Shown: positions 1 to 64,000 of the stretch, piece by piece
How positions within the stretch are numbered: the stretch's first letter is position 1
Layout: every line of letters starts with the position of its first letter
IMG/VR virus record: IMGVR_UViG_3300009709_000001
Location: 32,001-96,000 of that record
Origin: a virus
Lineage: Duplodnaviria > Heunggongvirae > Uroviricota > Caudoviricetes
Length of the DNA stretch: 64,000 bases
Reading direction: 5' to 3' (one strand)
Position numbers and translations under genes: made by a program
Notes under the pieces: model-generated
Seen by the model: the letters and a program-made list of their open reading frames with translations, nothing else
The model's database searches: none
What the model was told of the DNA's origin: nothing

Positions 1-556
1 CATCGAACAAGTCAATATCTCTACCAGATCGGCCACATATCGAGATAGCGGTGCCATTAATCTGAACGTTTACTCGGAGGCCGTCAGCTTTGAGCTGACT
101 ATAAGCCGGAAATTCAATGTTCTTGATGTTCTTCGCTTCGTAAGGACGAGCGAGTAGACACGGATATGTGGGGATCAGGCCGGGACTTACGGCGTTAACG
201 AGACCATCCGCCACACCGCAGCGCAAATCTTTACCAATAATGCGGCTAATAACAGTAGCATCATCAGCGGAAAGGCTAGAAAGAATAGTGCGAAGATGCT
301 CAATGCCAGCGTAACCAGTGAGTTCGCGGCTCGAAAGCTTTTCAAGTTGAGCCATTGCCCAGTCGATGGTCTGGGTGGGCGTTGTAGAGGTGGCATATTC
401 AGGGATTTTCCTGATATAGAAGTTGAGATAAGGATCCAACGCCATTCTCACTACAGAAATGAACTGTGTGTTCGCCTTGTGCTTCTCAAGCACAGAAGTT
501 TTCCAGGTCTTTGTAGTATTCGAACCGAGTTCTTCGAGAATTTTCAGGATGCTCAT
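1..556 (-). CDS. lig: ATP-dependent DNA ligase (T4 gp30-like), 5' part; runs off the window start
   Basis: Missing from the ORF track. Manual translation from ATG 556 gives MSILKILEELG...DLRCGVADGLVNAVSPGLIPTYPCLLA...QLKADGLR (KxDG adenylation motif)...GRSGR. Confidence 0.9.
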   Translation of the reverse strand, partial: MSILKILEELGSNTTKTWKTSVLEKHKANTQFISVVRMALDPYLNFYIRKIPEYATSTTPTQTIDWAMAQLEKLSSRELTGYAGIEHLRTILSSLSADDATVISRIIGKDLRCGVADGLVNAVSPGLIPTYPCLLARPYEAKNIKNIEFPAYSQLKADGLRVNVQINGTAISICGRSGRDIDLFD

Positions 557-590
557 TGTTTACCTTTGCCAAAGTCGCTTAACTGTGACA

Positions 591-619
591 ATTATATGTT
601 GATCTTAATGGTTAGTCAA
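591..619 (-). promoter_or_regulatory. sigma70-type promoter for ligase
   Basis: TTGACT-N17-TATAAT. Confidence 0.75.
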
Positions 620-804
620 CTAGTCTCGTTGTCTTTTAATTCTTTATCAACGATATAGTCTGCCATTTCTGGCAAACAGACTAGATAAATCCTATCGTGG
701 TGAACTGCACAATAGGATTTCTTAGGAAGAGATGATTGGGGACAGCCTTCGCCCTCCCCAATCCATTTGCATGTCGGTTTTAGTTCACTTTCTTTACTTG
801 TCAT
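616..804 (-). CDS. small Cys/His (zinc-binding-like) protein
   Basis: CKW...C...SYCAVHH pattern, reminiscent of the GcrA C-terminal domain; overlaps the upstream stop. Confidence 0.55.
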   Translation of the reverse strand: MTSKESELKPTCKWIGEGEGCPQSSLPKKSYCAVHHDRIYLVCLPEMADYIVDKELKDNETS

Positions 805-1969
805 AGTAGCAAGTCATACCAAACGGCGACACAATATTCCGTTGCGGATTACTGTGGATAACGTACACCGTATCGCAGTAGATCGGATCACCAAATCCGA
901 GACCACAATCGTAGCCGTCGGTGAAGTGAATAAACTTCTCCGGTACGATGTTGTTCTCTTTCATGTAATCCCAATTACAGTTGAAGTCATTACCGCCACG
1001 GCCCTTCACTTCATATTCGTCGATATCGGAAAGGTTATCCGGGGTGTAAATCTGTTCGTTATACACCTTGGTGTCAGAACACCACAGGCGCACTTCGAAG
1101 TCAGTAAATTCTTCCATGATGCCCTTAACTTCACCAAGGAAGTCGCGAATCATCTCATCGGAAATAGATCCCGAACTATCGATACCGATTGCAACGCTGA
1201 CGCGCCCTTCCTCTTTCATCGACGGCAGATAAATGCCACTCGATTGGGACTTACGAGAGCATCGTTGCCACGTAAAGTCACCTTTGAGGATGGACTTGAG
1301 ATTAGTTTGCAGAATCTCGCGCCAGTCCATCTGCGGCGAAGTCAATTCCTTGACAAGTCGCTTGATGCCCAACGGGCAGTTACCAGTGTTCGATTTAACT
1401 GCCTGATAGACCGCAGCCTTGATTTCGTCACCAAGAACGCGGCGCTCTTCCTCTGTCATCGGCTCACCCTTGCCATCGCCTGGCTCCAAGTGGATGTCGA
1501 ATTCGGGGAACTTCTGGCTCGGGTCCTTCATCAACTGTTCGTACACCTCTTCCGTAAACATACCACGGAATTTAGCGTCGAAACAGGCAGTGACACCGGA
1601 GGTCTTGGGGTTAGGCAACTTGCCAACGTTGTGTTCGTGGAGTTCCCAGTTGATGACGTAGTCGGCAGCAGCGTTCCATGCCTTTGCATTACGGCTACCA
1701 CGACGACCCATGTGGTCATAGACGCAGTGTTCCACTTCATGGGCAACCAGGAAGACTGTTTCTTCCTTGGTCAGCTTCGCAATGAAGTCTCGGTTATAAT
1801 AGAAATAGCGGCCATCAGTTGCCGCAGTTTTGCACCATTCCTCGTCGGTATAGTCTTTGAGGATCAGGCGAGTTGCCAGGGTTCCCCAGAATGGTTGACG
1901 AAGCAGGAGGGAGATTCGTGCTCGTGTGAGTTTCTCGAGAATAACATCGGGGTCGTTAGCTGCTGCCAT
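794..1969 (-). CDS. DUF2201-type metallopeptidase + vWA domain protein
   Basis: TAATDG and AHEVEH (HExxH) motifs; MIDAS DSSGS, GRGGNDF and FTDG. Confidence 0.88.
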   Translation of the reverse strand: MAAANDPDVILEKLTRARISLLLRQPFWGTLATRLILKDYTDEEWCKTAATDGRYFYYNRDFIAKLTKEETVFLVAHEVEHCVYDHMGRRGSRNAKAWNAAADYVINWELHEHNVGKLPNPKTSGVTACFDAKFRGMFTEEVYEQLMKDPSQKFPEFDIHLEPGDGKGEPMTEEERRVLGDEIKAAVYQAVKSNTGNCPLGIKRLVKELTSPQMDWREILQTNLKSILKGDFTWQRCSRKSQSSGIYLPSMKEEGRVSVAIGIDSSGSISDEMIRDFLGEVKGIMEEFTDFEVRLWCSDTKVYNEQIYTPDNLSDIDEYEVKGRGGNDFNCNWDYMKENNIVPEKFIHFTDGYDCGLGFGDPIYCDTVYVIHSNPQRNIVSPFGMTCYYDK

Positions 1970-1992
1970 GTGTGTCTTTCAGTTATGTGTAT

Positions 1993-2021
1993 ATTGTAAG
2001 CGATGCGCATACAAAAAGCAA
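1993..2021 (-). promoter_or_regulatory. sigma70-type promoter
   Basis: TTGCTT-N17-TACAAT. Confidence 0.55.
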
Positions 2022-2022
2022 T

Positions 2023-2169
2023 TGGTGCCCCGGCACGGAACCCACACCGAACCGCAGTCCTACCGGTTAAGAGCCGGTTGCTCTATCGAAGGGACAATTA
2101 AATTCACATTAGGTGCCGGCAGGCCTGCGGCGCCCTTATTGGCGAATCGTTTTTCTGAGCTATCAGGGC
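2023..2169 (-). tRNA. atypical tRNA-Lys(CUU)-like RNA with expanded D-loop and T-loop
   Basis: Acceptor GCCCTGA/CCGGGGC plus ACCA; TA; D-stem GCTC/GAGC; anticodon arm ACCGG-CTCTTAA-CCGGT; variable loop AGGAC; T-stem TGCGG/CCGTG. D-loop is 73 nt, T-loop is 13 nt. Confidence 0.7.
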
Positions 2170-2187
2170 CTGCTTATTTTATAGGGC

Positions 2188-2535
2188 TTATTGAAGAAGG
2201 TCAAGCACATCAACGTCTTCGAGATGCTCGAGAATGATTTTGCTATAACCATGTTTTACTGCATATTCAATGACTTCAGAAATAGCTACTTCTTCGTCTA
2301 CTGTCGAATACCAGAGAACTCTGTTTAGTTCAACTTCGTCAAAACCAGAAAGAACTGCAATTGACTTTTGCAGATAATCGGAATAGCTATCGAAACTATC
2401 TTCCGAGTATGGACCCAACGCTGCGTCCAAAATATCTAGAGCTGTTACAACTTGAACGGTCTTGATAATGTTTCCATTGCGATCTGCAACAGTATAATCA
2501 GTACCTAGTGATTGAATATCGGTAATTTTATACAT
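2188..2535 (-). CDS. hypothetical acidic protein
   Basis: ORF tightly coupled downstream of sod. Confidence 0.7.
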   Translation of the reverse strand: MYKITDIQSLGTDYTVADRNGNIIKTVQVVTALDILDAALGPYSEDSFDSYSDYLQKSIAVLSGFDEVELNRVLWYSTVDEEVAISEVIEYAVKHGYSKIILEHLEDVDVLDLLQ

Positions 2536-2536
2536 C

Positions 2537-3085
2537 TTAGTTAATCCTTGCGTTGACGATTTGCCAATTTATAATCTTCCAAATGTCCTTAAGATATTTC
2601 TTCTTGTCAGCGCCGTAGTCCAATATATACGAATGTTCCCACATATCGACAATGACTGCAACATTGCTAATCAGTTTGTGATTGGAGATCGTTTTTATTG
2701 CTCCGGATTTATCCAAGTAGACCCAACCAGATCCATGGATATCAAGTGCGGCTTCCGCAAAGGAATTTTTGAAGTTTTCGTAGTTACCAAATTTCTCATC
2801 AATGAGAATTTTTATGGCTCCTGTGGGTGTGTTCGAAGCTGCCGATGCTTGCATCTGTTCGAAAAACAGAGTATGCAATTTGGCACCAGCTGTCTGAAAT
2901 TCTCCCTCGCCTGCAAGGGACTTTTTCACATAGTTATTGTATAATATTCCATAGTGCAGGTCAATTGTTTCTTTGGAGAAAACAGGGGCCAGGTCCTTTT
3001 CAGGTACAGGTAATGGAACTTTGTATACTTCTAATTCGGCTTTTACTTTTTCGAGTAATACTCTAAAGGATGCAGGATCATTCAT
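2537..3085 (-). CDS. sod: Fe/Mn superoxide dismutase
   Basis: LHYG, HTLFF, GSGW and DMWEHSY; all four metal ligands present. Confidence 0.92.
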   Translation of the reverse strand: MNDPASFRVLLEKVKAELEVYKVPLPVPEKDLAPVFSKETIDLHYGILYNNYVKKSLAGEGEFQTAGAKLHTLFFEQMQASAASNTPTGAIKILIDEKFGNYENFKNSFAEAALDIHGSGWVYLDKSGAIKTISNHKLISNVAVIVDMWEHSYILDYGADKKKYLKDIWKIINWQIVNARIN

Positions 3086-3090
3086 ACTTG

Positions 3091-3098
3091 TATTTATG
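3091..3098 (-). promoter_or_regulatory. late promoter motif
   Basis: CATAAATA 5 nt before the sod ATG. Confidence 0.6.
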
Positions 3099-4131
3099 GA
3101 AAATGCATGAACTTGGTTTTATTATCGTAAAACCTCTTTACTCCTACCATTCTCTCTAAAATAGCTCTACCCACAATATCAGAAGTGTAATTTTTCACTT
3201 CTCTTTCGGCATCTCCCACGGGCAATTCTTCCAGCACCACATTAGTTACTGAAATGGTTGCTTCCTTTTCCGTTGTAATCTGACCGATAATTGTCGGAAA
3301 GAATGTTACATTAGATTTGCCCGACAGGACACCCCTATAGTCAACATCGATCTTAAACTTCGGTGATTGTGGTTCAACAGTTAGAATAGAGTGGAAGTTC
3401 TTTCCTTCAGAGTGAATTACTCCCAGAAACTCCGATGTTGAGCTTTCATAAGGAAAGATTTTGTTTTCGTCAACGATATTAGACGAACCTTTACCAAGAA
3501 CGATATGATTAAAATTCGCACCGTCTTGAGTAATAATGTTTCTGTAGAAACAAGAAATTGCCGAAACCTTGTTCTGGTAGAATGTTGTCAACTTTAGATC
3601 TGCACCGGGATGCAATAAATAGTTCACTACCGAGTTTAAGGCACAGCAGCTTTCGACTTCTTCAATGATCTCTACTTCGATATCGTTAGATACATCGAAG
3701 ATCATTACAGAATTATAGAATGTTTCGAATTCGGATTTGTATCGAACATAGATAGGTTCATCAATTTCACCCACAATTTGAATTGTGCTATGATTTTGAC
3801 AAACTAGATATGCGATAGTGGAGAACGTCTCTGGATTGTAAAGGCTTCTCGGATTAACGAGTTGATTGCCTTCGAGAGAGTTTGTGACAATAACGTTCGG
3901 ATGATCGTATAGGTCTTTTGAAATGTGAATTTCGTTACCAAGTACGATTAGCGACAACCCAGGCATGGCTGGGTCTACGACCATCTGAACTTTATTTGCT
4001 TGGATGTTGAAACGCTGCTCGAATATTGCATCGAGACTGGTGTCTTTATATTTGTCCTGTGCTGCCGAATAGAGCAGTTCTGGATAATACTTTCCGAGAT
4101 ATGATTTTACTGAGATTAGATTTGTCGACAT
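3094..4131 (-). CDS. SufD-like (SufBD beta-helix) protein
   Basis: Repeating short beta-strand pattern (DEPIYVRY, VEIIEE, NSVVNYLLHPGADLKL) typical of SufD. Confidence 0.5.
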   Translation of the reverse strand: MSTNLISVKSYLGKYYPELLYSAAQDKYKDTSLDAIFEQRFNIQANKVQMVVDPAMPGLSLIVLGNEIHISKDLYDHPNVIVTNSLEGNQLVNPRSLYNPETFSTIAYLVCQNHSTIQIVGEIDEPIYVRYKSEFETFYNSVMIFDVSNDIEVEIIEEVESCCALNSVVNYLLHPGADLKLTTFYQNKVSAISCFYRNIITQDGANFNHIVLGKGSSNIVDENKIFPYESSTSEFLGVIHSEGKNFHSILTVEPQSPKFKIDVDYRGVLSGKSNVTFFPTIIGQITTEKEATISVTNVVLEELPVGDAEREVKNYTSDIVGRAILERMVGVKRFYDNKTKFMHFP

Positions 4132-4136
4132 AAATT

Positions 4137-4162
4137 TCTCGTATCGCTACGAGATATTTATG
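4137..4162 (-). promoter_or_regulatory. late promoter followed by GNRA hairpin
   Basis: CATAAATA (4162-4155), then TCTCGTA-GCGA-TACGAGA before the ATG. Confidence 0.6.
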
Positions 4163-4163
4163 T

Positions 4164-4469
4164 TCACAGTTCTTCGAATGTGGCTGTTAGCGGAAAACCG
4201 TTTGCACGAGAGAAGTTAATAACTTCGTTGGTCTTTTCTTCAGCAATTTCCCTGGTGTAAGGCGAACCCGCGATACCTTGACCGCTTTCATGGATTGCCA
4301 TTGTGACTTCGGCAGCTTCTTCGAAAGTGCGATGGAAGATGCGAGTCAGGACCAGGATGACGAAGTCAAAGGTAGTCGTGTCATCATTGTGAAGGAGCAC
4401 CTTATACATGCTCGGTAACTTCACTTTGGTAGCTTCCTCGACTTTTTCAACAACTTCGGTGTGTGCCAT
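4164..4469 (-). CDS. clpS: Clp protease adaptor ClpS
   Basis: PSMYKVLLHNDDTTTFDFV...IHESG...EIAEEK...GFPL. Confidence 0.95.
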   Translation of the reverse strand: MAHTEVVEKVEEATKVKLPSMYKVLLHNDDTTTFDFVILVLTRIFHRTFEEAAEVTMAIHESGQGIAGSPYTREIAEEKTNEVINFSRANGFPLTATFEEL

Positions 4470-4496
4470 GTTTTATCCCAGGTTAAGTAAGTCTAA

Positions 4497-4526
4497 ATTA
4501 TACAGTCACCTGGGCCTTTACGTCAA
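4497..4526 (-). promoter_or_regulatory. sigma70-type promoter for clpS
   Basis: TTGACG-N18-TATAAT. Confidence 0.65.
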
Positions 4527-4541
4527 TAGGAATAAACTTCC

Positions 4542-5523
4542 TTATCCAAAAATAACTATAATCGCAATAATCAATGCGATAATGCATCCGGCAAGGATAA
4601 GGCCAGATTCTGTCTTTTCAGCTTGTGGATCAACCACATCTGTGACAACTGGTGGTTCATTTGGTTCTGGTACTTGAGCAGCCGCATCGGCCCAGGATTC
4701 CAGGAACTTTCGTCCATACAAGGATGGAGCACCATCGAGTTCGGGATGCTGACTAAAATCATTGACAGCCATGAAATTGGCCATACTATCAAGAATTCCC
4801 TGATATGTAATATCCGGATTTGATTTTACGGCTGCAATCAATGATGCGGTTGCCGCGCCCTGAGGAACACCACCAGTAGTTGCATCAGCTGATGTTTCAT
4901 TTGCATGACAGCCGGCAATTAACAATACGATCTGATTAATGTCACGGCTTGTTGACCATTCTCTCAACTGCATACCTTTATCGGCAATGTTTTGAAGAAC
5001 TTCTGCAGGTGGTGCAAGATAACGCTTCTTAATCGATTTCTTGGTAATCTTTACCTTTGGCAATCCTTTATCGGATATGACAGTAGTGACGGCAGTTTCT
5101 TTCTGATCGAGTGCGGTACCACTGTGGCAGCAATCAAGAACTACGGTAATGTTAACACCATTCGGTACCGCATTGAATATTTCCTTCAATTCATTATCGG
5201 TAATTACGTTCTTATCCCAATCCAGATCAACTGGGCAAATAATCTCGTCGAGCATATCGTCTTCGAGCTTACTGTAGATTTGAGAACCATGGCCACTGTA
5301 ATGGAATACCAATACATCGCCTGGCTCAGCGCCTGCTGTTAAACGCTGCAAAGCCGCTAAAATCCCCTTGGTAGTTGCGTCTTTTTCCAGCAATAATTCA
5401 ATGTCAGTAAAGCCCTTGTCCTCTAACAGAGCCTTGACGTTGTTAACGTCATTAATGCAGCCTTTTAATTGGTAGCTTGTGCCGACATAGTTAATACCCG
5501 ACTAACAATGCACGTTGTTTCAT
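4542..5523 (-). CDS. metacaspase (peptidase C14) with C-terminal TM anchor; +1 frameshift near codon 9
   Basis: HYSGHG and DCCHSG catalytic motifs. The N-terminus MKQRALLVG/INYVGTSYQLKGCINDV is split by an extra G at 5497-5499. Confidence 0.85.
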
Positions 5524-5555
5524 TGGGGAAATCTCCTGTGTTCCCCATATTTATC
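5524..5555 (-). promoter_or_regulatory. late promoter plus RBS hairpin
   Basis: GATAAATA (5555-5548), then TGGGGAA-CACAGGAGAT-TTCCCCA directly before the ATG. Confidence 0.65.
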
Positions 5556-5556
5556 A

Positions 5557-5919
5557 CTATTCGATGACCACTTTATGGTTAGAACAACAATCGACTAGCT
5601 TTTGATAAACTTCCGGCATCACATTGATACAACCGGAACTGATAAAACGATCTTCAATTTTTGTACTTTTCAATCTCTCAAGTCTCTTTTGTTCAGGCTT
5701 GAGTAGCCATACACGGTGAATAGCATACACCAGATTAGCATCTTCATGGAATTGAAGTACGTCGCCGCCGTATCCGGGATCTTGCGTAAATCTTCTACGT
5801 AAGATAAAATCTCCTTTTGGTGTAGGAATCTTCTTACCTAGAAGAACAGGATGACATTCTTCTGCACCATTATAGGTGAAACAGATAGTTGCTAAGGCAA
5901 TTGATACGATGACGCTCAT
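5557..5919 (-). CDS. L,D-transpeptidase-like (YkuD fold) protein
   Basis: TPKGDF, YAIH and ISSGCIN catalytic pattern. Confidence 0.7.
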   Translation of the reverse strand: MSVIVSIALATICFTYNGAEECHPVLLGKKIPTPKGDFILRRRFTQDPGYGGDVLQFHEDANLVYAIHRVWLLKPEQKRLERLKSTKIEDRFISSGCINVMPEVYQKLVDCCSNHKVVIE

Positions 5920-5934
5920 AATGTTTATTCGTAG

Positions 5935-5959
5935 GTAAACCGGGACAAGCCCGGTTTAC
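5935..5959 (-). terminator. stem-loop after secreted-protein cluster
   Basis: gtaaaccggg-acaag-cccggtttac inverted repeat. Confidence 0.45.
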
Positions 5960-5974
5960 GTTGTTTAAGCGAAA

Positions 5975-6382
5975 TTACTCGCCTTTCTTCGCTGGAACTT
6001 CAACCAAGATCGGTACTGCCACTTCACGGATAACCGTGTTAGTGATAACTACCGGCTTAGTGTCTTCCTTTACTACCGGACGAAGCATCAGATATTCACC
6101 GCGACCCATTTCTGGAACCCAGTTATATCCGGCGCATTCGAGTCGTGCCCCACGGCGTGTGCATTGTACATCGACAACGCGGGGCCAGAGTGTAGCCGCA
6201 GTCGGGAATCCGGGCAGATATTGAGGAGCATGATAGATATCATTATCCCATTTCTGCGCATTTTCCAAACCTGTGACACCTTGCTGGCCGGAGCCAAGTG
6301 GTGTACGACCTACACTCACATCCTGTGCAAATGCAGTGGATGCAAGCATAGCCATACCTAGTGCCAAGAGTGCTTTCTTCAT
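5975..6382 (-). CDS. Sec-secreted hypothetical protein
   Basis: Signal peptide MKKALLALGMAMLASTAFA; one Cys pair. Confidence 0.8.
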   Translation of the reverse strand: MKKALLALGMAMLASTAFAQDVSVGRTPLGSGQQGVTGLENAQKWDNDIYHAPQYLPGFPTAATLWPRVVDVQCTRRGARLECAGYNWVPEMGRGEYLMLRPVVKEDTKPVVITNTVIREVAVPILVEVPAKKGE

Positions 6383-6406
6383 ATAAGTCTCCTTTGACTA
6401 GTCGAC

Positions 6407-7075
6407 TTACTTCTTGTCAGACTCGAGGGGTGGCAGGCCTAGACGTGAGCGGACGATCGGGTCGGTGTACTGAGCTTGAGTGGCTTGAGCATGCTGTTGA
6501 ACAGCCATGTTGCCATTTCGAGCCTTGGTAGTCTGCGGACATTCGAAGCCCGTGAGCTCGAGAGCTTCACGATTTTCCGAATCATTGCACATCAGCGCCA
6601 AAGCAGCAGCCTTCATGCCCATGTTCCACAGTTCACGGCTGTTCTTCAACCTCACGCAGTTTGTATCGGTATAAGTCTTGCCAAACGACAGACCAATACC
6701 AGGCGCATTTGCCGAACCCGATGCCGAACCCATACAGTTATCGTTCGAGCTAACGAGCGGAGGGCCGTTCACGCTAGGCGTGTTACGGATACCCTTGCCG
6801 GCAATTTCCTTGGCTGCTTCGGCATTGATCGCAGCGATGTCCTTTGCGGCACCGGCATTGATCTGAGCAGCAGTTACGGTAGCACCAGCCAAATCCTTGG
6901 AACCTTGATCGGCACTTGCACAATTCACCAAGCAACCGATGGTAGTAGTACCACCTTGTGCTTGAGAAACGGCAGACGAAGTCGAATCGGACTTGGTACC
7001 CTGACCTTGTGTCTGATCAGCCAGTGCAAGACCGGTAGCAGCCACCAGGGCGAGTGCGATTGCAAATTTCTTCAT
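6407..7075 (-). CDS. Sec-secreted Cys-containing hypothetical protein
   Basis: Signal peptide MKKFAIALALVAATGLALA; CMGSASG...GLSFG...DTNC...ELWNMG...LMC. Confidence 0.82.
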   Translation of the reverse strand: MKKFAIALALVAATGLALADQTQGQGTKSDSTSSAVSQAQGGTTTIGCLVNCASADQGSKDLAGATVTAAQINAGAAKDIAAINAEAAKEIAGKGIRNTPSVNGPPLVSSNDNCMGSASGSANAPGIGLSFGKTYTDTNCVRLKNSRELWNMGMKAAALALMCNDSENREALELTGFECPQTTKARNGNMAVQQHAQATQAQYTDPIVRSRLGLPPLESDKK

Positions 7076-7091
7076 GTTTTTCCTTTCTAGA

Positions 7092-7119
7092 AAGATAAGG
7101 GGAGAATTCCCCTTATCTT
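7092..7119 (-). terminator. intercistronic 12-bp stem-loop
   Basis: aagataagggga-gaat-tccccttatctt, with a weak U-tail. Confidence 0.55.
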
Positions 7120-7131
7120 GTTGCTTGCGGA

Positions 7132-7881
7132 TTAGTTACCGCAGCCAGTGCCGGAGCACAGGTTGCCAGCCTTGGCGTTCGAAGCAGAACCTGCACCACC
7201 GGAAGTACCGGAGTACACGTTACCCGAACCAAGGGAAGCACCAGCGTTGCCGACAGCGCCAACAACCGGAGCGGAAGTGGTCGAGGTCGAACCAGCGGTT
7301 GCACCGGAGGTAACGGTGTTCAATGCAGCACCTGCACGAACGGAACCGGCATCAGCTGCGAAGCTAGAAGTGGTCGATCCACCGATAGCAGCAACGGCAG
7401 CACCGCCGCCAACACCAGCACCGGTGGAAGCCGAGAAGCCAGTGGTCGAACCAGCGCTACCAGAAGCGGAACCGCTGATCGGGTTGGTACCAGTTACCTT
7501 ATAGCTTGCCGATTCGGCAACCTGAGCGCAAGCATCGGCAACAGCGGAACCACCTGCGACAGCGTTACCGCTGGTCACGGACAAGCTTGCAACGCCACCG
7601 TTAGTCGATGCAACGCCACCAACAGCGGCGCTGCCGACGCTAATCGGGGTCTTGGTAACGGTAGAACCGGAAGTGCCAACAGCGGAACCACCAGCAGTTG
7701 CGGTGTTCAGCGAAAAGGCGCTACCATTGCCAGCGGACGAAGCGCTAGCGGTAGTACCGGTTTGTGCACCAGCAACGGTCGAGCCCGTGCTGGTCTTGGA
7801 TGCGCTGGCCGAGCAAGTATTGCAAGCCATTGCGGAGCCAGCTGCCAGAGCAACGGCCAATGCGAGAATTGTCTTCTTCAT
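7132..7881 (-). CDS. Sec-secreted G/A/S/T-rich low-complexity protein
   Basis: Start re-called at ATG 7881 (RBS AAGGA). Signal peptide MKKTILALAVALAAGSAMA; mature protein starts CNTC and ends CSGTGCGN. Confidence 0.82.
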   Translation of the reverse strand: MKKTILALAVALAAGSAMACNTCSASASKTSTGSTVAGAQTGTTASASSAGNGSAFSLNTATAGGSAVGTSGSTVTKTPISVGSAAVGGVASTNGGVASLSVTSGNAVAGGSAVADACAQVAESASYKVTGTNPISGSASGSAGSTTGFSASTGAGVGGGAAVAAIGGSTTSSFAADAGSVRAGAALNTVTSGATAGSTSTTSAPVVGAVGNAGASLGSGNVYSGTSGGAGSASNAKAGNLCSGTGCGN

Positions 7882-7934
7882 ATTTTTCCTTAAGTTGTTT
7901 GATATCAAATCACTGAATGTGATGTGACTAACGA

Positions 7935-7966
7935 ACTTTGTAGTTTGGTGCACCAAACTACAAAGT
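7935..7966. repeat. perfect 32-bp palindrome in 5' leader
   Basis: ACTTTGTAGTTTGGTG|CACCAAACTACAAAGT, extendable by flanking actaac/gttagt. Confidence 0.9.
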
Positions 7967-7987
7967 CTGGGTTAGTGCATGTCCTGC

Positions 7988-8016
7988 ATTGTAAAATAAC
8001 AAAAGGGCCCTGTCAA
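7988..8016 (-). promoter_or_regulatory. sigma70-type promoter for the secreted cluster, overlapping the rpsU terminator
   Basis: TTGACA-N17-TACAAT; the -35 lies in the loop of the aaaagggc...gccctttt hairpin. Confidence 0.75.
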
Positions 8017-8050
8017 GCCCTTTTTGTTTTGATTTTACTTTTTAGAAGAA

Positions 8051-8311
8051 TCAGTATTTCTTATCTTTATGCCAATGTCCGCTCTGGATCATATCCTCAA
8101 CTTGGCGTTCCCAACGTTTACGAGCTTGTTTCTTCATACGTTGTCGTTCGACTGCAGGCTTTTCATAGGCCATTCTATCCTTAACTTCTTTAAGGATACC
8201 AGAGTCTTGGACTTTCTTGCTAAATGTACGGAGCGCGCGGCCAAAGTCGTCGTTTCTAACTTCGACTGTCATCCCTCTGTGCTTTTTACCGTCTCTATTC
8301 TTGTTACTCAT
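8051..8311 (-). CDS. rpsU: ribosomal protein bS21
   Basis: VEVRNDDFGRALRTFSKKVQDSGILKEVKDRMAYEKP; start re-called at ATG 8311, coupled to the clpX stop. Confidence 0.9.
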   Translation of the reverse strand: MSNKNRDGKKHRGMTVEVRNDDFGRALRTFSKKVQDSGILKEVKDRMAYEKPAVERQRMKKQARKRWERQVEDMIQSGHWHKDKKY

Positions 8312-9524
8312 TATTTGCTCGTTTTGCTTTATATACATATTTGGTTGTTCCAGTTGCGTCAACGAAAATCTTGCTCACGCCTTCTTTAGCTAATCGTGGC
8401 AGAATGAATTGTATAGCTTGAAGATCTCTTTCAAGTACCGAACGTAATCCTCGAGCACCAATCTTCTGTTTGATGCATTCACCTGCAACATTCAGTAGGT
8501 ATTTATCATCAAACTCCAATGTAATGCCTTCGTATTTGAACAATGCTTGGAATTGGCTAACAATGCTATTCTTTGGTTCTTTGAGGATGCGCACCAACAT
8601 ATCGTTAGTTAGATCATCAAACACTACCGTTACTGGATGACGACCTACAAATTCCGGAATTAGACCGTATTTGATAAAGTCCTCAGAATTGGCTGTTTTA
8701 ACTGTTTCGGAAAAGGATTTATTTGCTTGAATAGAAGCACCTAGTCCGATACTTGTCTTGTTACGTGTCTTCCTGATAATTTCATCGAGCCCAACAAACG
8801 CACCACTCGAAATGAATAATACATCCTTTGTATCGAAGGTAACATCATTGTATCCGTCTTCGATTTTAACAACTGTACCTTCGATGAGTTTTAGAAGTGC
8901 TTGCTGAACACCTTCCCCGGATACATCTCGGGAGACTGTCGAAGACTCGTTCTTCTTGCTCTTCTTATCGATTTCGTCGATAAAGATGATTCCGTGTTGC
9001 GCACGTTCAATATCGTCGTCAGCATTTTCGATTAGACGCTTAATCAAATTTTCTACGTCTTCACCGACATACCCGGATTCGGTTAATGATGTCGCATCAG
9101 CAATCACAAAAGGTAAATCGAATAGCTTTGCAATTGTTCTAACAGTTAGTGTCTTACCACTACCACTAGAACCTACCATAAGCATATTCGATTTATCGAT
9201 TTCGGTTTTAGATTTGTTATGAATTCTCTTATAGTGATTATATACCGCAACAGAGATGGCAACTTTTGCACTATCTTGTCCGATAATATGTTCGTCAAGA
9301 TGTGCTTTGATTTGTTCCGGAGTTAAGATCTTTTCTTTCTTTTTCTTAACCGTTTTAGTTTCTTCGTCAGTGTGAATGATTTTGTGTGTTACATCGACAC
9401 ATTCATTGCAGATATAAATGTTCTGACCATTTATTACGGGACCCTCAATCATTTGTTCAACTTGATGGCGACCCTTCTCGCAGAATGAGCAACTGATTAT
9501 CTTCTTGATTTCTTTTTCTTCCAT
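8304..9524 (-). CDS. clpX: ClpX AAA+ unfoldase
   Basis: CSFC/CNEC zinc domain; GSSGSGKT, GYVGEDVE, IDEIDK, RDVSGEGVQQALLK, GARGLR. Confidence 0.96.
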   Translation of the reverse strand: MEEKEIKKIISCSFCEKGRHQVEQMIEGPVINGQNIYICNECVDVTHKIIHTDEETKTVKKKKEKILTPEQIKAHLDEHIIGQDSAKVAISVAVYNHYKRIHNKSKTEIDKSNMLMVGSSGSGKTLTVRTIAKLFDLPFVIADATSLTESGYVGEDVENLIKRLIENADDDIERAQHGIIFIDEIDKKSKKNESSTVSRDVSGEGVQQALLKLIEGTVVKIEDGYNDVTFDTKDVLFISSGAFVGLDEIIRKTRNKTSIGLGASIQANKSFSETVKTANSEDFIKYGLIPEFVGRHPVTVVFDDLTNDMLVRILKEPKNSIVSQFQALFKYEGITLEFDDKYLLNVAGECIKQKIGARGLRSVLERDLQAIQFILPRLAKEGVSKIFVDATGTTKYVYKAKRANNE

Positions 9525-9526
9525 TT

Positions 9527-10990
9527 TCAGTCCCTCTTAAATTCTTGTAGCCAGCTTAGAGGCAGTCTACTATTTACAGCTCGTTTAGGATTTTGCGAAA
9601 AGTCTTGATCTTCTCTCGTTGTCTCGGTGTGAATTTCGGCTTCGGTCTGTTCATCTTCTCCAATGTTGCCAGGAAGTCGTCCCATGTCCGATCCATTCGT
9701 CGGAATCTTACTGTTTTCTTTGACATTTACTTTCACCGGTACAAAGTGTTGACCAAGTAGTTCTCTAAGGACACTATCCTGTTGCGCCCACGGACTTGTC
9801 GATTTTGGTTCAATAACATCGGCTGGATGCTCCTGAACAGGTAATTCCCAAGATGGTTTGAGTTCTAATATGAAATCTTCTTCCGGTTCATCGGTATCCG
9901 ATACTTCCCTTCTATCGATGTTTTCTTCCATCGCGTGGACATCTTGATTCTCTTCGACGACGGTGCCCAAAACATCTTCCATGATTGTCTCCGGAGACAC
10001 CTCGCTAATCCCGGGTGTCCGATCTCCGCCATTGCTGTCATAATCTTGTGTACTCGGCAACGTAATATTTTTTTCTTCTTCATGGATTAGATCCGGCCAT
10101 AATATGGTTTGGACGACAGGAACTTCTTCTCGTATGGTTTCGGTGGGAGCGACAGTCGGAACTCCGACGAGTATGCTTTCAGAATGGACCTCTCTACTCT
10201 CCACATTATCTTCTTCATCTTCGAATATTTTCGACTCATCTTCTTTCTTTCGTAATGCCAGAGAATGGTTAGCTGCAATGAGCAACACAATGGCTAATGG
10301 ATCGAGTGTCGATACGAGCAGCAAAGTAAACATTCGGACTGCTGCTTCGACATTCTTAGCAGAATCTTCTTGAACACCATAGACAAGTTCGGCAATATAT
10401 CTGATAGGACCGACCTCGAGTTGCATCTTTCTAACTTCGGATTCGTATTTCATCTTCTCAGTTGAAAGATCATCGATACGTCTTTGGGATGCGTCGATTT
10501 CTTCTCTGAGTTGCTTACGCTGTGGTGCCTGACTTTTACGCACAGCCAACGAACGATCTGTTCTATCCTTACCTAAGAAGGAATCGACAGTCGCATCGAG
10601 CTGAGTAATAATCTTCTGATTATCAGCAATGTTAGACTTTTCTCTTTCGATTTGCTGATTTAATCGTTCAATACGTGGACCATTATCGATTGTAGCTGCA
10701 CCTTGTTCGAGGTGAGCCTTAGATAAAAAGCCAAAAACCCCGATACTGGTTGCAGTCATCAGGGCTATTGTGAAATATAGGAGCGGTCCCTTTATTTTCC
10801 AAGATGCTGTCTTAGAATTTCGATAAAGCCAGCTTGTGGTGACTAACTTGGCGGCTTCGACAACAACACCCATGATAAGTGCATACATCGGTGCACCTGC
10901 ATAGATTGCCATAAAACCTACAATCGAGAACCAACCAGAAACTGCTGCTAAAGAAAGGGCCGCAAGAAATGTTAATAAAATAAATATCAT
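9527..10990 (-). CDS. membrane protein with coiled coil and acidic disordered tail
   Basis: N-terminal TM helices, coiled coil, further TM (DPLA); late motif 4 nt upstream. Confidence 0.8.
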   Translation of the reverse strand: MIFILLTFLAALSLAAVSGWFSIVGFMAIYAGAPMYALIMGVVVEAAKLVTTSWLYRNSKTASWKIKGPLLYFTIALMTATSIGVFGFLSKAHLEQGAATIDNGPRIERLNQQIEREKSNIADNQKIITQLDATVDSFLGKDRTDRSLAVRKSQAPQRKQLREEIDASQRRIDDLSTEKMKYESEVRKMQLEVGPIRYIAELVYGVQEDSAKNVEAAVRMFTLLLVSTLDPLAIVLLIAANHSLALRKKEDESKIFEDEEDNVESREVHSESILVGVPTVAPTETIREEVPVVQTILWPDLIHEEEKNITLPSTQDYDSNGGDRTPGISEVSPETIMEDVLGTVVEENQDVHAMEENIDRREVSDTDEPEEDFILELKPSWELPVQEHPADVIEPKSTSPWAQQDSVLRELLGQHFVPVKVNVKENSKIPTNGSDMGRLPGNIGEDEQTEAEIHTETTREDQDFSQNPKRAVNSRLPLSWLQEFKRD

Positions 10991-10994
10991 CTAA

Positions 10995-11002
10995 TATTTA
11001 TC
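10995..11002 (-). promoter_or_regulatory. late promoter motif
   Basis: GATAAATA 4 nt before the ATG. Confidence 0.65.
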
Positions 11003-11019
11003 GTGGTTTTTGTCCACGT

Positions 11020-11253
11020 TTACTCGCTGATTAACCCTCGCAACTTCAAAGCAAGAACATCGATGCCTCTAATCTCAAAGAGGTTTACATCAGATCCGAT
11101 TACATACGCTTTTCGACCGGGCGGAAGTGCGCCCTCCATATCTTTGCATATTCCGCTAATATACGACGAGCTAAGTTGATTAGTCTCGCGTGGAACCTGA
11201 ATTACAAGAATGCTATCGGGATCGCTAAATTTGATTTCGTTAATCGGATCATT
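11020..11253 (-). CDS. hypothetical protein
   Basis: Start coupled to the upstream stop; C-terminal VLALKL motif. Confidence 0.6.
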   Translation of the reverse strand, partial: NDPINEIKFSDPDSILVIQVPRETNQLSSSYISGICKDMEGALPPGRKAYVIGSDVNLFEIRGIDVLALKLRGLISE

Positions 11254-11458
11254 CATTAATTTCTCCCCTCTCAATCTTTAAGAGATGTTCAGATAAGGCT
11301 TCTTCAGTCCATCCAAGCTTTTCAATTGCAGCGACTCCGGCAGCAATTTGTTCTTCCTCGGTAACAAAGGCAGTACCGATTCGGGCAAGAGTATAGGCGG
11401 TACAGGCTTCTCGCCAATGTGCCCGCCTAAGTTTCCAATAAGTGTCGTTTTCATCCAT
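11249..11458 (-). CDS. hypothetical protein
   Basis: GAGGA RBS; operon context. Confidence 0.6.
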   Translation of the reverse strand: MDENDTYWKLRRAHWREACTAYTLARIGTAFVTEEEQIAAGVAAIEKLGWTEEALSEHLLKIERGEINE

Positions 11459-11488
11459 AATAAGATCCTCAACACTATTTTAACACAT

Positions 11489-11938
11489 TTATCCCTCGTA
11501 CCACGCTGAGTTTGCAGGTGTTTCCGCTACTTTGACGAGTCTACAATGAATGCCTTTGTAACCGTTATCCGGCAACCAAATCTCGTTGACATAGTCGTAC
11601 AAGAATTTGCTTAGACCTTCGCAACCAGTTCTTTCGACAACAACCATCTTGCAAAGTTTCTTTTCGTGGAGCATCTCGAATGTTTTAAATTCGGGATCGT
11701 CTTGTGCAACCAACATTGTGTGATCGAATGTATCGTCTAAGAAATCCTTGAATGTTTTCAATGATCCAAAATCGACAACCCAATTACGAACGTCAACAGT
11801 CTCAGATTCAAACTCGAGATAGAAGCTTAGTGAATAGCCGTGGATTAGATTGCAATGGCTATCAGCTCTCCATTGGCGATATGCAACTGCATAACCGCGT
11901 TCATGACCATAGGTCTTTGTACTTACGAATTTTCCCAT
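11489..11938 (-). CDS. queD: 6-carboxytetrahydropterin synthase (QueD/PTPS family)
   Basis: SHCNLIHGY, VVDFG, FDH and final ET motif. Confidence 0.9.
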   Translation of the reverse strand: MGKFVSTKTYGHERGYAVAYRQWRADSHCNLIHGYSLSFYLEFESETVDVRNWVVDFGSLKTFKDFLDDTFDHTMLVAQDDPEFKTFEMLHEKKLCKMVVVERTGCEGLSKFLYDYVNEIWLPDNGYKGIHCRLVKVAETPANSAWYEG

Positions 11939-11943
11939 TTTCT

Positions 11944-12300
11944 TTATTCCAATTCAATTTTAGCAGGTGTGAATTTAATGTTAGGAAAATACTTTCTAGC
12001 ATGATCGATAATGCCCGAAGGAAACTCAATGGAATCATTATACGCATGAATATGATTCATAATAGTAACCTTCTCCATTTCTTCTAAAAACTCTTCGTAA
12101 CCCCAACCGTTCTCTTCAAGAATCATAATAAAATGATGATTCCTCATCATTTGTATATAGAAGGATGATTGTTCAATCATAATTCCGTTAATGTGAATTA
12201 CTGGACGTGGGACTATTGGAGATGGTTGATTTTGTAATATAGTCATCATCTCATGATAGGGAGTTCTTTTCAATACATTGAAAGTATTTTCCTCGGACAT
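11944..12300 (-). CDS. hypothetical protein
   Basis: ORF between folE and queD. Confidence 0.6.
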   Translation of the reverse strand: MSEENTFNVLKRTPYHEMMTILQNQPSPIVPRPVIHINGIMIEQSSFYIQMMRNHHFIMILEENGWGYEEFLEEMEKVTIMNHIHAYNDSIEFPSGIIDHARKYFPNIKFTPAKIELE

Positions 12301-12301
12301 A

Positions 12302-12994
12302 TTATTCCTTACCTACTGGTACAAATTTCATGAATTCAGTTCTGACGTTATTGTCGGACTTGAATACGCCGCCGAGCTTGCTTGTAATAGTCGAAGAACC
12401 AGTGTCTTCAACACCACGACTCTTCACACAGAAATGTTGGGCATTGATTACAACCGCAATGTTATCTGTATCAAGGATATACTGCAAGGCATGATAGATC
12501 TGCTCAGTTAGGCGTTCTTGGATTTGCGGACGCTTCGCAAAGTATTCGACAATGCGATTAATCTTGCTAAGACCAAGAACCTTCTGATTCGGAATATAGG
12601 CAACTGTTGCCAAACCATCGATAATGACAAAGTGATGTTCGCAATTTGATTGGACGTTGACATTTCGTTCAACAACCATTTCGTCGTACTTCATTTTGTT
12701 ATCGACAGTGGTACATTTTGGGAATGCATCATAATCGAGCCCCCAAAAGATTTCGGTTACATACATTTTAGCAACACGCCTTGGAGTATCAATAAGACTA
12801 TCATCAGTTAAGTCTAATCCAAGTATCTTCATAATGTCAGCAAACTTCTGTTGAATTGCATCAATCTTTTCAGTTGTAGACAATCTGCTACCTAGATAAT
12901 TATTGTCAATAGGGGTTTCTACTCCGCACTCGATTAAATGATCCCTTACTTTCTTACCTAATTCTGGATCGCATTTTGTTTTATTGAAGCTCAT
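12302..12994 (-). CDS. folE: GTP cyclohydrolase I
   Basis: TPRRVAKMY, CEHH, GLSKINR, QIQERLT, HFCVKSRG. Confidence 0.96.
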   Translation of the reverse strand: MSFNKTKCDPELGKKVRDHLIECGVETPIDNNYLGSRLSTTEKIDAIQQKFADIMKILGLDLTDDSLIDTPRRVAKMYVTEIFWGLDYDAFPKCTTVDNKMKYDEMVVERNVNVQSNCEHHFVIIDGLATVAYIPNQKVLGLSKINRIVEYFAKRPQIQERLTEQIYHALQYILDTDNIAVVINAQHFCVKSRGVEDTGSSTITSKLGGVFKSDNNVRTEFMKFVPVGKE

Positions 12995-13658
12995 TTTCTA
13001 TCCTTTTAATGTGTTGGGTATAATTACCTATATCTAAATTCTTATGGCAGCATAGACAGGACACTCGTCTTCCTGTAAATCGTTGCCCGTTATTATTCAT
13101 TATAGCACTGCTTGACATTTTCTGTCGAGTTTCATCAGATTTGGGCTTGCTATTTGCATTTGAAATAATTTGTTTTGTTTCACTGGTATGGACTAATCCT
13201 TCAGCAAATTTGTTACCAATCATCTTTGTTGCCTGTCTCAATTTACCGGCATGATTAGATTTATTTCGGCCTGCAATAGTTATGTTTCTTTTAGAGATTG
13301 CTGATTGCTTCTCTTCACTTGTTTTCTTAGAGAACGTTTCTCGTCTTTTACGATTTACTTCTTCGCCCAGGTTACCACCGTAACCTCCTTTAGCAACATT
13401 ATAACCGTGTTGAGTTATTCTTGATTGAAATTTTTCTATTGTAGGATCTTCGAGGGAAGAAATTTCTAAACGATCTAGAGATTCCTTCAAAATCTCTATA
13501 GTGAAATTTTCTTTCCCGTATTTTTGAATAGCTCTATGCAATGGGGAATTTGCATCAAGTAAATGCTTGTTCCATCTCTCACTGACTTCGAGCTTTGTAA
13601 TACCGATGTAAATCTTTTGATTTACTAAATTGACAACTTTATAAAGTTTGTATGACAT
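12981..13658 (-). mobile_element. free-standing GIY-YIG homing endonuclease with NUMOD3-like repeats
   Basis: LYKVVN...IYIGIT...ERW...GYNV; HTSETKQIIS repeats. Confidence 0.85.
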
Positions 13659-13740
13659 GTTACCCTCCGTGGTAATTAGGATCTTTCGTTTATCCTTAAC
13701 GCGAAATATTATTTCGATGTGCTACCGCGTGTAGCACATT
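13659..13740 (-). ncRNA. candidate structured cis-regulatory leader of the folE-queD operon
   Basis: Four consecutive hairpins plus a possible ACGCG/CGCGT pseudoknot; SD lies in the last loop. Confidence 0.45.
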
Positions 13741-13748
13741 TATTTATC
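13741..13748 (-). promoter_or_regulatory. late promoter motif
   Basis: GATAAATA. Confidence 0.6.
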
Positions 13749-13771
13749 ACAGAGTGCAACTGTTTCACAAT

Positions 13772-14104
13772 TTAATTGTAGATGCCGTGTTTTGATTTTA
13801 GCGTCTGAAGATCAGTCGAATACGTAGGTTTATGTAAATCGTTGATTGCCCTGACCAAACCAGAAATATCCGATTTTACTCCCCATAGCTCGGTTCCGAG
13901 ACGTTGGCATTCTGTGGAAAGAGTATTGTGGGCTTCGATTAATCCGAGTATCGGACCAGTCTTAATTTCAGGAGTACCTTTAAGCCTTTGAACAATCTTT
14001 TCAGCTTCAATTAGCTTGTCGAGTGCTTCAGATCCATTTGCAAGCATCGAATCGATGACTTTAAGTCTTTCTTTCTCTTCGTAACTCAGCATATAAAAAG
14101 TCAT
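13772..14104 (-). CDS. hypothetical coiled-coil protein
   Basis: ATGA overlap with the thyA stop. Confidence 0.65.
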   Translation of the reverse strand: MTFYMLSYEEKERLKVIDSMLANGSEALDKLIEAEKIVQRLKGTPEIKTGPILGLIEAHNTLSTECQRLGTELWGVKSDISGLVRAINDLHKPTYSTDLQTLKSKHGIYN

Positions 14105-14997
14105 ACTGCCATCCCTGGTTTGTTTTTAATATCTGGATGTGGATCATACCCAATAAGTTCAATATCTTCCCATTGCAAGTCCAGAATATCTTGCAATGTA
14201 GGTAAATCCTTCTTAATAATCAATTGTGGCAATGCCTTAGGTGATCTTTGAAGCTGTTCTTTAACCATATCCATTTGATTATTGTAGATATGAACATCCC
14301 AGCCCATATAAACCAACTCTCCCGGAACTAATCCAAGATGTTTTGCAAAGATATGGTTAATGAGTGCATAAGACATGATGTTATATGGTAGACCATACGG
14401 GACATCATTGCTTCTCATCACAAAGCTGTTGTGAAGCTTACCTTCGTCGGAGTTAAGTTGAAATTCGCCCTCAACTGAGTACATATGGAGCATGTGGCAT
14501 GGTGGTAAAGCCATCTGACTTAGTTCACCTGGGTTCCAGCCTGTAACGACATGTCGTCTTCCCGACGGATCTCGTTTCAGTCCCTCAAGTAGATCTTTGA
14601 TCTGATCAGTTTTGTCTACCATGTGGACTCCGAGTCTATCAATCTTTCTCGGTGACTGCCAATCTCTCCATTGTACGCCATAGCCTCTACCCATGTCTCC
14701 TTCGGGTAGATGAGTTAATCCACGATTGTCAAGGAACTCTCTGGAAGTGTTTCCTTTCCAGATATTAATCTTCTTTTCCTCGAGCAGCTTAGTATTACTC
14801 TGGCCGCGAAGAAAGAACATTGTCTCTTCAAAGGCAATGCGAAGGCTTACTTTTCTTGTGGTGATTATCGGAAATCCCTGCCTAAGATCAAATCTTAGCA
14901 TCCTTCCCAGGACTTTACGGGAACCGACTCCGGTTCTATCTGGAGAATCAAAACCGTTCTCCAGAACGTCTTTCATTAGGTCGATATAGTTCTGCAT
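14101..14997 (-). CDS. thyA: thymidylate synthase
   Basis: DRTGVG, YGVQWR, MALPPCH, RSNDVPYGLPYN, DVHIY, C-terminal MAV. Confidence 0.97.
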   Translation of the reverse strand: MQNYIDLMKDVLENGFDSPDRTGVGSRKVLGRMLRFDLRQGFPIITTRKVSLRIAFEETMFFLRGQSNTKLLEEKKINIWKGNTSREFLDNRGLTHLPEGDMGRGYGVQWRDWQSPRKIDRLGVHMVDKTDQIKDLLEGLKRDPSGRRHVVTGWNPGELSQMALPPCHMLHMYSVEGEFQLNSDEGKLHNSFVMRSNDVPYGLPYNIMSYALINHIFAKHLGLVPGELVYMGWDVHIYNNQMDMVKEQLQRSPKALPQLIIKKDLPTLQDILDLQWEDIELIGYDPHPDIKNKPGMAV

Positions 14998-15019
14998 GTA
15001 GCATCCTCACTTGAATGCT

Positions 15020-15048
15020 ATGTTACAGAATTTCTATACTTGTGTCAA
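15020..15048 (-). promoter_or_regulatory. sigma70-type promoter for thyA
   Basis: TTGACA-N17-TAACAT. Confidence 0.55.
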
Positions 15049-15273
15049 CTTGAAAATCAAATAATCTGGTTCTTCAAGATAGAGTGTCTCTGCCAATGTC
15101 TCTCGTTCCCTTGGAGGATAGTATGCATTGGATCTTACAACTCGATAATATGGTTTCCAGAAGATCCAACCAGTTCTCGTTTTCTTTGGGAAATAAGAAA
15201 AACATCGATGAATTATTGTATAATCCCCGATTTCATGGGGAGATCGAGCAAAATAAGAATCACTCAGTATCAT
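15034..15273 (-). CDS. hypothetical protein, paralog of 15270-15470
   Basis: FSYFPKKTRTGWIFW...DYLIFKL. Confidence 0.65.
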   Translation of the reverse strand: MILSDSYFARSPHEIGDYTIIHRCFSYFPKKTRTGWIFWKPYYRVVRSNAYYPPRERETLAETLYLEEPDYLIFKLTQV

Positions 15274-15470
15274 TTTATATCACCACGAAGTTTTAAAATT
15301 AGATATTCATCTGTTTCGTAATAGATATCTTCCCATTCACCATTGCGATGATAAATCACTCGATGATAGAATTCTTCTAACCAGATCCATCCGGTTGTTG
15401 TTTTAGTTGGAAGATAGGCAAATATCTTATACACCTTTTCTGGATGAGGCCAGGTGACTGTTCTTACCAT
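15270..15470 (-). CDS. hypothetical protein, paralog of 15034-15273
   Basis: FAYLPTKTTTGWIWL...EYLILKL. Confidence 0.65.
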   Translation of the reverse strand: MVRTVTWPHPEKVYKIFAYLPTKTTTGWIWLEEFYHRVIYHRNGEWEDIYYETDEYLILKLRGDIK

Positions 15471-15484
15471 AAATTTCTTTCGTG

Positions 15485-15507
15485 AAAAAGGGACCGAAGT
15501 CCCTTTT
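15485..15507 (-). terminator. Rho-independent terminator
   Basis: GGGAC-TTCG-GTCCC plus U tract. Confidence 0.8.
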
Positions 15508-16045
15508 AATCCTTTACCGGCGGCAACTTATAGAAATCGTGATTTCCCATCGTTGCTGTCTTTTTCAGCTCATATTTCCAAGGTGGATTACTTGCGTTCG
15601 GGTTATGGAAGTGTGTTGCACCCTTCGTGTTGTCCTCGACGTTGCCGGACAGCACTGTAATCGCTACAATACTGGCGACTTGGAATTGATCAACAATCTG
15701 TTGATTAATCGTTCCGTCTTTGTTCTTTACTGGGATTTCTTTACCCTTCCTGTCATTGTCGCAGTACCACGAAAATGCGCAGATTACCTTTTTACTAACC
15801 CGCGATACGGCAGTCTGTTTAACCACCCCGCAAATAGTATTCGGGAACCGTGAATCATTCATTCGGTTGAGGGTAACAGAAGCAACCGCAAATTGACCTC
15901 TAATATCTTCGTTTCTTGCCTCATAGTAGATATTCTCTGCTAGGCAATAAGCCTCGTCTGGATTGATCTTGGTTGTATCAACATCTAATCCGACTATGTT
16001 GGCTGTCTGTAGAAGATATGCGAGGAGAAGCTTTGCTGTTATCAT
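15506..16045 (-). CDS. cell-wall hydrolase (SleB/Hydrolase_2 family)
   Basis: CLAENIYYEARNE...GQFAVASVTLNR...FPNTICGVV...FSW...GATHFH...GNHDFY. Confidence 0.92.
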   Translation of the reverse strand: MITAKLLLAYLLQTANIVGLDVDTTKINPDEAYCLAENIYYEARNEDIRGQFAVASVTLNRMNDSRFPNTICGVVKQTAVSRVSKKVICAFSWYCDNDRKGKEIPVKNKDGTINQQIVDQFQVASIVAITVLSGNVEDNTKGATHFHNPNASNPPWKYELKKTATMGNHDFYKLPPVKD

Positions 16046-16112
16046 CTTACTTTCTCCTAAATTCTCATTCTTGGAAATACCAAGAGCTAATATTTAGCCA
16101 ATGAGTACACCC

Positions 16113-16141
16113 ATTATATACAATGTAAAACGGATTGTCAA
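16113..16141 (-). promoter_or_regulatory. perfect consensus sigma70 promoter
   Basis: TTGACA-N17-TATAAT. Confidence 0.85.
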
Positions 16142-16147
16142 ATTTTG

Positions 16148-16155
16148 GATAAATA
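16148..16155 (+). promoter_or_regulatory. late promoter motif (divergent)
   Basis: GATAAATA upstream of the plus-strand gene at 16180. Confidence 0.7.
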
Positions 16156-16179
16156 ACACATTCCAGAAAGGATCCTTAT

Positions 16180-18009
16180 ATGAAGCTGAAACACATTAAT
16201 GAGAATTCGAGCATGCATCCCGATGACATTTATGCATCGGTTAAACAGACAATTGCCGATCTAAAAGCAAAGCAGCGACCATCTGCACCAAATCCAAATG
16301 CTGTTTATCCTGCAACAGGTGATGCACAATCTCAGGAAGATGCAAGATTCAGAAGAGAATGGCACGCCAATCAAGATGAACGCGAAGCCCGTAGAGGCCA
16401 TGGTCGCCTCGAGGAAGAGCCAGACGAGCTCGCAGGCCGTCATACTCGTACACCTGAACCACATCCTTACCGTAAGCACGGTACTCCATTGAATCGTCCT
16501 CCGGTTAATCCTGATTATCCGACAAAGCCATTCGATAAGAAGGAATGGGTTAAGTCATACATGAAGGAAGAAGATGACGAGCAGTTAAACGAAATCTCGA
16601 ATGAGGTGCTTGCCAAGTATAAGACCGCTGCCGGCAACGATGCAAGAAAGTCTGATGCCGCAGGCGACACAGCTCGTGGTAATAAGAGATTCAGTGGTAT
16701 CGTCAAGGCAACTAATAAGCAGTTCGATAACGATGCTAAAAAGCGTGCACCGGTAAAGACTTCTGAAGGATCGATGGGCGGCATTAACCGTTCTGCTCCT
16801 GCTGTCGATGTTAGCTACGAAAAGGTATTAGACAATCAAGGCGATGCAGTACAAGAAGAAATCATGACTGCATATGAAAATGTAGATCAGATTCAAAAAC
16901 CGATTGGATATGTTCTTGTTGACGGACAATCACAGGGAGTTATCGGCAAGTATGGTCCTGCACAGCGTGGCCGTGCTAATGCTCGTCGTGACAAACTTGA
17001 TAATGAACATGGTGCATATCGTTACAGAGTAACACCTGTATATGCTGGTGAGAAATACTCAGAGCTGTTCCAACAGACCGCACCAGTCAGCGAAAATAAG
17101 CATCGTACCAGAACTGCTGCAACCCAAGCAGGTCAGCCAAATTTTACCGATATCCTGAATAAGCAGAATCAGGATAAGACAGCCGCACAGCCTGCTAAGA
17201 GAGAAACGGTTACAATTCCATATCACGGCTGGGATATCAAGTATCGTCCAGCTGCCGAAGGTCAGAAGACTTCGTGGGTTGTAATTAAGGGTGAAAAGAT
17301 TGCTCAGAAGGGAGAATCAGATTCCGATGAATCTGCAGTTCGTGATGCTGAGGCTTGGATCAAGAAAGGTGCAGGACAAAATCAGACCATGAGCAAGAAT
17401 GCAACAATCGACTTTAATTCAAAGTTTGTGTCGACATTTGCTCCTAATGGTGAACAATTCTATTCGACATTTGTGTCACAGAACGGTCAACCTTATTTTG
17501 TTATTTCAAGCGAGCCACATGAAGGTCTAACCAAGAGCTCAATCAGAAGTGGTGCTAATTTCCCTTCTATTCATATCGGGCCAAGAATTGCAACTCCTGT
17601 AGGTTTGCAACCGCATGGCAGATATGTCATTGACTTGCAGGGTAAAGAGGAACTTGAGGATGGTGGAGTCTTTATGTATCCGCTTATTTTCCAAGGAATT
17701 ATACAGGACAAAAATGAGCGCGAGCATTTGGGCGGCCCAGGATTTACTGTCGCTTATTCGCGTGGAGTAGACGAAGCACTCGACCCTTGGCATGGTTATA
17801 CAAAAGACGATAAAAAGGCGAATGCACAGGCGAGAGCACCTAAGTATGCGAAGCAGGGTTCTGTAGAAGTTCCGTTCAGCGAACTCGTATGTGATACTAT
17901 TCGTAAGCACGGTATTCGTTGGGCATTTCAATTCTATGTTGTGAAACATGGATTGCCACCAAGACAGTTCAAGATATTTGCGAAAGACGCTCTGGAAAAC
18001 AGAGAATAG
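16180..18009 (+). CDS. late modular protein, putative internal head protein
   Basis: 609 aa; AAGGA RBS; late motif; N-terminus MKLKHINE; many hydrophobic-X-E sites. Confidence 0.75.
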   Translation: MKLKHINENSSMHPDDIYASVKQTIADLKAKQRPSAPNPNAVYPATGDAQSQEDARFRREWHANQDEREARRGHGRLEEEPDELAGRHTRTPEPHPYRKHGTPLNRPPVNPDYPTKPFDKKEWVKSYMKEEDDEQLNEISNEVLAKYKTAAGNDARKSDAAGDTARGNKRFSGIVKATNKQFDNDAKKRAPVKTSEGSMGGINRSAPAVDVSYEKVLDNQGDAVQEEIMTAYENVDQIQKPIGYVLVDGQSQGVIGKYGPAQRGRANARRDKLDNEHGAYRYRVTPVYAGEKYSELFQQTAPVSENKHRTRTAATQAGQPNFTDILNKQNQDKTAAQPAKRETVTIPYHGWDIKYRPAAEGQKTSWVVIKGEKIAQKGESDSDESAVRDAEAWIKKGAGQNQTMSKNATIDFNSKFVSTFAPNGEQFYSTFVSQNGQPYFVISSEPHEGLTKSSIRSGANFPSIHIGPRIATPVGLQPHGRYVIDLQGKEELEDGGVFMYPLIFQGIIQDKNEREHLGGPGFTVAYSRGVDEALDPWHGYTKDDKKANAQARAPKYAKQGSVEVPFSELVCDTIRKHGIRWAFQFYVVKHGLPPRQFKIFAKDALENRE

Positions 18010-18035
18010 AAAAAGGCCCTTCAGGGCCCTTTTTG
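18010..18035. terminator. bidirectional terminator between convergent genes
   Basis: aaaaaggccct-tc-agggcccttttt. Confidence 0.8.
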
Positions 18036-18047
18036 TTGACCGACTGT

Positions 18048-19430
18048 TTAACGAGCCGGTTGCTTTGCGCGTTCACGCATCTCAGTGAAGTTGGTCTCGT
18101 TCATGACTGCACCATTCAGGTAGCGAGTCTTCAACAAATCTTCACCCTTCGACTCTTCCAGACGATTGGTCTGATACTCGCCATTGACGAGGTTGAGTGC
18201 TAGGCGACCCTTCTTGCTCTTCTTCATCTTCGAAGTCACAGGTTCCTTGAACACGTCGACCCACTTGCCGTTGATAAATGCTGCCGAGCACTTCATCGCA
18301 AACTCGAGCGTATCGCGATTGATCTGTTGCAGCAATGCACCACCTTGACCGAATGCAACATTGTCGGCCGAATAGCCGTTCAATTCCATCACAGTCAGGA
18401 TAGCACGGATCATCGAATGGTCGATACCGTCACCTTGGATAATGCGAACATTGTTCAGCACACGGAAGCCCTTCGAGTTGATGGTATGTCCATAGTGCTT
18501 ATCCAGGATGCGCAGGCAGTCATTCACCACTTGCACAGGATCACCGGAGTCAGGGCGCACCACAACGACTGCACCGCTGTCGATGACTTCTTGCTTCAAC
18601 TCGGTACCCCACTTTTCGCAAGCGGCGTAGATGTCGTAGCTGTCCGACACACAAGCCAGCAATGCGCCCGGCTTACCGTAGAGCTTCAGCATGTTGCGAT
18701 ACGACTCGACTTCGTTTTCGCGTCCCCAGCTGGTGACGGTGCTGTGTTCCATTGCCGGAATACTGAAGCCAACAACGTCGGCATCGTAGTATTCCATGGC
18801 AGCCATCAGGCCGGAAACAGTGTCAGTGCCCATGAAGTTGAGCAAGTGTGCCATACCGCCGAGTGCAGCACTTTCCAGGCTGGACACACCGCGTGCACCG
18901 AAGTCGTGGAGCTTGAAGTCAATCAGCAACGGGTCGCCATTGCGTTCCAGGAATTCAGCGATGATAGTCTTGCTGTGATGGCTGTTGCTGGCAACCGTAG
19001 TCGGATACCAAATTGCGCGGAGCAATGCAGTTTCCAAGAAGCTTGTCAACCACCAGCACTTCGGATCAGTATTTACGATCGTGACCAGAACTTGCTTCAG
19101 GCGCATCACGCTGCCTTCGTCCACGGACTTGATTTCGACAGGCAGAATGCCGCCGAGTTCATTGACGATGTAGTCCCAGCCTTCGCGATAGAACGGTTCA
19201 CCGTGTGCGGTGATGATCTTCTCGGCTTGGTCGACCATTTCCTTGGTCACAGGGGTGGAAAGATATTCGCGGATGAACGCTTGGACCCCGACGAACACGA
19301 GTTGGTCGTAGATCTTGCTACCGCGAGATTCGATATACGAATAGACGTATTCGGTGCCAGCCGGATATTGTGCGAATTGGCTGTACTTGTACGAGTCCGT
19401 ATTGAGGATGATGTTCTTTGCAAATTTCAT
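18048..19430 (-). CDS. nadV: nicotinamide phosphoribosyltransferase
   Basis: TDSYK, LHDFGARG, SIPAMEHS, VSDSYD, RPDSGDP, IQGDG, FGQGG. Confidence 0.96.
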   Translation of the reverse strand: MKFAKNIILNTDSYKYSQFAQYPAGTEYVYSYIESRGSKIYDQLVFVGVQAFIREYLSTPVTKEMVDQAEKIITAHGEPFYREGWDYIVNELGGILPVEIKSVDEGSVMRLKQVLVTIVNTDPKCWWLTSFLETALLRAIWYPTTVASNSHHSKTIIAEFLERNGDPLLIDFKLHDFGARGVSSLESAALGGMAHLLNFMGTDTVSGLMAAMEYYDADVVGFSIPAMEHSTVTSWGRENEVESYRNMLKLYGKPGALLACVSDSYDIYAACEKWGTELKQEVIDSGAVVVVRPDSGDPVQVVNDCLRILDKHYGHTINSKGFRVLNNVRIIQGDGIDHSMIRAILTVMELNGYSADNVAFGQGGALLQQINRDTLEFAMKCSAAFINGKWVDVFKEPVTSKMKKSKKGRLALNLVNGEYQTNRLEESKGEDLLKTRYLNGAVMNETNFTEMRERAKQPAR

Positions 19431-19432
19431 TT

Positions 19433-19474
19433 TGATAAACTCCTTATCATTGATGCCTAACTCTGTGCTAGGAC
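19433..19474 (-). promoter_or_regulatory. two-hairpin leader of nadV
   Basis: CCTAGC-ACAGA-GTTAGG, CATCAA, TGATAA-GGAGT-TTATCA. Confidence 0.55.
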
Positions 19475-19483
19475 TTGTGTTAA

Positions 19484-19512
19484 AGTGTAAGACAAATTCG
19501 TTTTGTTGTCAA
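19484..19512 (-). promoter_or_regulatory. sigma70-type promoter for nadV
   Basis: TTGACA-N17-TACACT. Confidence 0.7.
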
Positions 19513-19745
19513 CTTGCCTCTAATTGGCGCACTATCACTCGATCTTTGTGAATCTTCAATTTCAGTATAAGAACACAACTCTCGTCGCCCAATGCTGCAT
19601 ATCTGATTGCCCTCTTATCGTCTTCAAGTGGGCCGGAGCTAGCCATATAATTGAAATCTTTGAAACCACAGCTTTCGAGAATTTCTTCGAATTTTTCGAA
19701 CCATTTCGGTGGATCAAGTTCGGCTGTAATTACATACCTTTTCAT
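19509..19745 (-). CDS. hypothetical protein
   Basis: ATGA coupling; VLILKLK motif. Confidence 0.6.
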   Translation of the reverse strand: MKRYVITAELDPPKWFEKFEEILESCGFKDFNYMASSGPLEDDKRAIRYAALGDESCVLILKLKIHKDRVIVRQLEAS

Positions 19746-20068
19746 TTAATGCCAAGCGCTGCTCTTTCTGCAGGAGAAAGTTTGGCAAGACCTGCTTGCC
19801 TGAGTTCCTCCTTCTCCCTTTGTTCTTTTTCCCTCTTTCGGCGCGCATAATCTTTCGCTTCGTGCGCCTCACGCCAATTGAACAATTCGTGCTTGGTAAT
19901 GTCGGCCTCAACATAATCGAGCTGTTCGAGTGCTCCGGGACGACCACGCGCCCCTTTCGGAATCGGCTGTGCATCGAGTGCCCTTAACGAAGCACACAGG
20001 GCTGCTTCGAGGAAGGCAAACTGTTTATATAGATGATCCGATGGATCTTCATCTGTTCTGCAAGGCAT
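19742..20068 (-). CDS. hypothetical protein
   Basis: Start MPCRTDE after AAGGAG; C-terminal LAKLSPAERAALG. Confidence 0.7.
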   Translation of the reverse strand: MPCRTDEDPSDHLYKQFAFLEAALCASLRALDAQPIPKGARGRPGALEQLDYVEADITKHELFNWREAHEAKDYARRKREKEQREKEELRQAGLAKLSPAERAALGIK

Positions 20069-20078
20069 ATTCTTCTCC

Positions 20079-21125
20079 TTATTTGGCGCGACCAATCATC
20101 GTCTGGATGATACTACGATGATCCTCGAACATCACTTCGCTCATTGCGAGTGCTTCGGAAATCGTAAACCACTTGGCCTCGATCGCGTCATCTCGTGGCT
20201 TCACCTTCGGCAGCTCGGCTTCACCAGTGTTCAGCTCAATCAAATAAGCTTGGGTCAGCGTGCGACCACGAAGCGAACGATCGGGCTTGTCGAACAATTG
20301 CGTATGGGTGATACTACCTTGCAGAACTTGCGGAGGAACCTTGATGCGAGTTTCTTCGCGCAGTTCGCGCAGCATGCCTTGAATGGCAGTTTCGGTCTGA
20401 TTCAGGAAGCCACCGGGAAGTGCCCACAGACCCTTGCCGGGTGCATTCTTGCGCTTGATGAGCAGAATATGACCACCCTGGATCACGACTGCATCAGTGG
20501 TAAAGAAAGTGGGTGCATACGGTGCCGATGCCCAACGTTCCTTGTAATCCTTGATGAAATTGTATTCCTCGACCAGGAGACTATAGTCTGCGGTCTTGGC
20601 AAAATCAGTCATGAACTCAAGGGTAGTCTTCGGAATGGCGCCCAGCAGGAAGTCTGCATGCCCTTCGAAATACAGTTCGCGAATCTTGGTTGCATCGATC
20701 GGATGCGATCCGTGTTCGACAAAACCGTCCAACGGAACAAATTTCCAGGTCGGGAATGCACGCAAATACCAGCTCGACTCGTCCTTTTCGTGACCGATGA
20801 TAACAATTTCGTCATCACGGATATTCGGATAAGCAGCCTTCACGGTTGCTTGAACTTCTTGAATCCACAGATTATCGTTGTACGAGTAATCGCGAATTGG
20901 AGAAACTTGGTAGTTGGTGGGAAGATATTGCATCATCTGTTCGATAAGGAACTTGCGTTCCACGAACGTGAACGGATTCTTGATGGTGCGTGGCTGGAAA
21001 GAACTGCCAACAAGAACATGCACATTTTCGGCAAGCGCGGCGGCCTGCTTAAAGATGGACAGATGCCCGTTGTGTGCCGGTTCATAACGGCCGATGAGGA
21101 CTGCGAGTTTGTAACGCTTGGACAT
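20079..21125 (-). CDS. nadM: bifunctional NMN adenylyltransferase / Nudix ADP-ribose hydrolase
   Basis: GRYEPAHNGH, KNPFT and ATKIR; Nudix box GGFLNQTETAIQGMLRELREET; start re-called at ATG 21125. Confidence 0.93.
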   Translation of the reverse strand: MSKRYKLAVLIGRYEPAHNGHLSIFKQAAALAENVHVLVGSSFQPRTIKNPFTFVERKFLIEQMMQYLPTNYQVSPIRDYSYNDNLWIQEVQATVKAAYPNIRDDEIVIIGHEKDESSWYLRAFPTWKFVPLDGFVEHGSHPIDATKIRELYFEGHADFLLGAIPKTTLEFMTDFAKTADYSLLVEEYNFIKDYKERWASAPYAPTFFTTDAVVIQGGHILLIKRKNAPGKGLWALPGGFLNQTETAIQGMLRELREETRIKVPPQVLQGSITHTQLFDKPDRSLRGRTLTQAYLIELNTGEAELPKVKPRDDAIEAKWFTISEALAMSEVMFEDHRSIIQTMIGRAK

Positions 21126-21174
21126 AATTGGCTCCCAATTAAGTTGATGAAGTATAGAGATCGTTTCCCTATAC
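21125..21174 (-). promoter_or_regulatory. two-hairpin leader of nadM-Nudix
   Basis: GTATAGGGA-AACGA-TCTCTATAC, CATCAA, TAATTGG-GAG-CCAATTA. Confidence 0.55.
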
Positions 21175-21188
21175 ACTATTTAGCCTTT

Positions 21189-21216
21189 AGTTTAAGATAA
21201 GGCTCGCTTTTGTCAA
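21189..21216 (-). promoter_or_regulatory. sigma70-type promoter for nadM
   Basis: TTGACA-N16-TAAACT. Confidence 0.55.
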
Positions 21217-21217
21217 A

Positions 21218-21502
21218 TTACCAATTAGATTTGTTAGAAAGGCGCCTAACAATTTCGTCGGCTTCCCGTTGCTTCTCGTCAGTGAATCGACCCCACTGTT
21301 CGTATGCATATACACCGACAGTGTAGAGAAGACTGATTATTCCTACAGAAATCAGGAGCAAGAACACGTACAAGAGGCCTACAAGGCCAAAAATTGCACA
21401 TGCCGGTGCACATAGCAGAATGGAAAAGAAACAGATCGCAACCATGCAATCCGGTGCATCGTGCTTGTCCCACCACCATTTAATGAATTGAAAAAGTTTC
21501 AT
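21218..21502 (-). CDS. small 2-TM membrane protein (paralog 1)
   Basis: FIKWW, TM hairpin, W..F...EADEIVRRL. Confidence 0.7.
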   Translation of the reverse strand: MKLFQFIKWWWDKHDAPDCMVAICFFSILLCAPACAIFGLVGLLYVFLLLISVGIISLLYTVGVYAYEQWGRFTDEKQREADEIVRRLSNKSNW

Positions 21503-21744
21503 ACGCCCTTCAACTTTCTGATAATTCGTTCAGCTTCACGATCTTTATAGTCGAGAAAATGTCCCCAACTTTCATACCATGCAAATCCGAGGAGCATAGC
21601 TAGTCCGACCGCACCAAGGGTTGCAATTCCTGCATTTATGGCGAATGCTGAGCAGACAATTAGCGATAGGAATATACAGATGATACTTCCTACAGTTGCC
21701 ACACGACCTTCGATCCACCATTTCAGAAACTGGATGAATATCAT
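21499..21744 (-). CDS. small 2-TM membrane protein (paralog 2)
   Basis: FLKWW, TM hairpin, W..F...EAERIIRKL. Confidence 0.7.
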   Translation of the reverse strand: MIFIQFLKWWIEGRVATVGSIICIFLSLIVCSAFAINAGIATLGAVGLAMLLGFAWYESWGHFLDYKDREAERIIRKLKGV

Positions 21745-21992
21745 TTATCGCCTTTCAGTATATTCACAAGCCTCTGTTCCTCGAATGCTTGATTACGTTT
21801 AAAATCAGGCCATTCCATTAACTGGAAAGCACCGACAAAGAACAGAATTATTCCTGCCATTCCGAGCATGACAACGAATCCGGCAAAATATGCACATAGC
21901 ACCAGGTACGGAATCAAGAAATACAAGAGGATATGTATAAACTCTTTACCCTTTTGGTAAAACCAGTTCTGGAATTTGAAAAAGGTTCTCAT
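21741..21992 (-). CDS. small 2-TM membrane protein (paralog 3)
   Basis: FQNWF, TM hairpin, W..F...EEQRLVNIL. Confidence 0.7.
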   Translation of the reverse strand: MRTFFKFQNWFYQKGKEFIHILLYFLIPYLVLCAYFAGFVVMLGMAGIILFFVGAFQLMEWPDFKRNQAFEEQRLVNILKGDK

Positions 21993-22099
21993 TTCTCATC
22001 TTTCTGCTTAGCCAGCTCGTTAAATGCTTCCTCTTCCTCCGGAGTCCAATCCGGCTCTGGTGGAGGAAGTGGAAGCGGTTGCTTATCGTCGGGTGTCAT
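21989..22099 (-). CDS. 36-aa Pro/Glu-rich microprotein (not in ORF track)
   Basis: MTPDDKQPLPLPPPEPDWTPEEEEAFNELAKQKDEK; overlaps both neighbouring genes by 4 nt. Confidence 0.6.
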   Translation of the reverse strand: MTPDDKQPLPLPPPEPDWTPEEEEAFNELAKQKDEK

Positions 22100-22860
22100 T
22101 TAAATTCCACATGGGTAGAAACTTCAAACTTGCCGTGGTTCAGAGACAAGATTAGACCTGTCAAGAAACCACCTTTACCACAACCAGTATCGATAAAAAT
22201 GGCACGGCCACCGTTGCTGTTTCGACGTTCCAACGGAGCATACAGAGGTTTGTTAAACACAGGAGTACGATCGTGTCCAACAATGATCGTCTTTCCCATG
22301 GGGACCTCGTTTACCCAGTTGTACAACCGAACAGGATAACCGTCTTCATCTTTCTCGCCGTTGACTTCGCCAAACAATGCTCGCGACTTGGCTTCGCTGC
22401 CAAACTTCAACGTAGAATCCCACATTGCAGGATGACTTGCAGCGTGAGCAATGGCAATGTCGTCAAGTTTATGATACATGTCCGAAACAACAGGCATATC
22501 GATAATTTCTGTATACATCGACAGGAACTTTGCTTCGCGTTCTGCACCGACGTCGGCTAATGTCTTTTTTGCGTCGCGACTGAAGCTAACTTTTGCACTG
22601 GCAGCATAGCGATAGAACTTATCGTCATGGTTGCCACGAATAAACCCGCCGGTGCCGGCTTGCATACGCGCATGCATTAATTCTACGACCTCATAGGGGT
22701 TGTCACCACGGTCAACCAAGTCGCCAGCAGACAAGAAGAACAAGTTGTGTTCCGTTGCGTAATCGGATGCAGCCTTGAACTTCTGGAAATCGCCGTGCGT
22801 GTCCCCGACGACTAATGCGCCGCTAAAACTTGCTCGGATGACGTTTGCGATTGTAGACAT
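22096..22860 (-). CDS. calcineurin-like metallophosphoesterase (PrpE/Pnkp-phosphatase-like)
   Basis: GDTHG, GDLVDRG, GNHD, VGH and IDTGCGKGG motifs. Confidence 0.88.
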   Translation of the reverse strand: MSTIANVIRASFSGALVVGDTHGDFQKFKAASDYATEHNLFFLSAGDLVDRGDNPYEVVELMHARMQAGTGGFIRGNHDDKFYRYAASAKVSFSRDAKKTLADVGAEREAKFLSMYTEIIDMPVVSDMYHKLDDIAIAHAASHPAMWDSTLKFGSEAKSRALFGEVNGEKDEDGYPVRLYNWVNEVPMGKTIIVGHDRTPVFNKPLYAPLERRNSNGGRAIFIDTGCGKGGFLTGLILSLNHGKFEVSTHVEFK

Positions 22861-22878
22861 AACTTTCTCTCTGCCAAC

Positions 22879-22907
22879 ATTATATTATTGTCAGCAAAAA
22901 CTTGCAA
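22879..22907 (-). promoter_or_regulatory. sigma70-type promoter
   Basis: TTGCAA-N17-TATAAT. Confidence 0.7.
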
Positions 22908-22943
22908 CTGGATGTGGAAATCCGGCACATGGCCGGATATAAC

Positions 22944-23141
22944 TTAATGAGGAACGTTAGCTTTCGAGATGAATATGTTCATCTTTTCTGCTTCGGCAAT
23001 GACCTCCTCAGTGGTCGGGGAACTTACTTGGTTATCTGCATTTCTAACACCGGCCGCTTTGTGTTTTGCAGCGCATACCTCGAAAGATAACTGCAAAAGT
23101 TCAAGTCTGATCTCGTACGGCGTCTTGCTTGTGGGCTTCAT
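22944..23141 (-). CDS. small hypothetical protein
   Basis: KTPYEIRLELL...PTTEEVIAEAEKMNIFIS. Confidence 0.7.
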   Translation of the reverse strand: MKPTSKTPYEIRLELLQLSFEVCAAKHKAAGVRNADNQVSSPTTEEVIAEAEKMNIFISKANVPH

Positions 23142-23150
23142 CTATTTTCC

Positions 23151-23465
23151 TTAGTTTGTGATAATCGAGCTCTTCTGAGGAAGAGCAATTCCTGTGGTTA
23201 GGCTTTCATATTGGCTTTCGAATTCCGGGACAGCTTCGCCACTGCACAAGATCAATGATGCACTAAGCTTCATTGCCTTGTCGGTGTCGGCCAACATAAC
23301 GAAAGGTGCAAATTGCAATCCCTTCGGTCCCATTGCCAGCGTCAAAGGCTTGGTAATCAAGAAACCATCAGATAGTTCATCTTTTACCGTAGCGATAATT
23401 TCTTCGCCGCTAGATAGTTTGAATGTGTAGATATATGGTGTTTGTTTTGGTTTTTGTAATAGCAT
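23151..23465 (-). CDS. hypothetical beta-barrel-like protein
   Basis: FKLSSGEEIIA...KPL...TTGI pattern common in T4-like phages. Confidence 0.7.
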   Translation of the reverse strand: MLLQKPKQTPYIYTFKLSSGEEIIATVKDELSDGFLITKPLTLAMGPKGLQFAPFVMLADTDKAMKLSASLILCSGEAVPEFESQYESLTTGIALPQKSSIITN

Positions 23466-24481
23466 TAGAAATCATCCCATCCGTCAACTGCTTCTGAACG
23501 ACTATATTCAGTTACCTTAGTTTCGAAGAAATTCTCACGTTTCTGAGCATTCAGATATTCGTAAGGATTCTTAGTGAAACCCTTGTAAACCACACCGAGT
23601 CCAAGAAGCTTGGTACGTTGATTGGTTAGATACTTGATGTATCCTTCGGTGCTTTCCTGGGAGATACCAAGGATACGATCGCCGTAGATTTCCTTGCCCC
23701 ATTCAATTTCTTGTTCCGCTGCTTGCAAAATGTTATCGAGCAGAATCTTTCTGTCGGCTTCGTTATCGAGATCGAAAATCTCACGAATAATGCTTGCGAA
23801 AAGGTTTACATGAGTTACTTCGTCGTTCTCAATGTATTTTATCATTTTAGCAACATTCGCTACTTTATTGCGAGCCGCCAACTGATAGAAAAACTGGAAA
23901 CCATTATAGAAATAAATTCCTTCCAATGCAAAGTCCGCAGCAATAGCGATCTTGAAATTTTCTAATGTCTTATCATTATTAAATTTCTCGTACTGACCTG
24001 CAATGAATTTATTACGTTTCAGCAGAAGTGGGTTACTTCTCCAATGGTTGTAAATTTCTTCTCTATCAATACTTGGAAACAATTCTTGTAACAAATATTG
24101 ATACGATTGCGAATGGATAAGTTCCTGGAAGGCCTGTACTGTGAATAAACCACTAACTTCTGGTGCAGTGATATAATCTGCAATGTTGGGAAGATTATTC
24201 ACCTGCATACTATCCAGAGCAATCAAGAATGAAAGTGTATTCTTGAATGCTTCCATTTCGTCTTTAGTGAGTTCCCTAATTGTAACCTTGTCATCGACTA
24301 GAGAAACTTTTTCTGGAATCCAGAAATTGTTTACCATAATTCGGTAAAGCTTTGGTGCCCACGAATACTTAACGCTATTCAGGTTTAGAATACCTGTAGC
24401 ATTACCATTGACAAGGCTACGTGCGGTAGCCGAGTCATCTCCAAATTCATCGAAAATTTTCTTCGGTGTTAATTGTGTCAT
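23465..24481 (-). CDS. nrdB: class I ribonucleotide reductase beta subunit
   Basis: FWIPE, LDS, QELIHSQSY (radical Tyr), LEGIYFYNGF, DEVTH, NFFE. Confidence 0.96.
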   Translation of the reverse strand: MTQLTPKKIFDEFGDDSATARSLVNGNATGILNLNSVKYSWAPKLYRIMVNNFWIPEKVSLVDDKVTIRELTKDEMEAFKNTLSFLIALDSMQVNNLPNIADYITAPEVSGLFTVQAFQELIHSQSYQYLLQELFPSIDREEIYNHWRSNPLLLKRNKFIAGQYEKFNNDKTLENFKIAIAADFALEGIYFYNGFQFFYQLAARNKVANVAKMIKYIENDEVTHVNLFASIIREIFDLDNEADRKILLDNILQAAEQEIEWGKEIYGDRILGISQESTEGYIKYLTNQRTKLLGLGVVYKGFTKNPYEYLNAQKRENFFETKVTEYSRSEAVDGWDDF

Positions 24482-24688
24482 TTATCTTGTCCACTTTACA
24501 AATCGAGGAATATTACCTTTATTATCGACATAGAAAAAGTTATCTAAAAGATATAGCAGCTCATCCATTTTTGTAATATCATGTCTTTCTATTACGTTAT
24601 ACGAATCTTCCATTAGCATAAACCAGCATTTATCAACACCTAATTTAATTTGATCTTCAAAAATAAATTCTAAATCTTCTTTTATCAT
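24482..24688 (-). CDS. hypothetical protein
   Basis: Coupled to the HNH stop and the nrdB start. Confidence 0.5.
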   Translation of the reverse strand: MIKEDLEFIFEDQIKLGVDKCWFMLMEDSYNVIERHDITKMDELLYLLDNFFYVDNKGNIPRFVKWTR

Positions 24689-25338
24689 GTAACATCCTTT
24701 TTCTTTCCGTATCCGAACCCGATCGGCATTTCGGCACCGTCTTTTAATCTTTTTACTTCTTTACCGTTCGTTATCCATTTCCCGCGATCTGGGAACGGTG
24801 CCATGCCTTTTTTCCAGCCTGCTGGAATAACTTCGTCGGACTTAAAGTATCTGCTATTTGTGCCGTCTGTAAACCATTTAGCACCATCCATGCTGGGAGT
24901 TCTTCCACCGTTAAGAATGTGATTTCTTTCAGGAAATCTACGCATCGGATTATTGTCACCCTTCATGTTTTCCGAAATCTTTTTCTTTGCGGAATCATGT
25001 TGCATAGGGTTTCCGACAGATTTCATCCTTGATGCACAATTTGCTGCCATTGCAATTTTTGCAGTTTCGTATTGTTTTCCAGAAATTTTTCTATCATTTT
25101 TCTTATTTTCGGTAGCCATCCAAAAGAATGCATTCGATATTTTCCAATTTGCAGGATACATCTTGTATAACAACCAATGAGCTATGTAATGCTCCCTGGC
25201 TGTTAATTTTGATAAATTTGCCGGCAAATCATTGCCTCCTAAGCATTTTGGAATGATGTGATGCTTTTCATAATATTCCAAATCTCTTTCTAATTTACCC
25301 CTCTCACACAAATTTTCGTATGCTTTTTTATAATTCAT
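24685..25338 (-). mobile_element. free-standing HNH homing endonuclease (MobE-like position between nrdA and nrdB)
   Basis: EKHHIIPKCLGG...NL..LTAREHYIAH; start re-called at ATG 25338. Confidence 0.88.
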
Positions 25339-25345
25339 ATTACCC

Positions 25346-25374
25346 CGCACAATGACATTATTTATCATTGTGCG
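25346..25374 (-). promoter_or_regulatory. late promoter embedded in a 10-bp hairpin abutting the HNH RBS
   Basis: CGCACAATGA-TAAATAATG-TCATTGTGCG, then GGGTAAT-ATG. Confidence 0.75.
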
Positions 25375-25382
25375 CAGGATAA

Positions 25383-27593
25383 CTACCCGGCACAGGCCAC
25401 GCAATCGGCTTCCGCCTTGACTACATCTACAGATGCATTCTTCTTAATTGTTCGAATGTAGTAGATAGCCTTGATGCCTTGTTCCCAGGCATAGTGAATT
25501 GCATCGTAAAGTTCCTTTGCATTAAAGTTTTCTTTGCGTTGGTCAAATATTAACTCCATCGAGCACCCTGTGTCAATGAATTTCTGCAATTCAGCAACAA
25601 CATCAATAATTTCTGTGGCGGAATGCTTAGAGAAAGTCTTGCCATAACCAAGTGGATTTTCCTTAAGGAACTTGGCAACTACAACGAGTTTACCGTTTTT
25701 GTTATCTTCAGAGAAGAATGCATCATAGATAGGCAATACACTAGCACTCGAATCCATATAAATGGATGTACTTGTATTAGGTGCCGGACTGGTAAGTTGG
25801 CTATTTCTCATGCCGTATTGATCGATAAGGGCTTGTGCATTATCCCAATCGTAATTACCAGATGCATGTTCCTTGAACTTAGCAATTCGATTACCGTTCT
25901 TCCATTCAGACTTCTCGAATGCATCGAAAGATCCAAATCTCTTAGCCAATTCTGCACTAGCGATAACTGCATTGTATTCGATACATTCTGCCAATTCACG
26001 AATGTAATCTAGATCACGGAAATTCAAGAATTCCCTTGCCAAATGGTCATGCAAACCTTGCATACCGATACCGATAGTTCGATAACGATTATTGTGTGCA
26101 GCCGTAATCTTATCCGGTGCATTTGTTAGGCTAATACCGTAATCCAAGATTTTGGTTGTCAACTGTGAAATCTTCGCCAATTCCTTGAAGTCTCTGATAT
26201 TACCGAGCACAATAGAGGCTAGGTTACAAACGTGTCCGAGCTCATCCGGCTTGACATTAGAGAAGGATTCAGTGCAAAGGTTTACACAAGGAATACCTAC
26301 GTGATCGTTGTCATCGCCCTGATTAGGATTGAATTCATTAAGACGGTCACTAAACGAAAGATATGGTAAACCTGTATCAAAGTGTGTCTTCATGACAGTT
26401 TTGATAAGATCACGTGCATTAGGATAGGTACGTGTAATTGCGAGCTTACCTTCTTCTGCAGCCTTTTCAATCTTTAGATAAGCTTCGGTGAATGCATCGC
26501 CATATAGGCCACGAACATTAATGCCGAGTTTCTTCTTAACTTCGAATGGGCAGAATGTTGTCCATGGACCACGTTCCTGATCACGACGCATGAAGATATC
26601 CGGAATACATACCTGTGGAAACACATCATATGCCTTCAGACGTGGGTCACCATGTTCAGCCTGCATATCCAAGAAGTCTAGGATGTCATTGTGCCAGATC
26701 GGTAATGCAACTGTACCTGCACCTGCTCTCTTACCACCCTGGTTAACCGCAACCAATGTATCGTTCAGAATTTTAATCCATTGAACTACTGTACCGGCAG
26801 CATTTTCATAACCATTAACATCGGAACCTTTAGCACGAAGATAACCGAGGAAAACACCGAGTCCACCGCCATTCTTAGAAATAAGTGCGACACGCTTGAT
26901 ATTATCAAAGATACTATCGATGTCATCTTCAACGGCGATAATGAAGCAGGATGCTACATTACCTCCTTTTCGTAGATTAGAAAGGAAAGGAGTGGCAAGA
27001 GAAATCTTACGTTGTGAAAGAGCATTGTATACTTCTTTCACGAATTTAATTCTAGTTTCGGCAGGTTCATTCTGTCCAAATCTCATGGCGTTAACCATGT
27101 GCATATGCTGATTTAGTTCGAATTTACCAAGGTACTTCTTCTTGGCTGTGATCAGACTAGCATAACTGTAATCCAAATCACGGCTCATTTTTACGGCTGC
27201 ACCGAGCTCATCAAGTTGAGCATCGGTATAGTGTTCTGTTAGGTCTGCGGTGTATAGATTCTTCGAAATATTGTAGTGAACAATTTCACGAAAGGATTTT
27301 CCACGCAATGGAAAGTTTGCCCATTCGTCCATGGCCAGCGCGCGGCCAGCAACATTAACCCAATCTGGACTTTCCGGAGTAGCAAGCTGAATAGCATGCT
27401 GAATAACGTTTAGTTGAATATCTTTTGTTCTAATTCCGGGACGTAAGAACTGATCAAGCTTTGATTCGAGTTCGAGCGGATTTACATCCTGCCCCTCGGC
27501 CGCCATTTGAATAGACTTTTTAATTTTCGAGACATCATATGGTTCCTTTGTACCGTCCCTTTTTTCAACCATAATCTCTCTTACTGATGCCAT
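25383..27593 (-). CDS. nrdA: class I ribonucleotide reductase alpha subunit with ATP cone
   Basis: VEKRDG, ATP, SCF, GGGLG, NLCTE, CNLAS, APNTSTS; C-terminal CVAC. Confidence 0.97.
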   Translation of the reverse strand: MASVREIMVEKRDGTKEPYDVSKIKKSIQMAAEGQDVNPLELESKLDQFLRPGIRTKDIQLNVIQHAIQLATPESPDWVNVAGRALAMDEWANFPLRGKSFREIVHYNISKNLYTADLTEHYTDAQLDELGAAVKMSRDLDYSYASLITAKKKYLGKFELNQHMHMVNAMRFGQNEPAETRIKFVKEVYNALSQRKISLATPFLSNLRKGGNVASCFIIAVEDDIDSIFDNIKRVALISKNGGGLGVFLGYLRAKGSDVNGYENAAGTVVQWIKILNDTLVAVNQGGKRAGAGTVALPIWHNDILDFLDMQAEHGDPRLKAYDVFPQVCIPDIFMRRDQERGPWTTFCPFEVKKKLGINVRGLYGDAFTEAYLKIEKAAEEGKLAITRTYPNARDLIKTVMKTHFDTGLPYLSFSDRLNEFNPNQGDDNDHVGIPCVNLCTESFSNVKPDELGHVCNLASIVLGNIRDFKELAKISQLTTKILDYGISLTNAPDKITAAHNNRYRTIGIGMQGLHDHLAREFLNFRDLDYIRELAECIEYNAVIASAELAKRFGSFDAFEKSEWKNGNRIAKFKEHASGNYDWDNAQALIDQYGMRNSQLTSPAPNTSTSIYMDSSASVLPIYDAFFSEDNKNGKLVVVAKFLKENPLGYGKTFSKHSATEIIDVVAELQKFIDTGCSMELIFDQRKENFNAKELYDAIHYAWEQGIKAIYYIRTIKKNASVDVVKAEADCVACAG

Positions 27594-27612
27594 ATTTCCT
27601 TTCTCTCTTTGT

Positions 27613-28050
27613 TTAAGTCAATTTTCTGATATCTTCACTTTTATAGATCTTGACGATCTGAAATTCCTTTTCAATTTCCGGTAGGGTATTTACACTACCG
27701 AGATGGTAATTCAAAATAAAGTGATCTTCGATAACAGGGAGCATATAGATGTCGCCGCCTTCATCTACAAGGTAAAGTTCTACCTTGGTCTCAGGCGAAA
27801 CAAGCTCTATCGTGTATGCCATAAAGAGGCTGATAGAGCTTGTGCAGAATAAGCCGTGTACTAGAATTTCCCACGGCGTTGGCCAGTTGGCCGGTGTATA
27901 GTAATCTATTGTTCTTGTGCCAATAGGCATTTTCGAACAGAATTTCGAAACTTCCTTGAGCTGATCCAGGAGAGTTTGATCCTTCAAATCGTCTCTTAGC
28001 GATTTCCAGAGGCGAAGGCGTTCCTCGTTCGGAATTGTATTCCAAAGCAT
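27613..28050 (-). CDS. hypothetical protein
   Basis: ERLRLWKSLR...WPTPWEIL. Confidence 0.75.
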   Translation of the reverse strand: MLWNTIPNEERLRLWKSLRDDLKDQTLLDQLKEVSKFCSKMPIGTRTIDYYTPANWPTPWEILVHGLFCTSSISLFMAYTIELVSPETKVELYLVDEGGDIYMLPVIEDHFILNYHLGSVNTLPEIEKEFQIVKIYKSEDIRKLT

Positions 28051-28067
28051 AAATTACTCTCTTATTC

Positions 28068-28892
28068 TTAAAATGGTAGCCAGTGTACGGAACCTGTGCT
28101 AAAAGTCAGGTCGTACGGAAAATCGTGCCTATACGAAATTTCGATGTTTGGACCAACTAGGTCGGCCTTAAAGCTAATGTCCGCCGGCAACGAGTTATTT
28201 AGCTCGGTACCAGTGTCGGATAAAGTGGCAAGTGAACTGAGTGCTGTAATCTCAAGCTTTCCATTCTTAGCAAAATCTGTACCCGGTGTATCCCAATTAG
28301 GATTAGCCGAATTAGTCAAGTCATAAAGGATGCTGTAGAATGGAGTCACAGGAAACGAGATTATCGAAGTCCATGATGGTGCATTAGCTGGTAATGTGTA
28401 AACAACCGGTAAAAGTTGTAAATCATTAGTCGGTAATGCTAGGGACATTTCAACATAACCGCCATTAAGGTTTCCTACAAATACTCTTCTTGAATCGGTG
28501 CACAAAGCGAGTTCACCTGCAAGAAGAACATTAGGGAATGATGTCGAATTATATGTAGGATAAAGTGTGCCTGTAACGGTGATTGCACCCGTGGCAGTAC
28601 CTGCAAAGGTAATCTGCGTCGGGGATGTCGATGCAACAATGTATGTTCCATTGTATGCATTCGGTGTTACACCAGCAATTGTGATATTAGTTCCAACAGG
28701 ATATCTAGTACCATCGCACAAAACAGTGATGGTTACACCATCACCAGATGTGTTCGAATTTGTAATGATTGTTTGATTGAAAATACCATTGTAACCACTG
28801 GTTCCATCAAAACCTGGTGGATAGAGATTATCAAACTGATCTTGTGTTCCTCGACGATTTTGTATTCTAGAAACTACTACCGGATTTGCCAT
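28068..28892 (-). CDS. virion structural protein (fibre/decoration type)
   Basis: SRIQNRRG...LAGELALCTDSRRVFVGN N-terminal module; Thr/Gly-rich; late motif at 28912-28919. Confidence 0.7.
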   Translation of the reverse strand: MANPVVVSRIQNRRGTQDQFDNLYPPGFDGTSGYNGIFNQTIITNSNTSGDGVTITVLCDGTRYPVGTNITIAGVTPNAYNGTYIVASTSPTQITFAGTATGAITVTGTLYPTYNSTSFPNVLLAGELALCTDSRRVFVGNLNGGYVEMSLALPTNDLQLLPVVYTLPANAPSWTSIISFPVTPFYSILYDLTNSANPNWDTPGTDFAKNGKLEITALSSLATLSDTGTELNNSLPADISFKADLVGPNIEISYRHDFPYDLTFSTGSVHWLPF

Positions 28893-28914
28893 TGTTTTTT
28901 CCTCTGTTCTTTAT

Positions 28915-29580
28915 TTATTCGAATCCATACTTATCATAATAGGCGCATAGTTTGTTCGCCCACATGGTCTGATAATGCGTGAACTCGTCGCCTTCGATAA
29001 TGAATTCCTGATATTTTGCATCCCGAGTAGCAATCATAACAACACCGCGCTGGATTGTTGTTCCGAACATTTCATTATGCGCCATCGCATAAGCGGCAAG
29101 CTGCATGAAATAGTCTTCGATCCATTCTTTCTTCTTATCTTTGAGACTATTCTTAAAGTCCATGATAGATGGAACACCTTCGTGCAATCCTACAAGGTCG
29201 GTTGTACCTGCGTACAAACCTTTTGCAAAGACGGCAACTTCAGTTCCCCATACTTCGTCGACCTTACTTAGTCCATTCTTGATGATAACATCTGCAAGTG
29301 TCCTTGCCATAAATGAACCTTCGGAATATTGCCCAAGAATGTGATTTTCTAAAATCTTGTGCATTCCTTGTCCAATATTACTCGCCTCAACTTTGATTCG
29401 TTCAGCTTCTTTTTCGCCAACACGAGCAACCCACGCCTTTAGGTGGGTCATATCTTTAGTTTTGGAAAGGATTGTGGTTACACTGGGAAGAGGTCGATCT
29501 TCGCCAACGATATACCGACGACCATGTTTGCCGTCGGTACGTTCAAGTGGTTTGTAGTCGTAGAGTTTCTGTATAAGCAT
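28915..29580 (-). CDS. PD-(D/E)xK exonuclease (Cas4/RecB-like)
   Basis: LPSVTTIL, G..MH, AGTTD, IMDFK, QLAAYA. Confidence 0.88.
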   Translation of the reverse strand: MLIQKLYDYKPLERTDGKHGRRYIVGEDRPLPSVTTILSKTKDMTHLKAWVARVGEKEAERIKVEASNIGQGMHKILENHILGQYSEGSFMARTLADVIIKNGLSKVDEVWGTEVAVFAKGLYAGTTDLVGLHEGVPSIMDFKNSLKDKKKEWIEDYFMQLAAYAMAHNEMFGTTIQRGVVMIATRDAKYQEFIIEGDEFTHYQTMWANKLCAYYDKYGFE

Positions 29581-29586
29581 GCATGA

Positions 29587-29615
29587 ATTGTAACATCAAA
29601 TGTTTCAAAACGCAA
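29587..29615 (-). promoter_or_regulatory. sigma70-type promoter, probably giving a leaderless mRNA
   Basis: TTGCGT-N17-TACAAT, 6 nt before the ATG; no SD. Confidence 0.55.
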
Positions 29616-29618
29616 TGC

Positions 29619-30788
29619 TTACCAACAGATTTTCCATTGAATTGTTGATCCGGTTTGTGGATTCGACTGAATCTTAATGGTATAACCTAGACCACCAAAG
29701 TAAGAAAGTACAGCATTCAATTGAGATTGAATTGGCTTGTTGGTTGTTGTACCTGCCCATACCTGCCAGTAAAGATGCGGATCTGTCCCGAATGTATTTT
29801 GGTTAGTATTGATGGTAACCACTGCTGGAGAAGCAGGTGGATTTGGAAGAGCTGCGGTAGGTGGATTATAAATCGTACCGGTTGCAGCAGGAGTATAATT
29901 CGATCCCGACGTAAGAACATCGACAGACGAAACTGCCGTACCGGTTAGGTTTACCTTAGTGGTTGCACCTGTTCCCGGATCGGTAATCACCAAATATGGA
30001 TTAAAATTAGAATAACCAGCGCCGATATTATCAACTAGGACATCTGTAATTGTTCCAGCATTATCGGTAATAACAGAACCCTGGAAGCCTGCACCTAATG
30101 GATAATCCAACAGTGGATTCAATGTAGAAACAATCTTAACTGTAGTGACACTATCTTCGTAACCAGAACCTGGATTTGTAATCGCAATATGTACGATCTC
30201 GCCTGTTACGCTAACCGCTGTGATTTTGAATACTGCATCAACATAGAAAATATTCGGTAATACTGCACGAGTTGCGGTGATTGTGTCATTAATTGTGTAA
30301 CCGGAACCAGCTGAAACAATATTGACATTCACAATTTGACCAGATGCATTTACCAATGGTTGAAGATTTGCACCTGTACCAAGAAGCGAACTTACTGCCA
30401 AAGTCGATGAAATTGGTTGATATCCCGAACTACCGTTGGTCATGTTAACGGCAAGGATATTGCTACCGTTGGTGGTTAGAGTTGCTGTTGCGCCAGTCGC
30501 TGCGGAGCCATTTGGTGGAATGAATGCAATTGCTGGCTTATCAACGAAATAACCGCTACCGCCATTATTTACGGTAACAGAACTTACTCCGCTAACAAAT
30601 GTCATCGGTGTATCACCACCGACAGTAACACACATCTGGCCGCCACCCGGCTGGCATTGACTTGCAGCCGCAAGGATAGCTTGCTGAAGTTTGCAAATTT
30701 CTTCCCAAACTACAGGAAGGTTTAAAGACAATTGGGCCATCTGTGGCCCTGTTGGAAAACCCGTACCAGGTGTGCAGCAATCTGCCAT
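29619..30788 (-). CDS. virion structural protein with V-x-V-xx-GSGY repeats
   Basis: About six repeats (NGGSGY, NGSSGY, SAGSGY, NPGSGY, IGAGY, SGSNY). Confidence 0.75.
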   Translation of the reverse strand: MADCCTPGTGFPTGPQMAQLSLNLPVVWEEICKLQQAILAAASQCQPGGGQMCVTVGGDTPMTFVSGVSSVTVNNGGSGYFVDKPAIAFIPPNGSAATGATATLTTNGSNILAVNMTNGSSGYQPISSTLAVSSLLGTGANLQPLVNASGQIVNVNIVSAGSGYTINDTITATRAVLPNIFYVDAVFKITAVSVTGEIVHIAITNPGSGYEDSVTTVKIVSTLNPLLDYPLGAGFQGSVITDNAGTITDVLVDNIGAGYSNFNPYLVITDPGTGATTKVNLTGTAVSSVDVLTSGSNYTPAATGTIYNPPTAALPNPPASPAVVTINTNQNTFGTDPHLYWQVWAGTTTNKPIQSQLNAVLSYFGGLGYTIKIQSNPQTGSTIQWKICW

Positions 30789-30797
30789 TTCTAATCC

Positions 30798-31115
30798 TTA
30801 AAGCGAAGTCGCTTTCTGTGCCATGTCAGATACCTGACCGGCGCTATCTTTACCACTTGAGCCACCAGGGTTTGCTTGGTTTTCTGGACTAGTCAGTGTA
30901 ACCGATGTTGGGGTAGCATTCAAAACATTAGGATTTCTGCTCAATAGAAGCATCAATGAATTTGGGCTAACTGAATAGCCCATTTGTTGAAGCTGAGCAA
31001 CGAGATCATTCATGTTGACTTCCGCGGCACCATTACCTTTGGCACCGATCAACAAGTTATTAAGATCTGCATCCAGTTGCTGGTTGTAATCTTCTCTTAG
31101 TTCTCTTGCTCTCAT
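30798..31115 (-). CDS. late hypothetical protein
   Basis: N-terminus MRARELRE; lies in the late operon. Confidence 0.7.
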   Translation of the reverse strand: MRARELREDYNQQLDADLNNLLIGAKGNGAAEVNMNDLVAQLQQMGYSVSPNSLMLLLSRNPNVLNATPTSVTLTSPENQANPGGSSGKDSAGQVSDMAQKATSL

Positions 31116-31118
31116 GAA

Positions 31119-32534
31119 TTACTTCTTTGCTTCTCTAAGTTTACGTGCCTTGGCAACAAGTCTTTGCATTTCCATGACCTTCTTTTCGAGGTGCTTAACG
31201 GATTCTGCCTTCATAGAACGTCCGAGTGGATCTTCTTCATCGGCACTTCCGAATTCATCTTCTGCATCAAGGTCGCCTGCAATGTTATCGAGGTCAGCAT
31301 CCATGCCTGCTTCGGCATCCATACCACCCATACCATCATCCATGCCATCTAACGACGGATCGAGATCCATATCATTCGATGCACCAACCTGGCCAGTCAT
31401 GGCCATATTAGAAACTGCATCATCGACTTGACCTTTCGCTGCATACAACGAATCCATAACACTCTGAAGAGCACCATAGATTTGGGTCTGGAAAGCAGAT
31501 GCAGATTCAGTACCGTATGTCTCGCGCATTTGATCTGTAACAGGTGGAAGATCTTCGTTCTGCAAACGACCGATCTTTTCAATCATTTCTTGCAACTCTT
31601 GAGCAAAGCCCTTCGCTGCCATCATAACTTCGGCCTGGCTAACTTCTGTTTCAAGAAGACGGCGAAGATTTTTTACTAGGTGTTCTTTCATTACTTTTCC
31701 TTCATTCATTTCTGATGTTTCTTCTACGGATTCTTTGTGCAGAATTCCTTGCTTACGGGCTGCGGCCTGGGCGGCAAACGGGTCCGGCATCATACGACCG
31801 TTTGGGCCTCTAACCATCGGTACAGTCTCATCGTGCTGTGCATTGAAATCAAAATCGCCACCGGCCGCACGGCTTGCACCTGCGGTAGACAATCTTGGGT
31901 CCATTTGTGCATTCGAACTGCGAACATGCTCATCTTGTCCAGACCATGGAATTTCGGCGCCACGATCATAACCACCAGTTTCGTCGATTTCTTCCTCTTC
32001 ACCGAGCAAAGGGCCTTCCGAGACAACTGGGTCGATTGGACTATGTTGAGCATTTGGATCCGATTGCATAGTTGGACCGTTGATACGTGCCATTGCTGCA
32101 TCTCGTACTTTTCTTTCTATCAACTCGTCAGGAAAACGATATTTGCTCGAACGGTAGTGTTTCATACCATCTCTGACACATTCGTCGAAGTCTTGGGAAG
32201 TTGCACCTCCAAGACGGAATGAATCATGAACAAAGTCAGCAAGACCATTAACAACATGGACTAAATCCGGAGATTCAAAACTCATCAAGGCAAATTCACG
32301 CAGGTTCTTAATACCTTCGAGAACCAAGAGTCTCTTCGAGATTTCTGGAGATACTTTGGCATCATCGCCCTTGATCTTCAAGTCAAGGATTTCGTCCTCA
32401 ATTTTCTCCATGATAGCGACTAGGTCCCTATCACTAACATCTTCCGCAATCTTAAATCCGTAATTTGTTTCGAGGTGCTGATTTATTTTCTTGAATGTTG
32501 AAGTTGGTGAATTACCAATATCGTTTAAAAACAT
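31119..32534 (-). CDS. acidic coiled-coil late protein (prohead core/scaffold-like)
   Basis: Helical and acidic; many X-X-E sites; late motif at 32565-32572. Confidence 0.65.
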   Translation of the reverse strand: MFLNDIGNSPTSTFKKINQHLETNYGFKIAEDVSDRDLVAIMEKIEDEILDLKIKGDDAKVSPEISKRLLVLEGIKNLREFALMSFESPDLVHVVNGLADFVHDSFRLGGATSQDFDECVRDGMKHYRSSKYRFPDELIERKVRDAAMARINGPTMQSDPNAQHSPIDPVVSEGPLLGEEEEIDETGGYDRGAEIPWSGQDEHVRSSNAQMDPRLSTAGASRAAGGDFDFNAQHDETVPMVRGPNGRMMPDPFAAQAAARKQGILHKESVEETSEMNEGKVMKEHLVKNLRRLLETEVSQAEVMMAAKGFAQELQEMIEKIGRLQNEDLPPVTDQMRETYGTESASAFQTQIYGALQSVMDSLYAAKGQVDDAVSNMAMTGQVGASNDMDLDPSLDGMDDGMGGMDAEAGMDADLDNIAGDLDAEDEFGSADEEDPLGRSMKAESVKHLEKKVMEMQRLVAKARKLREAKK

Positions 32535-32582
32535 ATAAATCGTTCCTGTTAAGTTTATTTCTAGTATTTATCATTACCTAGC

Positions 32583-33032
32583 CTATTTCACTCTCTTGAA
32601 AACGGAGATCTTGTCCCTGGTCATCTTGGCTAATGTTTCTGATACTTGAAATTTATCTTCAAGTATAGCCATTCTTTCATGATCGTGATTTTTCTTAGCA
32701 CCACGGATGCAGTGCAGGTAATGTATCATATCAGTGTGATACTTAGAAAATTTCTCTTCTAAGTCTAGAACACGCCGTATGATTGAAGTTTCACCAGAAT
32801 TATAACGTTGGGCGACAATAATTGCAACGTCGAAAACAGAAATGTCCTCATAAATCGGTGTCTTATCAAATTTCAACACATCATAGAAACCCTTGGCGTT
32901 CTTTGTTACAAAGACATTACCAATGAGTGTTGATTTCTTGTCCATAGGAATAGGATACCCTCTACTAATGGCGAATGTGGCAGCGCGATCAGTTGCTCTT
33001 TCGAGCTTTGCGAGTATCTCTGGTCTTTCCAT
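32583..33032 (-). CDS. hypothetical protein
   Basis: Intact ORF in operon. Confidence 0.7.
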   Translation of the reverse strand: MERPEILAKLERATDRAATFAISRGYPIPMDKKSTLIGNVFVTKNAKGFYDVLKFDKTPIYEDISVFDVAIIVAQRYNSGETSIIRRVLDLEEKFSKYHTDMIHYLHCIRGAKKNHDHERMAILEDKFQVSETLAKMTRDKISVFKRVK

Positions 33033-33033
33033 G

Positions 33034-33810
33034 TTACCTCTTGAAACCGTTATTTGTTCTAGATGCTGTTCTCTTGCCCCTTACTGCAAGATTGGATGAT
33101 AGCAAACCAGATGCCTGATTAGGCTTTGTATCACCGATAATGGTTTTTGGTGGGCCATCTGGTGTATATTCTGGTGCTGGTTGTTCATTAGTCGGTTGTC
33201 TGCGCTTAACTCCGCCCATTGCTGAAGGAGCCATTGCAATTGCGCCAGCACCGGTTGCTCCACCACTGCAATTCTCACCAATACCAGCTAAAGTTTTCAT
33301 TCTGTTAAGTTCGGCTTCTTCTTGTGTTGGCTGAGTTACACCCGGTTGCTGTTGCTGACCAATTTGGTGATTGGTCCCGCCTTGTGCCATAAATGGTTCC
33401 AAGTCGTCGATATTCATCCATTCATCTTGTCCAGTAGTTGGATTCTTGACTTGAACACCACCCTGTGCCATATTGACATTCGAAACCTGACCGGGAACAG
33501 GAGCGCCGCCCTGACCCTTCAATCCAACTGTCATACCTGGCTCAAGTGGTGCACCTTTTCCTGCCCAGGTCTTTGGACCTTGTTGCGGACCCGATGCAGC
33601 CTGTTGTGGTGTGCCAGATTGTGGCGAAATTGTTTGTCCCGATGGTGGTGCAATATCTGCACTTGCTTCGACAAGCTTGTGATATTCAGCAAAGCTCATT
33701 TCAGAGATAACTTTCTTTGCTTGGGCAATATCGATGTTTCTATTTTCAGCAACAATCGATGCAAGCTGATCAAGCTGCATTTCTCTTGCAAATTCTGTTA
33801 AGTTTTTCAT
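33034..33810 (-). CDS. late hypothetical protein, Q/P/G-rich
   Basis: MKNLTEF N-terminus; ELNRMKTLAGI motif. Confidence 0.7.
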   Translation of the reverse strand: MKNLTEFAREMQLDQLASIVAENRNIDIAQAKKVISEMSFAEYHKLVEASADIAPPSGQTISPQSGTPQQAASGPQQGPKTWAGKGAPLEPGMTVGLKGQGGAPVPGQVSNVNMAQGGVQVKNPTTGQDEWMNIDDLEPFMAQGGTNHQIGQQQQPGVTQPTQEEAELNRMKTLAGIGENCSGGATGAGAIAMAPSAMGGVKRRQPTNEQPAPEYTPDGPPKTIIGDTKPNQASGLLSSNLAVRGKRTASRTNNGFKR

Positions 33811-34307
33811 ATTGAATCCATCCTAGTAAAGGCAATGTTCTGTGCCCATCCTGATGGACTACCCTGAACAGTTGTAATTCTTACACCACTTGGAATGATG
33901 ACGCCATCTAAATCGTCAATAAGCAGGCCGACCGGGCCTGCTGTTCCAAATGGAGTGAAGTTGTAAAATTGAACTCCTCGTTCAACTGCGAATTTCCAGA
34001 TATAACCTTCTCCAGACAATTCTAATGTATAGTCGGCAAGTTGCAGAACTGCAATAGGATCGGAGAGAACAACTGGCATAGCCCTAAGACCGATGCTCAT
34101 TAAAAGAACTTCAAAGTTCTTTTGACTTTCATCAAGTGGACTACCAGTTACCTGAATATTCAACAAACGTGGAATTTCTTGATTTGGCGGCGGATTCGGA
34201 TTAGGATCTGTAAATGCACCAGGTGAGGATGCATAGCAGACATAATACTGCAAATCGGCAGTTAAGTTCTGCATTGAAGATGCTGCACCGTGAATTTGTT
34301 TTGGCAT
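33807..34307 (-). CDS. putative virion protein, tandem paralog D
   Basis: MPKQIHGAASSMQNLTADLQYY; GGTAAATA upstream. Confidence 0.7.
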   Translation of the reverse strand: MPKQIHGAASSMQNLTADLQYYVCYASSPGAFTDPNPNPPPNQEIPRLLNIQVTGSPLDESQKNFEVLLMSIGLRAMPVVLSDPIAVLQLADYTLELSGEGYIWKFAVERGVQFYNFTPFGTAGPVGLLIDDLDGVIIPSGVRITTVQGSPSGWAQNIAFTRMDSI

Positions 34308-34343
34308 TCTTATTCCTTATCTTTGATATTTACCTGGGTTTTA

Positions 34344-35267
34344 TTACGGAGTAGAACCAATCTGGAGGTCCCAGTTATTCTGATCTCTACAAATTAAGAT
34401 CAGTTCCTGAGTTACGTCCATTTCGAGAGAATCTGTACTACCGAGGTCAGTTTGAATAAGATCTCCGATTGCACCAACGTTTACAAAAACGGTAATTCCG
34501 ACTTCTTTTGCAATATGAATTGCTGTTCCCAGAACTGCACCGACAGTTAATGCCGGTAATGTAACTGTTCCTGCCGAAGTAACATAATACTTCTTGCTTA
34601 TGAGTAATGGTGTTCCTGCCGGAATTGCAATGTAATCATCTGAACCAGATGCAGTAGAATCAATTGTGACCGAATTTGTTAATGAATCGGTTGTAAGAAC
34701 GATGTTCGTACCAGCGACAAGAGTTAATGTATCGGCACCGGTTGCTACAAGTTGGTTTTGACCTGCAACATCGACAAATGCAAAGGCATTTGATGTAACG
34801 CCGATTGGAGAGAATATTAATCCTGGGCCTGTCGAATTAACCGTAACAACATAATTTTCGGCACCTGCATAAGTGTCCGGAGTATCAGTTAAATCAAGAA
34901 AGGATTCATCATTGCAATCGCAACCCCAAATGTAAGGAACTCTTTTAACGGTTACTTGAGATAGGTTTAAATGATCGGATCCTACGTTAGTTCCTAAATT
35001 TCTAATCATTGTCTGAAGAGAAATTTCGGTCCAGGTAGATCTACCAGCTTCCAGAGCAAACGAAAGATTCTGCTCGTTTGGATTCATGATGTTGATATAT
35101 GTACTTTCGGAGATATTCGTGAAAATTATCTCCGCTGCAGAGTAGGGTACTGGCTGTCCGTATTGATTAATGGCACCGCTGAAATCTGCCCCGCAAACCA
35201 CATAATGGGCGAGTGAACCTGTCAGTACCTGTTCGTCAAAAACTCCACCTGTTGTCCTTAATGGCAT
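34344..35267 (-). CDS. putative virion protein, tandem paralog C, with fibre-like extension
   Basis: MPLRTTGGVFDEQVLTGSLAHY; FLDLTDTP; DTLTLVAGTNI; late motif at 35293-35300. Confidence 0.7.
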   Translation of the reverse strand: MPLRTTGGVFDEQVLTGSLAHYVVCGADFSGAINQYGQPVPYSAAEIIFTNISESTYINIMNPNEQNLSFALEAGRSTWTEISLQTMIRNLGTNVGSDHLNLSQVTVKRVPYIWGCDCNDESFLDLTDTPDTYAGAENYVVTVNSTGPGLIFSPIGVTSNAFAFVDVAGQNQLVATGADTLTLVAGTNIVLTTDSLTNSVTIDSTASGSDDYIAIPAGTPLLISKKYYVTSAGTVTLPALTVGAVLGTAIHIAKEVGITVFVNVGAIGDLIQTDLGSTDSLEMDVTQELILICRDQNNWDLQIGSTP

Positions 35268-35310
35268 AATGTGGTTCCTTCAATATTTCGTATATTTATC
35301 CGAAAATCCA

Positions 35311-35335
35311 AAAGAAAAGGCACCCGAAGGTGCCT
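35311..35335 (-). terminator. Rho-independent terminator
   Basis: GGCACC-TTCG-GGTGCC plus U-rich tail. Confidence 0.8.
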
Positions 35336-35353
35336 CAAGTCGGAGGGACGACT

Positions 35354-35926
35354 TTATGCCAAGGTGTAATAGGTTGCAGTTCCTAACGAGAAGGAAACTT
35401 CGGTAACAGTGCATGCCGCGAACGACGCGGTAGCTGTTACAGGCGGTGTTGCAGGATTAGCTGCACCAACGGTGATATAAACGGTTGCATTAGGCAATGC
35501 CTGAAGTGCTGCTTGCATTTCAACTGCTGCACCGGTTGGGCTTGTTGGAAGTTGCTCTTCATCTGCATCAGCCGGTGGTGCATCATAAGCAGGAACATCC
35601 GAACCCCATCCGAACGCAGAAGCAGAAACTGCAATATGCAACTCGGTTGTTGCACCGTATACATTTGGAAGAAGGCCGATAACTACGATATCAGATTTCT
35701 TAGTGATCTCACGCAGAACAATTTCGGCTGCACTATTTGGTACAGGCTTCTTATCTGCTACTTGATAATAGGTTGTTGTGTTTGGATTACCACCAGATAC
35801 TGTTACTGGAAGGTTAACCGAACCATCGGATACTGTCCAGGCGAATGGGCCAGTGATCTTGAAAAATCTCATGCCACCGGTCAATGTCTGATCATTGATG
35901 ATACCCCCGTTTACGCGGAAAACCAT
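35354..35926 (-). CDS. putative virion protein, tandem paralog B
   Basis: MVFRVNGGIINDQTLTGGMRFF; PVPNSAAEI shared with paralog C. Confidence 0.7.
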   Translation of the reverse strand: MVFRVNGGIINDQTLTGGMRFFKITGPFAWTVSDGSVNLPVTVSGGNPNTTTYYQVADKKPVPNSAAEIVLREITKKSDIVVIGLLPNVYGATTELHIAVSASAFGWGSDVPAYDAPPADADEEQLPTSPTGAAVEMQAALQALPNATVYITVGAANPATPPVTATASFAACTVTEVSFSLGTATYYTLA

Positions 35927-35928
35927 AA

Positions 35929-36501
35929 TTAAACTCCTTTGTTTCGTCTTTTCTGGGCTTCGCGTCTTGCTTCAGACCAGGGTTTATTTTTCTTAGACTC
36001 GGACATCTTTCTTTTTGTTTCCTCTGTATGAGGCACGGAATGATGGCCAGGTCTACCTGTTTGTAATTCCGATATTCTTCTTTTCGATTCTTCGGAATGT
36101 GTTCTTCCTTTAAAAGGACTAGGTTTACCGTATAAATGATGTTCTGTTCCCGATTTTTGATTAGCCGGGGTTAAACAACCAGTTCTGCCTGCCCAATGAA
36201 CATTAAATCCTTTTTCGTTATCGAAAGTATTAGTTTCTTTATTTCCGATACCGAATAAGATCATATATTCGTTTTCTTTATTCTCCAAATCAACCGCCTC
36301 GATATTTTCTTCTAATATTTCAAAAACAAAATCTTTCGAACTATATTTGTTCCAAGCGTTTTGTAGATGTGGATTGAAGTTTAAATTTCTATTTAGAGCA
36401 GATCTGTGTGATATCCATCTACTCTGTATATTTACACTACTGCCGATATAACGCTTTCCGGAAGAAATTTGTGTTATCGAATAAATTCCCGAGACCTTCA
36501 T
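35929..36501 (-). mobile_element. free-standing GIY-YIG homing endonuclease with NUMOD3 repeats
   Basis: SGIYSI...RYIGSS...RW; HSEESKRRIS and HTEETKRKMS; true start ATG 36501, 4 nt after GATAAATA (36513-36506). Confidence 0.9.
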
Positions 36502-36535
36502 CGTATATTTATCAAGTTTCAAGGAATTTCGGAAA

Positions 36536-36562
36536 TAAAAAAAGGACTCCGTAGAGTCCTTT
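36536..36562 (-). terminator. Rho-independent terminator
   Basis: AAAGGACTC-TACG-GAGTCCTTT plus U tract. Confidence 0.8.
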
Positions 36563-36583
36563 GTATCTGATTCACAGGTCTGA

Positions 36584-37174
36584 TTAGGACTGTGTGAGTT
36601 CGACTGGGTAGTAGCCTGGAGTACCAGTTGGGCTGTTGGTTGGGGTAGCACCAGAAGTTGCACCTGGACCAATTTCCAAATCGCCGTTTGCTGCGGTCGC
36701 AACAGGCATTGTACCGTTCCAAGCAACAAATTCCATATTGAATGTAACTGCGGAGTTAAGAACACCAACGGTTGCACCAACAACGTTTGTTGGAGCTGCA
36801 CCAGCGGTAGTAACCTTAGCTTGAGCATTGAGGACTGGAATAACGGTAGCGATGATACCGTTAACATCCGAGAACCAACCTTCTGCAAAGCCGAGCATAA
36901 CGTCAACCGAAGTTGTTGCTACGTTATACTTGGAAATACCAAGAACGGTTGCCTTTGTTTCCAAAGTCTTCAAAGCCTGAACCATTGCGGATTCAACTAC
37001 GTCGAAAGACGAGTCGGCAACAGTACCAGCACCAGCTGGAGTGGTTGTACCTAGAACAACGAGATCAGCTGCTGCGAGAGCAGAGATGTCCTTGCTGAAA
37101 GTAAGCTTAACGAAAGTGACTTGCTTTTCAACCCAGATACCAGGGTAAGCTGCACCATTTACTTTTTGAGTCAT
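36584..37174 (-). CDS. putative abundant virion protein, tandem paralog A
   Basis: MTQKVNGAAYPGIW; strong AAGGAG RBS; own late motif (37220-37227) and own terminator. Confidence 0.75.
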   Translation of the reverse strand: MTQKVNGAAYPGIWVEKQVTFVKLTFSKDISALAAADLVVLGTTTPAGAGTVADSSFDVVESAMVQALKTLETKATVLGISKYNVATTSVDVMLGFAEGWFSDVNGIIATVIPVLNAQAKVTTAGAAPTNVVGATVGVLNSAVTFNMEFVAWNGTMPVATAANGDLEIGPGATSGATPTNSPTGTPGYYPVELTQS

Positions 37175-37218
37175 GATAAATCTCCTTGATTTTGTGATTG
37201 GTTTCCCAATTCATAAAG

Positions 37219-38100
37219 TTATTTATCATCTCGGTTGAAATATGCTTCAATTTCCGGCGGATACGCAAACTCTTTTGCCAGTTTCCAATCCTGAAAATTC
37301 TCTGCAATTCGCTTCCAAATGCGTTCTTGATCGGTCATTCCGTAGTTTCTTTTAACTGCGGCCATGATTGTTTCAAGACTTTCCAGGTCTGCTGCTGTAC
37401 CATCAACTTCGAATAAGACTTTTGCAACAAAATCGGTATCGAAATATGGACCTTCAGTAACCTGATCATCCTGTTTACGCATCCACACATTGGTATGGGA
37501 CTGTCTCTTGCTTGTTCGCAGAACCTGGATGAAGCCATGTGGACTCCATTTCCAACGCTTTAGGCGAATTGGTCGATTAAACGTATCAACTTCTTCAGAT
37601 TTTTCAAGAACAGTCATCGCGGTGATTGCCGCAATGGCTAGATTTCTGTGTCCGCCCTTATATGCCGATGTATCACCAGGGCTTGCATGGTAAACTCTTT
37701 CCCACTGTGCATTACCGATATTGAAATCGATTTGCACAAATCCTGTACGTGGAAGGAGCTCATTTTTGGTATTATCGAAACCAACAATTGGATACTTGAG
37801 GTGTACCATGTCACCATTTCGAGCAACATTTTCCTTGCCATAAACAAATCGCAAGAAATCAATGAGATCTGCAACAATCCATCTGCACCAGTCTCGGTCC
37901 AACACTAAGTCAATGTCGCCTGAGTATTCGCGTTTTCCTGTAGAACCAAGTACGAAATCGTTAAGGTTTACAGGGGATAGGTTCATCTCCTTTGACAATT
38001 TGTCAAGAGTTGGCTTAATTTCTGTAACGTGGATGGTTCCACACCCCGAAATGGCGGAGCCCCCATTGTCTGAGGGCTCCTTGATGTAATTTAGTTTCAT
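37219..38100 (-). CDS. Pol-beta-superfamily nucleotidyltransferase
   Basis: LGSTGKREYSGDIDLVL (GS..DxD) and VQIDF third Asp. Confidence 0.7.
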   Translation of the reverse strand: MKLNYIKEPSDNGGSAISGCGTIHVTEIKPTLDKLSKEMNLSPVNLNDFVLGSTGKREYSGDIDLVLDRDWCRWIVADLIDFLRFVYGKENVARNGDMVHLKYPIVGFDNTKNELLPRTGFVQIDFNIGNAQWERVYHASPGDTSAYKGGHRNLAIAAITAMTVLEKSEEVDTFNRPIRLKRWKWSPHGFIQVLRTSKRQSHTNVWMRKQDDQVTEGPYFDTDFVAKVLFEVDGTAADLESLETIMAAVKRNYGMTDQERIWKRIAENFQDWKLAKEFAYPPEIEAYFNRDDK

Positions 38101-38339
38101 TCTTCGATCAATTCATCGAGTGATAAGTCATATTCCTTGAGCAAACTATCGAAATGCTTACGAGATTTCTTTCCTCGCCTCCAGGCCTTAATAATCCTGT
38201 TCTTGATGCGAGTTACGTTGATTCCTTTGCTTGCTCGCCTCTTTAGTCCTCTAAGTAATCGAATGTATTGACTACCTTTAAGGACATCTCCTAAAGATAC
38301 ACTTTCATCCGTTACTGCTGTGATTTCGTCTAGTCTCAT
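38097..38339 (-). CDS. small basic late protein
   Basis: MRLDEI N-terminus; overlaps both neighbours. Confidence 0.6.
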   Translation of the reverse strand: MRLDEITAVTDESVSLGDVLKGSQYIRLLRGLKRRASKGINVTRIKNRIIKAWRRGKKSRKHFDSLLKEYDLSLDELIEE

Positions 38340-39411
38340 CTTCTGCCCGATTTATCTTGAATGCGAATAACTCAAGCGTGCGACGATCTACAGCCCCGGT
38401 ATATCTGAATTCTCTGCTCATTTGTTGAACATAAATTCTCTTCGCATGCTTCTCTTTCTTATATTTATCAAGAAGAGACAAAATTGTTTCCCGGCTTGAT
38501 ACCTTGTCAAGAGAATTACGGACTTCCCAGACGAACTTATGTATTACTCCGAATGTATCCTTATCGACAAGTTTAACCATTTTGCCGGTTGTTTTATGTT
38601 TCAGGACCACACCTTCAATCCATCCACCCAAGGGGCCATACTTGCTACCCTTACCACGAACAATATTGTTCAACAGAATTGCCTTTAACGGAAGGATATA
38701 CTTACGTTGAAGAATTTCTCGAATACTTTCTCTTCGAATCTTGGCCTGGGCTCGATCAGCAACTGGTAATTTCGATAGATTCAATGTGGCAAGTTCATAA
38801 ACAGTCTTGCCGGGTTGGTTTGATTGTTCAGCAAGTCGACTAACAAGCCTTTCTCGTTCGAGATCGATATATGCTTCAAGTTTAATTTCATCGATCTCGA
38901 CAACCGGAACTCGACCAAAACCCCACTTCTGAGTATTAGTCTCAAGTCGAATGTTAATACCGTCATTTGTGAATGGGGACTGCAGGGTCACCGTTAGGGA
39001 ATGACCGGAGAACTCCAGTCCCAACCGGTCAATATCAACCGAACCTGCAGTGGTGCGCAGGAAGACAATATGACTAATATCACCGAGGTAGGGAACAACG
39101 TTCGGGAGTTCCCCGTGCAATACTTCAATCTCAACCTGATCACCTGACTTCATGCCAGCCGCCAATAGTTTCGATAGGGATTCCTTCAATGCCACATGAG
39201 CAAATCGTTGATATGTGGTGCTGAACCCGATTTCATACTCTGCTACATTATAGACGCGAGTAGTACCACGGGAGGTATAAAAACCTTGATCATCGATACC
39301 GAATAGAAGTTGAGCACCATCAAGCTTCTCGGTAGCTTCATAATCCGAGATGTTGGTGATTACATCAATTAGTTCTAGTAAGGGTAAATCTTCGAAGTGT
39401 TTAATGCTCAT
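38305..39411 (-). CDS. ligase/capping-superfamily nucleotidyltransferase (RNA-ligase-like)
   Basis: TEKLDG (motif I), EGVV (motif IV), VKLV (motif V). Confidence 0.6.
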   Translation of the reverse strand: MSIKHFEDLPLLELIDVITNISDYEATEKLDGAQLLFGIDDQGFYTSRGTTRVYNVAEYEIGFSTTYQRFAHVALKESLSKLLAAGMKSGDQVEIEVLHGELPNVVPYLGDISHIVFLRTTAGSVDIDRLGLEFSGHSLTVTLQSPFTNDGINIRLETNTQKWGFGRVPVVEIDEIKLEAYIDLERERLVSRLAEQSNQPGKTVYELATLNLSKLPVADRAQAKIRRESIREILQRKYILPLKAILLNNIVRGKGSKYGPLGGWIEGVVLKHKTTGKMVKLVDKDTFGVIHKFVWEVRNSLDKVSSRETILSLLDKYKKEKHAKRIYVQQMSREFRYTGAVDRRTLELFAFKINRAEDETRRNHSSNG

Positions 39412-39944
39412 TTTTTAGATCGGCCAAGCTGTGTGTTTTCGTGTTCTTTCACGAGTTCAGCTCTGCCCAATCTTTCTTCCTTCACAATCGATGTGAAGAT
39501 TTCCCTAATGTCTTCGACCACTGCTTTACCATGGAAGTGTACCGATTCTGTAAAGCCGTATTCCTTTTCTAGGAATGCAATCAAGTCTTTTTCGAGACCA
39601 TTTTGTCTGGCATAATCGGCAATCTTCTGTACCGCAGGGCTTGTCTCAGGTTCGTCAAATTCACCTTTTTTCGTAGGATCTTCGCCGAATACTTGGACAA
39701 ATATTTTCTTTACCTCAGGTTTGCTGAACCCATGCGCTAATAATAGCCCCTCTATGTCACGGGTGTCATCTGGAAACCCAGCATCCGCCCAAGCTTTTTG
39801 AAGTTCTGCAGCATCAATCGTTGGCTTTCTTAAGCTCTTGATGTATTTCGCTGGACCTTTTGGTGTATTTCTATCCGATACTGCTTTCTTAAAGATTGCT
39901 TTGGTATCGGCACGATTAAGTTGTACTTCGAATAATTTACGCAT
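39408..39944 (-). CDS. late hypothetical protein
   Basis: MRKLFE N-terminus; coupled ORF. Confidence 0.65.
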   Translation of the reverse strand: MRKLFEVQLNRADTKAIFKKAVSDRNTPKGPAKYIKSLRKPTIDAAELQKAWADAGFPDDTRDIEGLLLAHGFSKPEVKKIFVQVFGEDPTKKGEFDEPETSPAVQKIADYARQNGLEKDLIAFLEKEYGFTESVHFHGKAVVEDIREIFTSIVKEERLGRAELVKEHENTQLGRSKK

Positions 39945-40695
39945 CTGTCAATGCCCTCCAAAGAGATTTTCTTTGTGCATCCGACATAACATCTCGAATA
40001 ACTCTTTTTAGTTTGTTTAACTCTTCGGCTCGTTCTTCGGGCGATTTTTCGGAAGAAACTGGCGGAACGCTCTTCTTGTTATCCACGTCGGGAGATTGCT
40101 GGGACGCTTGCGAACCCGATAGTATTTTGAAGACTTCTTCGACATCTTTCTCATCTAGTTCAAACCCCTGTTCTTCACGGAAGTCCTCACGCAGACCTTT
40201 CTTCTTAAGCCATTTCTTAAATCGACCTTCGGGCTTCTCTTGTTTAGGTTCATCGGGGATGTCTCTATAGTCGACATCTGACACATCGGCTAAAGGATCG
40301 TGCCCGAGCTGCTTCGTCTGCAGCGGAGCATCCAAAGCAGGTCTTTCTTTGTTCCCAATTTTCTGTTGACCAGGTCCGACTTGCTTAGGTGGAAAGGCAC
40401 CAGGGCGCATTTCGCTATGATGCCAAGTTGATAAATCGGAACTTGGAATAGGTTTGTTTTGAAGCTTACCTGGTTGTCTACCAATTGCTTTCTTAGACAA
40501 TACCATATGAATGGCATTAGCAATTTGGTCAGGTGTATAATCTGTCTTCAACTCTAGAAAGTCTGAAAGATCGCTCGCAGTTACCGATCTTTTATAGTTT
40601 AGCTTTCCGGTATTCGGATCAGATTTTAAATCGACAATTTGGTTGTTCTTTAGATATTGAATCCAACTCTTTGTCAGTTGTGGATTAATTGCCAT
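39937..40695 (-). CDS. late hypothetical protein
   Basis: Coupled ORF. Confidence 0.65.
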   Translation of the reverse strand: MAINPQLTKSWIQYLKNNQIVDLKSDPNTGKLNYKRSVTASDLSDFLELKTDYTPDQIANAIHMVLSKKAIGRQPGKLQNKPIPSSDLSTWHHSEMRPGAFPPKQVGPGQQKIGNKERPALDAPLQTKQLGHDPLADVSDVDYRDIPDEPKQEKPEGRFKKWLKKKGLREDFREEQGFELDEKDVEEVFKILSGSQASQQSPDVDNKKSVPPVSSEKSPEERAEELNKLKRVIRDVMSDAQRKSLWRALTDA

Positions 40696-40966
40696 CTAGG
40701 TCAGTTTCCTCATTGACCCCAGTCTTAATTCGATTAACCATACGAGTAAAACGATTAGGATCTGCACCGCGGATACTGGAGACAAAACGCTTCTTTAATG
40801 CTTCGGCTTCTTCTGGGGAAAAAGCCTCGTCGATTGACTCCAACAGATTGATAGCCGAAACTATAATGTGTTGGGCACGCGACTCGATAATATCTTCCTT
40901 GCTCTTCTGAGGAACACAGGCACTGATCTCTTCTAAAATAGATCTACTTCTGCGATTTATAGACAA
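40685..40966 (-). CDS. conserved-looking small helical protein
   Basis: RSILEEI...IESRAQHII.SAINLLE; late motif at 40991-40998. Confidence 0.7.
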   Translation of the reverse strand: MSINRRSRSILEEISACVPQKSKEDIIESRAQHIIVSAINLLESIDEAFSPEEAEALKKRFVSSIRGADPNRFTRMVNRIKTGVNEETDLDGN

Positions 40967-41004
40967 TTTCAGTCTCCGGTTGCTTTAAGCTATTTATCTG
41001 GATT

Positions 41005-42441
41005 TTATCTTTTCTTCAAAAAAGCTCTTAACGTGGCTGCTCCCTCGATAGGATTAGCTCTTTCTGGCGCAGTTTTCGATGTAATTTCACCGGATTCCGG
41101 ATCAACCTTTTCTCCACTACGAACAACACTCTTCTTTTTAAGTTGTTCGAACACATTCTTAGTGACCGCTTGCACTGCACCGTCTTCGCCGTCCTCAAGG
41201 TCCGAAATTCTCAAGCTCTTGTTATTGAATGCCAAGTCGACCTTAGAACCAACACCCGAACTTGAACGAGTCTTCATGAACTGAATCTGATAACGACCAC
41301 CTTCCTTCATGGCTGCACTTGTGAAAATACCGACAACGTTGTCAGCGGTGTTAACCTTAGAAATACCACCAGCGATATGACTTGGATCAAATTCAATTTC
41401 TTCATAAGATCCACGGTTAAGCTGTGAAGCCGATACACAAAGTACATCAAGCTCAACGGCCAAGTTACGCAACTCTTCGGTTACATACTTGTCCTTAACG
41501 AAAAGGTTTTCTGCTGAAATTTTCTTACTCATAGGAAACATCAAGTCCAAATAGTCAATCAACAATCCATCTACTTTTCTTCCGCAATGGATTTCATATT
41601 CTTTAATAAATGCTCGAACATCATTTGCGGTACAACCGTTTGGCAATTGTTTGATACGAAGTGAGCCTCTACTCTTTTGTTGAGCTGCACGAATCTTCAT
41701 GTGAACATCGTCAATGTTCTTCATAATTTCTCGTGTTTCGTAATCCGTGTGCATAGCATCGATACGCATAGCACAAAGCTTTTCACTCAGTTCCAATGAA
41801 AGGTAAACAACATTCAATCCTTGCTGTGCCCAGTTCACACCAATGTTTTGCAAGAACAATGATTTACCTGCACCGGATTGTCCTGCGAAAATTGTGATTT
41901 CGCCACGGTTAAGACCACCAAACAACTTTTCGTCAACAGATCTCCATCCGGTTGAAATCTGTCCTTTGTTTTCGCGAAGGGCCTCCAAACGTTCCTTTGG
42001 ATTTGCATAGTAATCCAGACCTAAGTCCTTAACCAATGCAATCTGGACTGCGGCCTTAATTGCGCTTTCCACTTCACCATATCTGCTATCATCAAGTAAT
42101 TTCGGTGCTGCAAAGATTGCATCACGAAGTGCCTTGTGTCTGCAAAACTTTTCGAATTCCCGTAGAAACCAACCTTCGTGTGTCGCAGCCTCAACCGGAA
42201 TTAACATGATGTCTTTTCTGGTGATTGCTTTGATTTGTTCTAATGACGGAATGATTGCAAAGTCGGTACTGTAACCCTCGATAAAGGCAACCGTATCTCT
42301 ATTTTGCCTATCGTCAAAATATTCGGATTTTAGAATACCTTTGCAACGGACAAACAAGTCCGGCTTGCTCATCATAAAGTTGATAAAAAGATCTTCGATA
42401 TCCTTGCTGTAATCAGTAATTTCGCTTGCGGTTTCTGACAT
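41005..42441 (-). CDS. replicative DNA helicase (gp41/DnaB family)
   Basis: STGW..VD, GQSGAGKS, SLELSE, IDYLD, SQLNR, KTR. Confidence 0.93.
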   Translation of the reverse strand: MSETASEITDYSKDIEDLFINFMMSKPDLFVRCKGILKSEYFDDRQNRDTVAFIEGYSTDFAIIPSLEQIKAITRKDIMLIPVEAATHEGWFLREFEKFCRHKALRDAIFAAPKLLDDSRYGEVESAIKAAVQIALVKDLGLDYYANPKERLEALRENKGQISTGWRSVDEKLFGGLNRGEITIFAGQSGAGKSLFLQNIGVNWAQQGLNVVYLSLELSEKLCAMRIDAMHTDYETREIMKNIDDVHMKIRAAQQKSRGSLRIKQLPNGCTANDVRAFIKEYEIHCGRKVDGLLIDYLDLMFPMSKKISAENLFVKDKYVTEELRNLAVELDVLCVSASQLNRGSYEEIEFDPSHIAGGISKVNTADNVVGIFTSAAMKEGGRYQIQFMKTRSSSGVGSKVDLAFNNKSLRISDLEDGEDGAVQAVTKNVFEQLKKKSVVRSGEKVDPESGEITSKTAPERANPIEGAATLRAFLKKR

Positions 42442-43480
42442 TCTGTTCAATTTCCCAATGTAGTTTTATGTTCATCTTTCCAGAAACAGCGGATGAGATT
42501 ATCGAATGCGTCGTCAACAATCTTCCATATTTTTCTGCTGCCTGGGCGGCGTCTTTAATACCCGAATCCCATTTAGGGAAGGATACCGCCCAATTATTTT
42601 CGATAGCAATATCTACTAGATCTTGCCCTTTCTTGTCCCTATCTGGACACACAATAATTTGTTTCTGGAGTCTATTGATAATGTCGGCTTTGGCCTGACC
42701 TATCTCACCTAGAATACTTATCCCATCTATCACATAGGCATCTAGGACTCCCTCTGTGACAAGGACATATTTACGATTCCATTCAGCTTGCCTGTCTAGA
42801 TTATAGACAAAGTCAGTTGGGCATTGCTGATAATATTTCGGGATGCTTTTGTCATCGACTGTGTAATATAATCTAGATGTAAATCCGACAATCTTATCTT
42901 TGTAAATGTATGGAATGATTAGACGCTGATTCATATTCATCTTCTTATCTGGCGTCCAATAGAAATTCTCTAGATCATAGATCTTTCGATTTAGTGCATA
43001 ATCCACAACCTTTAAAAATTCTGGATCATCTAAGCCGTATTCTAACCATTCTGTAACTGGCAACCAGTTGTCTGGCATTGCCATAGGCTTCCATTTGTCG
43101 AGGAGACTTCGAAACTTTGATTCGGCATCTTCGGGTTTGTTTTCATCACCGTCGCGAAGAACTTGAATCTGATTCTTCTGCTTGAAGATTTCAAATTCGA
43201 TTGAATCGATAAATTTGTCTTGGATGTTTAGATTCTTCAGAAAGAACTTAAAGGATTTCGAAAGTTCTTTACCTTCGGTATAGCTTGCAGAGAATCCACA
43301 ATTGAAACAGTTGACTGCAATCGACTGTGGATTGAATTGTATACCCATTCGATTTCTAGTATCTGTGCCATGACCTTGAGTATGGCACAACATACAATGG
43401 CGCTTAAACCAGCCCTTAGGGGCCAGCTTCAGCGCTCCAATGTTCTGCTTTACCGCATCAGTAATTACATCGATTATCAT
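42413..43480 (-). CDS. DNA primase (gp61-like)
   Basis: CxxC/CFNC zinc finger; RLIIP; TOPRIM TEGVLDA, PDRD, KD. Confidence 0.9.
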   Translation of the reverse strand: MIIDVITDAVKQNIGALKLAPKGWFKRHCMLCHTQGHGTDTRNRMGIQFNPQSIAVNCFNCGFSASYTEGKELSKSFKFFLKNLNIQDKFIDSIEFEIFKQKNQIQVLRDGDENKPEDAESKFRSLLDKWKPMAMPDNWLPVTEWLEYGLDDPEFLKVVDYALNRKIYDLENFYWTPDKKMNMNQRLIIPYIYKDKIVGFTSRLYYTVDDKSIPKYYQQCPTDFVYNLDRQAEWNRKYVLVTEGVLDAYVIDGISILGEIGQAKADIINRLQKQIIVCPDRDKKGQDLVDIAIENNWAVSFPKWDSGIKDAAQAAEKYGRLLTTHSIISSAVSGKMNIKLHWEIEQNVRNRKRNY

Positions 43481-44034
43481 TTAGTCTTACAATTTTCAAA
43501 ATGCCATTGTTTCATCTGTGGTGCACCACCTTCTTTCCCACAATGCGGGCACTGTGCCTTTTCTTGTGGAATATTTCTACGATGTCCGACTCTCTTTTCG
43601 ATCCATTCCGGTGTCTGTGGCCCTAATTTTCGATTTTTATTCTTTCCAACAAGCGAAGCTGATTTCTTCTCTGATGACTCTTTACCCATTTTCTTTCCGA
43701 ACATACCTCTTGGATTTTTATCACCTTGCCTTGCTTCCGACAATTTTTGCCTTGTTCCATCGGAAACTATTCTGCCAGAACCACCTTCACCACCGTCGGT
43801 TAAATTTCTAAGAATACCTGTATCATTATCTTTTCTTCCCCACCAACGAATATATCTTCTTTCCAGAGCAAATGCACCCAATTCTGTTAGATTAGTCTCT
43901 AAGAAGATTATCCTTGACTTATCTGACGGCGGATAAAATCCATTATGGCGCTCATATGCTCTCCTACCGCATCCTTTGCCGATATAATATGGTGTGCCAT
44001 CTTGTCGAATATAAGCATAAACGTAGAAGTTCAT
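43477..44034 (-). mobile_element. free-standing GIY-YIG-like homing endonuclease
   Basis: YVYAYIR...PYYIGKG..RR...E...NLTDGGEG; C-terminal CPHC...HFENC. Confidence 0.85.
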
Positions 44035-44039
44035 TTTGT

Positions 44040-44068
44040 ATTATAGCAGTTTTCTAAAGAAAAGTCAA
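44040..44068 (-). promoter_or_regulatory. sigma70-type promoter (leaderless start)
   Basis: TTGACT-N17-TATAAT, 5 nt before ATG 44034. Confidence 0.75.
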
Positions 44069-44134
44069 AGAAAAAGGACGACCCTTAGCCTAGTTGTCGT
44101 CCATAACCTTATTAGAAAGATTTAATTGGGAGAT

Positions 44135-44278
44135 TTACTTTTTCTTCGGTAAAGAAGGTGGTTTAGGTGGTTTCCTATGTTCCATCACAGTTGTAGCTGG
44201 ATGACGTTTTACATAAGATTCTGATACAAAACGACCGGTGATAGCGCTGAGGACGTGGCCGCCTGGTTTCTTGGACAT
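44135..44278 (-). CDS. 47-aa basic microprotein (not in ORF track)
   Basis: MSKKPGGHVLSAITGRFVSESYVKRHPATTVMEHRKPPKPPSLPKKK; AAAGGAG RBS; terminator-like hairpin at about 44071-44102. Confidence 0.7.
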   Translation of the reverse strand: MSKKPGGHVLSAITGRFVSESYVKRHPATTVMEHRKPPKPPSLPKKK

Positions 44279-44370
44279 TTTAATGTCTCCTTTGTTATGT
44301 TGGGTTGAAATTAGCCCAACATATTACTTATCTTCTGCCATAGAAGAAAGGAAACATTAAATTATTGATG

Positions 44371-45243
44371 TCAAGCCCTTACAATTAGTTTCTTTAGAAT
44401 ACCGGGATAGAGAACTTCAGTGCTTGGGAAGTATCTAAACTTCAACCACATGAAGTTGGCGCTGAATGTCCACGCCTGTGTTCCAGTATAAGAAATAAAT
44501 TCGATATCTGTAGACATCGACGATGGATAAATTCTAAACCATCTTGATTCTTGAAGATATGGATCTGGCGTTTCTTCCAGTGTTCCCCAAATTTCTAACC
44601 TACCAGTAAAATCTTCTGTGTAAGTTGAAAAAGAATGAACCGATTCTTTATGGTTGAGTACACGAGCACCTGCAATGCGACCAGTATAGAAGCAAGGTGT
44701 CGGTGGACCAAATGTCGGAATAAGAATGTCTGGTGTCCAATCCTTTGGTTCATAAATCACACTAGGAAGCGGAGCCTTCATCGCTTGCTCTGTAATTTCG
44801 ATTTCCATATTGACATTATCGTACATATCGCTGTAGAGTGGTTTCTCTACATAATAACCCGGAATATTTGCAACAAAGTTTTCTGTTCTAATCAGAACCA
44901 TTTCGTATAGTCCGGCATGAACATCAACAATATCACCAGAATCAAGTTCTAATGTAATGATACCTTTCGCTGGACCGAGACGGCAAAGCTTTTCGAGCAC
45001 AACCATTCTATTATCGGGGTCGATAATTCTTGCATAAACCTGCTCGCCACAACCAATGTCGTAGGGAATGCGATCAGGCCCAAGGGTTCTAAAAATGATC
45101 TTGTTATCGATTCCCTTGTGGGCTTTGATCGGATTCTTATTCATTGGGCCGTTGTCCCCTTTGCAAGCACAAAATGTATCTCCAAGAACGAGGAGTTGCC
45201 TGACGTGGTCATACATATAGACCTTATTGAAGGATACATCCAC
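44371..45243 (-). CDS. late beta-rich hypothetical (probable virion) protein
   Basis: Start re-called at GTG 45243 after AAAGGAG; IKAHKGIDNKI...WLKFRY...KKLIVR. Confidence 0.7.
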   Translation of the reverse strand: MDVSFNKVYMYDHVRQLLVLGDTFCACKGDNGPMNKNPIKAHKGIDNKIIFRTLGPDRIPYDIGCGEQVYARIIDPDNRMVVLEKLCRLGPAKGIITLELDSGDIVDVHAGLYEMVLIRTENFVANIPGYYVEKPLYSDMYDNVNMEIEITEQAMKAPLPSVIYEPKDWTPDILIPTFGPPTPCFYTGRIAGARVLNHKESVHSFSTYTEDFTGRLEIWGTLEETPDPYLQESRWFRIYPSSMSTDIEFISYTGTQAWTFSANFMWLKFRYFPSTEVLYPGILKKLIVRA

Positions 45244-45244
45244 A

Positions 45245-45892
45245 TCAATCTCCTTTTGTGCATTTGTTGTAATGGTGTTGCTTAATTGCGCTGGATCCAC
45301 CAAATTTCCTGCATACAATACACGATAATAATGGTTGTGGTCCTTTAGGTACACCTTTTAATGTGTTACTTATCGAATCTTTCGCCGCCTGTGACCTGGG
45401 TGTGCCAATCTTTGCCACACTCTGTTTCCTCTTAGTATCGTCTGATACTACACGACCCTTGTTTGGATTATACTTAGAAAAGGAATCGCGTATTTTCTGC
45501 TTGTGCTTGTCTGTTAAGGGAATTCCCTTCTTGGCTTGTCGAGAAGCCTCTTTAATTACAGAATATTCTTCGGGTGTAAAAATTCTTCTCCCATCTTTAA
45601 GAGTGCATAAACCCGATAAGGCATATAACATTTTTCTTTTTATCGGACCAGTAAATATTTCGCTAAGTAACTGGTGTGCGATAAAGTGCTCTTTCGCTGA
45701 TAAAATTACCAAATTATTTTTATCAGTCCTTTGGTCATCTGTATCGCACACACACTTCGGAAGGATATGATGTTTTTCAGTATATCCATCAATTGTAGAA
45801 CGAGATAGGCAATCTTCGATAAGCGCGGCATATTCTGCAGCTCTAATCTTATCTGAGGCAAGTTCGAGAATTTTCTGTAAATAATTGTTCAT
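45245..45892 (-). mobile_element. free-standing HNH homing endonuclease
   Basis: EKHHILPK...NLV.LSAKEHFIAH; NUMOD3-like tail; late motif at 45900-45907. Confidence 0.88.
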
Positions 45893-45899
45893 ATTGCTA

Positions 45900-45955
45900 T
45901 ATTTATCAAGACCTACTTCAAAAAAAGTTCCAATATGACCGGTTCTTCATAAATA
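45900..45955. promoter_or_regulatory. divergent pair of late promoter motifs
   Basis: GATAAATA (-, 45907-45900) and CATAAATA (+, 45948-45955), each 7 nt before an ATG. Confidence 0.65.
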
Positions 45956-45962
45956 AGTCGTT

Positions 45963-46334
45963 ATGATAAATTTAGACCAAATTCAGGAAAAATTCCCCTT
46001 TCTAAGCGGATTACGCTTCCAAAGTCAGGAGTTCATTGGCATTATCCAAAATTCTGATGACAAGATCATTAGTTTCTACGATTACGAGTCCATTAGAACG
46101 CCCGAGGAGAAGAAGCTGTTCCTCGAGCTGGGCGAAACGTGGTGGTGGGAGAGTAATCGACTATTGCCTATCAACATCTTCCTTCAAGGACAGATGCTAC
46201 CTTACAGATATTGTATGAAGACAGTAGTGAATAAGGATGTCGAAGTAATGTTCGGATCTGTTACCAGTCTAAACAATATTATGAAGAAAAGAATTAAGAA
46301 GCGCCAGATTCAGCTGGTGAGGAAATCGGATTAG
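45963..46334 (+). CDS. hypothetical protein
   Basis: FPFLS...GIIQN...LGETWWWESNR..PINIFL; own late motif. Confidence 0.75.
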   Translation: MINLDQIQEKFPFLSGLRFQSQEFIGIIQNSDDKIISFYDYESIRTPEEKKLFLELGETWWWESNRLLPINIFLQGQMLPYRYCMKTVVNKDVEVMFGSVTSLNNIMKKRIKKRQIQLVRKSD

Positions 46335-46509
46335 GTTCAAATTCTACCGTGGCGTAGGAAAACTCAAATCCGATAAGTCTAAACATAACAAGATCACTTT
46401 CGTCAATATTCGTTTGACGGCTAATCCCTGCATTATCTAACCAATTATCCATCGGAGTAGTATCTCCGGAATAACTTCCAATGGATTTAACATATCGAAA
46501 TTCATTCAT
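46294..46509 (-). CDS. hypothetical protein
   Basis: Coupled to the dnaE-like stop; DLVMFRL motif. Confidence 0.5.
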   Translation of the reverse strand: MNEFRYVKSIGSYSGDTTPMDNWLDNAGISRQTNIDESDLVMFRLIGFEFSYATVEFEPNPISSPAESGAS

Positions 46510-47092
46510 TTGACATTTTCTCGATTAGTAAATTCAAATTCACAATAATGGCCAGTGCATAAGAAATGGCGTGCCCACGCTTGAACTGGTACACATTATC
46601 TCCTTCCACTTTTGTCCACACTTCTTTCCTAACACGATCCCAATCGTGGCTCTGCAGGTAAGCTTTAGCTGGCCGGACAATAGCCAAAATCATTGCCAAA
46701 TCTTCAACACTTTCTGGTTTATATTTCTGTAAGAGATGACTGTAACCGTTAAGGTGAAAGAGTTGATCTGTAATTGCTTCGTACTGAAAGAAATCCCAAG
46801 GTGGTTCCTTATTAAGCAATTCGAGCAAATGTGCTTCGTCTCGAACCCCTTCATACATATTCACATTCAAGAAGTCAATCTTAAAGTAACCATAATCACC
46901 TGCAATCCTGTGATCAATGGTTGATACATTGGTTGTAGGATCCCGTGGAATATTCTGAAAGTAAACACCGGTGTTGTGTTTATCATACTTTCCACCTTCG
47001 CGATCAATTCGACCAAAGATACAATCAAAGGTCTCTACAATGTGGTCGCGGCCAAAGACATCGATATCAACATCAGCCTGAATTGGAATCAT
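46502..47092 (-). CDS. minimal DnaE/PolC-family (Pol III alpha-like) protein
   Basis: DVDID, KHNTGVY, YFKIDFL, AIVRP and FKRGHAISYA, all within 196 aa. Confidence 0.8.
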   Translation of the reverse strand: MIPIQADVDIDVFGRDHIVETFDCIFGRIDREGGKYDKHNTGVYFQNIPRDPTTNVSTIDHRIAGDYGYFKIDFLNVNMYEGVRDEAHLLELLNKEPPWDFFQYEAITDQLFHLNGYSHLLQKYKPESVEDLAMILAIVRPAKAYLQSHDWDRVRKEVWTKVEGDNVYQFKRGHAISYALAIIVNLNLLIEKMSNE

Positions 47093-47747
47093 AATAATAT
47101 TCCTGTGGAAATTTTTTCATTTTACCGTAAAATACTGTCCTAGTCACACCAATATTCTCTACCGCTTCTGTAATATTTGAAAATCTTCCAAATGGTGTTG
47201 TAACCGATTTTCCCTTAGTCTTACCTTTTAAGGATTTAGACCGTTTTAATTTTGTCTCTTCGGATTGTATTTTTCCCATGTGAGATATTGATTGCTTTAA
47301 TCGTGTTTCATCTGAGGGCGTTATTCCTTTGTTCCATGCTGGGCCAAGAATCCGACCTTTATTTTTTCCCATCATAGTTTCTCTTCTTTTAGAATTAGTT
47401 TCTTCAGAATGGGAACCAAGAATTCGACCTTTATTTTTCTTACTAATCAACATTTTGGACTCATCGGTATGTTTCAAACCCGATGACCTTTCACCGCCAT
47501 CTGTTCTATTTTGTAGAATACCGGTACCTAAATCTTTTCTCCCATACCAGCGAATATAACGGCGTTCAAGAGCTAGTGCACCTATATCCGATAGATTAGT
47601 TTCAAGAAAAATTATTCTGCATGGATCTGCCGGAATATTCAAATTGTGATTTTTAGCCCATGCCCGATTTTCTTTTCCTTTACCAATATAGTAGGGACTT
47701 CCGTCTTGTCGAAGATAGGCGTAGACATAATAGATATATTTTATCAT
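47073..47747 (-). mobile_element. GIY-YIG-like homing endonuclease inserted in the 5' end of the dnaE-like gene
   Basis: YVYAYLR...PYYIGKG...NRTDGG; NUMOD3 repeats; late motif at 47752-47759. Confidence 0.88.
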
Positions 47748-47757
47748 CTACTATTTA

Positions 47758-47793
47758 TCAAATGTCGACGTCAGCATCAATCTTCTTTATCAT
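47758..47793 (-). pseudogene. orphaned original 5' end of the dnaE-like gene
   Basis: ATG ATA AAG AAG ATT GAT GCT GAC GTC GAC ATT TGA = MIKKIDADVDI*, matching MIPIQADVDI at 47092. Confidence 0.75.
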
Positions 47794-48043
47794 TTTTTGG
47801 TGGATTCAGGGGAGGAATGTACGGACAGTAATAATAACCGGTGTCGACAGTAAGGTTTACACTTCGATAGGTAACGGTTGTATTATCTGGAGCAGGAAAT
47901 TTCAGCTTATAAGCGACTATATCTTCATCGCGAAGTAAAGTTACTACACCGGTATCGAAATCATAGTCGAAATTTTCTGTTCCGACTACTTCCATTAGCC
48001 AATCAGCTACTTCCCTTTTCGAAGGGCCAATTTTTACTTTCAT
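47777..48043 (-). CDS. hypothetical protein
   Basis: DIVAYKLKF; YYCPYIP. Confidence 0.6.
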   Translation of the reverse strand: MKVKIGPSKREVADWLMEVVGTENFDYDFDTGVVTLLRDEDIVAYKLKFPAPDNTTVTYRSVNLTVDTGYYYCPYIPPLNPPKNDKED

Positions 48044-48245
48044 TTTCTATCATCTGTTCGATTTTAGTTTTAGTTCTTACACCACCGAAAGTTAGAATAG
48101 CACACATTGCATCTTGTTCACTTTCGAATACGACTTTCCTAAATGGCCAATGATCGATATAGACATCGACACAGTTTGCAGACAGCCATGCTGAAACTTT
48201 TCTATATTCGGTAACAGTCATGGAGTTGAAAACCACTTCTATCAT
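48003..48245 (-). CDS. hypothetical protein
   Basis: Coupled ORF; FESEQDA motif. Confidence 0.6.
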   Translation of the reverse strand: MIEVVFNSMTVTEYRKVSAWLSANCVDVYIDHWPFRKVVFESEQDAMCAILTFGGVRTKTKIEQMIENESKNWPFEKGSS

Positions 48246-48943
48246 AGGTTTGCTGCTTTCATTACTTCGGTGATATAATTCATATCATCCTCAGCCTTCT
48301 TAAATTTTCTCATCCAGAAATTAGGGTCAATGATCTTACCAATCATTCTGCCATGGTCTTCGTTAAACTTCTGCACCAGGGCATCGCCTGTTAATGACAG
48401 ATATAGAATCCACGGACTAAGTCTTCCCGATCTAATGATATGAGCTGCTTCGTTTGCAGTAATTCGTTGAAAGAATTCATTAAATGGTACTTTATTCTTT
48501 TCGCACCATTCGGCAATTTCTGTAATCGATCTATCTGCGGCGGCGGTTGCTGGTTCTTTCTTGATTAAATCTTCGATGTAAATATCGTAGACATGATCTT
48601 TTGTCCAGTCCTTGAGATCAACTCCGTTCTTAATAACGAAATCGATATATTGTTCCATATGAACTGGTTTTAGTAATGCTAGATGATTACCGAATTTAGC
48701 AAAGTCGATGTAATATGGACTATTGATAAACTCATCAAGAGTCTTAGGTTTCTTTGCACCCATCGAAATCGCATAGAAGCGCTGATAGGCAAGAAAACCG
48801 AAGCGTGATCCAGCCAGACCGGAATCCATATGGCGTCTTTTCTTAACGCACATATGGGTGATCAGTGTTTGTTCTTTATGAAACTTTGTTTTACAGAACT
48901 TACATTCGTATTTCTGTTCCATTGCTTTCTTCTTTGCTTGCAA
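48242..48943 (-). CDS. C2H2-like zinc-finger hypothetical protein
   Basis: CKFC...F...L..H.C; F..SPYY..F.KF; G.LSPW. Confidence 0.75.
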   Translation of the reverse strand: MQAKKKAMEQKYECKFCKTKFHKEQTLITHMCVKKRRHMDSGLAGSRFGFLAYQRFYAISMGAKKPKTLDEFINSPYYIDFAKFGNHLALLKPVHMEQYIDFVIKNGVDLKDWTKDHVYDIYIEDLIKKEPATAAADRSITEIAEWCEKNKVPFNEFFQRITANEAAHIIRSGRLSPWILYLSLTGDALVQKFNEDHGRMIGKIIDPNFWMRKFKKAEDDMNYITEVMKAANL

Positions 48944-48945
48944 TC

Positions 48946-49500
48946 TTATTTACCCTTCGCATCTTTGAACAGCTCTTTGATTGATTTATCATCCATGCCG
49001 TTTTCTCTAAAGAATGCTTCCAGTTCTTCTTGTGTGTTGATCTGCAGAAGTAGTTCTAATTCGTCGTCTTTTAGCAACGGATATCTTTCGATAATGGCTG
49101 CCTCAACTTTATTCTTCTTAACGCCCTTCGGTGGAGCAATCCACGGATGGAATTGCTTACGGCCTGTCCCGCATAGTGCGAGCAACTTCCATTGCAATTC
49201 CGGGTGTTTTGTTAGATTACTGAAATTGTGGTTGACTAAGTCGTTTACCATCATCAAATGATGTTCTGGAATCGACTGCGATGAACTCATAAATCTCATC
49301 AAAACCCACAAACTGATTTCTTTCTTATGTTCATCCGAAAGATTCTTATAGAAAGACATATTGCAGGTGTCCATTGCCAACAATTCAGTTGGCAAACCAA
49401 GAGTGCTTTCTTTCTTTTTCTTCTTGGTTTCTTCTTCCTTAACTGCATCGGGATTCATTGCATAGAATCCATCGATCCAATCTCCAATATCGTTACTCAA
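48946..49500 (-). CDS. putative clamp-loader small subunit (gp62-like)
   Basis: WVLMRFMS...VN..VN...L..HPELQW.LL...KQFHPWI pattern; TTG start inferred. Confidence 0.5.
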   Translation of the reverse strand: MSNDIGDWIDGFYAMNPDAVKEEETKKKKKESTLGLPTELLAMDTCNMSFYKNLSDEHKKEISLWVLMRFMSSSQSIPEHHLMMVNDLVNHNFSNLTKHPELQWKLLALCGTGRKQFHPWIAPPKGVKKNKVEAAIIERYPLLKDDELELLLQINTQEELEAFFRENGMDDKSIKELFKDAKGK

Positions 49501-49996
49501 AGAGTGCTCCAATATCAATAACATCCGGTAGTTTGCTCACTTCTTTCACGAAAAGAACGCAATTTGGGTGGGGTGTGTCTTCGACAGGCACAACTAAGAT
49601 GTTACCGTTTTTAAGTTTCGGGAAAAACCACTTTACTTCGGCGTACACATTTGTGATGTTAATTTCTTGTGGACGCGGAACCATATGCCTAAGTGGATTG
49701 AAAACCATTGTATGGAATCCACGATCATTCAAACTGGTAAGTGGCATTAATTCAAGGTCACTGTAGTCCTCGTCACAGACAAGAATCGACCAGTCCAGTG
49801 GCATTTGAATCGTATAATCCCCAATTTTTAATACTACAGCAGGAGCATGAAAACTCTCAAGGAAAATCAAGGGAATAAAGAAATAGTCAGGATTCTTCGG
49901 ATCGGAGTAATCTAGAACACAATATCTAATATCCTCAATTTCATTAGGAATCTTGTCTAAGTTGTATGCACGGTTTTCGTTTGTTAAAATATTCAT
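49493..49996 (-). CDS. hypothetical protein
   Basis: MNILT...DYFFIPLIFLESF...KWFFPK; start re-called. Confidence 0.75.
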   Translation of the reverse strand: MNILTNENRAYNLDKIPNEIEDIRYCVLDYSDPKNPDYFFIPLIFLESFHAPAVVLKIGDYTIQMPLDWSILVCDEDYSDLELMPLTSLNDRGFHTMVFNPLRHMVPRPQEINITNVYAEVKWFFPKLKNGNILVVPVEDTPHPNCVLFVKEVSKLPDVIDIGALFE

Positions 49997-50325
49997 TTGA
50001 TTCCTAATACTTCTTTTCTGTAAATTTCCCATTCAGCATCAAGTTTACGCTGATCTAGCTTCACTGGTGCTTTGCCGATTGGAATCATATGTAAGCCAAC
50101 CCCACATCGCTGTAGATAATCGCAAAGCATATTATTCAGGCCGAGATTTCTGGTCGATAAAAACGAAATGGCAGTTGCTGTTTCCGAATCATCTTCGTAA
50201 ACGATTGCAAGCTTTGGACAAATGCCGTCATTAACCATTTCTAATTTAACGTCTAATTCGTTTGCGATCATGAATTCCCTTATCAGGGATTCGTAACCAT
50301 ATGAAATTATTGTGTTAATTCTCAT
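49993..50325 (-). CDS. hypothetical protein
   Basis: Coupled at both ends. Confidence 0.6.
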   Translation of the reverse strand: MRINTIISYGYESLIREFMIANELDVKLEMVNDGICPKLAIVYEDDSETATAISFLSTRNLGLNNMLCDYLQRCGVGLHMIPIGKAPVKLDQRKLDAEWEIYRKEVLGIK

Positions 50326-51785
50326 CAGTAATTCACCTTCTTTACTGTGAACGGATATTCAGCTTCAGCATAGAATTTCTTTCGTTTCGTTAAGTGCCGT
50401 TTTGAAAACTTACAGTTCGAACACACATCGTAGACATTAACGAAATCCTTATCAGGCGCAACACGAATGCCACGACCAATACTTTGAATAACTCTAACGA
50501 AACTCTTTCCTGCTTCGAACAACACTAGATTGAAAATCCGTACAATGTTAATACCAGTTGAGGCTACACCATATGTTGCGATGATAACCTTACCATCAAC
50601 CTCTTGAACTTCTTTGTATTCTTCCTTTCGGTCTTTCGACTTCATTTTGCCCGAAACAAAGATAGAATCTGGGATAAGTGATTGTAACATTTCACCAGTT
50701 TGAACGCGATCAACCAAAATGAGTGTATTGCCCGTCTCCGCCATTTCTACGACGGATTTCGCAATATGTTTCAATCTTGCTTGATTAGTGGTTAGCCACT
50801 TTAGCTCGGATTGATAATTATCGAATGCAACTTCGCCCAAATCTTGCATCTGCCATACGTTGATATGGAGTTGTGCAAGAATACCTTTTTCCTGAAGTTC
50901 TTTTGTATTGATCTTACCTAGCATCGGTCCAAGGCAAGCCATAACAGAAACTTTTTCAAATTCCTCCTCCGGCATTGTCCCGGTTAGCCCCCAACGAACG
51001 GGCGCGTTTCGAAGATATCCTGACAAAAGCTTTCTTAGGACGTCGGCCTTCGCCTTGTGCACCTCGTCGACGATGACGCAGACTACTCCATCGAAGAAAG
51101 CTTCGATATCGATATCAAGGTCTTCTTCTTTCGACCTCTTTGCTAGACTTTCTAAGCTTTGCCATGTGCAAATGGTATGAGTTTTACCATAGTCTTTTCT
51201 ATCTCCAAAGAATACCCCAACATCAAGCCCAAAGTTGATATAATCTTCTTCAGTTTGTGTGACAAGGTCTTTTGTAGGAACAATAACAATGCTTCGACCA
51301 TATAGCTCCACTTTGTTACTCAGAATTGCGGTAATGATTGTTTTACCTGCACCAGTTGGTGCAATGTTAATACCGGTTGGATTTTCCAGATAGGAATTGA
51401 TAACTTCTACCTGGTGATCACGAATCATGATAGGTTCACCGGCAAGTGGATGTCCTTTCGGCCACTTAATGTGAGAATAGCTATCTTCTTTTACAGCTTC
51501 GAATTCGAAAGTCTGTGAATTTTCTCGTAGATCTTCTACCTCAATTTCATATCCTGCTTCTTGCACAATTGGAAGAAGTTTGTCTAGAAGATTGATATAG
51601 GAACGTGCACCGATATCACAGAAACTTAACTTACCATTCCACCGGCCTAATTTGAAACTTGGCATGTGTCTTGCATAAGGAATTTCGTATTCCAATGCCT
51701 GAACAAGTTTTCTTCTTGTTGTGATATCTAAATCAAGAAATTTTATGTTAACTTCATCAAGTATCTGAAGTGTTGTCTTTGGCAT
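50325..51785 (-). CDS. uvsW: UvsW-like SF2 DNA helicase
   Basis: [32 protein letters not shown]. Confidence 0.93.
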
Positions 51786-52428
51786 TTTTGTATCTCTCTT
51801 GTTGTGCCTGTTTCATTCGCTCAATCTGTTCAGAAGTCCTTGGACCAGTTTTCTTACCACTATTCCAAGATTTCCGACCTTTGTTATTTTCTGACATTTT
51901 CTTTAAGTGTTCTAGCTGCTTTTCAGTTGTTCCATAAGATTGTCTGATTTCTGATAATTTCTTTTTGGTTTCCGCAGAATGTTTATTATTGCCGTTGGCT
52001 ATACGAGATTCGGTTCTTTTTCTACTATGTTCTTCAGTTTGTCTGCGACCCTTTCCAGCTACAGAAAGCCTGAGTCTAGTTTCATCGGAAGTCTTTTTAC
52101 CCTTATTCTTTTCAGATAAAATCTTCTTAGCAGATTCGGGGAATATCAGCCCAACTGATCCTTCCCCACCGTCTGTTCTATTTAACAAAATTCCAGTATT
52201 AAGGTCTTTTCTTCCCCACCATCTTATATAGAATCTTTCTAAGGCAAATGCACCAATTTCGGTCAAATTATCCTCAAGAATAATTACTCTATTTTTATCT
52301 TTCGGTGTAAGATTTCGTGCATGTTTCTCCCACGCCCGATTTCCCGTGCCCTTACCTATGTAATAAGGCGTTCCTGCAACCGAAGTTGCAGAATCTTTTT
52401 CACGAATGTAGGCATAAATGTAGAACAT
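51757..52428 (-). mobile_element. free-standing GIY-YIG-like homing endonuclease
   Basis: YIYAYIR...PYYIGKG..R...E...NRTDGGEG; [10 protein letters not shown]. Confidence 0.87.
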
Positions 52429-52436
52429 TATTCTTC

Positions 52437-52898
52437 TTATAAGCTAGCGTCATCCAATCCGGCACATCGCAACTTTATAATATGACCGGTCATAAAGTTT
52501 TTCGCTTCAAAGCCTTTTGAAATTCCTAGGAATTTATTTCGTAGAAGTGCAACCTCATTGATAAGCATTGTCAGATCAACAATTGCCGGCACTCCATCGA
52601 CATACTTTTCGGCATCCCTTGAACTCAGAGCTTTCGCATAGGCTTCTAGAAATTTCTTAAATTCTATCGACCTTTCTTTTCTGAGTTTGATATTCAGATA
52701 TTCGAGCACGGCTTCAATTTCTTGTAATTGGCCGAATCTATGCTCGACTAGACCCGGTAACTCTGCAGCATGCCGTTCAAGGGATTTACCCTTGAGAGAC
52801 AACTCGAGTTTTGCCAGATCTAGTTCTTTCTCATAGTGGTCGATAAATCCCGCAACCTGTGTAAGGTCGGCGGTGACTTTATAGTACCAGTTACTCAT
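52437..52898 (-). CDS. uvsY: UvsY-like recombination mediator
   Basis: Helical; [12 protein letters not shown]; C-terminal KLRCAG; lies between uvsX and uvsW. Confidence 0.75.
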
Positions 52899-53203
52899 AG
52901 GCTGTGGACTCTTTTGATTCCGTTTTCTATAGCTAGAATTAGCATCGCAGCTTTCTGCGTGCGTGACATTACCGCTCTTCTAATCGCAAGTAGTTTTGGA
53001 GGGACCATAAGGTCTTCAGCCAACGCCTTGTGTACGCTGGTCAGATTGACTGGCTCAGTAATCCATAACACGTATTCCGCACCGACGCTTGTGTCTTTCA
53101 TGCCTTCTCGGAACTGTTGGATTTTCGCAATAGATTGCTGAGCATCCTTGCTTTTGATTGTTTCGAGCAGTTCTTGCCCGAATTCAGTAGCTGTCTTCGT
53201 CAT
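52895..53203 (-). CDS. hypothetical protein
   Basis: Start re-called at MTKTATE after GAGG. Confidence 0.6.
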   Translation of the reverse strand: MTKTATEFGQELLETIKSKDAQQSIAKIQQFREGMKDTSVGAEYVLWITEPVNLTSVHKALAEDLMVPPKLLAIRRAVMSRTQKAAMLILAIENGIKRVHSL

Positions 53204-53417
53204 AGTCTTCCTCTTCACCAAATTCAGCCAAGTGGCTCCGTGCTGCGGCACGAAGTTCCTTATCGAGATCCTGATCTAAAAGATCATCGTCAACAAGACC
53301 GAATTCATCAAACACAACAACCATGATGTCTGCAACTTCAAGCCGCTCCTTTGGAGGAATGTGCGACTTGATACGCGACCATAGTTCAATTAACAGTTCA
53401 TGATTTTCACTGATCAT
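53184..53417 (-). CDS. small acidic hypothetical protein
   Basis: Coupled to the uvsX stop. Confidence 0.7.
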   Translation of the reverse strand: MISENHELLIELWSRIKSHIPPKERLEVADIMVVVFDEFGLVDDDLLDQDLDKELRAAARSHLAEFGEEEDYDEDSY

Positions 53418-54496
53418 ACTGCTACTCCAGCCTGCTCCAGTTCTGCATCGGTGATTACGGCTTGCAGGTCGTCTTGAGTAAACTCATCCATAATCACTTT
53501 CATTTTATCGATATCGTTCCATTCTTTGCGGAAGTATTTCATTTCTTCCCCAGTCTTCTTACACTTGTACTTGTATCGATTACCTTCTTTTACCAATACG
53601 CCAGACTTCTCGAACAAGTCGAACAATCCAGAGATTGGATTCATACCCGACTCCCACGGAATATCGATCTTGATAGATTCGAAAGGCTTAGAGTAACGAG
53701 TCTTCACAACCTTACAGGTCGAACGAATACCCATAACATCAGATACCTTATTTCCGTCTTCGTCTTCCTTCAGCTTGTATTTCTTCATTGCAATAACGAT
53801 ACTTGATGCAAAGATGAAACCAGAACCACCGGAAATCTTGTCGTCAGGATCGAACATGTCCTGGCTTGCGTAGGTGTGGTTAGTAACAACCATGCCCATA
53901 TTCAAGTCACCAAACATATTCACACAGTTCGAAACAAAGGCCTTGAGTTGCTTAGCCTTACGTCCCATATCGCCCTTCATATCACCAGACTGGAATTGGT
54001 TAACTTCAGTCGGAGTAAGCAACATACCGATCGAGTCTACAATGAAGAGAATCTTAGGTCTGTCTTCTTTAGGAAGGTCGAGATAATTGGTTTTGTATTC
54101 TTTAACGAAGTCATGCACAATCGATGCAACTTCGTCGACAAGTGTTGCACCAATACGCAACATCTTATCTTCACTTGTGTCGACTCCAAGATTATGGAGC
54201 CACTTTTCATCAAGCGCATTTTCTGTGTCGATCATAACAACAAAAATGCCTTGATCTTGTGCCGCTTTGGCAATATTGCCCGAAACAATATATGATTTGC
54301 CCGATCCAGATTCACCTGCGAAAACCGTAACCTTACCCATAGGTACGCCACGATAGAAATCGCCACTGATAAGAAAGTTCAAGCCATATGATCCGGTGCT
54401 CACCCAGGTATCAGGATCGTTGAATCCTGTCGAAATACCTGTAATGTTCTTAGTGATACTCTTGCGAAATTTCGCAATGTCAAAAGGTCTGGTCAT
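53414..54496 (-). CDS. uvsX: UvsX/RecA recombinase
   Basis: STGS..LN..ISG, GESGSGKS, IDTE, VDS, NHTY, SGG. Confidence 0.94.
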   Translation of the reverse strand: MTRPFDIAKFRKSITKNITGISTGFNDPDTWVSTGSYGLNFLISGDFYRGVPMGKVTVFAGESGSGKSYIVSGNIAKAAQDQGIFVVMIDTENALDEKWLHNLGVDTSEDKMLRIGATLVDEVASIVHDFVKEYKTNYLDLPKEDRPKILFIVDSIGMLLTPTEVNQFQSGDMKGDMGRKAKQLKAFVSNCVNMFGDLNMGMVVTNHTYASQDMFDPDDKISGGSGFIFASSIVIAMKKYKLKEDEDGNKVSDVMGIRSTCKVVKTRYSKPFESIKIDIPWESGMNPISGLFDLFEKSGVLVKEGNRYKYKCKKTGEEMKYFRKEWNDIDKMKVIMDEFTQDDLQAVITDAELEQAGVAV

Positions 54497-54515
54497 AGGT
54501 TTCCCCTAAAGTTAA

Positions 54516-54545
54516 TTAGGGTAGCTTCGAGCTACCCTATTTTTA
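54516..54545 (-). terminator. stem-loop after ssb
   Basis: tagggtagct-tcg-agctacccta. Confidence 0.65.
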
Positions 54546-54558
54546 GTTTCTTATTTTC

Positions 54559-55584
54559 TTACTTATTGCGATTTCTGAGCATCGCCAAGATTTCTTGCGG
54601 TGACTTGCCAGTTGTGGCAGTTGCCTCTTCCTTGACTTCTACAGACGCTGGTTCATCTTCGCCGTCCCATGGTGCAGCTTCTTCAGCTACTGGGGCAACC
54701 GGTGCAGCCTTCACAGGCGCCGGTGTTGCTGGCTTCATCGCTGGTGCTGGTGCACGAGCTGGAGTATCGCTACCACCGGTATTCGAATCGAGTCCGTATG
54801 GCTTGTAGAATTGTGCCCAGCGAGCTGGATCATACAATTCACCGTCTAGCGATGCTTGGAACATCTCGAACATACCTGCGAGTTGTTCAGGGGTTGGCTT
54901 CTTAGGCAGATATGTAGATAAATCAACCAAACCATATTGGTTAATTGCATCCATCATTTCTTCAGTAAGACTAGATTCCTTACGTGCCCACTTCGATGTG
55001 CTGTAATCAGCAAATCCGCCCTTGCTGGTCTTAGCGACAATGAAGTCGAGACCGTTAGTGTAATCCACTGGGCTGTAGGTCAATTCCGGATCCATCAATG
55101 CAGCCTTGATGATCGTATAGATCTGTGGGGTGATGATGAACTTGCGAATTGGGTTTTCAGGAGTATCTGTTTCGTTGGAAGGATCCTGCTTAACGAAACC
55201 CTGCATGTAATAGGTGCGCTTCACCCAATACTTGCTCGCAATGGTCTTCAACGAATCATCTTTCCACCATGGACGTACTTCGTTAAGGATTGGGCAAGTG
55301 TTCTTGCCATCCCACATTTCGATACATGGAACTTGGACTTCGACTTCTTTATTCTCATCGTGTCCCTTAATACCAGGGAAGGTGAGCTTGATCATTTGCT
55401 TTTCTGCCCAGAAGAAAGTGTTATCTGGGTTTGCATCAGGAAGGAAGCGGAGGATTGCGGAGGTGCCTTCTGGGATATTCCACTGTGGATACACAGTCTT
55501 ATCCTTGTTGCCGGAGCCGGCTGGTCCCTTGCGGACTTCTAAGGCTTGGAGTTTCTTGCGGATTTCTTCTAGAGTTTTTGACAT
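54559..55584 (-). CDS. single-stranded DNA-binding protein (gp32-like)
   Basis: LRFLPD, CPI, YW.KR, G.DF...K....ADY.TS.W; low-complexity acidic tail. Confidence 0.85.
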   Translation of the reverse strand: MSKTLEEIRKKLQALEVRKGPAGSGNKDKTVYPQWNIPEGTSAILRFLPDANPDNTFFWAEKQMIKLTFPGIKGHDENKEVEVQVPCIEMWDGKNTCPILNEVRPWWKDDSLKTIASKYWVKRTYYMQGFVKQDPSNETDTPENPIRKFIITPQIYTIIKAALMDPELTYSPVDYTNGLDFIVAKTSKGGFADYSTSKWARKESSLTEEMMDAINQYGLVDLSTYLPKKPTPEQLAGMFEMFQASLDGELYDPARWAQFYKPYGLDSNTGGSDTPARAPAPAMKPATPAPVKAAPVAPVAEEAAPWDGEDEPASVEVKEEATATTGKSPQEILAMLRNRNK

Positions 55585-55702
55585 GATTTTATTTTTCCTA
55601 TGCTTTCGTTTTTATAAGAATGCTTGTTTATCGAGACACACATCTACTAGGGTCACATTACTCCCTTTCGCATGCTTTCCTGATTGGGTATCAACAGTGT
55701 CT

Positions 55703-55731
55703 ATTGTATGATACCCTTTTTCGTTTGTCAA
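55703..55731 (-). promoter_or_regulatory. sigma70-type promoter for ssb
   Basis: TTGACA-N17-TACAAT, with a leader of about 110 nt. Confidence 0.75.
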
Positions 55732-55738
55732 GAACTTC

Positions 55739-57052
55739 TTATAGGAAGTTAAAATCAAAACGATCGAAGAATGTACTCAGGTCAGTACACTCACGAATTT
55801 CTTTTGGCGCAGACTTTGTTTCTTCAATAATTTGAAGATTCTCAAGAACTTGGACGAGAACGGCCTTTTCAAAGTCGTTGACGATGCCTTCCTTGCAAAG
55901 CTTGGTTCCAACCTTGTTAACGAAGCCAGCAAGTTCATCATTTTCAACGATGCGCAATGCCAATTCATTAATTTTGAATCCTAGACGAGCATTTTCGCTT
56001 GCGAATTCAAACATTGGTGTAATATTTATCGATTCACGACGGACCAATATTGGATTTGCGGCAGATTCTTCAATACGCTTGAGGTAGGTATCTTTCTCTT
56101 GAACGAGCTGTTTTACGATAGGAAGAACTTCTTCAAACTTTTCATCGAAACGACGAATGGTAAAAAGTTCCTTCAAATTAGAAGTATCATCTTCAGATAG
56201 CTGTTCACGTTCAAAAGTTTCGATACGAGCCTTCACAGTTTCGTAAGTCTTCGAACCTTGCAACTTTCTAATCTCTGTACGTAGAGTTTCGATGTTCTCT
56301 TTAATAGTTTCGACAATGCCGGAACTATCTTCATTAATGAGTTTGTTGGTTGTCACATAGCGGTTGAAAGACTGGAGCTTCAAAAGTTGGCCAGTGCTTT
56401 CTGTAATATAGCCGCCTACCTTATCGGTCATTAGACCACCGTGCGCCATATGTTGTGCCATAGCTCGAGCGCCGGGTAGGTAATTGTGTGGGAAACGGAA
56501 ACGCTCGCCATTGCACTCTAGGAAGATTGCACTGATCTGGCGTGTTCTAGATCCACGAATATTTTCGTCGATTGGAGTCTTGTGTTTAACAAGGATTCTT
56601 ACGTTCTCGAGTGTCTGCTGAGAAGTTCTTGCAGTACCGAACATTTTGCTTAGACTTTCTGAGAGTGTATTCATATCATTTCCAATACTTTTTTCCATCA
56701 TTGCACCAGCTCCTGCAGACTTATTCTTCGCACCGTAAGAAAAGTGACGAGGCTGAATTTCCTTTCCAAAAACCTTGGTATCGAAATTCATCAAGAATTC
56801 GTTTGCAAGATTTCTAATGTTTTTCTGCAGAGCGGTAATCTCTTCATTCTCTACAGATGATCCTTTGCTGAAAGCAATCTCATTTCCTTCTTCATCAATG
56901 GTAACCATAAGGTTAGGTTCATTGATGAAAAATCTGCGAGCGGTGCTTGGGTCTGTTGTTTCAGATCCAATATCATCGAAGATCTTAATTTGTAAACCGT
57001 TACCTTTTAGCAACGCAAAGATCTTATTCGCAAGAGTTTCGATTTCGACCAT
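55739..57052 (-). CDS. late hypothetical protein
   Basis: RTRQISAIFLE..GERFR...GARAMAQH; late motif at 57068-57075. Confidence 0.75.
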   Translation of the reverse strand: MVEIETLANKIFALLKGNGLQIKIFDDIGSETTDPSTARRFFINEPNLMVTIDEEGNEIAFSKGSSVENEEITALQKNIRNLANEFLMNFDTKVFGKEIQPRHFSYGAKNKSAGAGAMMEKSIGNDMNTLSESLSKMFGTARTSQQTLENVRILVKHKTPIDENIRGSRTRQISAIFLECNGERFRFPHNYLPGARAMAQHMAHGGLMTDKVGGYITESTGQLLKLQSFNRYVTTNKLINEDSSGIVETIKENIETLRTEIRKLQGSKTYETVKARIETFEREQLSEDDTSNLKELFTIRRFDEKFEEVLPIVKQLVQEKDTYLKRIEESAANPILVRRESINITPMFEFASENARLGFKINELALRIVENDELAGFVNKVGTKLCKEGIVNDFEKAVLVQVLENLQIIEETKSAPKEIRECTDLSTFFDRFDFNFL

Positions 57053-57080
57053 AATATTCCTTTCGCTTATTTATCTGTAA

Positions 57081-58655
57081 TCAGATGAAAACAGGCATCG
57101 GCGCATCATAGTTACCTTCGTCGTCCCCGATCACGCTGCTATTTATGGCAGCCTGTGACTTATCATCCCAAGTCGAGATATAGTCGATCATACGAACAGC
57201 AAGAATCATAGCCATAATCAAGTCGTCAGTTTGTCCAATGCGCGCTTCGAAAGTATTACCTCTCGATACGAAGACTTTAAGTTCCGACAAGATACCCTTC
57301 GAATTTAATCTCATGCGGTTAGATTCGATAAGGAATTTCAATTTAGCACAAGCTTCGAGTTTAGACTTGTTAGTTGTGACAAATCCGGCACGACGACCAG
57401 TCTTACCCTGTAATCTGTTCTTAGGATCGTGAAGCATGGTTCCATGGAACGATTCTTCACCTGTATCACGAATAACAACAAGAGCAGCTTCACCGAGTGT
57501 GTTACTTTCAACCGACCAGTAAATTTCAGGTTTACCATTTTCGTGCAATTCTTGAAGAATCTTACGCATGGTACGAATTTGTTCTTCAATGGGAGCCTTG
57601 TTATTACTCCATTCTGCGACCTGATTTAACGACGGTAATTCGAGAACTTGAATTGCAGCATTGTCACCGCCGGTTCCCAAAGATGGATCCAACGAAACAA
57701 CATAAGTTGCACTCGGATTAATAGGTGCAAACCAACGAACCTGACCACTCTTACGAATAGGCTGAATAGAACTGAGCTGTGCAAGCTTAATCGGATTAAT
57801 AAGAGTTTCTTCAAAGGTAATGAATTCGCAATTGTGTTCACGCAAGAAACGATCTTCGCCAAGTGCGGCCATTTCAGAATCGGCCCAGGCCTGATCTCTA
57901 TCAGGGTGAGCACTCCAGGTTGTAATGAATGGACGGAATCCATTCTGTCCTAGCTCGGTTTCATTGCCCAATGCATCGACTTGTCTATTAGCGCCAAACC
58001 AAATATCAGCAAACTGATCTTCGTCGGTATTTGGAGTAGAAGTAATAATACACTTACCACCAGTAGACAGAGTAGGAGATAGTGAAGTCCAGAATTCTTT
58101 TGCGATATTTGGTTCCACGAACGCAAATTCGTCAAGATAGACTAGGGAAAGCGACATACCACGACCGGTATTTTCAGTTGTGGTTGTTGCAACGATACGA
58201 GAACCGTTGTCAAAGTCGATCGAACGCTTGTTATAGGTTTTCGCACCTGCACGAATGTGGTCGGGCACACATTCATATGCATAACGAACTCGGTGCATAA
58301 TTTCCTGAGCACCGTCATACTTATTGGATGCAATCAAAATAGTCGAGTCTTCGACAAACATTGCATACCACAAAAGGTAACCGGACGCAACAGTGGTCTT
58401 ACCCAACTGGCGTCCAAGCATGTTAATCGATTTTCTATATTTTGTGTAATTTTCTAGAAGTGCGATTTGGTAATCAAAAAGCTGAAGTTTCTGTTTACCT
58501 TTCGTTGCGTGCTGGACATACATGAAATTTTGAATGAAGTACAAAGGACCGGTTATAGGATCCATGCACGCCTTCAGCTCGTCGATTTGCTCCTTTGTGT
58601 AGGTAACCTTCGAGTATGCACGCTTTACGAGTTTATCGTCCTGATAAATTGCCAT
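57081..58655 (-). CDS. terL: terminase large subunit (gp17-like)
   Basis: LFDYQ, RQLGKT, LDEFAF, ITSTPN; nuclease domain LDPS.G.G.D and DDLIMA. Confidence 0.96.
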   Translation of the reverse strand: MAIYQDDKLVKRAYSKVTYTKEQIDELKACMDPITGPLYFIQNFMYVQHATKGKQKLQLFDYQIALLENYTKYRKSINMLGRQLGKTTVASGYLLWYAMFVEDSTILIASNKYDGAQEIMHRVRYAYECVPDHIRAGAKTYNKRSIDFDNGSRIVATTTTENTGRGMSLSLVYLDEFAFVEPNIAKEFWTSLSPTLSTGGKCIITSTPNTDEDQFADIWFGANRQVDALGNETELGQNGFRPFITTWSAHPDRDQAWADSEMAALGEDRFLREHNCEFITFEETLINPIKLAQLSSIQPIRKSGQVRWFAPINPSATYVVSLDPSLGTGGDNAAIQVLELPSLNQVAEWSNNKAPIEEQIRTMRKILQELHENGKPEIYWSVESNTLGEAALVVIRDTGEESFHGTMLHDPKNRLQGKTGRRAGFVTTNKSKLEACAKLKFLIESNRMRLNSKGILSELKVFVSRGNTFEARIGQTDDLIMAMILAVRMIDYISTWDDKSQAAINSSVIGDDEGNYDAPMPVFI

Positions 58656-60232
58656 TATTTCTTCAGATTAGGCTTCTTACCATCTTTGGCTTTTTCGCCC
58701 TTCTCTGCCTTCTTTTCCTCTTTAGGTTCTTCGCCTTTTTTGGCCTTTTCACCCTTCTTAGGCTTTTGAGATGCGGTTTCCTTTAGATAGGTTCTGTAAC
58801 CGTAAACCAATTCTTTATGTAGCTCGGTAACTTGCATCTTCTTCTGTTCTGGATTGTCACCCTGACGTGCGCCGGATGGGCCAACCTTCTTAACAACAGG
58901 ACTATCCGCACCATTAGGGAAATAGTCTTGACCAGATGCATATTGCTCGCTATCGTAACCATTGTTCAAGTCAAAATCTTCTTCCATTGCACATGCAATA
59001 TCTGCGCTTGCTGGATTAGACTGCCGGCATGTATCTACTTGTGCTTCTTTCATTTCATTACCTTCTAAATCGACAAACATTCCTGCTTCGTCACGGATAC
59101 CGTTTTCGAAACTATAAAGTCTCGGATTGCGTTTATACCATTCCATAAAGTGGGCGTGTCTTTGAGCTTCGCCGAGGCTATCGAAAGGACCAGATGCAAT
59201 CATGCCATCTTGTGCAACAATAAACCATCCTTGCTCTGTACCAAGATCTTGATCAGGATGCAATTCAATTGCCTCATCAGTTTCATGTTTGCCATGTTTC
59301 TTATCATAGATTGACCATGCTGTAGCAAATGCCTTTTCGGGATGACCAGGGTATTCTTTCTTGATGTCCTTCACAGCCTTTTCCATTCCCGGAGGAGCCT
59401 TTTCATACACTCCCGGGCTGTCGTCGTGATTTAGCCCTAGCATCATATCTTCATCGCCTTCAATTCCCGAATTGTTACCCTTAACACCGTCTGGGAGAGT
59501 TTCACCTTGATCAAACCATTCAAGATACGCGTCAAGTTCGGGTACCTGCTTTGAACCAATAATACCACCGGCTAACGCACTGTCCTTTGTTTCTTGTTTT
59601 GCCTTATCGGGAAAAGCACTTCGACTGAGCATACGAGTATAGAGAGTAGCAATTGCATCTTTCTGCCAGGCACTAAATGAGCTATTAGGTGAATCTACGC
59701 CATCTTCACTTACTTTTCCCTTACCGTGCTTCTTGTCATAGATCGACCATGCAGTGGCAAAAGCCTTTTCTTCATGACCGGGATATTCTTTCTTCAGACT
59801 CTTAACGAGTGCTTCTTCGCCTGGAGGTGCCTTTTCGGCAACACCTTGCTTCTTGGCAAGAACACCCTTGACGAATTCGTCAACGTTTCTAACTCTCCAA
59901 TCAGCCTGCGATTTAGGTACACGGATTACCAAGACCTTCTGGCCTTGATTTCTCAGAGATTGTGCTTCAAGGCGTGCATCTTCTGCATCGTCCGCATCAA
60001 ACTGGTGTCCCCAAGTGTCGGTTGCTGGATCGTAATAGAAAACCGAATGATACATCGGTTCACGCTTTGCTTCATCGACTGCAGGTTGTGAAGAATCAAA
60101 GCCAGAATAAGCCTGATCTCTACCAACAGTTCCGGCAGTTTGCATATCCGATTCTGTGCCGCCAGGGCTTCCAACTCCTGGAACGGCCATTACGCCTTCC
60201 ATAAGTTTAATCATATCTCTCATTGATTTCAT
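58655..60232 (-). CDS. late modular protein with internal duplication (putative internal head polyprotein)
   Basis: MKSMRDMIKLME N-terminus; duplicated module; many X-X-E sites. Confidence 0.75.
   Translation of the reverse strand: MKSMRDMIKLMEGVMAVPGVGSPGGTESDMQTAGTVGRDQAYSGFDSSQPAVDEAKREPMYHSVFYYDPATDTWGHQFDADDAEDARLEAQSLRNQGQKVLVIRVPKSQADWRVRNVDEFVKGVLAKKQGVAEKAPPGEEALVKSLKKEYPGHEEKAFATAWSIYDKKHGKGKVSEDGVDSPNSSFSAWQKDAIATLYTRMLSRSAFPDKAKQETKDSALAGGIIGSKQVPELDAYLEWFDQGETLPDGVKGNNSGIEGDEDMMLGLNHDDSPGVYEKAPPGMEKAVKDIKKEYPGHPEKAFATAWSIYDKKHGKHETDEAIELHPDQDLGTEQGWFIVAQDGMIASGPFDSLGEAQRHAHFMEWYKRNPRLYSFENGIRDEAGMFVDLEGNEMKEAQVDTCRQSNPASADIACAMEEDFDLNNGYDSEQYASGQDYFPNGADSPVVKKVGPSGARQGDNPEQKKMQVTELHKELVYGYRTYLKETASQKPKKGEKAKKGEEPKEEKKAEKGEKAKDGKKPNLKK
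59290..59840 (-). repeat. duplicated ~38-codon module
   Basis: EKAPPG....K..KKEYPGH.EKAFATAWSIYDKKHGK at about 59720-59840 and about 59290-59405. Confidence 0.85.
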
Positions 60233-60903
60233 AGTAGACCTACCTTTAATAGATTAGGCTTCTTAATTCTACCAAAGAAACCGACTGCATCTGTCTTAAG
60301 ATTCTTCGGATCGTTGAATCCATCGTAACCCTTAGGCAAAGTCGAATGATCAACAGATTGATCAGGAATCAAAGAATTCGTAACAGTGACTGTATCACGT
60401 TCTTTACGAACTTGTTCGAGTTCCTTCAAGAAACCAGTGTTATACTTTTCACCGTATTTTTCCTCTTCTGCACCAGGGACTTGTTCATAGTCGCTTCCGA
60501 GACGAGTCTTGTACTTCGCCTTGTATTCTGGGGAGTTACGGTCGATATACAAATCTGTCTCGATCTGACGTGGATCGTTCGAAGAATACACTGCGAGTTG
60601 TGCAGGGGAAATTCCGAGATTGTTACAGATGTAAGTTCTTAGGAAATCAAGACTTGCCGGATATGCCAAAGTAATATCACAGATATAAACCGATGTATTC
60701 TTTACGTTTGGAAAATCGAGTGGACTTTCTTGAATAGGTGTTTTTCTAAAAGCGGAAGCTTGCTTCAATTGATACTTGGTAAGGCAAGCTTCAAGCATAT
60801 CAACTCGTGCATCTTCCATTTCGTTAACGGCGAATTTCAAGACGTACTTGTAATCGGTCTTGACTTCTGCAACGTAGGATGCGAATGATTTGTTTTCTGA
60901 CAT
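60229..60903 (-). CDS. late hypothetical protein
   Basis: Start re-called at MSENKSFASYVAE; KTPIQESPLDFP; late motif at 60924-60931. Confidence 0.75.
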   Translation of the reverse strand: MSENKSFASYVAEVKTDYKYVLKFAVNEMEDARVDMLEACLTKYQLKQASAFRKTPIQESPLDFPNVKNTSVYICDITLAYPASLDFLRTYICNNLGISPAQLAVYSSNDPRQIETDLYIDRNSPEYKAKYKTRLGSDYEQVPGAEEEKYGEKYNTGFLKELEQVRKERDTVTVTNSLIPDQSVDHSTLPKGYDGFNDPKNLKTDAVGFFGRIKKPNLLKVGLL

Positions 60904-60922
60904 AGATGTCTCCAATATTGGA

Positions 60923-61429
60923 CTATTTATCAGAGTTTTCCGATCTAGAGGCCACTAAATGTCGTAGCAATTCGTTACGATCGAATTCTCCACCAGAAGG
61001 ATTGGTACTCTTTCCATTACCATTCTCAAAATCGATCTGTTCAGCACGGATTTTCTTGAGTTGAAGTTCGATTAGTTTAAGTTTTTTGTCGGCCTTTGCA
61101 TTCTTTGCTTCGAGTGCTGTCTTAAGCATTTGACCGGCAACTTCAAAGATCTTACCAGCATGCATATCCGGAACATTACCACCTAGCGAAACTAAGTCTT
61201 CGAATGTCTGAACTGCCTTCTTTGCAATATCATCCATTTCGTAGTCATGTGTATCGAGCCCAACAACCATCGGCAATGCTGCGTCAACCTTTTCTGTTGT
61301 GCTTAGAGAAGAGTAAATGGCAGAAGCTTCCGTCATTAATTCGTCTTTAGTCTTCGCAGGAACAATTTCTTCCGGCTCGGGTTCATCCATAGGCGGTAAA
61401 TTAAAAAATTCTTCCATTTTGCGCGTCAC
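60923..61429 (-). CDS. putative terminase small subunit (gp16-like)
   Basis: Helical; GKIFEVAGQMLK resembles the gp16-like RAYEV motif; C-terminal DRNELL. Confidence 0.55.
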   Translation of the reverse strand: MTRKMEEFFNLPPMDEPEPEEIVPAKTKDELMTEASAIYSSLSTTEKVDAALPMVVGLDTHDYEMDDIAKKAVQTFEDLVSLGGNVPDMHAGKIFEVAGQMLKTALEAKNAKADKKLKLIELQLKKIRAEQIDFENGNGKSTNPSGGEFDRNELLRHLVASRSENSDK

Positions 61430-62088
61430 ACCAATATCTCCTTGTCCATCCAGGCTCGTTTACCGTCTACTAACTGCCATGTTCGACCTTTATTTTTGGC
61501 TGCATTAGTCAATAGATGTCCGTTATCTCTTTTATTGGCTGCTATGCTTTTGTTTTTCTTAGCGGACATGGAATCTTTTGTTCCAGTTCTTGTTTTACTT
61601 ATCTTTGCTGCGCGCTTTTCTGTGTATGTATCCAGGGCACAGCATGAATTCAACATTCGATCTTTCATTTCTTTGGCCGACAATGTCGATAAGGTCTTTT
61701 TCATTCCACCCGAAATAAGATTTCGTGATTCGACAGATTGAGAAATATTATATGGTTTGTGTCCTAATTGTGACTCAACAAACAATTGCTTGCCTAATTC
61801 GTAGAACCTTGAATTAGGTTTATATCTATTCTCATTTCCGTTGCACATTCTCCAATATGCATAATTCATCTTTTTCTTAAATGCTGGATAAACCGCCTTA
61901 ACCAGAAGAAGATGACAAACGAAATGTTCCCTTGCTGTCAATGACACCAGATTTCCGACAGAATTTTTACCGCCCAAAGATTTAGGAATCACATGATGTT
62001 TTTCGAAATACCCATTTAGGTCTCTAAGTTTCGCTTTCTCAATGATTCTAAAATACCACCTGGTATATTTATTTTGCTGAAAAATCAC
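61426..62088 (-). mobile_element. free-standing HNH homing endonuclease
   Basis: NKYTRWY...EKHHVIPKSLGG...NLV.LTAREHFVCH. Confidence 0.88.
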
Positions 62089-62525
62089 GCTTTCCTCCTT
62101 GGATCATTATAGATATTCTCTTCATTCATTACTCTAAATTTCATGCCATGACTCTGAGCGAATGCATGTGCGGCTGCCCATTTGAACTGGTTTAGGGCCA
62201 CCGCAGCTTTCGCCTTTTCAGATTTCGCCTTTTCTAAAAATGTTTCCTTAGATGGTTTTACCTCGATAATTTCTGCGTTGGTCTTTCCGTTAGCATCCAT
62301 GTATGTAACGACAAAGTCCGGTATATAGACCGTGTATTTATTCGTGAATGGATTTTGGTAAGGGATTTTCAGGGACTCGGATGCCCAGCTAATGATGTTT
62401 GGATTAGTATCAAACATCACCATAACCTTATGTTCCCAAGAAGATCTAAAAAATATAGGATAGGTTCCTACATATTTGGCTGGATTGATAGGCTTATACT
62501 CGCCTTGGACATAACTTCTAGGCAT
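62085..62525 (-). CDS. head completion nuclease (gp4-like)
   Basis: NPAKY.G, RSSWE, WASE..IPY, YIPDF, IEVKP. Confidence 0.9.
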   Translation of the reverse strand: MPRSYVQGEYKPINPAKYVGTYPIFFRSSWEHKVMVMFDTNPNIISWASESLKIPYQNPFTNKYTVYIPDFVVTYMDANGKTNAEIIEVKPSKETFLEKAKSEKAKAAVALNQFKWAAAHAFAQSHGMKFRVMNEENIYNDPRRKA

Positions 62526-62526
62526 A

Positions 62527-63000
62527 TTATGTTCTTATTTCTCTTGCTTGTAGGCTATACCTGTTATCTACAGCAGTTACAATGCCGACCTGATTTCCGG
62601 GATCGCGAAGCATATTAAAGGAACGGTATGCATCAGCCGTAAAAGCTAACTGACCATTGTTTTCCGATTGTTCAAGCAAAGATTGTACCGAAATTCCCAA
62701 GATATTAGCCATGTCAATTGCAAGTCCTGTCATGGCATCGGCATAGACTACGGTTGCACCTCTTGACAAGAAGTAGCATCTAGTCGAGTTATAGACATTA
62801 GATGAATAATTGCCTACAACTCCACCACCTAAATCGGATTGTGAGAGTGAATCTGGACTCGGAAATACTGTAGGACCGGATGCATACTTGTAGGTATTGG
62901 AAATCGATCCATTGGTTGATTTAACGGTACGCTGTGTGCCCAGATACGTAAGCATCTGGGAACTGAAACGTCCTATTGATGCAAGGTTTGAATTAGCCAC
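62527..63000 (-). CDS. hypothetical morphogenesis-cluster protein
   Basis: Coupled ORF. Confidence 0.7.
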   Translation of the reverse strand: MANSNLASIGRFSSQMLTYLGTQRTVKSTNGSISNTYKYASGPTVFPSPDSLSQSDLGGGVVGNYSSNVYNSTRCYFLSRGATVVYADAMTGLAIDMANILGISVQSLLEQSENNGQLAFTADAYRSFNMLRDPGNQVGIVTAVDNRYSLQAREIRT

Positions 63001-64000
63001 TTGTGCCTCCTGTTCTATTCACATCCTGATACATTGTGGTACCTCGTCCAGCAGACGATGCGAAAGGTCGTGTTTGAACAGAAGGAGCATTTGTAGGATA
63101 ATATGGTGTGGGTGAAATCTTTGCCAATCCATCCAATGCACTGGATGTAACTCGTCTAACTACCTTGTCAGATAGGAATGCACCAGTGGTTGCACCAATT
63201 GTGGATTGTACATTCTTACCAATTCTTTGCAGAATAGGATTATCGGATGTTAGCAATGGATTATTAGACTCGATAAAGTCGATTAATTGCGCATTGAACG
63301 CTAGAGAAGGCAATTCCAGGAATTCGCCATGTTCAAAAGGTTCCATCGAGGAATTGTTGTTGACTTCTCCACCACCAAGTTTCAAGTTTTGAATGGTGTA
63401 GTAGGCATATTCATATTCGAAGGTAAATGTCAATTCGAGTGTTCTGCTACCTTCGGCATAATTCAATACATCGTGAGTGAATGCTGCAACACGTGGATTA
63501 ACCAAAGTAACCTGGTTAAATCTACCACCGTGTACCTGATAGATGTCAATTGTCTGGATTAGATTACGAATATTACCGACCTGTGGTAGATTGAAACCAA
63601 AGCGATGGTTATCAATTGTATCAGATACGATATTACTCAATGCTTTCTTATCACCGACAGAATTCACCGGAGAATTTGCACCAGTCGGTGCATTACTTTG
63701 GAACAAATCTTTTACACTAGCCGGCAAACTAGCAAGTGCCGGATTAAGTTTCGGAATAAAATTCTCTATAGCGAAGGTTTTGTTCTTCTGCTGAGTATTC
63801 TTTGCCTCGTTGATACCGGGTTCTGTACCGTCACCAAAATAGTATCGATAGTACATATCCCAAAACTTCAAGGTCTTGCCATCGGCAACATCGTGGAATA
63901 CCATCTTAATCGGTTCAAACTGAATCTTCGTCTGGCTTAGACGCTTTCGATTGTACTGATTGAGCGGAGTAGTTTCAATCTTCATAGCTGGCATGTCAAC
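62993..64000 (-). CDS. tail-tube/baseplate-like (gp19/gp54 fold) protein, 5' end outside window
   Basis: P....E....NQYNRKR....KI.FEPI...FHD...W...Y; L.NP......D.L.Y......L..TF.YE. Confidence 0.6.
   Translation of the reverse strand, partial: VDMPAMKIETTPLNQYNRKRLSQTKIQFEPIKMVFHDVADGKTLKFWDMYYRYYFGDGTEPGINEAKNTQQKNKTFAIENFIPKLNPALASLPASVKDLFQSNAPTGANSPVNSVGDKKALSNIVSDTIDNHRFGFNLPQVGNIRNLIQTIDIYQVHGGRFNQVTLVNPRVAAFTHDVLNYAEGSRTLELTFTFEYEYAYYTIQNLKLGGGEVNNNSSMEPFEHGEFLELPSLAFNAQLIDFIESNNPLLTSDNPILQRIGKNVQSTIGATTGAFLSDKVVRRVTSSALDGLAKISPTPYYPTNAPSVQTRPFASSAGRGTTMYQDVNRTGGTSG

Follow-up and report, generated by a model that had tools for sequence, protein, structure and literature searches.

Two known riboswitch classes, NAD+-I (the nadA motif) and NAD+-II (the pnuC motif), act in cis as leaders of genes for NAD metabolism; the latter also masks the Shine-Dalgarno sequence. 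In other bacteria the nadM-nadV genes form a regulon of NrtR, a Nudix-related transcriptional repressor that recognises DNA palindromes at promoters. Autogenous translational operators such as those of E. coli thrS (bound by ThrRS), T4/RB69 gene 43 and the PyrR loops (RF00515) are short hairpins with a sequence-specific loop lying at or over the ribosome-binding site, and the guanidine-II (mini-ykkC) class has two small hairpins that carry the same ACGR loop and kiss through its self-complementary CG. In phages, nadV and nadM-Nudix together constitute NARP2, which a preprint presents as a pathway that rebuilds NAD+ after depletion by NAD-depleting defence (bioRxiv 10.1101/2024.02.11.579819). 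We analysed a 64,000-nucleotide stretch (the window) of a 385,394-bp phage genome that contains both genes; a sequence-only reading had proposed that they are separately promoted and that each is preceded by a two-hairpin RNA leader with a conserved loop and linker. The features of the locus are shown in Table 1.

Table 1. Features of the nadM-nadV locus, listed in the direction of transcription with positions in the window.
Feature	Position	Strand	Description
Predicted nadM promoter	21189..21216	-	sigma-70 type, TTGACA-N16-TAAACT; -35 at 21216-21211, -10 at 21194-21189
P1 of nadM leader	21152..21174	-	GTATAGGGA/AACGA/TCTCTATAC; 9-bp stem with one G·U pair
Linker of nadM leader	21142..21151	-	TTCATCAACT; G-free; CATCAA at 21149-21144
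P2 of nadM leader	21123..21141	-	TAATTGG/GAG/CCAATTA (21141-21125); ATG at 21125-21123 overlaps the 3' strand
nadM-Nudix	20079..21125	-	348 aa; bifunctional NMN adenylyltransferase/ADP-ribose pyrophosphatase type; Pfam CTP_transf_like and NUDIX
Two small ORFs between nadM and nadV	19509..20068	-	108 aa and 78 aa; neither has its own leader
Predicted nadV promoter	19484..19512	-	sigma-70 type, TTGACA-N17-TACACT; -35 at 19512-19507, -10 at 19489-19484
P1 of nadV leader	19456..19472	-	CCTAGC/ACAGA/GTTAGG; 6-bp stem with one G·U pair; closing pair C-G
Linker of nadV leader	19450..19455	-	CATCAA
P2 of nadV leader	19428..19449	-	TGATAA/GGAGT/TTATCA (19449-19433), then AA and ATG (19430-19428)
nadV, nicotinamide phosphoribosyltransferase	18048..19430	-	460 aa; Pfam NAPRTase and NAMPT_N; tblastn against phages
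Terminator-like hairpin and T run	18010..18033	-	directly 3' of nadV; reads as a terminator on both strands

The nadM-Nudix product is 39–46% identical to annotated phage NadM proteins. The 108-aa and 78-aa ORFs, which are probably co-transcribed with nadM, match no Pfam family, and the 108-aa ORF gives a weak match to phrog_5370 (function unknown). Each of the two NAD genes has its own predicted promoter, as the sequence-only reading had suggested, and that of nadV overlaps the end of the 78-aa ORF. These two promoters are the only matches to TTGACA-N16-18-TANNCT in the window, and across the genome the looser TTGACA-N16-18-TANNNT is found at 53 sites on the strand from which nadM and nadV are transcribed versus 9 on the other. 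Both leaders then follow the same order, with a P1 hairpin carrying an A-N-N-G-A pentaloop, a G-poor linker, a P2 hairpin and the ATG; P1 begins 11–14 nt past the -10 hexamer, near the predicted 5' end of the transcript. The predicted fold of each leader consists of P1 and P2 only (z = -2.7 and -3.0 relative to dinucleotide shuffles). Neither hairpin is followed by a U tract in the window leaders, so they do not have the form of an intrinsic terminator or attenuator, and the only terminator-like site near the two genes is the one 3' of nadV. Hairpins are also seen after several other early promoters in the source phage.

To locate further copies we used covariance models, of which R1 and R2 were built from leaders of other phages and contain no sequence from the window. 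R1 was restricted to 14 distant leaders with AUAGA loops because MAFFT placed the loop of the window's clade six columns out of register; the remaining leaders were aligned with Infernal. In the window R1 gives the two leaders 25.6 and 20.5 bits (next match 12.1), and R2 ranks the same two sites first and second, with 30.3 and 29.5 bits at E values of about 1e-3 against 11.5 bits for the next match. Over the whole genome R2 matches these two leaders only. A 17-bit R1 match at genome positions 383942-383983 lies inside a coding region and lacks P1, and the models do not match a third hairpin with CATCAA after it, which lies behind a promoter at genome position 278817; we discarded both. The two-hairpin leader before nadV and nadM-Nudix thus stands, as models from outside the window place both sites on top.

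The same element recurs upstream of NAD genes elsewhere, as had been anticipated for a genuine motif. In five other large phage records R2 finds one to three sites each, all within the nadM/nadV cluster, and the best 150 matches include 83 before nadV, 59 before nadM and seven before two families of small ORFs, for which neither Pfam nor PHROGs gives a function. Since R2 was too weak for GC-rich whole genomes, a third model (R3) was made from bacterial copies. In the Xanthomonas-type order the motif is present in 16 of 121 genomes, in at most two copies that are 1.1 kb apart, and never at a third site. Carriers comprise phages of many kinds, Xanthomonadales, Burkholderiales and Methylococcaceae, and the NadV proteins of motif-bearing phages and bacteria are 53–84% identical to that of the window. 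No Rfam 15 family, including NAD+-I and NAD+-II, matches the window at its gathering score; nor is there any match to the leaders at E values up to 10 or to 10 bacterial loci at E values up to 1, in keeping with the earlier impression that the leader is unlike the NAD+ riboswitches. A full-text search of the searchable literature returned no mention of an RNA element before nadM or nadV in the text so indexed. The leader, which is absent from Rfam 15 and from the searchable literature, is an uncatalogued cis-acting RNA element.

Comparative evidence for the structure is extensive. Among the 14 distant nadV leaders 89% of helix positions are paired, versus 25–48% for slid partners, and nine of the 13 base pairs have changed on both sides; the figures are 92.8% and 13 of 13 pairs for an alignment of 39 leaders, and 93.9% and 12 of 13 for 61 bacterial leaders. 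All 13 pairs covary in the full set of 147 distinct copies from phages and bacteria, and the 13 column pairs of highest mutual information are precisely the 13 helix pairs; mutual information reveals no covariation beyond the two helices, including between loop columns. G·U pairs outnumber A·C pairs by 74 to 38, which assigns the structure to the sense-strand RNA. We conclude that a conserved cis-acting leader RNA of nadM and nadV is almost certainly real. With stems that covary and a loop that is kept across phages and bacteria, it is a conserved element rather than the product of a recent duplication, and here too the initial proposal held.

Conservation of primary sequence is concentrated in P1. 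Its loop is a near-invariant A-Y-A-G-A, usually closed by a G-C pair, in which A1, A3, G4 and A5 are each 96–100% conserved (147 copies) while the stems vary freely; outside the Shine-Dalgarno sequence the conserved nucleotides number only about seven, all in this pentaloop and its closing pair. Both window leaders keep A1, G4 and A5. The nadM loop, AACGA, is closed by A-U and has C at position 3 where the consensus has A, and the nadV loop, ACAGA, is closed by C-G where the consensus has G-C; the C-ANNGA-G form of the nadV P1 is common to its close relatives. The proposal that loop and linker are both conserved therefore survives for the loop only. Linkers in the family are 6–14 nt long, contain 6.9% G and have a weak YAAC tendency (about twofold enriched), whereas CATCAA is present in two of 188 linkers and as a hexamer is about as common in the window as chance predicts (69 copies against 60 expected). 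We also considered tertiary contacts. Pairing between loop and linker in a pseudoknot was rejected, as UCUAU is found in a few linkers only and there is no mutual information outside the helices; P1-P2 kissing and P1-P1 dimerisation were rejected because the two loops cannot pair with each other and the centre of ACAGA, a common variant, is not self-complementary.

P2 presents GGAG in its loop, and the start codon lies either 0–4 nt past its 3' strand or inside it; both window leaders show this arrangement, with GGAG forming the top of the nadM-leader P2. In AT-rich phages the predicted free energy of P2 is -3.6 to -4.2 kcal/mol, and in GC-rich bacteria, in which P2 keeps a C·C mismatch or a bulge, it is -8.3 kcal/mol, which suggests that its stability is tuned. 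The P2 of the window nadV leader also occurs, with compensated stems, in Ralstonia phage RsoM2USA and in IMG/VR relatives. The bacterial nadV copy sits in the nadM-nadV spacer of roughly 70 nt and fills most of it, and in several phages the leader directly follows a stop codon with no promoter between; both placements speak for action after transcription. Hairpins that hold a Shine-Dalgarno sequence and lack P1 also precede other genes (e.g. L031:3341-3398).

As P2 encloses both the Shine-Dalgarno sequence and the start codon, translational control, as first suggested, is the natural and most likely interpretation. We propose, at a probability of about 0.45 and from sequence comparison, that the leaders are translational operators of nadM and nadV that act cistron by cistron and in which P1 is read by NadM-Nudix. 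P2, a weak-to-moderate hairpin whose loop contains the Shine-Dalgarno sequence and whose 3' edge bears the start codon, would limit ribosome loading, and P1 would be a generic stem that presents the near-invariant pentaloop as a recognition element for a trans-acting reader. The most probable reader is NadM-Nudix, which is encoded behind one of the two leaders and would thereby exert autogenous feedback over the whole nicotinamide-to-NAD+ pathway; the direction we infer is repression while NadM is bound.

The case for NadM, which the sequence-only reading had already named as a possible binding protein, is indirect and comes from the association of P1 with its gene. NadM is present in every motif-bearing record tested with the exception of genome G084. 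Two genomes without NadV (G050 and G078) retain an intact P1 before nadM and before an SPFH gene, and in five genomes that have NadV and no NadM anywhere P1 is gone from all five and a P2-like hairpin is left in four; alignment of these NadM-less leaders indicates that P1 decayed by substitution and not by deletion. As counts of co-occurrence alone are confounded by descent, we used independent contrasts on a NadV tree: the tree gives six contrasts for the presence of NadM, P1 goes with NadM in about 5.5 of these, and the reverse never occurs (p about 0.03). The two leaders of a genome can also change their P1 loops together, to GUUGA in Variovorax and to GNNGAA in Ralstonia phage RsoM2USA; such concerted changes amount to two or three events only.

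Several observations count against NadM as the reader. The P1 of a nadV leader lies so close to the end of nadM (about 20 nt) that the gene and the hairpin are physically coupled in loss, and P1 could also come under weaker selection after a switch of pathway. NadM offers no spare domain and is not known to bind RNA. Both window loops (ACAGA closed by C-G; AACGA) are off consensus, and this we also score against the NadM-reader view. G084 has a perfect leader on nadV and no NadM in its genome. In the genus of G084 NadM is found in none of 41 genomes and the motif is clear in G084 only, with one other weak 25-bit match; this suggests a recent transfer, and G084 is hence a weak counter-example.

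The retention of the motif in G084 would also suit a very small riboswitch, with the stability of P2 altered when the leader itself binds an NAD-related metabolite (NAD+, NMN, ADP-ribose, nicotinamide or PRPP). A universal ligand fits the very different hosts of the leader, and guanidine-II offers a precedent for two hairpins conserved only in their loops. We nevertheless regard this as unlikely: the conserved nucleotides are few, internal loops, junctions and pseudoknots are absent, nothing covaries past the two helices, the P1 and P2 loops are not complementary, and neither the variation of the loop by lineage (AYAGA, GUUGA, GNNGAA) nor the decay of P1 upon loss of NadM is expected of a metabolite sensor.

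Recognition hairpins typically combine a conserved loop with variable stems, as P1 does, and the loop might be recognised by some other trans-acting factor such as a widespread host RNA-binding protein, an RNase or a small RNA; the leaders on small ORFs of unknown function and on the SPFH gene show that the targets are not strictly NAD enzymes. Such a factor is distinctly unlikely, as it would have to be conserved across all of the hosts yet act on only two or three genes per genome, and no co-occurring gene is seen besides nadM and nadV. CsrA/RsmA in particular needs GGA in both hairpin loops, and although P2 has it, the P1 consensus AUAGA/ACAGA does not.

We give still less credence to a constitutive structure without a dedicated reader, carried by descent, in which P1 shields the 5' end of the transcript or serves as a processing mark and P2 does no more than fix translation at a low rate. 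The position of P1 near the predicted transcript start in the window, the P1-less Shine-Dalgarno hairpins before other genes and the hairpins after other early promoters are compatible with it, but a stabiliser needs no invariant loop, many copies are operon-internal and far from 5' ends, and the source genome and the scan of the Xanthomonas-type order show it at nadM and nadV only. Finally, a DNA operator whose inverted repeats bind a transcription factor such as NrtR, as the NrtR-type palindromes before nadM-nadV in other bacteria and the location of the window repeats just downstream of promoters might suggest, is highly improbable, because arms that vary and covary around a conserved centre are the reverse of a protein-DNA palindrome, both window P1 stems need a G·U pair within a family in which G·U exceeds A·C, and there are copies between cistrons without promoters.

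A dedicated and horizontally mobile RNA element before both genes, in phages as well as in bacteria of the Xanthomonas type, points to an undescribed post-transcriptional layer of control over NAD salvage, and as an element of 45–50 nt the leader is directly testable. Recognition by NadM would add a new example to the metabolic enzymes that also regulate by binding RNA; if the reader is a metabolite, the leader would rank with the smallest known riboswitches. A more speculative extension, which we consider rather doubtful, is that the leader makes phage NAD+ rebuilding inducible, with NadM-Nudix or the RNA sensing NAD+ or its breakdown products and the block being lifted upon depletion by Thoeris, DSR or SIR2-type systems. 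Were this so, the leader would be part of a metabolite-gated enzyme-RNA switch over a counter-defence pathway, common to phages and bacteria.

Among the closest known systems are the thrS, gene 43 and PyrR operators, with which the proposed NadM operator shares a short hairpin with a specific loop by the ribosome-binding site, stems free to vary and one copy per regulated cistron; it differs in that a second hairpin holds the Shine-Dalgarno sequence in its loop, in having no sequence or Rfam match to them, and in that binding by NadM is deduced from gene co-occurrence only. The leader shares with NAD+-I and NAD+-II a role before NAD-metabolism genes, and with NAD+-II the masked Shine-Dalgarno sequence, but it is without bulged tandem domains or a pseudoknot, and the genes are nadM and nadV, not nadA or pnuC. 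Like guanidine-II, it has two small hairpins, a variable linker, conservation confined to loops and a second hairpin by the ribosome-binding site; unlike guanidine-II, its loops (AYAGA and GGAGY) are different and not complementary, and P1 varies between lineages. NrtR regulates the same genes through a Nudix fold recruited for regulation, as the leader would if NadM reads it, and the two systems probably embody the same feedback logic on NAD salvage; whereas NrtR acts on DNA palindromes at promoters, the leader is a sense-strand RNA that is repeated before internal cistrons.

The window is bases 32001-96000 of a jumbo phage genome record (G000), 385,394 bp in size with a G+C content of 43% and direct repeats at its termini; most genes, nadV and nadM-Nudix included, are on the minus strand. 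Both genes are preceded on this strand by a promoter-like site, TTGACA-N16/17-TA(C/A)ACT; the window has no further match to TTGACA-N16-18-TANNCT, and sites of the form TTGACA-N16-18-TANNNT occur 53 times on the minus strand of the whole genome and 9 times on the plus strand. Each promoter-like site is followed by a pentaloop hairpin (P1), a linker, a hairpin holding the Shine-Dalgarno sequence (P2), and ATG, and the predicted fold of both leaders is exactly P1 plus P2 (z = -2.7 and -3.0); the sequence-only reading's description of the leaders holds at the coordinates it gives. Hairpins lie 3' of several G000 promoter-like sites, some of them enclosing a Shine-Dalgarno sequence (e.g. genome positions 258997 and 47048). 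One candidate outside the window (genome position 278817, minus strand) has a promoter-like site, then CTGCGCGC-TGCAATG-GCGCGCAG, then ATCATCAACC, resembling the hairpin-plus-CATCAA pattern first proposed, but it is matched by no covariance model and was rejected. A conserved ORF of ~107 aa (start MPCR..., window 19742-20068) lies between nadM and nadV in the window clade, and its counterpart at locus L031 (3396-3716) has a Shine-Dalgarno-holding hairpin 5' of the ORF and no P1.

Features of the nadM/nadV region of the window, and loci with leader-bearing small ORFs or variant loops
Feature	Position or locus	Strand	Sequence or description
nadV (NadV)	18048-19430	minus	ORF; Pfam NAPRTase + NAMPT_N
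nadM-Nudix	20079-21125	minus	ORF; NadM-type NMN adenylyltransferase fused to Nudix domain (Pfam)
Two small ORFs	between nadM-Nudix and nadV		108 and 78 aa
Terminator-like hairpin	18010-18033		3' of nadV
nadV P1		minus	CCTAGC-ACAGA-GTTAGG; pentaloop hairpin
nadM P1		minus	GTATAGGGA-AACGA-TCTCTATAC; pentaloop hairpin
Linkers of both leaders		minus	G-free, CATCAA within
nadV P2		minus	TGATAA-GGAGT-TTATCA; Shine-Dalgarno in loop
nadM P2		minus	TAATTGG-GAG-CCAATTA; Shine-Dalgarno in loop
Leader-bearing small ORFs	L044:1546-1866 (also L023:2367), L176, L192, L196; L159, L200, L211
Loop-variant leaders	L055, L062, L068, L071, L078, L083, L100 (Variovorax); L122, L123

A NadV search of IMG/VR gave 37 loci (53-84% identity; one outlier, 36%), and the same architecture precedes nadV in ~24 distinct loci with entirely different stems. 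A first covariance model (R1) was built from 14 distant leaders, leaving out the window and its close relatives; the two-helix structure pairs 89% of the alignment cells, compared with 25-48% with slid partners, and 9 of 13 pairs have both-sided changes. In the window, the best R1 match is the nadV leader (25.6 bits), ahead of the nadM leader (20.5 bits) and of a third match with 12 bits; at other loci R1 finds another copy, 1-2.3 kb upstream of nadV and followed in 17 loci by a NadM homologue ORF. A second model (R2), from 39 such leaders with none from the window, has double changes in all 13 pairs and 92.8% of cells paired; the window leaders have R2 scores of 30.3 and 29.5 bits (next, 11.5 bits), and in the 385,394-bp genome R2 matches these two sites alone. 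Rfam 15 has no match at gathering score in the window, none to either leader at E up to 10, in keeping with the earlier impression that they are unlike the NAD+-I and NAD+-II riboswitches, and none at ten bacterial loci at E up to 1, except for unrelated cobalamin riboswitches (RF00174, 94-95 bits; L061:5372-5603 and L119:3942-4173) that two Stenotrophomonas loci have a few kb 3' of nadV. The interpretation first proposed is partly supported, in that the leader is a real, specific and uncatalogued cis-regulatory RNA. We estimate a probability of about 0.95 that it is a real, conserved cis-acting leader RNA of nadM and nadV.

Among 147 distinct copies, the P1 stem varies freely, with a G-C closing pair in ~130, and the loop reads A (143/146), U (118) or C (18), A (142/145), G (145/145) and A (140/145). 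The window copies are mild outliers, with a C-G closing pair in nadV and C at loop position 3 in nadM. Linkers are 6-14 nt with 6.9% G, and YAAC occurs about twice as often as in shuffles. Of the loop and CATCAA linker first proposed as conserved, only the loop stands; CATCAA is present in 2/188 linkers and is outside the conserved element. P2 has GGA(G/U/A)(U/C) as its loop, with the start codon at or within its 3' strand. The hairpin is weak in AT-rich phages, at -3.6 to -4.2 kcal/mol; in GC-rich bacteria a C.C mismatch or bulge, itself conserved, keeps it to about -8 kcal/mol. Ranked by mutual information, the top 13 column pairs coincide exactly with the 13 helix pairs, and there is no sign of a pseudoknot or loop-loop contact. 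There is also a class of loop variants with unchanged architecture before nadM and nadV (P1 loop GUUGA or GCUGA; ACGAA before nadM in L122 and L123), which R2 and the model from bacterial copies (R3) both miss.

Covariance-model searches find the same leader before nadV and nadM in other phages and in bacteria. In each of five other large phage records there are 1-3 copies, every one in the nadM/nadV cluster, and 80 further viral loci gave 132 matches. The genes behind the best 150 R2 matches are nadV (83), nadM (59) and small ORFs (7), plus one wrong-frame artefact of a nadV leader. The small ORFs form two recurring families without assigned function, of 106-108 aa (phrog_12218) and 117-118 aa, neither of which was found in this phage; both families adjoin nadM or nadV in other phages, and the shorter has an HTDGCGW motif. 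Among 80 bacterial nadV loci surveyed, the leader lies directly before nadV and again before nadM just upstream, in Xanthomonas, Stenotrophomonas, Lysobacter, Dyella, Luteimonas and Pseudoxanthomonas, with further copies in one Burkholderia locus (before nadM, and weaker before nadV) and one Methylococcaceae genome. These copies are GC-rich and keep the loop (e.g. CCGGCG-GAUAGAC-CGCCGG ... GACGCGAA-GGAGC-UUCCCGUC-AUG), with 93.9% of cells paired and double changes in 12/13 pairs. In the Xanthomonas-type order, R3 finds the motif in 16 of 121 genomes, a 17th being recognised by eye; no genome has a third site, and where two copies are present they lie 1.1 kb apart. AT-rich, phage-like leaders with nadV are also present in very short MAG contigs binned into unlikely hosts, 'Bacillaceae' (L053, 5.6 kb) and 'Heimdallarchaeota' (L105, 2.4 kb); these are probably mis-binned phage sequences.

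The natural reading of this arrangement is control of translation initiation, with the Shine-Dalgarno sequence and start codon inside P2. It is suggested also by the presence of one copy per cistron, internal cistrons included, by the bacterial nadM-nadV spacer of ~70 nt, which the leader mostly occupies, and by phages in which the leader immediately follows a stop codon. P1, presenting ~7 conserved nucleotides on a freely varying stem, has the signature of a recognition hairpin. Because the element functions in very different hosts and travels with its cassette, the expected reader is a universal one (a metabolite or core machinery) or one that the cassette encodes (NadM or NadV).

NadV is dispensable for P1 retention in two genomes of the Xanthomonas-type order, G050 (L249:1501-2586) and G078 (L250), where NadV was not found (E up to 1e-3) and NadM and two intact leader copies are present, the second before a Band_7/SPFH gene. 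In this SPFH leader the P2-loop GGA is not the Shine-Dalgarno sequence, and a separate GAGGAG lies 3' of P2. Conversely, a NadM query with a positive control found no NadM anywhere in five NadV-bearing genomes; P1 is gone in all five and a P2-like hairpin is left in four, and the aligned leaders are still homologous with the P1 loop mutated. In a tree-aware test with NadV from 78 bacterial loci, P1 tracks NadM in ~5.5 of 6 independent contrasts and none runs in the opposite direction (p ~0.03), although losses of nadM and P1 are partly dependent since the nadV P1 adjoins the nadM end. Counting against NadM is G084, a genome with a perfect leader on nadV and no NadM; a recent transfer is likely here, as NadM is found in 0/41 genomes of its genus and the motif is clear in G084 only (G162 is weak, 25 bits).

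Loops also change in concert. Both leaders have GUUGA in a Variovorax clade, and in Ralstonia phage RsoM2USA (L001:2677-2760, 8310-8370), among named phages the closest (60% NadV identity), the GGAGT-loop P2 is kept before both genes with compensated stems and the upstream hairpins both have six-nucleotide GNNGAA loops, the nadM one being terminator-like with a U run after it. A co-evolving protein reader explains these changes more simply than a fixed metabolite. A metabolite riboswitch is unlikely. Our preferred reading, at somewhat less than even odds, is that the leader may be an autogenous operator read by NadM. An operator of another trans factor is slightly less likely than a riboswitch, and a constitutive structural element a little less likely again. 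A DNA operator is very improbable, since G.U pairs outnumber A.C pairs (74 vs 38), which assigns the structure to sense-strand RNA.

NadV and NadM-Nudix constitute the NARP2 pathway of phage NAD+ rebuilding (bioRxiv 10.1101/2024.02.11.579819), and full-text literature searches gave no paper with a mention of an RNA element 5' of these genes. The leader belongs to neither the NAD+-I nor the NAD+-II riboswitch class and is no member of the guanidine-II class; in its workings it would be closest to the enzyme-read translational operators of thrS, T4 gene 43 and PyrR, although it is a member of none of them.
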